Origin: Macrostomum lignano
Taxonomy: Eukaryota
Assembly (NCBI GenBank): GCA_002269645.1
Contig: NIVC01001707.1
Span: forward strand, 1-36,945
Direction of reading: 5' to 3'
Length of the DNA stretch: 36,945 nt
The notes beneath the pieces are model-generated. The model was not told the DNA's origin. It saw only the letters and a program-made list of their open reading frames with translations, and ran no database searches. Positions 1-36,945 of this stretch are shown here, one piece after another. Within the stretch, counting starts at the first letter, position 1. The number at the start of each line of letters is the position of its first letter. The translations under genes and the position numbers were made by a program.

Positions 1-3000
1 AGCATAATTGCATGCTCTTTGAAATTTTCGTGTCTGCTGCAATGCGATCTGATCTGAGAATCACGAGTCTATACTGTTCGCGACTGCTTAGGTAACGTCT
101 TTAACAGAACATATGAGAGTGCCGCAGAAACCCCTCAACACAGCATTCCAACGCACACAGACCTTAAGAGAGGCACATCTTATTCTATTCAAGAAGTGTC
201 ACTGCATGATTGTCACTGCCAATCTGTTTGTACTCGAACTGTTAATTATCTATAAATTTTGTTTTGTACGAGCATTTGCTCCATTGAGCGCTGGCTTTAA
301 GTGGAATGGGCGTTACGTGTACTTTGAGTAGCGCGCGAATATCTATGAGCGAATTTGCTTCGAAGTAAACGAAGTAAAAACTTCAAATTCATAAATTGAG
401 GATTCGAGTCGTGAATCATCGAGCTGGAATCGTGAGTCATGAAACTGAGTCCTCAGTTTTATAACGGACCAATTCGCTCAGGAATTCCATGCGACTCAGT
501 TCACAGAATTGGCATGTTGTGTGATTTCTCTGTTACCAAGCAATAAAAAAATTCTTTATACTTTGGTAGAAAACAAAATCGGGTCGTGTAGAACTAATTG
601 TATCAAAGAGCTAGAGCTGATCAATGTTAATTAACCTGCTCTTCATCGCGCCGACTCGCTTTCCTTAGCCAACTCCACACGACACGCAGCATAACATGAT
701 ATCGAGACACGTACGTATTGATTGAGAACTCACCGATCCGATCCCATTCGTGTACGAGGCTTCCACACCTTATTATAATCCACGCCTACGATCGTACACG
801 TATATCATCTGTAGTGAAACGCGGTATCAATGTGCTATATATACATTTTATTTATTATATTTTTATATATACATACATATATTAATACAGCGGCACCAAA
901 AGTGTCTAAACACGTCAAAATTTTTGTCCTAATTTAAAAATATTTAGTAATTTACACACCGGAAAGTAATTTTCGTTATAATTTGTGTCGAATATGCAAG
1001 ATCCCGATCGTAAACGTAAATTATATATGAATATTAAAACTATGTTTGCAATGGTTTTTCTCAACTCAATATTACATGTATTTGATAGAAATTCGTATCC
1101 AACCAACCTTCCTCACTTCTTTCTATCATTTCTCGATCCTGGCATTTTGTAGCTGAATAATTTATTCAAATCCAAAGCTCGAAAGCAGTCTCGTAGCAAC
1201 AATTTACCACGATAAATCAGCAAGTCAATACAAGTGTCGTGATATACTATTTAGTTACCAGTTTTTGCTAAATGCAGAAAATCAAATAGTTAGTTATGAA
1301 AATAGCTAGTGCTTCATCGTTTAGAGCTGCACGTATTTAAAGCATGGCTTCTTCAAAGTATATAAAAGTATAATTTTATATCTAGAGAATAATTTACTGC
1401 ATCACAAACACAGTTTTTTGGTTCGAAATTGCGCTTTTATCAGCATTAGCCAACTAGCCATATATATATGTATGTATCACTAATTCAAAATATTTTTTCT
1501 ACGAATCACATTGACTTTCTAGATGGCTACTTACATGGATTATAGATTGCATCCTGCAGTTTGAGATTCGTAGAAGACCTATAAAAATAGGACTGATCTT
1601 AAAGAACAATTGGCATTGTAATTATACTTATACCCAGACGCAATAACACAATATTTTGGCCGTTATTCCACAGTTTTAATATGTACCATTAGACATTTGG
1701 ATTGAAAAAATCCATCGCACAGTATTTTTGTTAATAAATACAGAACAGCAAGGAGTAAATGAACAAAAAGGGAAAAATCAATAAAACTTATGTACCAGCA
1801 AAAAGTGTGGAATAATGACATGGCGCTGGGTAAAAGTATAAATACAATGCACTTGTATAGTATGTACGAGCGTAACTTAGTTGAATACTATACAATCTAC
1901 CAGAGATCGAAATGTCACTTCACCGTAATGACCTGCTCTGTTTAATGGCTGTTCATTAACTCAAAGTCCTGTTTCGACCATAGACAATTAAATTAATGCA
2001 GTTAATATGAAGCGAGTAGTTAAGTTAATGGCCAAGGTTACGAGTGCGCGTAGTCAATGTTACGCTTTAATACCAGCTTTTATACCCTCAAATAAACTTT
2101 CACTAGCTGCTACGTGATACGCGCTGTATTGTCCGCTTTAAATCATGTCTGTTACATGCAATATCCAGATAATCAATTGAGATAGGTAAAAGGATTTTGA
2201 TGAGATGCTTGCCAGATTATGCACAGAATCCCGGCTTTTACTACGAGCGTATCATCTTGTGGATGGTTCTTCCTTGGTCAAAGTTTGAATTTCCAACTAC
2301 GTGCAGAATTTGCTTTTTTACGATTTTAAGATTTTTTACGATTCTTGGAGAATATAGTTAGTTCTAGACAAAATAAAATAGCCTTAAAACTTTTCCCATG
2401 ATTCTACCAGTTTTTGCCCAATTAAATCGAGTATTTTTGGACAAGCAAAGTTGCTACTTCGAAAATGAGCTTAACAACTATCCGGGTCGTTATAGGCATA
2501 CTCATGTGTCAGTGTCTGTTAATCCCGATAAGTTACATGCATTAGTTTCGAATTCTTATTTAATTGTGCCTATATGATATGCTCGTAAATTCGTGTTAAA
2601 TTCACCTTCAAGTCTGCTGAAATCTATCTATCCTTCCGTTAAGATCTTTTCGAAAAGTTCTAAGCGTCTTTAAACTTTCGCTTTAACAACTCGCGACCTT
2701 AGCTACATGTAATGTGTAATTGTCTGCAGAACCAACTGGAGCACATATAAAGCATAAAAATATAATAGTTTACTTGTACGAGTTTGTGCAAGGAGTTTCG
2801 GGAAAAGAAACTGCCTGCAGCATATATACTTTTATATCGTTTCTATTTCGAACTCGAAATGATTTTTCTCACCAGTGAAATGCCCATAATTTCGTGGCTT
2901 AAAGCAGTTTAGAGTCTTTGTTTTTAATCCTCTGGTTTATCAAATGTCCTGAAGTTTATATCTGGAGGCCTTTCCGATGCGTGCATTTTGTTTTCAGGTG

Positions 3001-3939
3001 TTTTAAAAACGCGTCAAGAAGCCCTAGAGTGGCCATTTCAGTTTATTATTGATGACACAGTTTTATTTCAACTCGATTTCGCATACACGCCAGATGTTAA
3101 TCAATTAAAAATAAGAATATTCTCTCGTGCATTTATCCACGATGCATAGTTTTCTTCGAAAAGAACTTCGAAGAAGATCGTAGATACATGTATATAAAAT
3201 TACCTGAACTGCGATAATTTTTCAGCTGGCTCTGCCAGAGAATGTAAGATTTTACGGTTTTATAATCTCACTTTCCTTGAAAACAAACCATAAAAATTAA
3301 TTATCAGCATTTCACTCACAAAAATGGCATCACGCATCAAAGTAATTTAGCTTTTTCTGTTTTTTTTGCTTTGCATTGATGGAAAATGTCTAAAATTTGA
3401 GGTTTTCACCTGCTTATTTAGACAATACAGGTGTCATTAATCAAAATCGTTTATCGATTTTTGATTATTTGATTAATTTGATTAATATAAACTACGAGTG
3501 TTCTATGAAACCAAGTCTAAAAACATAAGTTTTACTCTACGCTTTGCTTATATAATGAATCTGTAAGTATATCCGTGAAACTCATCTTGCTTTGTGCTGC
3601 AGTACTAACAAGATGATATAAGTTCGATATTCGTCAATATTCATATAGCGAAGTTAACTGGGGTGGATGAAAATCTAGATAAAATGAACCCATGTTGCTT
3701 TTTTGGCTTTATTGATTATGCTGAATCACTTGTGTTCTGCTGCATATTTTTATTGGTACGAATATATTGCCAAAACATAAATTTATGGCCAACACGCATT
3801 TCAAATTTGAATTGTCACATATCATTTTTGTTTTGTCACAGGCTTCTCAATGAGGCTTTTTGCTTTACCATTTCAGTTGTTGAAAAAGCTTGATGTATGT
3901 GAAGTCTGATTTGTTCAAAATTTTGCGCGCACCTTTCAG

Positions 3940-4062
3940 GCCGGCAAAGCGACGATTTCAATCAACTTTTTTCGATTGTTCCGAGCAATGCGACTTGTCA
4001 AGTTGTTGAATCGAGGAGAGCATCTGCGCACGTTGCTGTGGACATTCATCAAGTCGTTTCAG
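3940..4062 (+). CDS. Cav1: L-type Ca channel alpha-1 (Cav1) exon: repeat IV S4 and S4-S5 linker
   Basis: tttcag|GCC...TTTCAG|gtaggt; translates [41 protein letters not shown], matching Cav1 IVS4 ([32 protein letters not shown]); phase 0-0. Confidence 0.96.
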
Positions 4063-4433
4063 GTAGGTTAATGTTCGTTAGTCAACAAGTTAGCAAAATT
4101 TCGAAGTCGTAGCTGTAGTAAATGTGTAAAATGACTGCGGTAAATGACTGCGCTAGACCCATGAACCAATGGAAGTTGCGCATGAATCTCGGCTGCACAG
4201 TGCCCCGTCCTCCAAAGGATGTGAATCACGTCACACTCTCTGAGCAACACTTAAATGCACATCCATGATTTTTGCGTGGTAAAAGGAGGGAACAAAAAGC
4301 AATGAAGCTGAAGCCCACTATGAAATACTCTGCTGCTTTAAAATTTTTATGTATCTCCAAGTTTTTTCCATATATGTATACCTTTGTCGGAGCAGCCTAA
4401 TAAAGAAGTCTGACAATGCATTCAATCAAAAGT

Positions 4434-4481
4434 CAGGGACAACTAAAACATTTCGCGTCCCGAGTGTTTTAGTTGTCCCTG
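4434..4481. repeat. Intronic hairpin, perfect 17-bp stem
   Basis: CAGGGACAACTAAAACA (4434-4450) and its exact reverse complement (4465-4481), 14-nt loop. Confidence 0.85.
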
Positions 4482-4898
4482 TCAAAAGTACTTACTTTCC
4501 GCTAGGTTGCTGACTTACTGCAAGTCTATAGTCGAGTTCCTGCTGCATTTTTGTTCATAACTTTCGTTTCCATTGTCTCATTTTAATGATTTTAAAGTTA
4601 ATATAAAGAAGAGAGTTGCTACTATAAATTGTGCAAAATAATTGCACTGCGATGTTATTATATAATGTTATTAATAATGTTATTTGGATCATCAGAATGA
4701 GACATAAAATGAAAAGTAACACTACATTTGGGACAGCCCTCGTATATTAGTGTGCGAGATTTTGAATTGGCCAGGACCGGTTATCTGAGTTTTTACTCTT
4801 TGTCACCTGACAAAGTTTCAGAACACACAACAGACGGTTTGTTTAATACAACTTTCTAGCTAAATATTTCTAACACATTGACAAAACTCAATTTCCAG

Positions 4899-5106
4899 GC
4901 CCTTCCGTACGTCGCCCTGCTCATATTGATGCTGTTCTTCATCTACGCCGTGATCGGCATGCAGATGTTTGGCAAAATCCGGCTGGACGCCAGCACGCAG
5001 ATAAACCGGAACAACAATTTTCGAACGTTTTTCTCGGCTTCTCTGGTGCTCTTCCGATCGGCCACAGGCGAAGCTTGGCAAGAAATTCTGCTGGACTGCG
5101 TTAACG
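4899..5106 (+). CDS. Cav1: Cav1 exon: IVS5 and pore helix with selectivity-filter glutamate
   Basis: ttccag|GCC...AACG|gtatgg; [27 protein letters not shown]...NRNNNFRTF...[18 protein letters not shown]; phase 0-1. Confidence 0.97.
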
Positions 5107-5909
5107 GTATGGAGACATGTTGGAGGGAAGCAGCTTGAGGGTTTACCTGGCTCTGGGTGCCAAAGTGACTCATAAAATCCATCTTCATTCTCATAACCCA
5201 CTCAAAAATGATCAAGCAACCAGAATCAGGTGGGTCGCGAATCAGTCCAAATCCTCATTGGATTTGGAGCATAGCTATGGACAAAAACCTACTAAAGGAC
5301 TTTGATGCACGATTAATAATGAAAAGAACATTTTTTCTTTTCTACCTTTCAAACGTAATTTTCAAGTTTCTGCTTGCTTAAAATATTATTTAAAATATGA
5401 AAAATTATAATTTATTCCCTACTTGTTGCATCTATTGTCGGCGCGAACGGCTGAGGAGTCGTTTCTGGGTCCGAGGCGAAGCAGAATCGTGGCCGAAACC
5501 GTTCGTTGCCATCGATAAGTGAAACAAGCGGGGAATGCGGTGTCTCTGCAGAACAGGGCATTCACCCACTTCAGCAGCATTGGAGAAGCCTTCAGATTCA
5601 CAAATTCGTTCTAAATTATTTTTTCTATACAGTCATCGCAAATTTAAAATCATCAGCTTTCAAAACCGTCAGAAAAGTGACTTCGGGAAGATTGAGTTTC
5701 GTTTAAAACACTGCATTTTTAGTTTACAAATCCAAACCAGTTTTTTCAGCGATTTAATAAAAACTTCAGATCTTCAGGATCTTCAGCGGGATGGAAACTG
5801 AGACATTTAGTGCGAGTGAAAAGTCACCGTTCTGTTAATGGGGAACGCAAATAAATTGGTTACTAAAATGCATGCCAAACAACCCAAAATATGAATCGAA
5901 ACGTTTTAG

Positions 5910-6115
5910 ACCCATCGGTGCTGTGCGATAAACACAGCGACAGCTACAGAGCATTCGAGGAGGCCATGGAAACTCACGTACTGCAGAGCCTTAACGGCAC
6001 AATACCTATGGGAAACGTGTTTTACCTCAACAGTTCTGTGCTGCACGAGAGCACATGCGGCAGTCCCATTGCCTATCCGTACTTTATCAGCTTTTACATG
6101 GTCTGCTCATTTTTG
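5910..6115 (+). CDS. Cav1: Cav1 exon A of a duplicated pair: IV post-pore extracellular loop and first half of IVS6
   Basis: ttttag|AC...TTG|gtgagt; (D)PSVLCDKHSDSY...TCGSPIAYPYFISFYMVCSFL; phase 1-0, 206 nt. Confidence 0.93.
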
Positions 6116-6210
6116 GTGAGTCAATATTCAACCAGACAGTTAGCTAATTGCCTAGATTTTCCTCCCCCTTTTCTTCCATTCATTCGCCGCGCATAACGCG
6201 TCGAAATCAG

Positions 6211-6350
6211 CCAAGCGAGGCTGCGATCACAGCAGCGACACTTACATGTTTTGGAACCACACGAGGCATTCGAACGGCAGCGAACCGGGCTGCGGGACGG
6301 CCCTCGGCTATCCCTATTTTATCACTTTCTATGTTATCTGCTCGTTCTTG
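6211..6350 (+). CDS. Cav1: Cav1 exon B of a duplicated pair (alternative IV loop/IVS6)
   Basis: aatcag|CC...TTG|gtgagg; (A)KRGCDHSSDTYMFWNHTRHSNGSEPGCGTALGYPYFITFYVICSFL; phase 1-0, 140 nt; paralogous to exon A; not in the supplied ORF track in this frame. Confidence 0.88.
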
Positions 6351-6627
6351 GTGAGGCGAGCCGAGGCGGCAGGGTTTATGAATAAATAATCAAGCCGGTT
6401 TTGCGGTGGGAATGAAATGAATTAACTGAACAATGCGCCGTTTATGCTTGGTTTTGATAGCATCCAATGTACTATTTATTGAATGCTTTTCAATGCTCAA
6501 CTTGAATTTAATTCAGAGATAAGGGTGACCACTTTTGTCGCTTTTGACCTTGAATTCCGAGACGCTACTTCCCCTCCCGCCACGTCACGACTTCTCTCAT
6601 CAGAAATGTATACACCTCACGCCTTGA

Positions 6628-6778
6628 CCTCACTCCCCGCGCCCACCTCACTCCCTGCACCTACACGTACCTCACTCTCTGCACCCACATCACTCCCTGC
6701 ACCCATATCACTCCCTGCGCCCACCTCACTCTTTGAACCCACATCACTCAGCATCACCCACCTCACTCCCTGAACCCT
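6628..6778. repeat. 18-bp minisatellite (CTCACTCCCTGCACCCAC)n, ~8 degenerate copies
   Basis: Direct inspection; explains the TSLPAP periodicity of ORF 6483..6773. Confidence 0.85.
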
Positions 6779-7187
6779 ACAAATGCCCTCCAAATTTCCC
6801 AAAGAACTGCATTTGGTCTTGGAAAGTAGCACATTGTCTTGTTTTGGGACTGGACGAAAATTGCTTTGCCGCAGTACTACATGTGCTGCAATACTGCTTG
6901 CTTGCCAGGAGCTTCCATTTGTTTAAGATTGCTGTGGATCTCGTCCCAAAAAACTTTCACAACTTCAGGCATGTTATCGAAGCATTGCTAATTGATCAGT
7001 AACATATCGTAAGCTAATGAGCTTCAAGCATCGATTTTAATAACAGTTTTTAAGCATTTTATAGTCCGTGAATGCTTCAAAGGTATTATTGAACGTCAAA
7101 GAAAAATGCATGGCATTTTATGCAGTAAAACTTTGCAAAGCTTATTATTCTATTGCTGATGAATGTTATCAATGGTGATTAATTTAA

Positions 7188-7346
<159 letters not shown>

Positions 7347-8062
7347 TAGGTCCCGTCTACAGTCGGATATTTCGATCCTCGTTGTGTGATTTATTGCGAC
7401 CAAAATAATTTAAAAAATTCTACAAAAGTATAATCTCAATTCAAACTACTTAAAGTAGCGCTTTGCTGAATCTCTCCAGCTCTGAGTTGCCAAAAATGTC
7501 CGACGAGTGGCTTTTTCGCCTGCAGATCTTCAGAACTTTAAGACCTTCAGCAGGATGATTACCTTGAATCCTTTAGTCGTCGGGTTAATTAATCCATCAT
7601 AACACTTTTGACTTCCGAAAATACCCGTAACATCTCCAGTACGCTTTTCTTCAACGCGTCGTACGTGTCATAAAAATGTCCTCAGGCAGGCAGGCAAGCC
7701 GAGGCGACGCCGGAAAGCAGGAGCACGAATTGGGACTCGAATTGTCTGAAGCGCACCTCCAGTGCTTTGCGGTAGAATGAAGACACTGGGCCGAACAGCA
7801 ATTGGGCTCATTTTGGCTGAGCCCAATTGCTTGGATTTTATGCTCATTGCTCGCCTGCATTCGACGTGTCTGTTAAACATTAATCCTTGAATCATATTCT
7901 TCAATTAAGAAAAGTTTGAAAGAGCTGAAAGTAGAATTCATTTTCGCTGTCCCTCTTCATCCCTCTGTCCTCCACATCTACCTCCATTGTCATATTTTTC
8001 CTCGCTTCCCGACTCAAGTATCGATATATGTACAGGCGGATTGTCTTCCCTGATGTTTCCAG

Positions 8063-8159
8063 AGGCCGAATCAAACACCTGGACGTGGTGACCCTGCTGA
8101 GAAAGATCGATCCGCCACTGGGATTCGGCAAACTCTGTCCGCATAGAAAAATATGCAAG
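8063..8159 (+). CDS. Cav1: Cav1 exon: EF-hand region
   Basis: ttccag|A GGC...AAG|gtgggg; [32 protein letters not shown]; phase 2-0. Confidence 0.96.
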
Positions 8160-8260
8160 GTGGGGCTGCTGAAAGACAAAGTTCAAGTCTACTACTTAGT
8201 ATAAGTAGTAAGTGTGGATTTTTTATTGCAATGCCGATATATTTATTTTGCCACCCACAG

Positions 8261-8363
8261 CGCCTTGTGTCGATGAACATGCCGCTAAACTCAGACGGGA
8301 CAGTGATGTTTAACGCTACTCTGTTCGCTCTGGTCAGAACCAACCTGAAAATCAAAACAGAAG
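8261..8363 (+). CDS. Cav1: Cav1 exon: pre-IQ region
   Basis: ccacag|CGC...GAAG|gtaaga; [34 protein letters not shown]; phase 0-1. Confidence 0.97.
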
Positions 8364-10548
8364 GTAAGAATGAAGCCTTCAAATAGCAAAAAATCAATTT
8401 CCAAATAGAAGTATCACGGGATATCTCTCTTCCGTTACACTTAATTAGAACCATAAAGTTAATTAAAAAGATACGCTGATGAGCATTGCTCACTTTGCCT
8501 TGAATTTAAAGCATACTGATACATTGCTGCTCTAGACGGAAACAATCATAGTATTATGTTATTTAATTTTACTTTCCTACTATACTTCACAGTACTAGAT
8601 TAGTCCGCGCTATTAACAAAATATGGAATACAATTTTAATTTTTCCTCTTAGCTTGAGTAGCTTTTGTTAATATTTGATAGAAGCTATTATTACATGCCG
8701 ACTATCAGTAGTATAGGCTGAAACATGCAGAGCAACCTATTTTTTAAGATCTTTACAACTTTTTTTCTAAAAATCTTATTTACTAACACCCAAAGCTGAT
8801 AAATAAGCTTAAAATAACAAAACTTATCTTCTTGTTTTTGTCATTAATTTAGGCAGAGGTAAAATAACACCACGCTTTACCAGCAAACGAATGCACAACC
8901 GACTTCAGTTAAATATTTATTTGTTTATTTGTTTTGTTTGTTTATTAGCGCCATAAATTACTTAATTTTGTCCTATAGCTTTTCGTACCTTGTCGCTTAC
9001 TATTGGAATAAATTCATGCTTTTTATGAAAACTTCGGGGTCAATCGATGGAGATGTATTAGCTAGATACCTGCTCAATTTACCTCGGAAGTCTTTCGCAA
9101 CTCCTTAGATGAAAATATTTTCAGTTTTCACCGTCAGAACGTTCTGCTAGTTAGTTGACAAAAATCAGGCAGAGAATAATATTAATGATCTACATATTAC
9201 AGTATATCAAATGCAGCCTCCTAAAAACACGAATAGCTTTTCTCTTTATAGTTTTCTTAAACTTCTTGACAATTTGGGTTTTGTTGTTAGAAGATAAAGG
9301 TACTAGGGGGTGAGGCTGTATATAATGCATATAGTATATCGAAAAATATTGTACTAAAACTTCTCGTGTGTATACTGCACGCGAATGTAACAAGCGCGTA
9401 GACCTTTTTAGACTGGCGTTTCACGATGTGTGTATTAGCAGTTTTACACCTGGCTGTACCGGAGCTTACCGTATATTTTAACTAAAATTTTAATTCGTAA
9501 TAACTATATTTTCATTACTATAAAGCAGAAATACAGCTCATTTATTTCTTTCTTCCCATGCCACGGAAATTCCTGTTTGCACCCGTCTGGGCGTTGACGT
9601 TTACAAACATTTTATTTGTTATATCGTTCAGACTGTAAAATCACGAGCAGGGAAGGAAAATAGGTCGTATGGTACATTACTAAAAGAAATGGGAAGGATA
9701 ATAGCTATATGGATCTTGTAAGCACAAGCCACTCTGTTATTCAAGCTTTTTAAACAAGCAACGACGCGTACTTCATGCATTGTGTAGTAACACTGAGACG
9801 TTTGAGTGTAATACGGAAAGCTTATTCGATTAGCGCACCGATCCGGAAGGCAATCTTGAATGTCTAGCGCTCTAAAAAAGATTTTTTGTTTAAGGTTTAC
9901 GAGCGGAATGCTAGATGAACATGTTTGCATTCCGCGCCACATATCGACGTTCACCAATGCATCCAACGTTAGCCGACGTTGATGGACGTCGTTGGTAGAT
10001 GATTATTTAACGATGTTTTACCTCGGCCGAAACTCCGGTGTAATATAAAAGTATCCGATTGCTAGCGACGTCAATAGGCGTTGGAAACGTCGGATTGCTG
10101 TATGAACCTGTACATCTGTGGAAAAAAGTTTTTCTGTTAATTAGACTCTTATACGAGCGAAGATTCATCTTTCACAGTGTGGTTTCAATATCCAATAACC
10201 GATATCTTATGTCTGATGGGTTTTGTTACAAAAAGTGAGTAAAATATGAAAAGAAATCGCTGCAGTTCCCAGTATTCATCATAAATATATTTATTTATTT
10301 TTGTATACTTTTTTGGCTAACATATTCCGAAGCACAGAATATTGCTGGCTATTGCTGCTTGACTGTGCATGGTGCCGCTTAATATGATTTATTATATTTC
10401 TACAAATATGTTCAACAGCTAAGAAAACGCTCCGCTCATAAAAACGATCATAGCGACCCCAAGCTTCTAGCTTCATTTCATTAAACCGAATATGTGACAG
10501 TAAATTCCCATCTTTAACCGTAAGTTTACCATTGTTACTCTGCTACAG

Positions 10549-10656
10549 GCGATTGCAGCATCGACCAGTTAAACGAAGAGCTGAGAGCTGTGATTAAGAA
10601 AATCTGGAAGAGAACCAGCGTTAAGCTACTAGATCAAGTGGTGCCACCTGCTGGAA
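10549..10656 (+). CDS. Cav1: Cav1 exon: pre-IQ helix
   Basis: ctacag|GC...GGAA|gtgagt; (G)[35 protein letters not shown]; phase 1-1. Confidence 0.96.
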
Positions 10657-10805
10657 GTGAGTAGTTCAATATCCTTCATGTCAACTTCTGTATTTTCTAT
10701 GCTCCTATTTGATGCAGGTTCTTAAACAGTTTCATGTTGCAACTCTCCAATTCGGATACTCCGCTCGCACTTATACCGTTGCAAATCGCTCTCCCAACAC
10801 TCCAG

Positions 10806-10960
10806 GAGAGGACGACGTCACAGTCGGGAAGTTCTACGCAACCTTCCTCATCCAGGATTATTACAGGCGCTTCAAGAAGCGCAAAGAGAAGCAGAAGCAG
10901 CTCGGCCAGCTAGGGATGGGCGGCGGCTTGCATAAAGATGAAGGATCTAACATTCTCAAG
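10806..10960 (+). CDS. Cav1: Cav1 exon: IQ calmodulin-binding motif
   Basis: ctccag|GA...AAG|gtaaga; [27 protein letters not shown]...SNILK; phase 1-0. Confidence 0.97.
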
Positions 10961-12530
10961 GTAAGAAACTGTCTGAACAAGGAAAAGATAATTATGCTTG
11001 AATGGGAATAATGGTTAGTTCGTTTAGATTCTAAATAGTGACAACGAAGTCGAAGACTGAAAAAGCTAAACAATATCCATTGCCCTTTTCACTGTCCTTT
11101 TTTAGAATGAGGCAAGTATACTAGAAATTTTAATCTTCCTATCCTCATGCAGCCAACTTCAACTTCTTGATCTTGCTGCAACTTTCGCTAGTTTTTCATA
11201 TTTCGTTTTACAATTTTTCGTCTTAATAATTCAGTGCACTTTAACTGCCATTTAACCTGCAAAATGTTTGTTTAAATACTTTGAAGAGACATTCAGACTT
11301 CTTTCGTTTTCCTCGTTAATTATTGCACTCGTGCTCCTCAATACTAGACAAAAGACGGATCGTTAGTTAGGATTTGCTAGAATTGCATTTAAGAAAACGT
11401 TGTGTCAATTCATTAACTACTCACTCGACAGAGTATTCAGGGCTTGTCAAGATGCCGCACCGGTGTAACGGATTTGTTGTTTTTCATTAACTTATACTTT
11501 TATATAAATTCATCAAGATTGAATTATGCATCGGTTGCCAAAATGTATCATTATCAGAGTTTTGGACACTTGGAATTGCATGAGTTTCAGGTAGAGATAG
11601 GTAGAAACGATAAGACGAGCACTTTTAATGAAAACACTCATGTCATTATGAAAAGGTATTTTTGAATAAAGACATTGTCCAAAGTTAATAATTCGAAATA
11701 ATTTCGCACAAATCTTGCTTAGTTGACAGGAACCTTTATAATACGAGAGTGCTTCCATTTGTTTCATTTTCATTTTGTCCCACACCTCTCTTTCGCACTT
11801 GCTTGCATGAACAAACTCAGTATATCTGCTGCTAATAACATAATTGATTTGTTTTAATGTCTCACTGGAGTTTCATATTTTCTTGCTTTCGCGAAATGCA
11901 ACAGAATTTGCTTTCAGGTAAGTAATTTTTTCTTGAAAAAATTGCAAAGTGCATATCCGCCACATGGTTGACAGCACTTGTTTACTGTTTCAGAAACTTC
12001 TGTTTAACATTTTTAATTTTTGGTAATTACGCTTTAGTAGGCTACACAAATTTACTATGCTGCTTGGATAAAAAAGTGCCTGCAAACCGGAGTACCGATG
12101 TAAGAGATTAGTACTCGTACTCATTTTCCAAGAACTCGCCATGGAGAACCCAGAGTAGATGGACGCTACATTCCTTTAAAAGATTTAACTTGACTGTTCC
12201 CAGTCTATTCACCAATCTGGATAAACTTTTCCAACAGAACTCCAACAAGAGACATACTTTCTCGAAAGTCTAAAATGTGAGATACACCTAGCGACATACA
12301 GCTATGACCCAGTGAATTTGCACAATCTGCTGCGAGTGCAGTGTCTGTCTACTTTAGTGTTGTTCATGGAAATCGCTTTTAGCGGGAAAAAAAACAAAAT
12401 GCCGAATGCAAGAATGAAACCCTGAATATGCATGAATATTTTGAACCGCAATCATCGTGATGACTGGTACAATTGGTTATTTATTTTTAACGCTTGTCCC
12501 TCTGCTCTGCTCCCGACAACCCTTGTGCAG

Positions 12531-12723
12531 CAGCGAAACAGTATAGTGCCGTCTCTGTTCAACAAAGACACCTTGGCGACGCTCAAACTCTGAAGATCAG
12601 CAAGGCAACAACTATCTGCACCAGCCGATGTCTGAGTCCCGCCAGGGCCAGACTCCGGCCATTTCGCCGCAGCCGCCCAGTGATTCTGGGCATGATGAGG
12701 CCCAGGTGGAAGCTGGTTCAGAG
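12531..12723 (+). CDS. Cav1: Candidate alternative Cav1 exon (truncating, or in-frame cassette with a 1-nt extra base)
   Basis: Pyrimidine-rich acceptor ...cccttgtgcag|CAG, GC-rich coding-like island, donor GAG|gtatct at 12724; phase-0 reading gives QRNSIVPSLFNKDTLATLKL*, the +1 frame stays open to the donor. Confidence 0.45.
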
Positions 12724-13594
12724 GTATCTCTACCTGAATACCCAAATCTCTACCTTTAATAGGGTTTTCCAGCTTTAGTTAGTCTCGTGGCACTGTCACT
12801 GAATGGATGATCAATCCTACGTTTATTATCGTCTTATTTTTTCACACCGCAAGACCCGTTCGCGTGAAACCGGCGTATATATTATCGTGTCCTTGTTTTA
12901 TCAATTTATTTTCACTCAGTTTTTTATTAATAACTGGTTATGTTTCCGTTCAGTATTAATTACGTAAGACTTAAAATTCAGGCTGAAACTTAATAAAGCC
13001 TTTAAGCCTAAGGATCAAAGTAGATTTGCTATTCATTGGAATTTAAAAAAGATAATTATTCGGTTTAAACAAAATTCGGCACAAATTGTAATAGAAAATT
13101 TTAAACTCTAGATTTATGTTATTTAAATCAAATTAATTTGATTGGGAAAAATCGCATACATGTATCACAAAATGAATAAATTCACTTTCATACCTGCCAC
13201 TGGTTGCGTAGCTGACTAGAAACCCCACTTTATTTTTTGTTTAAATGTCTACTTTATCAGCGCATCGGCAATATTAGAATTAGAAATTTATTAATTTTAT
13301 TATTACCAATATATAGTCTCTACACCCAGTCTTATATAAAGTCACTATCCACAGTTGAAAATATGATTTATCCCCAAACTGCAACGCGTCTGTGATTTTC
13401 AAAATATTATATTCGTGCATTCCTCTTATCATAATTGTTCGTCAATTCTGTTTATTTTGGTTTGAAAATGATTCCCCCCCGTGAGTCTTAGTCGGACCAA
13501 AAACAAAAGTCGAATGCAGCTGAGCTGGTTGGGGTCAGTCACTGAGAGACTCGCACCGCTACTCCCCTGCCTGATGTTCGCACCGACCCTCAAG

Positions 13595-13717
13595 GCCGGC
13601 CTGCGAGCTTTTCAGGACCTCGGGCCGGAGATTCGACGCGCAATTTCCGGCGACCTCGAGGTTGACGCCTTCGACCGACGCCCGCCGATGGCCCCTTCGG
13701 ACTATCCGAATCACCGG
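13595..13717 (+). CDS. Cav1: Cav1 exon: proximal C-terminal regulatory region
   Basis: ctcaag|GCC...CGG|gttagg; [21 protein letters not shown]...NHR, matching Cav1 [21 protein letters not shown]; phase 0-0. Confidence 0.92.
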
Positions 13718-14636
13718 GTTAGGGGAACGGGGCTGTGATGGGGCTGAGTCACAATAACTGCATTGTGTGCGACTGTTTGACGTGAATCCCAGCTTGCGCT
13801 AATGCAAGGATAAACAAAAAGTTCGTGCGTTTTCCCCGACATTCTGGCACTTTCCGACACTACCTGCTGATCTTCCTCAGCTGGTGCAGGTGGCGCACCA
13901 CTAGCCGCATAGGGTGCGAGTTCTGGTGGACGGATCTGCTTCAAAAGCCTCTTGCAGAGCGTCCGAGTACACGGTTGAAGGTTGGCTAAAATTTTGTACC
14001 ACTTCTGTGCTGCTCTGTCCTGAAGAGCTTCCAGTAGTGTCACAGAATAGCAAAATATTGTCGCCGAAAAACGTCACTCGGTTCGGAAAAATATGCTCTT
14101 TTGAGTGGGGCGTCACTTGTTTATGAATGCTGTACATGCGAGAAATGACAGGCCCATGAAAATGTGATCAGGAAAAGCGCACGAACTTTTGGTTCATCTT
14201 TGTATTTGGTAATTGAGTGCTTTAATCCGCCTGGATGCGGGATTCCTCTTGATTAAAATTGTCTGATCAAGCATAAAAAATTTCCTAACTGTTCCTTCTT
14301 TTTTAACCAACTTGTCGCCTACTAACAGCAGAGCAGCGCGTTGATTCCGGTTGGCCGGCCATTTATGGCGCTGATTTTTGTATTTGCGTCCGTCTGGAAA
14401 TGAATGCGCTTGAATTCGATTTTAACCACTCAATGATCAGTTTGCCTTTAAAATGGTTAACCCGAATTTTGATTGGATGCTTAATTTAGAACCAGCCACT
14501 CGTTCCGATTGGCTCACCAAAAATAGCTTTTCCTTGACATTTCCCCCAATTTAAAAAGCGCGCGTGCCGTTGCAGTCAATTCCAACTGGCGATTCACTTT
14601 CGATGCCCTCTCCCCGCTTCCTCTCCTGTGTTGCAG

Positions 14637-15391
14637 CGCAATCACTCTTTGTTCGGTCACGTGATCTCCGCAATTCACCGAGTCGGCTCTGGTCGCCGCA
14701 ATTCGAACATGCCTCTGGGTGGCGAAGCCGCGTCCCCATCGGCGGAGCTGCATCCACATCAGCAGTCGCAGCAGCAGCTGCTTCCGCATGGCGGCGCGCA
14801 TCCTGCCGCCCAGACGCTGAACTCGCAGTCCTCAGCTCTGATGCAGCCGATGCAGCCCGTGTTCTCTGCCGGGCCCCCAGCTGCCGCTGCAGCAACAGGC
14901 GTTGGCAAACCACCAAAACAGCTTCCGAAAATACCGCCCGGCAAGGGACCGGCTGCGGCGGCTGCGGCAGCGGCGGCAGCAGCTGCTGCGGCGGCAGCTG
15001 CGTCTCTCCAGCAGCAACACCAGCAAAATCAGCAACAACAACTGCTGCCAGGAGTTTCAAAGACTTCGCCAACGTCCCTAGTTGTGCCGAGCGCCACCGC
15101 GCCGAAGATCAGTCCGCAGAATTCGCTGAACGCTCCGCATCAGGCTTCGACAGGCATGACCTTCTACAACTCGTCGCAGGAGGATCACGCCTACAGTCCA
15201 CCGCACATATCGCCAACTTCGCCGAGCAAATCGGCCACGCTGCCAACCGCTGGCAAGCTGCGCGGCAAGCAGCAGAGCGGAGGCCGGATGGACTACTTGG
15301 TGCCGCAGAGGTTCGGCAACCGATCGCCTTCGCCGTTCTCTGGCCAGCGTCTGTCGCCGATGTCCCCGCAACTATCGGCAGATGAGGGATC
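14637..15391 (+). CDS. Cav1: Cav1 exon: long low-complexity C-terminal tail (polyAla/polyGln, S/P-rich)
   Basis: ttgcag|CGC AAT CAC...TC|gtaagt; joins the previous exon as HR|RNHSLFG, a conserved Cav1 motif; 755 nt open, phase 0-2. Confidence 0.9.
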
Positions 15392-16433
15392 GTAAGTGAA
15401 CCTACCAGAAATTTGTACTATGAGCGTAAAAATTCTTTGGCTATGCTCAAGGGCGAATTGGTTTTGTCTCCAGAAGATAGTGGTAAAATTTCAATCGTTT
15501 GTGGAGTCGAACACACGTCGGTCAAATAAACACGAGTGTACCTTACTTTTTGCTTATCTGACCCAGATTTACATTCATACACTCAGTTAGCCAAGAAAGT
15601 CAACAAAAATATGCGAGCGTTGCATCGACTTTTACAAGCGCATATCATTCACTCTATTCAAAATGTACTTTTGTGCACTCGGATATCTAAAATTTAAAAT
15701 GTAAAAGGCCTTGGTTAATTTTTTCCTATTCGTTGTCTCTACAAAAATATGTTGTAGCAATCCCAAAACTGTTTGCTTTCCCCATACCGCAATTTCGCTA
15801 TAATAGTAAGACTAATTAAACATCATTGACTACCTTCCTTACCATCAAATTTTTATAACAATATTTTAGCCTCTCAAAAATCAACGGAAAGAGGACATTG
15901 TGAACGATTCGAAGATTTCTACTCGTAGATGCTTCAATCTCAAATTTGACTTACGTTTGACCATATCAATACTTAGGTACAATTGATTTACTGCCATACA
16001 AGTGCTGTGCTCAGTAATGGCATGCAATTAGTGCATTTAGTTCCCACCCGCATGTCAACCAATAACTTGGCGCTGTTTGCTTTGTGACCCGATTGCAGTT
16101 CGGCATCGAAATTTTGATTGTTTTTTAAACCCTGCTTATCGAAAAGACGGAATTACCAGCTCCGGAGGTAACCCGCAAGTCTAGGCTTTAATGACTTTTA
16201 ATACTTTTTCGGTGCATCGGTTCCTCTTTTACTGGGATCTGAAGCTTTCTGTTGCATTCAACGGCAAAGCTGCTTGCTTGTCTGAATCAGTGCAGGGTTG
16301 TCCACTATGCGGCTACTCTTCTGAAAAGTACTCGATAAAAGAAGAAGAGAGCAAAGCACAGCAAATTTAATATGCGCACCAGATGTATCCATTTTCAGTG
16401 AATAATATTTGCACTAATTATGTTAAAACGCAG

Positions 16434-16475
16434 AGACGCCACTGAAACGCCATCGTCGGCTGCCTCAGAAGCCAG
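16434..16475 (+). CDS. Cav1: Candidate 42-nt cassette exon of Cav1 tail
   Basis: CACTAAT branch-like motif, acgcag|A...AG|gttaac; phase 2-2, open in frame (DATETPSSAASEA); weak donor. Confidence 0.3.
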
Positions 16476-17137
16476 GTTAACAACTTATGATCGTTGCGCA
16501 TCCCTGTTGTTCCCTATATTCTTGTGTCTCTCTCGTCATACCTCTGTTTGGATTTTATAATAACTGCTTTGTAGAAGCAATACCATAAGCAGAACGCATT
16601 AAATTTATGTTTGTAATTTCTGAGGAAATTAGTAGTGCTTATTACTACTCGAATTATAGTTACCGGAAAGTTTATACCGTACTACTTCTTCAGTTAAGTA
16701 GCTTAACAGACAGTTTGCACTATTTGAATAGCGATGGACGGGTTCCCCAGTTCTTATTAGTGATGTGTCAAACTAGAAACGCTTAATTTAGTACCTGTCG
16801 TTTACTACACCCAAATTCATCCTAATTATAAATAACATTATACGGATGCACTGTTTGCAGGTTGACAGCGTTATTAGTTAATTGCTGAGTGACCTAAGTA
16901 GCTCCTTAGTTCCTCCCACTGAAACTTCATTCCGACACAGCTAAGTCCATTGAAATTCATCTATTTAACAAAGAGTTTAACATCGTCTTAGTCTTTCCTA
17001 ACAGCATTTTCTTTGTTCATTTAATCAACAAGTTTTCAGGGTAAAATTTGCTTTGCTTACAGTTTACCGAGTGCTGCCGTGTAAATGTCATGTTTTTTTG
17101 TGTGCGCGTTATACTACTGATTGACTAACTAGAACAG

Positions 17138-17314
17138 ACCTCAGACTAGCCTAGATGTCACCTATCCATGTCGTAACTTTTGGCGATCGCAAGGAGAAAA
17201 GAGAAAGCCAAATAATTTAGAAAATATTACCTTAACCGGAAGTCCATCTGATGTTCGTACAACTTCACAGCATTTATGGAATTCCTCTCGAATAGGAAAA
17301 TCCGGAACACCCAA
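17138..17314 (+). CDS. Cav1: Candidate 177-nt cassette exon of Cav1 tail
   Basis: ACTAAC branch-like motif, gaacag|A...AA|gtatgt; phase 2-2, 59 codons without a stop in the Cav1 frame; no conserved motif recognised. Confidence 0.35.
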
Positions 17315-18036
17315 GTATGTGAAACCAATAACACACTTGAGAAAATTAATCTTAATGAGAACCGATATCCCTATGGGGAAAAGCACTTCGATTAAGTAGA
17401 GAAAGAGATAGGAAGCTGATAATCAACATTATTAATTACAACGCGCTTCAGCTGATCAGGCAAAAAATTGCGCAAGGACGTATAAAAAGAGACACAACTA
17501 ATCAATGCTAAGTAAGTTGAACATAGAATAGAACACACTAAAACAGGCCAGGGAGCATCAAAAGCCAAAAGCTGCACACCAAACAAGGGAATGTCATTCA
17601 GAAACTCTGAGGAGCCTTCAAGATATCTAATTTGGAATTAGAGTTGGCGCGGTCAGCGAAGTAAATTAGCTTGAGGCTTGGCACTTTAAAGAAAGTGAAC
17701 GCTACTTTGAACACTCAGTTGATTCGCAGTTGGTCGTTCCTTATTGTTGATTATTAATGCCGATTATCAGCTTTTTATGTCCCCATAACATCGGAATTGC
17801 TTTGAACACTCAGAATGAAGAGATTCCTTCACATACTGTAGATAGTACCCAGAATTCAGCATGTTCTCAACTATTTGCGCTCCTTTCTCTGCAGCTTGCA
17901 CTAACTGTGTCACCATTTTTTATTTGTATGCGGTGTGGGTCCTGCGCAGCGATTTTCTTCTGGAACGGTTTGACAAGTTTCTCCCGTTTAAATTATTCTG
18001 AACGAATTAACAAAGTTTAGGAAGTACTTTAGACAG

Positions 18037-18519
18037 TGAGTGTCTGTTGCATACAGTCACTATCGCTTCGCAAGTTGTCCAACAAAGTTGCCAACAACCC
18101 TCCGCCATGCACAGCATATTCAGCACAGACGCCAGCTACTCTGAGGACGCCCCGGCCTCGCCGCAGCTAAGCCGTCAGTTCCCCTTCTCCAGTCGGATCG
18201 GCCAAGAGCCGCAGAGCCAGCAGCAACAGAAGCAGCAGCAGCAACAGCAGCAGCTACGCTCCCGTTTGTCCGTGCCGCGCCTGTTAACCCCGGAGAACTC
18301 GTTCGAGAGCGGTGACGATTTAGCCTCGCCGATTGATCCAGAGTCTTCGGCGGCGGCGGCAGCGGCTTCGGCGGCAGCTGACGACGATGCAGCCGCTGAG
18401 GTTTCGCCGGCGAAGGAGCGCAGCCGAGGCTCGTTCGGCTCGCGGCTGAAACGGAAATTGTCGCCTCGATGGAAAAAGGCGGTGCCCCGGCCTAGAGGAC
18501 AGTCGTATTTGTACTCTGA
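18037..18519 (+). CDS. Cav1: Cav1 exon: C-terminal tail (Q-rich, A-rich; 5' boundary uncertain)
   Basis: Open frame ...QSQQQQKQQQQQQLRSRLSVP...RSRGSFGSRLKRKLSP..., donor GA|gtaagt (phase 2). Phase-2 acceptor agacag| at 18036; an alternative phase-1 acceptor exists at 18056. Confidence 0.75.
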
Positions 18520-18991
18520 GTAAGTTTGGCTTTGCGATCGATTTAAATCAAAATGCTTCTGGCCATAGCACCAGGCAGGCGGGAAATTTTGCTTGCGTAA
18601 GAGTTTGTGACATTGTCCCATTGTCAGCAGGTCTGTAAAATTTTGATCCGCTCCTGACAAAATTAAGCCTTGCTTTATGACATCCACCACACTCGAAACA
18701 GTAACAGCAACAGTAAAAGCAAAAGCAAAAGACAGAAAAGTAAGGTGATGCGTCAGATGGCCGTGAGCGAGCGAATGAGTTCCGCCCCGTCAGGCTGGTG
18801 GCAGCAGCTCCAGGCTGCAGTGGTACAGGGCCTCGGTCCGACGCTCTCGTCAGCTCGAAAGGCTGCACGGAGCAGCCGGATACAATTGACCTCAGAGTTC
18901 GAAGTTCTTAATTTAGTAGAGTCAGCTGCCTTAAGCTCACAACTTTGCAAGCATGGACACGGAGCTATAAAAACAACCAAATATTTTCCAG

Positions 18992-19220
18992 TCTACCGCA
19001 ATACGACAGCGACTTTGAGCCGTTGCACCAGCCGACGCCGCAGGGTGGCAGTCGAGCTCAACATCTGAACGGCTCCATCAAGCAGCGAATTCTGTGCCTG
19101 AAGGGCGAGCCATCACGAGAGGATTTGTTCGCCCAAAGGCGCGCCCAGTACAGCAAGACGCCTTCGTCTAGCGACCTTCACGCTAGAATGGCAGAACCGC
19201 TGCTGTTTGCGCAGTCGCAG
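18992..19220 (+). CDS. Cav1: Cav1 exon: C-terminal tail
   Basis: ttccag|T CTA...CAG|gtgaga; (D)LPQYDSDFEPLHQP...EPLLFAQSQ; phase 2-0 fits both neighbours. Confidence 0.82.
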
Positions 19221-19671
19221 GTGAGAAATTCAATTACAAAATCAATAATGCGTCCGTATTTTCGTCACAGAATGTAATTGTCAATGTGTTTGCTTTTTGA
19301 AATTCTGCATTGCAATCTGTACACTTACATTAAAATTTCGACGCAATACCTCCTCGTGTCTAATAATGTGTCATTTCTAAATTGACACTATCTATATTGT
19401 AGAAAAGAGCAATTTTGTAGTTTAATTAATGTGTTCACTGACTCACCCGTGTACAATATAGTTCAAGGACGACTAGATAGAATATCTGGAGTGGCGAGTC
19501 CCCTTATAAACTGTACCCCCCAAGGCCAGATTTTATTGCCCATTGCCCCAAGCTACCAGTAAAATGTACACATCGTCTCTGCCTCGCTAGTTAGCCAGTG
19601 TACATAGCCAATGTACATTGGTTTCCTACACCGCACTGATAACAAGTGCTCCCGCTTTTACTTCGCATTAC

Positions 19672-19905
19672 TTAGGATTTAGGGCAGTGAGTTAGAATTT
19701 AGGTCATCAGGGCTAGATTTTAGATCAGGGTTAGAATTTAGGTCAGGGTTGGAATTTATGTCAGGGTTAGACTTTAGGTCAGGGTTAGAATTTAGGTCAG
19801 GGTTAGATTTTAGGTCAGGATTAAAATTTAGGTCAGGGTTGGAATTATGTCAGGATTAGAGTTTATTTGAGGGTTAGAATTTGTCAGGGTTAGAAGTTAT
19901 GGGTT
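19672..19905. repeat. 18-bp minisatellite (TCAGGGTTAGAATTTAGG)n, ~12 degenerate copies, telomere-like words
   Basis: Direct inspection; repeated GGGTTAG/TTAGG. Confidence 0.85.
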
Positions 19906-21206
19906 CATGTTTGGAAACTATGGTTATAGGATGAGGTCTAGGGTTGCGGCAGTTAGTGGACTTTTAGGACAGACCATTTTCAAGCATACGTTCCCAGAAG
20001 TTTGCTACTCCAGATGCCAAAGTTAGACATCCTCAACTCATCCTGGCACTTTACTGTAACCTAAAAACCTAACCAGTACAGTAGAAAGTATTGTAAAAAT
20101 CATTTGTTGTATTGCTGCACACTTAGATTTTGTTTCCGTCAATCAAGATAGATTGAATGATTAGCTCGAAATAAATATATATTTAGCACTCACCTACTGG
20201 TAGTAGCAATAGTAGCATTTCACCGTCGAAATTTGTACTGATGTTTCACCATTTGAACCTGCGCTCGGGTTCGTAAAACACTCGATCCGATCCGAATTCT
20301 CTCTAGCTGTGGCGAGCCGCGTCAAAGTCTGGCCAGAAATCAATCGAAGCCATGCCAGGCATCAGCATGTGGCTGCCTTTGCATGTAATAATAAATAAAT
20401 TCGACCATGGCGTCGCGCTGCTTTTTCATTTTTTCAATCGATTTTGTGGTGCTTTCTGTCTTCTTTCTCTCTGTTTGTTTCTCTAATTCTTCTGTCGCAC
20501 CTTTTTTGATGTGCGCGAATTTCTGTCTGTCACTTTGAGTCTGTCACTTACACCCGGCGCCAGTACATCGAAATTCTAGGATTTGAAATCAAAGTTCATT
20601 TATTTTTGTGCAATTGTGCGCAATAAAAAGAAGAATGGTTTAGAAATTAAATGCTGCGTTTTACATTTCCGCACGCCGCACACCCGCCTGCCACGATCCA
20701 TCGATACTAAAATTAGATTTAGCACCACCCAAGCAAACAGATTTATTTTCCACAAATTTTCGTTCGTACTGCGATTTGAACGGCAAAATTTGTCAAATCC
20801 TAAGTTTTAATCGAAATTAAATCGCGCCGCCAATATTTTTTCGTCTGTCAACTTTAACAAATCGTAAATATTTATTTATCAAACTAACTGAATGAATAGC
20901 AAAAAGCTACAAATTATAGAAGTTATTTTTTATCGGCAAACTCTGTCACGTCAACCAAAAACTCGACCCCCCTGTCAACTTTCCGCTTCCCCAGTTTGCT
21001 CATAGCCAATCGTTGGAGGTAAAGAACCTTTTTTGCGAAAATTTCCCGGAAACACCTTTTTGATTTTTTTTGGATGGGACCGCGTAGTCTACTCAAGTAA
21101 ACAGGACGCAGCAATAAAGAATGTTTTTGTTGAAAATGCAAACGCAAAGACTACTCAAGCAGAAAGACGGGGAACTACGTTTCTTAGAAAAATGTTAAGG
21201 AGGCTG

Positions 21207-21584
21207 GTTTTCGCCGAAAAATACACTACGGAGATAAGAAGTCTTCTTAAAAAAAAAAGTCTTCTTATTTTTTCGTTAGGAGGAGGATATCAAAAATGGA
21301 TGGCACAGCTCGACTCTTTGGTTTTATGAATCTGTTGTATCATCTCTGTTACACATTTTGTTTCGAGCCGTGCTACTTTTATGATTTTTAGGTACAGGAA
21401 ATGTACCTAGTAGAATCCTAATTTTCAAAATGAAAACCTTTATAAATATCAATAGGGCTTTAAGAAAGGCACAACATATCAAAAGATGAACATTGGTTCT
21501 GCCTCCTATCGAAAGCAATAACAATTTTTGCACTGAAAAAATGAAAACTTCTTATCTCTCCGTAGTGTATTTTTCGGCGAAAAC
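21207..21584. mobile_element. MITE-like element defined by ~36-bp terminal inverted repeats
   Basis: GTTTTCGCCGAAAAATACACTACGGAGATAAGAAGT (21207-21242) versus reverse complement at 21547-21584, differing only by a GA; AT-rich non-coding interior; no TSD identified. Confidence 0.6.
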
Positions 21585-22437
21585 GTCCTTGTGCAAACGG
21601 TTCCAGATGTTAAGATATTGAGAATTTTTTGCCAACAGTCTGACAACATCTGATCTTGTCAATGCATTTTACGTCCTACTTGAATAGAAAACGTGGCTCA
21701 TTACGGACTGCTTCTACAGTAACTGCTTTTCCACATCTATACTAATCGGAAGTATTAAGTCAACAACTGTTTTTTGTTATACTAATAGCACTTTAGATGA
21801 CAATTAACCCAACTGCAAAAGTTTATCATTTTTATTTAGATGAACAATTCTTATACTCGTAATTTTCAGATTTGCAAATCTATAAAGTTGTTTTGTATTG
21901 GGTTAGCGGGCTAACTTACTCGGTTTATATAATTTCTTGCTTTCCAATGCATTGGTTTGCGATTAGCGGTAGCGAGTTCGAATCGATTTAATTTAGCAGC
22001 AATAGCAGCTGCGTACAAATTCCCTCGTGCGAGCTTTGTAGGCGCACAAAATTGCTAATTATTGCAAATCATCCACTGTACAATTGCGAGCTATTATCAG
22101 TAGTTTGTGCGCTAGCCACATAAAGCAAATCATATTTGGGTCACCAACAACGCAATTGCATCCAACTCAGTCACGCGGGTCCTTGGATTTAAAAAAGCAT
22201 GCCAAATATCAGTTGGAGTCTTAATAGGCTTTTTTTTAAAAATCACCTACTAACGAATAGGGAGGAATGTTAATTGAGACTCTCTCAGAGAAATTTGAAC
22301 TCGTGTAAGTCCACTGGTTGACTACCAAGTGAGCGGTTGATACCAGCTAACGGAGTGGGAGCATTCAGAAGCGTGTCAACTTTCGTACCCCCGATAGTTA
22401 GAAGCTCACCAGCCCCTACCCTCTCGCCGTCTTTTAG

Positions 22438-22800
22438 GCAATGGCCGTCGCCGGGATCCATCGCCCGGCCCCGGCGCCGCCAGCCGAGTCGCCAACGATT
22501 ATTCCACCGACGCCGCCTCCAGGCAGCTCGTCCGTGCGTCGGCCAGCTGCTGCTGGTGCCTCCGCTGCCGCAAAGTCGACCTACAGCAGTCCGGGCGGCA
22601 AGCGTCGGCAGTTGCCACCGACGCCGCCAGGGGCGCGGGCGCCGCCGCCGATTTTTATTCCGCAGCCTCAACAGCAGCAGCAGCAGCCGCAGCAGCCGAT
22701 GCCGTCTGTGCTGCCTCACACAATGCCGAACGGCTTTGCGGGCAATGGGCCCGTCAGGGGTTTGCAGCGCGGCATTCAGAGGCAGGACAAGGTGAAATAG
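22438..22800 (+). CDS. Cav1: Cav1 exon with (L/M)AVAG motif; ends at stop 22798-22800 or at donor 22792
   Basis: ttttag|GCA ATG GCC GTC GCC GGG; QSQ|AMAVAG resembles Cav1.3 QQQIMAVAG; P/Q-rich ORF; AAG|gtgaaa precedes the stop. Confidence 0.8.
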   Translation, partial: AMAVAGIHRPAPAPPAESPTIIPPTPPPGSSSVRRPAAAGASAAAKSTYSSPGGKRRQLPPTPPGARAPPPIFIPQPQQQQQQPQQPMPSVLPHTMPNGFAGNGPVRGLQRGIQRQDKVK

Positions 22801-23390
22801 CTTAGCTTACACCTGTAATATATGTAGATTTACATGTACGCATGAAGAAAGTTGACTATACCAAATCGAAACCAATTCTCATTCCAAGAAGACTTAGGTA
22901 GCTTTAGCTACGGTACCGGAGCGTAGTTCTGGCGTAAGAGGCTCGATTCCAAGTCCATGCAGTCACATAAGTCGGGGCTACATTGGAATCTCAGACTCAA
23001 GGCACAGTGAAGTGTACATGTCTAACGATAATTAAAGTTAGGACCGCTGTTACACTCCTGTGTGTTAGTGTGTGCTTGCGCGTATAACTGCGTACATGTA
23101 CGTATCTGCGCGCTTGTGTGCCTGCCTGCTCAGGGGAGTCGGCGAAATGGGCAGTAATGTCTCTCGCCGGTTGTGTGACAATGTCGCTTTTAAGTGCGCC
23201 AGGGTGCACAAAGCCCTCTGTCTCTAAAAAATAGCTACGTTTCCATGTCCCAAGTCAGATAGAAGTTATTTTAAACCTCGGTACAGAACGCATATTCAAA
23301 GTCCGGTTCAGCCTTCCAATCACTAGACACTGTGATGGACTCTCCTCAGTAGAAGGCATGAGGGGGCTTCTGGGACAAAATTTTTCACCT

Positions 23391-23760
23391 CCTCCATAAT
23401 CCCATTAAATCCATCCATATTATCCCTGACAGAATCAGAAAAAAAGGGGGGTCGCACCTGCTCACAAAACATCGTCCATAATCCCATTAAATCCATCCAT
23501 ATTATCCCCGACAGAATCAGAAAAAAAGGGGGGTCGCACTCGCTCACAAAACGTCCTCCATAATCCCATTAAATCCATCCATATTATCCTTGACAGAATA
23601 AGAAAAAAAGGGGGGTCGCACCCGCTCACAAAACGTCCTCCATAATCCCATTAAATCTATCTATATTATCCCCGACAGAATCTTGAAAAAGGGGAGGGGT
23701 TGCACTTGATCCGAAAACTTTAATCCCATTAAATCCATCCATATTATGACTGACAGAATA
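23391..23760. repeat. 82-bp tandem repeat, ~4.5 copies
   Basis: Units start at 23391, 23473, 23555, 23637 (CCTCCATAATCCCATTAAATCCATCC...A7G6TCGCAC...); 4th and 5th copies degenerate. Confidence 0.93.
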
Positions 23761-24084
23761 TGGGAATATGGGTCCACTGACACCTGTTATGCTCACTGAC
23801 ACCGACATCCACCCATAGCATGTTCGAAACAATCAGAAAATAATCTGCATTCTTCTCCCCACATTCAATCCGCAACGTGAAACCAGATCCCTAAGACTTT
23901 AAATCATCAGCGCAGGGTCCTTACCCTTTGAAAAAAAATAAATAATTTTATTATTCATTAGTAAGAATTATATATTTATTAACGGTTGCACAACTGATAG
24001 GATATGTATTAACTATTACAAGATTATCAAAAATGGTAGAAAAAACAGACACTATGTAGGATCTGCGTTAGAATTCTTCAACAA

Positions 24085-25207
24085 CATACAGAGCCAGCCT
24101 AGCGTTCCTTTGAGCCAGCAGCTAGATTCTCTAACGCCGTTAGAATTTTCTATGTGAAAATTTGGTGTGCCCAAGCTTATCATGCGGGAAGCTTTTCACA
24201 TAGAAAATTCTAACGGCGTTAGAAAATTTCTACCCCCCTCTATTTAACCATACAGAGCCAGCCTAGCGTTCCTTTGAGCCAGCAGCTAGATTCTCTAACG
24301 CCGTTAGAATTTTCTATGTGAAAATTTGGTGTGCCCAAGCTTATCATGCGGGAAGCTTTTCACATAGAAAATTCTAACGGCGTTAGAAAATTTCTACCCC
24401 CCTCTATTTAACCATACAGAGCCAGCCTAGCGTTCCTTTGAGCCAGCAGCTAGATTCTCTAACGCGTTAGAATTTTCTATGTGAAAATTTGGTGTGCCCA
24501 AGCTTATCTTGCGGGAAACTTTTCACATAGAAAATTCTAACGGCGTTAGAAAATTTCTACCCCCCTCTATTTAACCATACAGAGCCAACCTAGCGTTCCT
24601 TTGAGCCAGCAGCTAGATTCTCTAACGCGTTAGAATTTTCTATGTGAAAATTTGGTGTGCCCAAGCTTATCATGCGGGAAGCTTTTCACATAGAAAACTC
24701 TAACGGCGTTAGAAAATTTCTACCCCCCTCTATTTAACCATACAGAGCCAGCCTAGCGTTCCTTTGAGCCAGCAGCTAGATTCTCTAACGCCGTTAGAAT
24801 TTTCTATGTGAAAATTTGGTGTGCCCAAGCTTATCATGCGGGAAGCTTTTCACATAGAAAATTCTAACGGCGTTAGAAAATTTCTACCCCCCTCTATTTA
24901 ACCATACAGAGCCAGCCTAGCGTTCCTTTGAGCCAGCAGCTAGATTCTCTAACGCGTTAGAATTTTCTATGTGAAAATTTGGTGTGCCCAAGCTTATCTT
25001 GCGGGAAACTTTTCACATAGAAAATTCTAACGGCGTTAGAAAATTTCTACCCCCCTCTATTTAACCATACTGAGCCAACCTAGCGTTCCTTTGAGCCAGC
25101 AGCTAGATTCTCTAACGCGTTAGAATTTTCTATGTGAAAATTTGGTGTGCCCAAGCTTATCTTGCGGGAAACTTTTCACATAGAAATTTCTAACAGCGTT
25201 AGAATTT
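24085..25207. repeat. 163/164-bp tandem array (~7 copies), each unit with a 30-bp inverted repeat
   Basis: Units start at 24085, 24249, 24413, 24576, 24739, 24903, 25066; unit 1 arms 24131-24160 and 24193-24222 are exact reverse complements. Confidence 0.96.
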
Positions 25208-25349
25208 AAAACCCACCGACTGAGTTGCACACAGTACTGAGAAAATTGCTACCCTCCTCTACTTAACCAATCGGCTGTCTCCAGTTGTTGAATCTTCTCT
25301 TTGAAATTCTAACGCGTTAGAAAAATTCTAAATGAACTGAATTTAAAAA

Positions 25350-26027
25350 TTACACAACTTTCCACGCAGGATCACTGGCCAAAATTTCTTCTAGAAACTT
25401 CATCTTAGAGTTTAGTTCCCTAATTGGCATTGACACCTGTCTCAAGCCTGGGTAGGTAACAGACAGTTTGTACAGACGAATGTACAAATAGCCAGTTGAT
25501 TCCTGGATGTTTACATTTTTACACAAATGGGCGAACCGCACTTTAACATCTTGTCCAAAGTTCTCGGTGCGATAAGTTTTTAGCAGCCGCCCAACTTCGA
25601 GAATCCAATGTAGACCTCCAATTTGAGTCTTCTTGTATTTTGCTAGAGCCGCCTTCACCCTAGTGATGATGTTCTGCTCGCCAGATGGAAGCTGGTGATC
25701 AACAGCGTCCATCAGCTGATCAGCTAGTGTTACGCGGGATGCGTACAACTTCTCCCTGAATATCTGCAGATCCGCCATCTTCTTCTGCAGAGCCGCCGCC
25801 TTCTTCTCTTCGCTACTCACATTTTGCGCTTCATTCGCTGCGGCGATATCATCAGGGGCCATGGCGAAAAACTCGATTGGTAGGTCGCCAGTTTCTAGAC
25901 CGAAAAAGGTGGTTAGTTCCTCTCTTCTTCTTGCTTGTAGATGTGACGGAATATCCTGTAAAACTCTTTGTAGCATGGCACAAAGGCCTTGCTTATCTGT
26001 CAAATGAAGATTCCACTCGACTTCCAT
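25350..26027 (-). CDS. Hypothetical 225-aa protein; coiled-coil plus possible DUF3102-like helical domain
   Basis: Intact ORF with aaaATG context; segment LEVGRLLKTYR...ESTGYLYIRLYK resembles the DUF3102 pattern by eye only. Confidence 0.75.
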   Translation of the reverse strand: MEVEWNLHLTDKQGLCAMLQRVLQDIPSHLQARRREELTTFFGLETGDLPIEFFAMAPDDIAAANEAQNVSSEEKKAAALQKKMADLQIFREKLYASRVTLADQLMDAVDHQLPSGEQNIITRVKAALAKYKKTQIGGLHWILEVGRLLKTYRTENFGQDVKVRFAHLCKNVNIQESTGYLYIRLYKLSVTYPGLRQVSMPIRELNSKMKFLEEILASDPAWKVV

Positions 26028-26870
26028 TTTCTAAATCTTCTTGTCTTCTAATCTTCTAGTTTGGCGGACAATTTCTTAGATCACTTTCAGCGTGCTTAAG
26101 TTCCTGCAGTCGTCGTTTCTCAGTCGCAGTTGATGGCATATGCGGGGAGAATCAACCCGAGTGTTTCTGCATTTGCTTAAATACAGCTATACAGCTAGAA
26201 AATTCCAGAAAATTCTTAGACTGTACAATCTTGGAGTCAAGCAGGGAAAAAATAATCGATATAGCTCAGTGAACGATAGAACATGAGGCGTGTGAATGTG
26301 AGGGTGCTTTAACTAGCTTCCGAGCGATCGATTCCCTCCACCCGCTTGAAGTCCCCATACATTTCCTTGGTTGATTGGGTTTGTCAAAGCGGAAAGGAAA
26401 GCACGCGTGGAACTTGTACATTCGCAAAATCGATTAGAGGGCTGCGCTCCCTCAGCAAATAGCAGTTACCCCACCCTCCCTTCTGCTTCTACTTTTCAAA
26501 ATGCAGCTGTTGCGCTTGGTTAGGGCTGAGAAGAATAGTTAACCCTTCCCGACTCAAGCGCCTCTCTCTACCCCGCCCCATATCTTCATACCGTAGAGAC
26601 CAACTAGGCGGGCCACATTCCGAGGCCAAATCGGCGGGCCGAGGCCAACTCGGCGGGCCGACTGGCCTCGCAATTTGGCCAATAATCAATATCAATCAAG
26701 GAGGGAATCTCAACATACACAGTCCATGCATGCTAATGGCGGCGAAGCGGTTGACTTTTTATTTTCTGCTCTTAGCTCTCTGGAGAATGAGAATCTCTCT
26801 TGTGCGCAACTCTTTAGGGAATAAAAAACTGTACTTACTCAAATCCACACTTGCTCATGCCCTTCCCGAT

Positions 26871-27371
26871 TCAAGCGCCCCTTTCTACCCCCAGCTCTTT
26901 CAGCAGTCTTCCCAATTTCTTGTTAGGAGCGCACAAAATAAACCCTACTCCCAAGCCTCCGCCCTCTCTTTCCGCACACCCGCCCTCTCTCCCCAAACAC
27001 CCACCCTCGGCGCCGACCCCCAACCCCAATCTTGTCTTACTAAAAATAACAGCTTTAACTAGCTTCCGAGCGATCGACTCACGAAATCCGCTTGAAGCCC
27101 CTATATTGTCTAGTCTCTTAAGCATTTCTTTGTCCCAGCGATTCTTCTCCTCAGGAAAATCTCTATATTTAACATCGTGCCACATGCAGACAGAGTCTAG
27201 CTCATTCACAGGCTCATGCCCAGGATTTGGGTTGTTGTTTCCATCCAGCTGTATTTCAAGAGGATTCAAAGGCCCGCAATATTTATAGCCGGGAAGTGTC
27301 CAGCCTTTGTTTGGATGAGGAAGCTTTTCTATCAGTCCATGTGAATCTATCTTACCACCAGAGCGTTGCAT
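26871..27371 (-). CDS. Parvovirus-type phospholipase A2 (PLA2X-like), 166 aa
   Basis: LPGYKYCGPLN (Ca-binding loop), ELDSVCMWHDVKY (HD dyad), downstream WD; likely start is the ATG at 27371 rather than 27614. Confidence 0.88.
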   Translation of the reverse strand: MQRSGGKIDSHGLIEKLPHPNKGWTLPGYKYCGPLNPLEIQLDGNNNPNPGHEPVNELDSVCMWHDVKYRDFPEEKNRWDKEMLKRLDNIGASSGFRESIARKLVKAVIFSKTRLGLGVGAEGGCLGREGGCAEREGGGLGVGFILCAPNKKLGRLLKELGVERGA

Positions 27372-27401
27372 TATTTTATTTAAAATTTTCTTTTTAAATA
27401 A
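27372..27401. promoter_or_regulatory. 30-bp bidirectional AT-rich intergenic region between divergent PLA2 and integrase
   Basis: TTATTTAAAA (27376-27385) and TTTTAAATAA (27392-27401) form a perfect 10-bp inverted repeat; TATTTAA on each strand 25-29 nt before each ATG. Confidence 0.5.
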
Positions 27402-28430
27402 ATGACAGATCAGAAACTTAAAAAACTCTACTACAGCGACAAAGGATTCTTTGTAGGCAAAAATGCCGTTAGTAAACTCATGGAGCTGAGTAAGGAGCCA
27501 AAAGCTACAGTAGAAAAATGGCTCTCTAAGCAGGCTGTCTTTCAAGTCTATTTCCCACCAGTAAAATTTGAAAGGCCCCATTTCAGTATTTATAAACCTA
27601 ATGAAGCGCACCAAGCAGATCTTTTGTTTCTCCCCAACGACTCAGGCTACAAGTATGCTCTTACAATTATTGACATTGCTTCCAGATATAAGGAAGCTCG
27701 CCCACTCAAGACGAAGAAGTCAGAGGTTGTTGCCAGCGCACTGCAAGATATTTATAAAAACTCTCCGCTCACATACCCCCAAATCTTTATGACCGACCCG
27801 GGTAAGGAATTCATGGGTGTAGTGAAATCCCTTATGGAAAAGAAAAACACAGAGATTCGCTATGGCAGAACAAACTTGCACAGAGACCAGGCTTTTGTGG
27901 AAAGATTCAATCTAACTCTAGCCAAGAGACTATTCACTAAGCAGACAGCGCAAGAACTCAAACTGAGTGCGGGGCAGTACTATACCAAGTGGACAGAAAG
28001 ACTCCCCACTGTTATAGAGCAACTGAACAATGAAGTCACACGCATGACTGGATTGAAACCATCCCATGCAATTAAACAAGACACTGTCGAACTTAAGGCA
28101 TCTCATAGAACAGACAACAACACGACAACCCCACACAACACAAAACACACCTCGAACTACCCTAAGCTTCCAGGAGTTGAATCACCATACATACTGACAA
28201 ACTCTGAGTTTCTACGCTTTTTATATCTACCTGGAGAGCTAGAGAAAGACACCAAAAGAAGAGCTACAGATCCATACTTCAGCCTTGATGTACATAAAAT
28301 AGACAGACATTTTACCTCCGACTCCGGTGACTATTACTTTTTATCTCAAGCCTTTAACCCTAAATCCCCCACACGGTCATTCACTAGAGCTGAACTCCTA
28401 GTGATACCAGCTGACACGGAAATTAATTAA
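27402..28430 (+). CDS. int: Retroviral-like (rve, DDE) integrase of Polinton type, 342 aa
   Basis: HQADLLFL (D), MTDPGKEF (D), FVERFNLTL (E); C-terminal GELE...RRATDPYFS...RAELLVIP; intact ORF. Confidence 0.95.
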   Translation: MTDQKLKKLYYSDKGFFVGKNAVSKLMELSKEPKATVEKWLSKQAVFQVYFPPVKFERPHFSIYKPNEAHQADLLFLPNDSGYKYALTIIDIASRYKEARPLKTKKSEVVASALQDIYKNSPLTYPQIFMTDPGKEFMGVVKSLMEKKNTEIRYGRTNLHRDQAFVERFNLTLAKRLFTKQTAQELKLSAGQYYTKWTERLPTVIEQLNNEVTRMTGLKPSHAIKQDTVELKASHRTDNNTTTPHNTKHTSNYPKLPGVESPYILTNSEFLRFLYLPGELEKDTKRRATDPYFSLDVHKIDRHFTSDSGDYYFLSQAFNPKSPTRSFTRAELLVIPADTEIN

Positions 28431-28446
28431 AATATTAAAATAAAAA

Positions 28447-28902
28447 ATGACAAAGATTGAAACCAGAACCATCAATAAACTCAATAAAATCATTGAATCA
28501 AAGAAACCAGGTCTTATATCAATTAAAGGTATCAAAGTTAAGGTTGATCCCACACAGCAAATAGTTGAGTGTAATGAACAAAGACACAGCATCACAGATG
28601 AAAAGTCAGGAGGAATCCTACCATTAGCAGCTCTTATTCCGATCATTGCAGGCGCTGTAAGTGCCGCAGGTGGTGTAGCTGGAGGTGTAGCAACTGCTGT
28701 TAAAGCTGGGAATGATAGAGCTCACCAGCTAGAATTGCAAAAGATTGCAAGAGACAAAGGTATAACAATTAAGGCAGGAGAGGGCTGCCCGGATTTTGAT
28801 GATTGTGATGATTGTGAGCATAAAAATTCTGTAAGCAAGTCTGACATTGTCAAAGCCATCATGACACTGCACAATGCTGGGTTTACAATAATGCGGATAT
28901 GA
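28447..28902 (+). CDS. Putative virion core/membrane protein with adenovirus pX (mu precursor)-like motif
   Basis: GGILPLAALIPIIAGAVSAAGGVAGGVATAV resembles the adenovirus pX C-terminus GGILPLLIPLIAAAIGAVPGIASVA. Confidence 0.65.
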   Translation: MTKIETRTINKLNKIIESKKPGLISIKGIKVKVDPTQQIVECNEQRHSITDEKSGGILPLAALIPIIAGAVSAAGGVAGGVATAVKAGNDRAHQLELQKIARDKGITIKAGEGCPDFDDCDDCEHKNSVSKSDIVKAIMTLHNAGFTIMRI

Positions 28903-29025
28903 TGAGGTTTAAAACCCCACTTTATCCAGCTTCATAAACCTAACACTACTGATAGGATGTAGAAACAGTTCAACTTTTCTATCAGGGTGGTCACCCTCAA
29001 AATTTTTTTTATATTTTCGAGAAAA

Positions 29026-32000
29026 ATGCCAAAAGCCAATCCAGCAAGAGATTTAGTCAACAAATATTTTTCAAAAGGCGTCTCATTTCAAGACAAAAGT
29101 AATTCACTAAGAGAAGCATGCAAACAAAAGTTCAACACCGACCCTGGTCACCTGGGAAGCTATGAAAAACAGTTGGAAATCATCAATCAATTAGAATCAA
29201 ACCAGTATGCGCCTATAAAAAATTCTGCAAAGGAACACCAAGAGAGGAGTCGCAACTTAGTTAACAAATATGAAACTCTCACTGGTGAAAAAGCAAAGTA
29301 CCCACAAAATAAGCAGGAACAAGAGAAATTAGAGCAATTAATCCATTTAAAAGAGTCGGAGCTTGCCACTGAAGAGATTAATTTTGCACAGACGAAGTTT
29401 ACAGAACATTACATAGAGTACACAATCCCAATAAACGGCACCAACGGTACCACCGCAAACATCTACGACTATAAAGACAGCATCCAATCAGTTGTTGATC
29501 ACACACTCAAAACACGCAAGACTTTAAACTACAGATATCATTCAAGATTGCGTTTTATATGCCTGCAAAACCCACTGAGCATCTCGAGTATTACATGACA
29601 ACAAAGGCAAAGCCATTCACCCCAACAGACACACTGGATCCTTTCCTTCAAGATGTCAATAAGAAAATTGAAGCGTTTACATCCAGAGGTTCCGGATGGG
29701 TCGTGGGAGGGATTCAAAGAGCGACTGTCATGGTCATGAAATATGACCCACTTAAAGCCTCCTCTTATATAGAGCTCCCGCATAAGCTAGCCGGTAAAAA
29801 AGCTTGCATAAATGTTAAAAATAAAGACAATTGCTGTGCTCTATGGGCAGTTCTTTCTGCACTTTTTAGTGTACCTCACCACCCCGAAAGAACCTCAAAT
29901 TATCAAAATTATTTCAACTACTATCTCATCGAATGCGAAAAGAAGGGAATCAGGTTTGACAAAGGAGGCTTGGCGATCTCTCAGATCCCAAAGCTAGAAG
30001 AAGTGTTTAATAACAAAATTAGAATCACAGTCTTTGAGTGGAGTGAAAAAACTGAGAAAGTTCAACCGGTCAGATGTAGCAAAGACGTTTTAGATCCGAG
30101 GGGAAAAGGCGGACTGAAGTGGATCTTCTAGTGATTGGTAATTTACTAGAGGAGGCTCACTATGTTTGGATTAAAGATCTTTCAAGACTCATTCACAAGC
30201 AGTTGAATAATCATCACGAGGCTGTTGCCATCTGCCGCTTGTGCCTTAAGCATTACAGTGGACCTGAACGCTTTGAAAAGCTAACAGAGCATGAATTATC
30301 ATGCGAGGATCACCCGACAAACTGCTCTCTTCCTTCAGCTGAAGAGAAGTATCTCCGGTTTAAGAACTATCACAAGATGGAGAAGCTCCCATTTGTTGTA
30401 TATGCTGATTTCGAATGCTCAATCGTGCCAGAAACTCAAAAACAACTCCAACTCAAAAACAAACTCCAACTCAAAAACAAACTCAAACTCAAAAACATAT
30501 CCCCAATTCAGTAGCATATGCCTTTATTAATACAAAAGGACTTGTTGAGTATAATTATTTCTTTGGAGAGCAGTGTGTGGAGCAGTTTATTGCCAGAATG
30601 TTAGAGTTGCAAAAAGTGATTAGCACCCTTCAACCTGTTCCAATAATGATGACTGAGGAGGATGAAAGCAATTTCCTATCAGCAACTCATTGCCACATCT
30701 GCAGGAAACATTTAACTTGCACTAATATTAAAAACCCCACCGTTAGGGACCACTGCCACTATACTGGGAAATTTAGAGGTGCAGCGCATAACACCTGTAA
30801 TCTAAAGCTAAAATCGAACATTCATGATCTAACGATATTTTGTCACAACGCAAAGAACTATGACATGCATTTAATAGTTGAAAAAATCGGCATGATTCCA
30901 GACATACACCTTGATTGCATCGCAGAGAACAAGGAGAAGTTTAAGTGTGTTGATATTAAACAGGATAATTCGGGTACAGGTAAAATAAGACTGAAGGATT
31001 CATATCAATTTCTAGCTGCCAGTCTAGACGAACTAAGCAAGAATCTAAAAGATGAACAATGTACATATACAAAGATGTTTGCAAGTAAAATTAACAACAG
31101 TGATGAATCATTTAAACTTTTAAGAAAGAAAGGCTTCTACCCCTATGAAAATATTACTGGGTATCACGTATTTGAAGAAGGTTTACCACCACAGGAGAAG
31201 TTCTTTTCAAAGCTAACAGACTCTGGAATCTCTGACAAAGACTATGAGCACGCGAAGCATGTCTATAATTACTTTAATTGTCAAAACTTCTTCCAGTATC
31301 ACCTGCTTTACCTCTACACAGATGTGTTTCTGCTGGCTGATGTGTTTGAAACCTTCAGATACACCTGGTACACAGCATATGGCCTCGATCCAGCACATTA
31401 TGTGTCTCTGCCTGCCACTAGCTGGGAATCTTTGCTTAAAATGAAATGGGATCAAGATCCAGATTGGTACATTGAACTTCTTACAGACATTGACATGTAC
31501 AATTTTGTCGAATCGTCAAAGCGAGGGGGATCTCAATTTGCACAGTATGCAAAAGCAAACAATCCCTACATTGAATCTTACAATAAGGAGCAGCCCTCAA
31601 ACTACATTACTTACTTGGACGCTAATAATCTCTACGGGTGGGCGATGAGTCAAGATCTTCCAGTTAGAGATTTTCGATGGCTACCCTCATCAGAATTCAA
31701 ATGGGACTTTTCATTGGCTGCCATTTATGAGGTTGATGTTTACATTCCACCAGAGCTTCACGACTATTTCTCTGACTTTCCACCCTTCCCAGAGAACATC
31801 AAGTGCCCGAAAATAATCGAAACTCCCAATGATAATAATGGAACTTGGCACCTGTCAGGAACAGAAAAAGAACATACAGAGAAACTAACACAGAATCTAA
31901 ACAACAAGACACGTTACAAAATCCATTACAAACTGCTTCAGTATTTTATCTCACTTGGTTGCAGGGTCACCAAAGTTCACAGGGCTCTTACATTTACAGA

Positions 32001-32892
32001 GGAAGCGTGGATGAAACCCTACATTGATAAGAACACCCAGTTTAGGACCAAAGCAACCAACGACTTTGACAAGAACCTCTTTAAGTTGGCCAACAACTCT
32101 GTCTATGGCAAGACTCTTGAGAATGAGCGGAAAAGAACAAACCTGAAACTTGTTACCTCATCAGAGCCTGCTGTTATTCAGGCAAATATGTCAAAGCCAA
32201 CATTCAAAGAACTCCATATCTTTAATAGCTACTTAGGTGTGATCATATTTTACAAAACCAAGGTGACGCTGCGCAAGCCGATCTATACAGGTGTCACTGT
32301 TCTCGACGAATCAAAACGTCTGATGTACCAGTTCTTCTATGGCATGAAGCAGCAGTACAAGGATAAAATGAAACTCTTGTACACTGACACAGACAGTTTT
32401 ATTATGGACATTCAAACAGAAGACATTTATCAGGACATGCTGCAGCAAAAAGATTTGTTTGACTTGTCTGAGTATGATGAATCTTTGCAGGACACAGAAT
32501 GGCGATCAAGTGTTTGACGCCACTAACAAGAAAGTGATTGGGAAAATGAAGGACGAGATTGCTGGTGACATAATCACTGAATTCATTGGGTTGAGAGCAA
32601 AGTCCTATTTTGTAAAATGTGAGTCGTCAGACCCAATAAAAAATCAAAGGGAATTCCGAAACGTGTGGTTAGGAAGGAAATTAATGAAGCTGAATACAGA
32701 GACGCCTTGAATTGCAACAAAAAGACATCACATGAGTTCTCAAAGCTACAATCGAAAAACCATATTATTCACACAATTCAGCAAAAGAAGATTGGACTGT
32801 CAGGTGCAGATAACAAGAGATTCATTTTTGATGACAACATTAACAGTCTACCGTTCGGGCACTGGAGATTAGGTTTAGGAGGTGGAGGTTAG
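29026..32892 (+). CDS. polB: Protein-primed family B DNA polymerase with endonuclease VII-like insert; five frameshifts as assembled (~1290 aa if repaired)
   Basis: ExoI YADFEC, ExoII HNAKNYD, ExoIII TDVFLLADVFE, motif A YLDANNLYG, motif B KLANNSVYGK, motif C YTDTDS, KVIGKMKDE; CHIC...RDHCHYTGKFRGAAHNTCN insert; spans supplied ORFs 28987, 29559, 30119, 30415, 32459, 32665. Confidence 0.95.
30434..30498 (+). repeat. 18-bp coding repeat (ACTCAAAAACAAACTCCA)n in polB; first copy lacks one A
   Basis: Units at 30434 (17 bp), 30451, 30469, 30487 (partial); encodes TQKQTP. Confidence 0.85.
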
Positions 32893-32931
32893 GTTTAGGT
32901 TTAAGAGAAAGTTTAATAAACCTCATAAAAA

Positions 32932-33332
32932 ATGACGACAAATAACTTTCTTGAAGATTTGGCTAACGAACTGCAAATCCCAAACTTTAGAGGAATATTT
33001 ATGAGGGACACTCTGCCTGATTTTCCTCTAAGAAAGAATGCGGCATCATGAACTTTGACACTACCGATAAGCCAGGATCTCATTGGGTTTGCTGGGTGAT
33101 TGATCCCGATCGCAAGCACAAGTGTTATTACTTCGATAGCTATGGGACGGCAGTACCAGAAGAGCTAAGAAATTATATGAAGGGAAAAAATAATAAAAAA
33201 ATTTATCGCTCAGACTTTATTCTCCAAGGTCTTAGCAGTGATATTTGCGGTGAGCTGTGCATGACTGTTTTGTATGCAATGACCAAAACACGAAAGACCT
33301 ACAAGGAAATTCTTCGTACCTGTGTTTCATAG
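32932..33332 (+). CDS. pro: Adenain-like (C5) cysteine protease; one frameshift (133 aa if repaired)
   Basis: N-terminal FRGIFMRDTLP, then GSHWV (H), YFDSYG (D), Q...SDICG (Q/C); one added A at 33033-33035 joins the frames. Confidence 0.9.

Positions 33333-36945: not shown

What the first reader, a model, noticed from the sequence alone, without database searches (positions are those of the whole stretch)
5910..6350. Tandemly duplicated, mutually exclusive exon pair encoding the Cav1 repeat IV turret and S6
Seen: two consecutive exons with identical phases (1 to 0) and paralogous cores, C-D-x-x-S-D...CG-x-x-x-x-YPYFI(S/T)FY(M/V)(V/I)CSFL. Joining both would duplicate half of S6 and shift the frame (140 nt entered at phase 0), so only one can be used. 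Established: the classical vertebrate Cav1.2 mutually exclusive pairs are 8/8a (IS6), 21/22 (IIIS2) and 31/32 (IVS3); this position is not one of them. Inference: a lineage-specific switch for the pore-lining IVS6 and outer vestibule. Automated annotation would probably miss exon B.
Basis: partly seen in the sequence, partly recalled or inferred. Interest (0 to 1): 0.8.

Follow-up and report, generated by a model that had tools for sequence, protein, structure and literature searches.

The report
Paired alternative pore exons, flatworm Cav1
An L-type calcium-channel gene of the flatworm Macrostomum lignano carries two diverged tandem copies of the exon for the outer-mouth loop and first half of the last pore-lining helix; the reading frame lets only one be used per transcript, so one gene can probably make two pore variants, a known trick at a new site, not yet confirmed by RNA data.

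Summary
Exon A (5910-6115, 206 nt) and exon B (6211-6350, 140 nt) both have AG/GT borders, both enter in phase 1 and leave in phase 0, and both encode the repeat IV post-P-loop turret plus the first half of IVS6 of a Cav1 channel.

- **Reading frame:** either exon alone keeps the frame open. Both together give a TGA at the B/next-exon junction. Skipping both gives a stop after two codons.
- **Age and selection:** the copies are old and constrained (pS 0.71, pN 0.19). Both keep every residue that is invariant in 50 Cav fragments.
- **Source:** the window is Macrostomum lignano.
- **Conservation:** A-type and B-type units recur in other M. lignano Cav1 paralogues. A monogenean (Cichlidogyrus) has the same two-exon layout with the same phases. 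Two trematodes have only the A-type exon, and insect and mollusc RefSeq isoform sets do not vary here.
- **Orthology:** exon A matches the canonical flatworm Cav1 exon. Exon B is shorter and replaces the dihydropyridine-site Met (rat M1464) with Val.
- **Annotation:** public gene models fuse, truncate or break at the pair.
- **Gaps:** I could not obtain RNA evidence, and I found no paper describing the pair.

Verdict: a real, probably functional, mutually exclusive exon pair. It is a new member of a known kind and of moderate interest.

The parts
3940..4062 (+). Constant exon E1: end of IVS4 and the S4-S5 linker ([41 protein letters not shown]), phase 0 to 0.
   Evidence: tblastn with M. lignano P0028 and other Cav fragments; splice borders read.
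4899..5106 (+). Constant exon E2: IVS5, the P1/P2 pore helices and the repeat IV selectivity-filter glutamate ([18 protein letters not shown]). It ends in phase 1 and is the shared donor for A and B.
   Evidence: aligned to Cav1.2 residues about 1360-1428.
5107..5909 (+). Intron upstream of exon A (803 nt). Its acceptor has the weakest polypyrimidine tract of the gene's introns (Y fraction 0.45, longest run 4).
5910..6115 (+). Exon A (206 nt, phase 1 to 0). It encodes a long turret (45 residues Cys to Cys, 2 N-glycosylation sequons, a predicted 16-residue helix) plus the first half of IVS6 (YPYFISFYMVCSFL). It is the orthologue of the canonical flatworm Cav1 exon.
6116..6210 (+). 95-nt intron between A and B. 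It holds a long C/T-rich tract (about 6157-6186) and a CATAAC branch-point-like motif ahead of the AG.
   Evidence: Sequence read.
6211..6350 (+). Exon B (140 nt, phase 1 to 0). It encodes a short turret (24 residues Cys to Cys, 2 sequons, His-rich) plus the first half of IVS6 (YPYFITFYVICSFL). It matches the B-type units of M. lignano paralogues P0028 and P0340.
6351..7217 (+). Intron downstream of B (867 nt), containing an 18-nt tandem repeat at 6612-6777.
7218..7345 (+). Constant exon E5: second half of IVS6 ([13 protein letters not shown]...) and the start of the C-terminal EF-hand region. It is the phase-0 acceptor shared by A and B. Four M. lignano UniRef models start exactly here.
8063..10975 (+). 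Further constant Cav1 C-terminal exons: 8063-8159, 8261-8363, 10549-10656, and the IQ-domain exon from 10806. They place the pair inside one continuous Cav1 gene.

Best explanation
Exons A and B are a tandemly duplicated, homologous, mutually exclusive exon pair in a Macrostomum lignano Cav1 (L-type) alpha-1 gene.

**What is shown**
- Each exon supplies the extracellular loop between the P2 helix and IVS6 (the repeat IV 'turret', with its two conserved cysteines) and the outer half of the pore-lining IVS6 helix.
- The constant exons on either side supply the selectivity filter (E2) and the inner half of IVS6 (E5).
- Exactly one of the two must be spliced in. Double inclusion creates a TGA at the B/E5 junction. 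Double skipping creates a stop two codons after E2.
- Both exons have stayed coding under purifying selection.

**What is inferred**
- The frame rule, presumably backed by nonsense-mediated decay, enforces exclusivity. Steric hindrance probably does not, because the A-B intron is 95 nt.
- Choice between the weak acceptor of A and the C/T-rich acceptor region of B is regulated by cell type or stage.
- The result is two channel variants that differ in the outer vestibule: 45 vs 24 residues between the cysteines, net acidic vs His-rich. They also differ at three IVS6 positions (S/T, M/V, V/I at rat Cav1.2 positions 1461, 1464, 1465). Position 1464 is a known dihydropyridine determinant.
- The isoforms are therefore expected to differ in gating or inactivation, in permeation or block at the outer mouth, and in pore-blocker pharmacology.
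For: - **Anatomy and frame logic:**
- **Homology of A and B:** local score 92 vs 22.6 +/- 4.5 in shuffles; nucleotide repeats at 72-76% identity.
- **Old duplication under constraint:** 28 alignable codons give pS 0.71 and pN 0.19; in the S6 block nearly all synonymous sites differ while pN is 0.10.
- **Invariant residues kept:** both exons keep every invariant column of a 50-sequence Cav alignment, namely two Cys, Y, F and F.
- **Fold compatibility:** AlphaFold2 models of both isoforms give S5, P1, P2, a short turret helix, and an S6 helix continuous across the exon junction. In A the helix is 165-201 with the junction at 179/180; in B it is 143-178 with the junction at 157/158. pLDDT at the start of S6 is 92-96.
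- **Gene identity:** Cav1.2 594 bits vs Cav2 about 402 bits.
- **Source organism:** M. lignano models P0306/P0318/P0319/P0320 match the downstream exons, including 105/105 residues of the non-conserved tail.
- **Conservation of both types in paralogues:** P0340 carries an A-type and a B-type unit in tandem, P0028 a B-type unit, and P0342 an A-type unit. All are open, with type-specific motifs (A: CGSPIAYP..FYM; B: SDxYxxW..EPxC..GYPYF..FY[VI]I).
- **Same architecture in a monogenean:** Cichlidogyrus casuarinus has exons at L002 5372-5865 and 6048-6274. Both are 2 mod 3 and phase 1 to 0; either alone is open and both together give a stop.
- **Orthology of A:** exon A is closer to trematode and planarian Cav1 exons (21-23 of 28 positions) than to exon B (18 of 28).
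- **Predictive value of the signature:** exons with these features are rarely anything other than mutually exclusive, 0.56% of non-MXE exons on the Drosophila X (PMC3228551).
- **M1464 as a dihydropyridine determinant:** PMC2362100 Table 1.
Against: - There is no transcript evidence of any kind. No protein in the 5.8-billion-sequence collection spans an E2-A-E5 or E2-B-E5 junction of this locus, and M. lignano loci are not held by the contig look-up.
- The paralogue evidence is at protein-model level. Those models are visibly mis-spliced, so they show that the units exist and are open, not that they are used.
- The length difference (22 residues) slightly exceeds the default 20-residue tolerance of the published predictor, although all of it lies in the loop.
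- No conserved competing RNA structures were found, only short inverted repeats at chance level.
- Two trematodes manage with the A-type exon alone, so the switch is dispensable in some flatworms.
- The functional consequences are entirely inferred.
Confidence: 0.75

Rival explanations
1. Only one of the two exons is used at this locus and the other is an unused relic. One version of this is that, after the Cav1 gene duplications in Macrostomum, each paralogue specialised on A or on B and the partner exon is decaying.
For: There is no RNA evidence for either exon. Trematodes carry only the A-type exon, so loss of one member does happen. The annotated M. lignano models each show only part of the pair cleanly: P0028 has B and P0342 has a partial A.
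Against: Both exons in the window are intact. They have canonical splice sites, no stops, all invariant residues, both cysteines and N-glycosylation sequons. Synonymous divergence is saturated while pN is 0.19, so a copy that died early would not look like this. The P0340 paralogue also keeps both units open, and so does the monogenean.
Confidence: 0.15
2. Both units are included together in one in-frame mRNA through internal or cryptic splice sites, as the public models P0340 (M. lignano) and P0195/KAL3314000 (Cichlidogyrus) depict. This would give a channel with a very long repeat IV loop containing a vestigial half-S6.
For: Two independent automated annotations produced such models.
Against: The fused models need non-canonical trimming. 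P0195 stops exon 1 at ...FNM and adds 'RC'. P0340 starts B at its first Cys. Meanwhile the full exons have perfect AG/GT borders and matching phases. A second hydrophobic half-helix in an extracellular loop would break the 6TM topology. Conservation extends over the whole S6 half in both units.
Confidence: 0.04
3. The pair is an assembly or haplotype artefact, for example two alleles or homeologues collapsed side by side, and not a real tandem duplication.
For: M. lignano has a duplicated, hard-to-assemble genome with several near-identical Cav1 copies.
Against: The two units share only 72-76% nucleotide identity in short cores, and their turrets differ completely in length and sequence. The flanking intron sequence is not duplicated. 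Both sit between single copies of E2 and E5. The same layout occurs in an independent assembly of a monogenean and in the P0340 model from another locus.
Confidence: 0.02

Closest known systems
Vertebrate Cav1.2 (CACNA1C) mutually exclusive exons 8/8a encoding IS6
   Same: Tandem homologous exons in an L-type channel that swap one S6 pore-lining segment. Only one is used per transcript. The isoforms differ in dihydropyridine sensitivity (PMC5748662; PMC3060452 abstract).
   Different: The vertebrate pair is in repeat I, not repeat IV. Exons 8/8a do not carry a large extracellular turret. That pair is vertebrate and this one is confined to some flatworms. Here the two exons differ by 22 residues in length.
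Lymnaea Cav3 (LCav3) exons 12a/12b, the alternative extracellular turret of repeat II
   Same: Alternative exons give turrets of different length and composition above the selectivity filter without changing the filter itself. In LCav3 this changes Na+/Ca2+ preference (PMC4436565; PMC9694082 abstract). It is a plausible model for what the A and B turrets could do.
   Different: The LCav3 loop is S5-P1 of repeat II in a T-type channel. Here it is the P2-S6 loop of repeat IV in an L-type channel, and the exon also replaces half of S6. In LCav3 the number of cysteines differs between variants, whereas A and B both keep the same two core cysteines.
Invertebrate NALCN exon 15a/15b and 31a/31b pairs
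   Same: Independently evolved mutually exclusive exon duplications in the pore module of a 4x6TM channel, present in some lineages (including planarians) and lost or fixed in others such as schistosomes (PMC4436565).
   Different: Those exons change the selectivity-filter residue (E vs K). Here the filter glutamate lies in the constant exon E2.
Cav1.2 exons 31/32 (IVS3), 21/22 (IIIS2) and other Cav mutually exclusive pairs
   Same: Same gene family and same splicing logic (PMC5748662).
   Different: They affect voltage-sensor or S2 segments, not the pore loop and S6 of repeat IV. None is at this intron pair.

Membership tests
Cav1 (L-type) voltage-gated calcium channel alpha-1 subunit | Sequence closer to Cav1 than to Cav2, Cav3, Nav or NALCN over repeat IV and the proximal C-terminus | tested here: met
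   phmmer vs PDB: Cav1.2 594 bits, Cav1.3 586, Cav1.1 570, Cav2.x about 402, Nav about 157 or less.
Cav1 (L-type) voltage-gated calcium channel alpha-1 subunit | Repeat IV selectivity-filter glutamate in the T-G-E-x-W motif, plus EF-hand, pre-IQ and IQ regions downstream of IVS6 | tested here: met
   [10 protein letters not shown] lies in exon 4899-5106. [20 protein letters not shown] (IQ) lies in the exon from 10806. All aligned to Cav1.2 residues 1321-1637.
Cav1 (L-type) voltage-gated calcium channel alpha-1 subunit | Four homologous 6TM repeats in one polypeptide | not testable with these tools
   The window starts inside repeat IV, and exons for repeats I-III lie upstream of base 1. Full-length M. 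lignano paralogue models (P0342, 1590 aa) carry several Ion_trans domains.
Homologous mutually exclusive exon cluster (tandem exon duplication), criteria of PMC3228551 | Neighbouring internal exons with the same splice-site type and the same reading frame (phase in and phase out) | tested here: met
   Both are AG...GT, both phase 1 to 0, both 2 mod 3, separated by a 95-nt intron.
Homologous mutually exclusive exon cluster (tandem exon duplication), criteria of PMC3228551 | Significant sequence similarity between the exons | tested here: met
   Local BLOSUM62 score 92 vs 22.6 +/- 4.5, 0 of 2000 shuffles reaching it; nucleotide repeats.
   69 vs 47 codons, a difference of 22. All of it lies in the extracellular loop between the two cysteines.
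Homologous mutually exclusive exon cluster (tandem exon duplication), criteria of PMC3228551 | Exactly one exon of the cluster present in each mature mRNA | not testable with these tools
   No transcript data were reachable. The frame argument (both in or both out gives a premature stop) is met, but usage itself is unobserved.
Homologous mutually exclusive exon cluster (tandem exon duplication), criteria of PMC3228551 | Both members maintained by selection, meaning conserved in relatives | tested here: met
   A-type and B-type units are open and motif-conserved in M. lignano paralogues. A two-unit locus occurs in Cichlidogyrus. pN/pS between A and B is about 0.27, with pS saturated.

The most novel reading that the evidence does not exclude
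The A/B pair is ancestral to rhabditophoran flatworms, and lineages later resolved it differently. Macrostomorphs and monogeneans kept both exons. Trematodes kept only A and inflated its turret to 200-260 residues. Cestodes kept a short unit with a B-like S6. On this reading, exon choice sets pore properties and drug sensitivity of the flatworm L-type channel. That includes the Met/Val switch at the dihydropyridine-site position 1464, and the pair is a natural experiment on how the repeat IV outer vestibule and IVS6 tune a Cav1 pore.
Probability: 0.25. Interest if true: 0.65.

Novelty: new member of a known kind. Interest (0 to 1): 0.48.

Why it matters
- **New site:** mutually exclusive exons in four-repeat cation channels are among the best-documented cases where alternative splicing changes protein function (Cav1.2 8/8a, LCav3 12a/12b, NALCN 15a/b). 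A pair that swaps the repeat IV turret together with the outer half of IVS6 has not been described in the literature I could search.
- **Testable variants:** it offers two natural variants of a part of the L-type pore that shapes inactivation, outer-mouth electrostatics and the binding site for pore blockers.
- **Model organism:** M. lignano is a transgenic flatworm model, and flatworm Cav channels are of long-standing interest in anthelmintic pharmacology. The isoforms could therefore be studied directly.
- **Annotation:** current gene models in M. lignano and in a monogenean are wrong at this site (fused, truncated or split). This affects any sequence-based comparison of flatworm Cav1 pores.

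Tried and rejected
- **Transcript evidence:** I searched the 5.8-billion-protein collection with both spliced isoforms. Nothing from this locus spans the junctions. The hit lists were also limited to short proteins.
- **M. lignano genomic DNA of paralogues:** P0028 and a window ORF are not on record in the contig look-up, so dN/dS between paralogous exons could not be computed.
- **Other flatworm loci:** the Heterobilharzia and Sparganum loci could not be read because the gene ranges exceed 100 kb. Cestodes and schistosomes therefore remain untested at DNA level.
- **A B-type exon in trematodes:** a regex scan, tblastn with six unit queries, and an HMM of the S6 block over six-frame translations each find exactly one unit in Paragonimus and one in Opisthorchis.
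- **Docking/selector-type competing RNA structures:** only 12-16-nt inverted repeats at 81-92% complementarity were found, which is indistinguishable from chance. I rejected these as evidence.
- **Steric exclusion:** the A-B intron is 95 nt, with roughly 80 nt from the donor to the likely branch point. It is probably long enough to splice, so I do not invoke steric hindrance.
- **Orthology of the second monogenean unit with Macrostomum B:** only 20 alignable positions are available, with 12-15 of 20 matching everything. This is unresolved.
- **Cav1A/Cav1B assignment of the window gene:** a blastp of the constant exons was not informative because of HSP splitting. I dropped it.

Full report
**1. 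What is at the coordinates**

The + strand around 3.9-11 kb of the window carries consecutive exons of a voltage-gated calcium channel alpha-1 gene. I spliced them as follows:
- E1: 3940-4062
- E2: 4899-5106
- A (5910-6115) or B (6211-6350)
- E5: 7218-7345
- then 8063-8159, 8261-8363, 10549-10656, and the exon from 10806

This product aligns end to end with repeat IV and the proximal C-terminus of human and rabbit L-type channels. Scores are Cav1.2 594 bits, Cav1.3 586 and Cav1.1 570, against about 402 bits for Cav2 channels. The gene is therefore a Cav1.

Exon E2 ends in phase 1 after ...[18 protein letters not shown], so the repeat IV selectivity-filter glutamate lies in this constant exon. 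E5 begins in phase 0 with [13 protein letters not shown], the inner half of IVS6.

**2.

- Exon A is 206 nt and exon B is 140 nt. Both lengths are 2 mod 3, both have AG/GT borders, and both run from phase 1 to phase 0.
- Each encodes Cys-Asp-x-x-Ser-Asp, a variable loop, Cys-Gly, and then YPYFI(S/T)FY(M/V)(V/I)CSFL.
- The protein similarity is far above chance: local score 92 vs 22.6 +/- 4.5 in 2000 shuffles.
- The repeat finder recovers the two conserved cores at 72% and 76% nucleotide identity.
- Explicit joining shows that E2+A+E5 and E2+B+E5 are open. E2+A+B+E5 runs into TGA, made from the last two bases of B and the first base of E5. E2+E5 stops after two codons.

Only single inclusion gives a channel.

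**3. Both copies look alive**

- Over the 28 codons that can be aligned, synonymous differences are saturated (pS 0.71; in the 14-codon S6 block nearly every synonymous site differs). Non-synonymous differences are few (pN 0.19 overall and 0.10 in S6). The duplication is therefore old, and the sum of both lineages has been under purifying selection.
- In alignments with 49 Cav1/Cav2 fragments, both exons keep every invariant column that falls within them: the two turret cysteines and the Y, F and F of S6. The cysteines are the 'core' cysteines of the repeat IV P-S6 loop described in PMC4436565.
- Each turret has two N-x-S/T sequons.
- AlphaFold2 models of both isoforms (mean pLDDT 72 and 74) give S5, P1, P2, a short helix after the first cysteine, and an S6 helix that runs uninterrupted across the exon junction with pLDDT above 90 at its start. 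The turret helix is 16 residues in A and 9 in B.

**4. Where the window comes from, and what relatives show**

*Source.* An exhaustive HMMER scan of 1.84 billion cluster representatives and a cluster look-up show that the downstream exons match four UniRef proteins of Macrostomum lignano: P0306, P0318, P0319 and P0320. The match includes 105/105 residues of the non-conserved C-terminal tail. The window is therefore M. lignano, a free-living macrostomorph flatworm.

*Annotation at this locus.* All four models start exactly at IINLF, so the annotation breaks at the pair.

*Other M. lignano Cav1 models come from paralogous loci.* Their constant exons are 93-97% identical to the window.
- P0340 contains an A-type unit (EPTVLCDKQSEIYQTW...CGSPIAYPFFISFYMLCSFL). 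It is directly followed by a B-type unit (CDRASDAYVDWLAHNRTQEEPVCQQLIGYPYFISFYVICSFL), fused in frame through a cryptic acceptor.
- P0028 ends with a B-type unit (AEAKCDHHSDPYIEWKTHNHSGQTEEPSCQQLVGYPYFISFYIICSFL).
- P0342 uses a truncated A-type unit.

*What this means.* Both exon types exist, open and with type-specific motifs, in at least two to three further loci. The turrets have diverged strongly between paralogues (about 45-55% identity), while the S6 halves have not.

**5. Beyond Macrostomum**

- **Orthology of exon A.** Exon A is the orthologue of the canonical flatworm Cav1 exon. Compare CDKHSDSYRAFEEAM... and ...CGSPIAYPYFISFYMVCSFL in the window with CDRHSDSELKAIRAFLERF... and ...CGSNFAYPFFISFYMVCSFL in Paragonimus, Opisthorchis, Fasciola and schistosomes. 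The Dugesia japonica protein is also similar. Exon A shares 21-23 of 28 comparable positions with these sequences, against 18 of 28 with exon B.
- **Trematodes have one unit.** I read two trematode loci: L001 (Paragonimus heterotremus) and L003 (Opisthorchis viverrini). Each has the same intron positions (phase 1 after CVN-G, phase 0 before IINLF) but only one unit between them. This was checked by regex, tblastn and an HMM scan of six-frame translations.
- **A monogenean has two units.** In Cichlidogyrus casuarinus (L002) the units are at 5372-5865 (494 nt; a long A-like turret starting CDKNSENEHKEIRRYF; S6 half YVYFITFNMVCSLL) and 6048-6274 (227 nt; S6 half YAYFISFYIICSFL). Both have AG/GT borders, both run phase 1 to 0, and both are 2 mod 3. 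Either alone is open, and both together give a stop. The deposited model KAL3314000 fuses them.
- **Other phyla do not vary here.** The multiple RefSeq isoforms of bees, ants, oysters and scallops returned by the search are identical within species over this region. The alternative pair is therefore not a general invertebrate feature.
- **Origin unresolved.** Too few positions are alignable to say whether the Macrostomum and monogenean pairs share one origin.

**6. How it most likely works**

*Shown.*
- The frame rule.
- Intact splice signals.
- The A-B intron is 95 nt.
- The acceptor of A has the poorest pyrimidine tract among the gene's introns (0.45 pyrimidine, longest run 4).
- B is preceded by a long C/T-rich tract set back from the AG.

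*Inferred.* Exclusivity is enforced by the reading frame, with decay of double-inclusion and double-skip transcripts, and not by steric hindrance. Choice is regulated through the unequal acceptors, as PTB does for Cav1.2 exons 8/8a (PMC3060452, cited as an analogy only).

*The two products differ in two places.*
- **Turret.** A has 45 residues between the cysteines (6 acidic, 2 basic). B has 24 residues (3 acidic, 1 basic, 3 His).
- **Three IVS6 positions.** In rat Cav1.2 numbering, I1460, Y1463 and M1464 are dihydropyridine determinants (PMC2362100 Table 1). Both exons keep I and Y. A has Met at 1464, while B has Val (Ile in P0028).

*Functional expectation.* By analogy with LCav3 12a/12b (turret length and charge alter permeation; PMC4436565, PMC9694082) and with Cav1.2 8/8a (an S6 swap alters drug sensitivity; PMC5748662), I expect differences in outer-mouth permeation or block, inactivation and pore-blocker sensitivity. 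None of this was tested.

**7. Comparison with what is known, and novelty**

- The vertebrate Cav1.2 mutually exclusive pairs are 8/8a, 21/22 and 31/32 (PMC5748662). None is at this position.
- Five full-text searches found no description of an alternative repeat IV turret/IVS6 exon in any Cav1, and nothing on Macrostomum Cav splicing.
- The pair meets the published sequence criteria for mutually exclusive exons, except that its length difference (22 residues, all in the loop) is just above the default tolerance (PMC3228551).
- I therefore file it as a new member of a known kind. The gene family is well understood and so is the splicing device; the site and the lineage are new.

**8. Limits**

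- No RNA data could be reached, so use of both exons is inferred from conservation and frame logic only.
- Paralogue evidence rests on imperfect automated protein models.
- Cestode, planarian and schistosome loci could not be read.
- My confidence that this is a functional mutually exclusive pair is about 0.75.

Noticed in passing
window 26871-36000: A Maverick/Polinton-like mobile element lies downstream of the Cav1 gene. It has a PLA2-like ORF (26871-27614, minus strand), an rve integrase (27402-28430), an Adeno_PX-like ORF (28447-28902), a protein-primed family B DNA polymerase (30415-32517) and an adenovirus-type cysteine protease fragment (33021-33329) (Pfam).
   Followed up: partly
window 6612-6777: About eight tandem copies of an 18-nt C-rich unit (CACCCACCTCACTCCCTG-like) sit inside the intron between exon B and the IINLF exon. 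No function is suggested.
   Followed up: no
M. lignano UniRef models P0306/P0318/P0319/P0320, P0028, P0340, P0342; Cichlidogyrus KAL3314000 (L002 5001-7987): Every public gene model is wrong at this exon pair. Four start at IINLF, one ends after the B-type exon, one fuses A+B via a cryptic acceptor, and one uses a truncated A. The monogenean model fuses both units.
   Followed up: yes
L001 23040-23627 (Paragonimus heterotremus); L003 near 32299 (Opisthorchis viverrini); proteins P0185, P0323-P0335: In trematodes the single A-type exon encodes an enormous repeat IV turret, roughly 190-260 residues between the two conserved cysteines. It is low-complexity, rich in N-glycosylation sequons, and highly variable between species.
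   Followed up: partly
window 4899-7345 compared with L001, L002, L003: The two intron positions flanking the pair (phase 1 after CVN-G, phase 0 before IINLF inside IVS6) are shared by all four flatworm loci. Many arthropod and nematode-like genomic ORFs in the hit lists run through IVS6 without an intron.
   Followed up: partly
M. lignano proteins P0028, P0340, P0342 vs window: At least three or four distinct Cav1 loci exist in M. lignano. Their constant exons are 93-97% identical but their turrets are strongly diverged. This is consistent with the duplicated genome of this species.
   Followed up: partly

Follow-up and report, generated by a model that had tools for sequence, protein, structure and literature searches.

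What purpose, if any, is served by an array of inverted palindromes near the left end of a virus-like element in the genome of Macrostomum lignano? Polintons, common across animal genomes, code for viral components, but how their expression is controlled is poorly understood. The window analysed here, i.e. the whole stretch of 36,945 nt of contig NIVC01001707.1 (assembly GCA_002269645.1), carries such an array beside an intronless ORF of 225 codons. The first-pass annotation, made from the letters alone, had proposed a protein-bound cis element, an hr-like origin among others, or a set of hairpin RNAs.

The first 22.8 kb of the window are filled by a host voltage-gated calcium channel gene (Ca_chan_IQ, E 4.2e-09), the final open frame of which stops at nt 22800. 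Judged by gene content, the sequence from about 23.3 kb to the window end (nt 36945) is a Polinton of the Alpha adintovirus type, the defining features of which are described in PMC8502044. Within the window it measures 13.6 kb, and its right end lies beyond nt 36945. A Polinton setting had been proposed before, and it is borne out by PLA2-like, rve integrase, pX, pPolB and adenain-like domains. The PLA2-like ORF is of the parvovirus VP1 type (nt 26871–27371, open frame to 27581, minus strand; PF08398, E 1.9e-13). On the plus strand follow the open frame of the rve integrase (nt 27402–28430; PF00665, E 2.1e-08), an adenovirus pX (mu) domain protein (nt 28447–28902; PF05829, E 4.7e-07), the protein-primed DNA polymerase B with the domain pair pPolB + EndoVII, fragmented over several frames (nt 29026–32880; PF03175, E 2.6e-17), and an adenain-like cysteine protease with a broken start (nt 33021–33332; PF00770, E 0.0025, below the cut-off), which was also matched in four related loci. 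A fragmented, probable packaging ATPase lies on the minus strand (nt 35065–35601); the tested piece had no Pfam match, and its motifs, read by eye, are those that we take to be A32-like. With polymerase, protease and probable ATPase all fragmented, this copy of the Polinton is either decayed or mis-assembled.

Several smaller features accompany these genes. The PLA2-like and integrase genes diverge at nt 27371–27402, where a 30-nt spacer composed only of A and T bears TATTTAA on either strand; it is a putative minimal bidirectional promoter. The PLA2-like gene has its 3' part (nt 26860–27105) repeated in decayed form at nt 26300–26580, with a peptide in common (85–91% over 54 and 32 nt). A 21-bp repeat lies upstream of the ATPase (nt 35697–35796) and an 18-bp in-frame repeat within the polymerase region (nt 30433–30497). 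The host introns harbor two MITE-like inverted-repeat elements (nt 21207–21584, with 28-nt perfect arms, and nt 13801–14206, with 39-nt arms, 82%) and an 18-bp telomere-like tandem repeat of 12.6 copies (nt 19672–19899).

The left end of the Polinton can be placed only approximately. A candidate, AGTAG on the plus strand (nt 23348–23352), has five of the six bases of the (AGT)2 end motif described in PMC8097293, where the terminal inverted repeats (TIRs) of vertebrate Mavericks range from 46 to 1,447 bp (TIR sizes and end motifs are also given in 10.1101/2023.08.22.554363); it is weak as an end, as about one such 5-mer is expected by chance. With the right end outside the window, it is also the one trace seen of a TIR, of AG-type ends or of a 6-bp target duplication. 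Just inside it is a second tandem array (nt 23390–23759; 4.6 copies of 82 bp), which has no sequence likeness to the main repeat unit and is probably, by inference, a subterminal repeat of the Polinton. Its period equals half of the 164-bp main unit and the mean spacing of the palindromes, the sequences being unlike. The DNA left of the main array is tied to the Polinton by a bipartite inverted motif, TGATAR-N23-YTATCA, which occurs at nt 23995–24029 and again between the pX and pPolB genes at nt 28950–28984. Two copies were found against 0.008 expected (500 shuffles), the motif having been picked after it was seen and then tested. It is a putative promoter or terminator element. Both copies resemble an inverted pair of GATA-like sites and are followed on the plus strand by an AAAAATG start context, which opens an 8-codon frame on the left and is the pPolB start on the right.

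The main array (nt 24085–25204) comprises 6.9 head-to-tail units with a period of 163–164 bp and 98% matches, starting at nt 24085, 24249, 24413, 24576, 24739, 24903 and 25066. In each unit two palindromes form an inverted repeat of the arm-loop-arm kind, accompanied by two GAAnnTTC dimers and by a C-tract with a TATTTAA box behind it. Full units end with this C-tract and box, oriented back toward the 225-aa gene, and six of the seven end in CCCCCCTCTATTTAAC, so that the TATA-like motif reported between the hairpins is indeed there. Other parts of the original description needed correction. There are seven units, as stated, but four are 163 bp long or truncated, and the array does not reach nt 25322: unit 7 stops at about nt 25204, and nt 25205–25322 are non-repeated. 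The 30-bp perfect inverted repeat ascribed to every unit is a perfect stretch of 31 bp found only in units 1, 2 and 5; the longest perfect stem is 23 bp in units 3 and 6, 15 bp in unit 4 and 14 bp in unit 7. The loop is 32 nt long in all seven units, but is not constant, as two sequence variants differing at two positions are present (four vs three units). Fourteen copies of CTAACG(C/G)CGTTAG had been counted; 13 of the 14 fit CTAACG(0-2)CGTTAG exactly, while one arm carries a single change.

Units are 95–100% identical to each other, with units 1, 2 and 5 indistinguishable. Their types run A A B C A B D, giving a higher-order period of 490 bp, and unit 4 is a mosaic of the left part of unit 7 and the loop of unit 1. 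This pattern indicates unequal recombination and speaks against a pure assembly expansion, although three units are identical. The array is real, far outside what chance would give, and recently amplified.

The recurring site is TCTAACG(n)CGTTAGA, present 14 times in the array at a mean spacing of about 82 bp (78–79 and 85 bp, even over unit borders); the flanks add one free copy and one half-site. Outside the array TCTAACG occurs three times in the immediate flanks and once elsewhere in the Polinton, while the 23,348 bp of host DNA contain a single copy. The flanking traces are a lone half-site directly left of the array (nt 24066–24073), the decayed end of an eighth unit with C-tract and TATA-like box (nt 25240–25269, plus strand, 90% identical), and a free, perfect 16-bp palindrome without a partner arm (nt 25307–25322), which had been noted correctly in the first pass. 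Since such unrepeated copies of palindrome and TATA-flank survive on both sides, the motif is older than the expansion. Four variants affect the stems. One deletes a central base of the left palindrome and is shared by four of the seven units; the other three are substitutions, a single one in unit 4 and a pair in unit 7. In none of the four does a change in the opposite arm restore pairing, and the commonest turns the left arm into a perfect 12-bp palindrome but bulges the hairpin. The half-sites are thus kept (TCTAACG is exact at 27 of 28 array positions) while the long hairpin is not (perfect in three of seven units), which supports binding at a short site. These observations suggest that what matters is the short, double-stranded palindrome rather than the long stem of an RNA, although the stem variants are so few and so recent that selection on the palindrome cannot be proven from them.

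A candidate for the binding protein is encoded next door. The 225-aa gene (nt 25350–26027, minus strand; M. lignano gene cluster Mlig026570) is oriented toward the array, and its stop codon lies 28 nt before the free palindrome. The protein cluster of its product has seven members, four of them named Macrostomum lignano, with six GenBank accessions and suffixes up to g18; the members occur on 5, 3, 2, 1, 1, 1 and 1 contigs, counts that need not represent independent insertions because the assembly is redundant. Copies elsewhere in M. lignano differ by single residues or a short deletion, so little that the family must be young. In PMC5730564 the assembly is described as repeat-rich and redundant and the gene models as derived from an RNA-seq-based annotation, so that some copies of the 225-aa gene are transcribed; the genome is a hidden polyploid (PMC12801592, PMC5730564). 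For six other Polinton proteins that were looked up, no exact sequences were present in the protein collection. No papers were found for Mlig026570 or Mlig018323, nor any match in the supplements of PMC12801592, PMC5730564 and PMC5816591.

Sequence searches said little about the protein. Among 1.84 billion representatives a single distant relative was recovered (224 aa, 31% identity), best conserved over residues 138–194, within the C-terminal domain, and a profile search added no further homolog. Pfam, PHROGs and PDB sequence searches returned nothing significant, and Foldseek with the predicted model gave no hit at E <= 0.001 against PDB or BFVD. A match to a DAXX domain in Pfam (E 0.049) was discarded as noise. 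One BFVD row (probability 0.89) is for a 107-aa phage protein; the ORF taken to be this protein, by length only, has weak helix-turn-helix matches in Pfam (E 0.009) and aligns over 19 columns with a probability of 0.2%, and so contributes next to nothing.

The AlphaFold2 model of the protein is all-helical and of low to moderate confidence (pLDDT 58.8). A structure search of 48,161 chains gave 17 matches with Z of at least 5, to the C-terminal half, led by Raf1 (Z 6.9) and including Spo0J (rank 2, Z 6.5, rmsd 3.0, 71 aligned), KorB (rank 12, Z 5.3, rmsd 2.5, 55 aligned) and ParB-parS (rank 13, Z 5.2, rmsd 3.3, 70 aligned). In a second structural comparison Spo0J ranked first of 502 (Z 7.0, rmsd 3.8, 86 aligned). 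All of these values lie below the caution level of Z 8 (13 for helical domains), and unrelated helical proteins score Z 5–6 against the same model. Folded alone, the C-terminal domain took another topology (pLDDT 52.1), with no ParB-type match in the best 50. Among Atlas look-alikes of residues 110–225, 12 of the 30 named are DUF3102 clusters (score 0.91), and one carries Plasmid_parti_N; 145 of 256 features are shared, whereas true members of a family typically share 170. A DUF3102-like pattern had been seen by eye in the protein before these comparisons. The C-terminal domain is a putative helix-turn-helix of the ParB/KorB/DUF3102-like type, predicted with Z below the reliable range.

The protein is also predicted to form a symmetric homodimer. 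The prediction scored 0.71 against 0.00 for the best control, with runs agreeing on at least 91% of contacts and a pLDDT of at least 74. In calibration, 21 of 30 microbial and 17 of 29 eukaryotic homodimers attained this mark, against none of the 23 and 30 monomers, respectively; among eukaryotic dimers without an older solved relative only one of seven passed, so that a pass may echo a known fold. The predicted interface (residues 4–43 and 117–157) largely spares the putative recognition helix (residues 176–191). A two-fold dimer with free recognition helices would suit a palindromic site, making the protein a candidate binder, and the earlier choice of this protein for binding assays gains support from the predicted homodimer and ParB-like domain. 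No structural match to the ParB CTPase domain was found for the N-terminal half, which is predicted to be all-helical, and absence from a hit list does not exclude such a domain; no ParA partner was present among the window ORFs scanned.

Upstream of the same gene lies a perfect heat-shock element (HSE) of four pentamers (nt 26197–26216; 1 found, 0.005 expected, 4 of 1000 Polinton shuffles), which was noticed first and tested afterwards. It is situated 13 nt upstream of a TATA-like box, TATTTAA (nt 26177–26183, minus strand), about 150 nt upstream of the start codon and the same heptamer as in the array units. A heat-shock promoter is recognised by at least three alternating nGAAn units upstream of a TATA box, and here there are four perfect units. 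The element fits the pattern by which HSEs were defined in the LTR elements of M. lignano; four LTR families are heat-induced there more than 250-fold, and mutating the HSE abolished the response in one (PMC12801592). The 23 kb of host sequence within the window contain no HSE. A three-unit HSE is found at nt 25388–25402, inside the 3' end of the 225-aa gene. In the heat table of PMC12801592, which uses other identifiers, one pPolB+EndoVII transcript is up by 2.8 log2 at very low counts (baseMean 4.4) and another pPolB transcript is down by 1.6 log2, neither of which can be assigned to the present family, and four other Polinton domains do not appear. The array itself shares the word AGAAAATTC with this promoter, yet it is not an HSE array, because its units hold only GAAnnTTC dimers and nt 24085–25204 contain no HSE trimer.

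The reading that we prefer, tentatively and without regarding it as probable, is that of an operator array, bound by the Polinton's own dimeric helix-turn-helix protein and serving transcription control under a heat-shock trigger; held at that same tentative level, it agrees with the protein-bound cis element of the first-pass annotation. The array would be a double-stranded-DNA binding platform of the Polinton, and its variant pattern suggests that an older region with few palindromes was recently amplified to seven units by unequal recombination. Host heat-shock factor would turn on the 225-aa gene via the four-unit HSE, and the product, a symmetric dimer with two predicted helix-turn-helix motifs, would bind both half-sites of each palindrome. 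About 15 such sites, some 82 bp apart, would be interleaved with TATA-like boxes directed back at the 225-aa gene. The likeliest use would be transcription control of the left end of the Polinton, including autoregulation, and not an origin, in the manner of baculovirus hr/IE1 or of the EBV family of repeats with EBNA1 as enhancers, or of a set of KorB operators; a second possible use is tethering or packaging of the excised linear genome.

Several observations weigh against an operator array. Rigid dimers usually tolerate one-base changes in the palindrome centre poorly, and here the centre varies by one base. The protein model is weak, as set out above, in its Z values, its pLDDT and the failure of the domain-only fold to reproduce the ParB-type match. 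The promoter of the 225-aa gene lacks a palindrome while the array lacks an HSE trimer, and TATTTAA is not enriched in the Polinton, being equally common there outside the array (5 in 12.5 kb) and in the host sequence (9 in 23.3 kb). Related loci are of no help either. A GTDB scan with a 29-sequence integrase alignment confirmed 14 of 100 stretches (41–56% identical, mostly short), while a scan with the integrase alone confirmed none of 45 candidate stretches. These 14 Polinton-type integrase loci (L001–L014), several with pPolB, protease and PLA2, lie in bacterial MAGs of GTDB and are probably mis-binned eukaryotic DNA. Neither the palindrome, nor the N23 motif, nor a homolog of the 225-aa protein occurs in any of the 14, most of which are short fragments, and one carries a single HSE trimer.

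The strongest competitor, though unlikely, is a tandem repeat that varies neutrally or nearly so. On this view a subterminal segment had a functional site or two, and its copy number, idle in itself, has grown by slippage or unequal crossing-over aided by the inverted repeat. The high identity and recombinant order of the units, with their 490-bp higher-order period, would be expected from such a process, as would the unrelated 82-bp array only 330 bp away, the occurrence of unrelated tandem repeats beside Polinton genes in two related loci (L001, with a 47-bp unit, and L004, with an 82-bp unit) and the decayed state of this copy. The 82-bp repeat of L004 lies 3' of the integrase. Harder to explain by idle expansion are the older, unrepeated palindrome and TATA-flank copies on both sides, and the even placement of palindromes at 78–85 bp across unit borders.

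A stronger form of the operator reading is also rather unlikely, namely a complete genetic switch in which a ParB-KorB-like helix-turn-helix dimer of plasmid or phage type, induced by heat-shock factor, would act on centromere- or oriP-like palindromes, with a hairpin-rich mRNA as a further part. If true, animal Polintons would have yielded their first pair of cis-element and cognate regulator serving latency, reactivation or the maintenance of an episome, and transgenesis and public heat-stress data exist for the host.

Somewhat less credible again is a structured RNA, in which either the 225-aa mRNA runs through the array to AATAAA at nt 23980 or 23952, or the TATA boxes fire rightward, and seven stems of 22–34 bp feed or saturate Dicer, or damp expression of the 225-aa gene. 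The folds are strong: unit 1 reaches -61.2 kcal/mol (z -7.5) and unit 3 a z of -7.0, values equalled by none of 200 shuffles, units on either strand fold at -41 to -56 kcal/mol, and the whole array forms helices of 31 bp (plus strand) and 34 bp (minus strand). Any inverted repeat folds, however, so that folding shows no RNA function. Two AATAAA signals (nt 23947–23980, minus strand) are the first downstream of the 225-aa stop codon, and no AATAAA or ATTAAA was found on the minus strand between that stop and nt 23980; the 225-aa mRNA may thus carry the array as a 1.4-kb 3' UTR with stems of up to 34 bp. The word CTATTTAA behind a C-rich tract was also seen, by eye, in one M. lignano LTR whose family is heat-induced. 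The hairpin RNA of the first pass thus keeps its folding (z about -7) and a possible read-through, but loses ground in that the variants break pairing, leaving a bulge or mismatch in four of seven units, and that a palindrome also stands without a partner arm. An intact VA-like Pol III RNA is excluded by the T4 runs in both stems and the lack of a box B. That candidate and a miRNA precursor were both rejected, with none of the four variants compensatory and Rfam giving only sub-threshold miRNA-like hairpin matches (25 bits vs 60 needed). A tRNA scan found none, and a scan for sigma-70 promoters (7 vs 6.3 expected) and terminators (0) is unsuited to a eukaryote. A hairpin role could coexist with a DNA role.

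We consider it improbable that the array is an enhancer or promoter for host factors, with Myb-type sites and the half-elements of heat-shock factor (GAAnnTTC) beside the TATA-like boxes. The array holds nine TAACGG/CCGTTA sites, which we take to be of the Myb type, and 13 GAAnnTTC dimers, and the word that it shares with the HSE of the 225-aa promoter fits this view. The commonest variant, however, ruins the left Myb site in four of seven units, a Myb site and a correctly spaced GAA/TTC are both missing from the free palindrome, and HSE trimers are lacking throughout the array.

An hr-like replication origin, as suggested in the first pass, or a packaging domain like the adenovirus A repeats, for a free linear genome, is very unlikely. 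The adenovirus packaging domain (A repeats) lies near the left genome end, as does the array here. Protein-primed polymerases start replication at the termini, and with a single internal locus, 0.7–1.9 kb from the likely end of an element that has such a polymerase, this leaves the case for an origin weak. AT-rich, repeated imperfect palindromes are indeed a property of hrs (PMC6669502), whereas those are dispersed and here there is one locus in the 13.6 kb within the window, although the part to the right of it could contain another. Least credible of all is that a MITE or satellite of the host was inserted in tandem, or that the assembly expanded the repeat: with TA on either side, the 88–94-bp arm-loop-arm unit looks like a very small MITE, and three units are identical in a repeat-rich, redundant assembly (PMC5730564), but the unit has no copy in the 23.3 kb of host DNA of the window, degenerate motif copies are woven into both flanks, and variants shared and recombined across units are not what mis-assembly produces.

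Whichever reading is favored, an array, a candidate dimeric binder and an HSE side by side provide a concrete and cheaply refutable hypothesis of regulation, for which public heat-stress RNA-seq (E-MTAB-14939) and about a dozen or more genomic copies offer comparison material. If the ParB-like assignment is true, a DNA-binding module of the bacterial plasmid type acts within a virus-like element of an animal; should it fail, the array is a variable repeat like many others. Among the literature matches listed, none showed a palindrome array of a Polinton together with its cognate regulator, and for these matches coverage of subscription papers and Repbase is thin, and no paper on Macrostomum Polintons among the best 30 of 242 matches. 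A possible precedent, a satellite within a Polinton of Tribolium, was looked for in the literature and not found. Terminal palindromes with a proposed role in replication priming are described in protist virophages and PLVs (10.64898/2026.07.28.741278), and polisuvirus maps mark short repeat arrays and palindromes (10.64898/2026.10.13.758929, PMC11296320).

Compared with known systems, the element resembles Polintons/Mavericks of the Alpha adintovirus type in its pPolB, rve, adenain-like, PLA2-like and pX domains, and tandem repeats are likewise present at L001 and L004. It differs from them in that PLA2 and pX are in separate genes, and in that the far edge of the array lies about 1.86 kb from the candidate end, past the TIR range of 46–1,447 bp (PMC8097293). 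Polinton particles have never been observed according to the same source, and a palindrome array beside a helix-turn-helix gene was not found in the accessible Polinton/Maverick literature. The baculovirus hrs, where a dimeric viral protein on two half-sites has been proposed (PMC6669502), are similar in having repeated imperfect palindromes (here 14 in the array and one free) in an AT-rich viral intergenic region. Here, however, the two palindromes of each pair are inverted to one another, no search showed the candidate binder to be IE1-like, and, as a single locus on a linear, protein-primed replicon, the array is not an hr. Adenovirus VA RNA has in common with the array that long stable stems are possible, but the latter comprises seven tandem copies, with internal T4 runs, no box B and no compensatory variation.

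In the EBV oriP family of repeats with EBNA1, and the KSHV TR with LANA, a palindrome array of a latent DNA virus is bound by a homodimer that the virus itself encodes, that continues to be made when its other genes are quiet, and that has enhancer and tethering roles. The present case is unlike these in that the element integrates, the candidate binder is predicted to be all-helical rather than a beta-barrel, and a chromatin hook was not identified in it. With ParB/Spo0J-parS and KorB-operator systems it shares clustered 16-bp palindromes by the gene and a predicted helical domain that superposes (Z 5.2–7.0); unlike the case in these, and in DUF3102/Plasmid_parti, no match to a CTPase domain was found in the candidate binder, no ParA among the window ORFs scanned and no match at the sequence level, and the array unit has no match among plasmids. 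Among HSE-bearing transposons (the M. lignano LTR families, ONSEN and Helitron1_CE), those of M. lignano have, as here, a canonical HSE directly upstream of a TATA-like box (PMC12801592). In Helitron1_CE the canonical HSE is within the repeat unit, where the array has dimers only, and in the present element the HSE stands before a single accessory gene of a DNA virus-like element.
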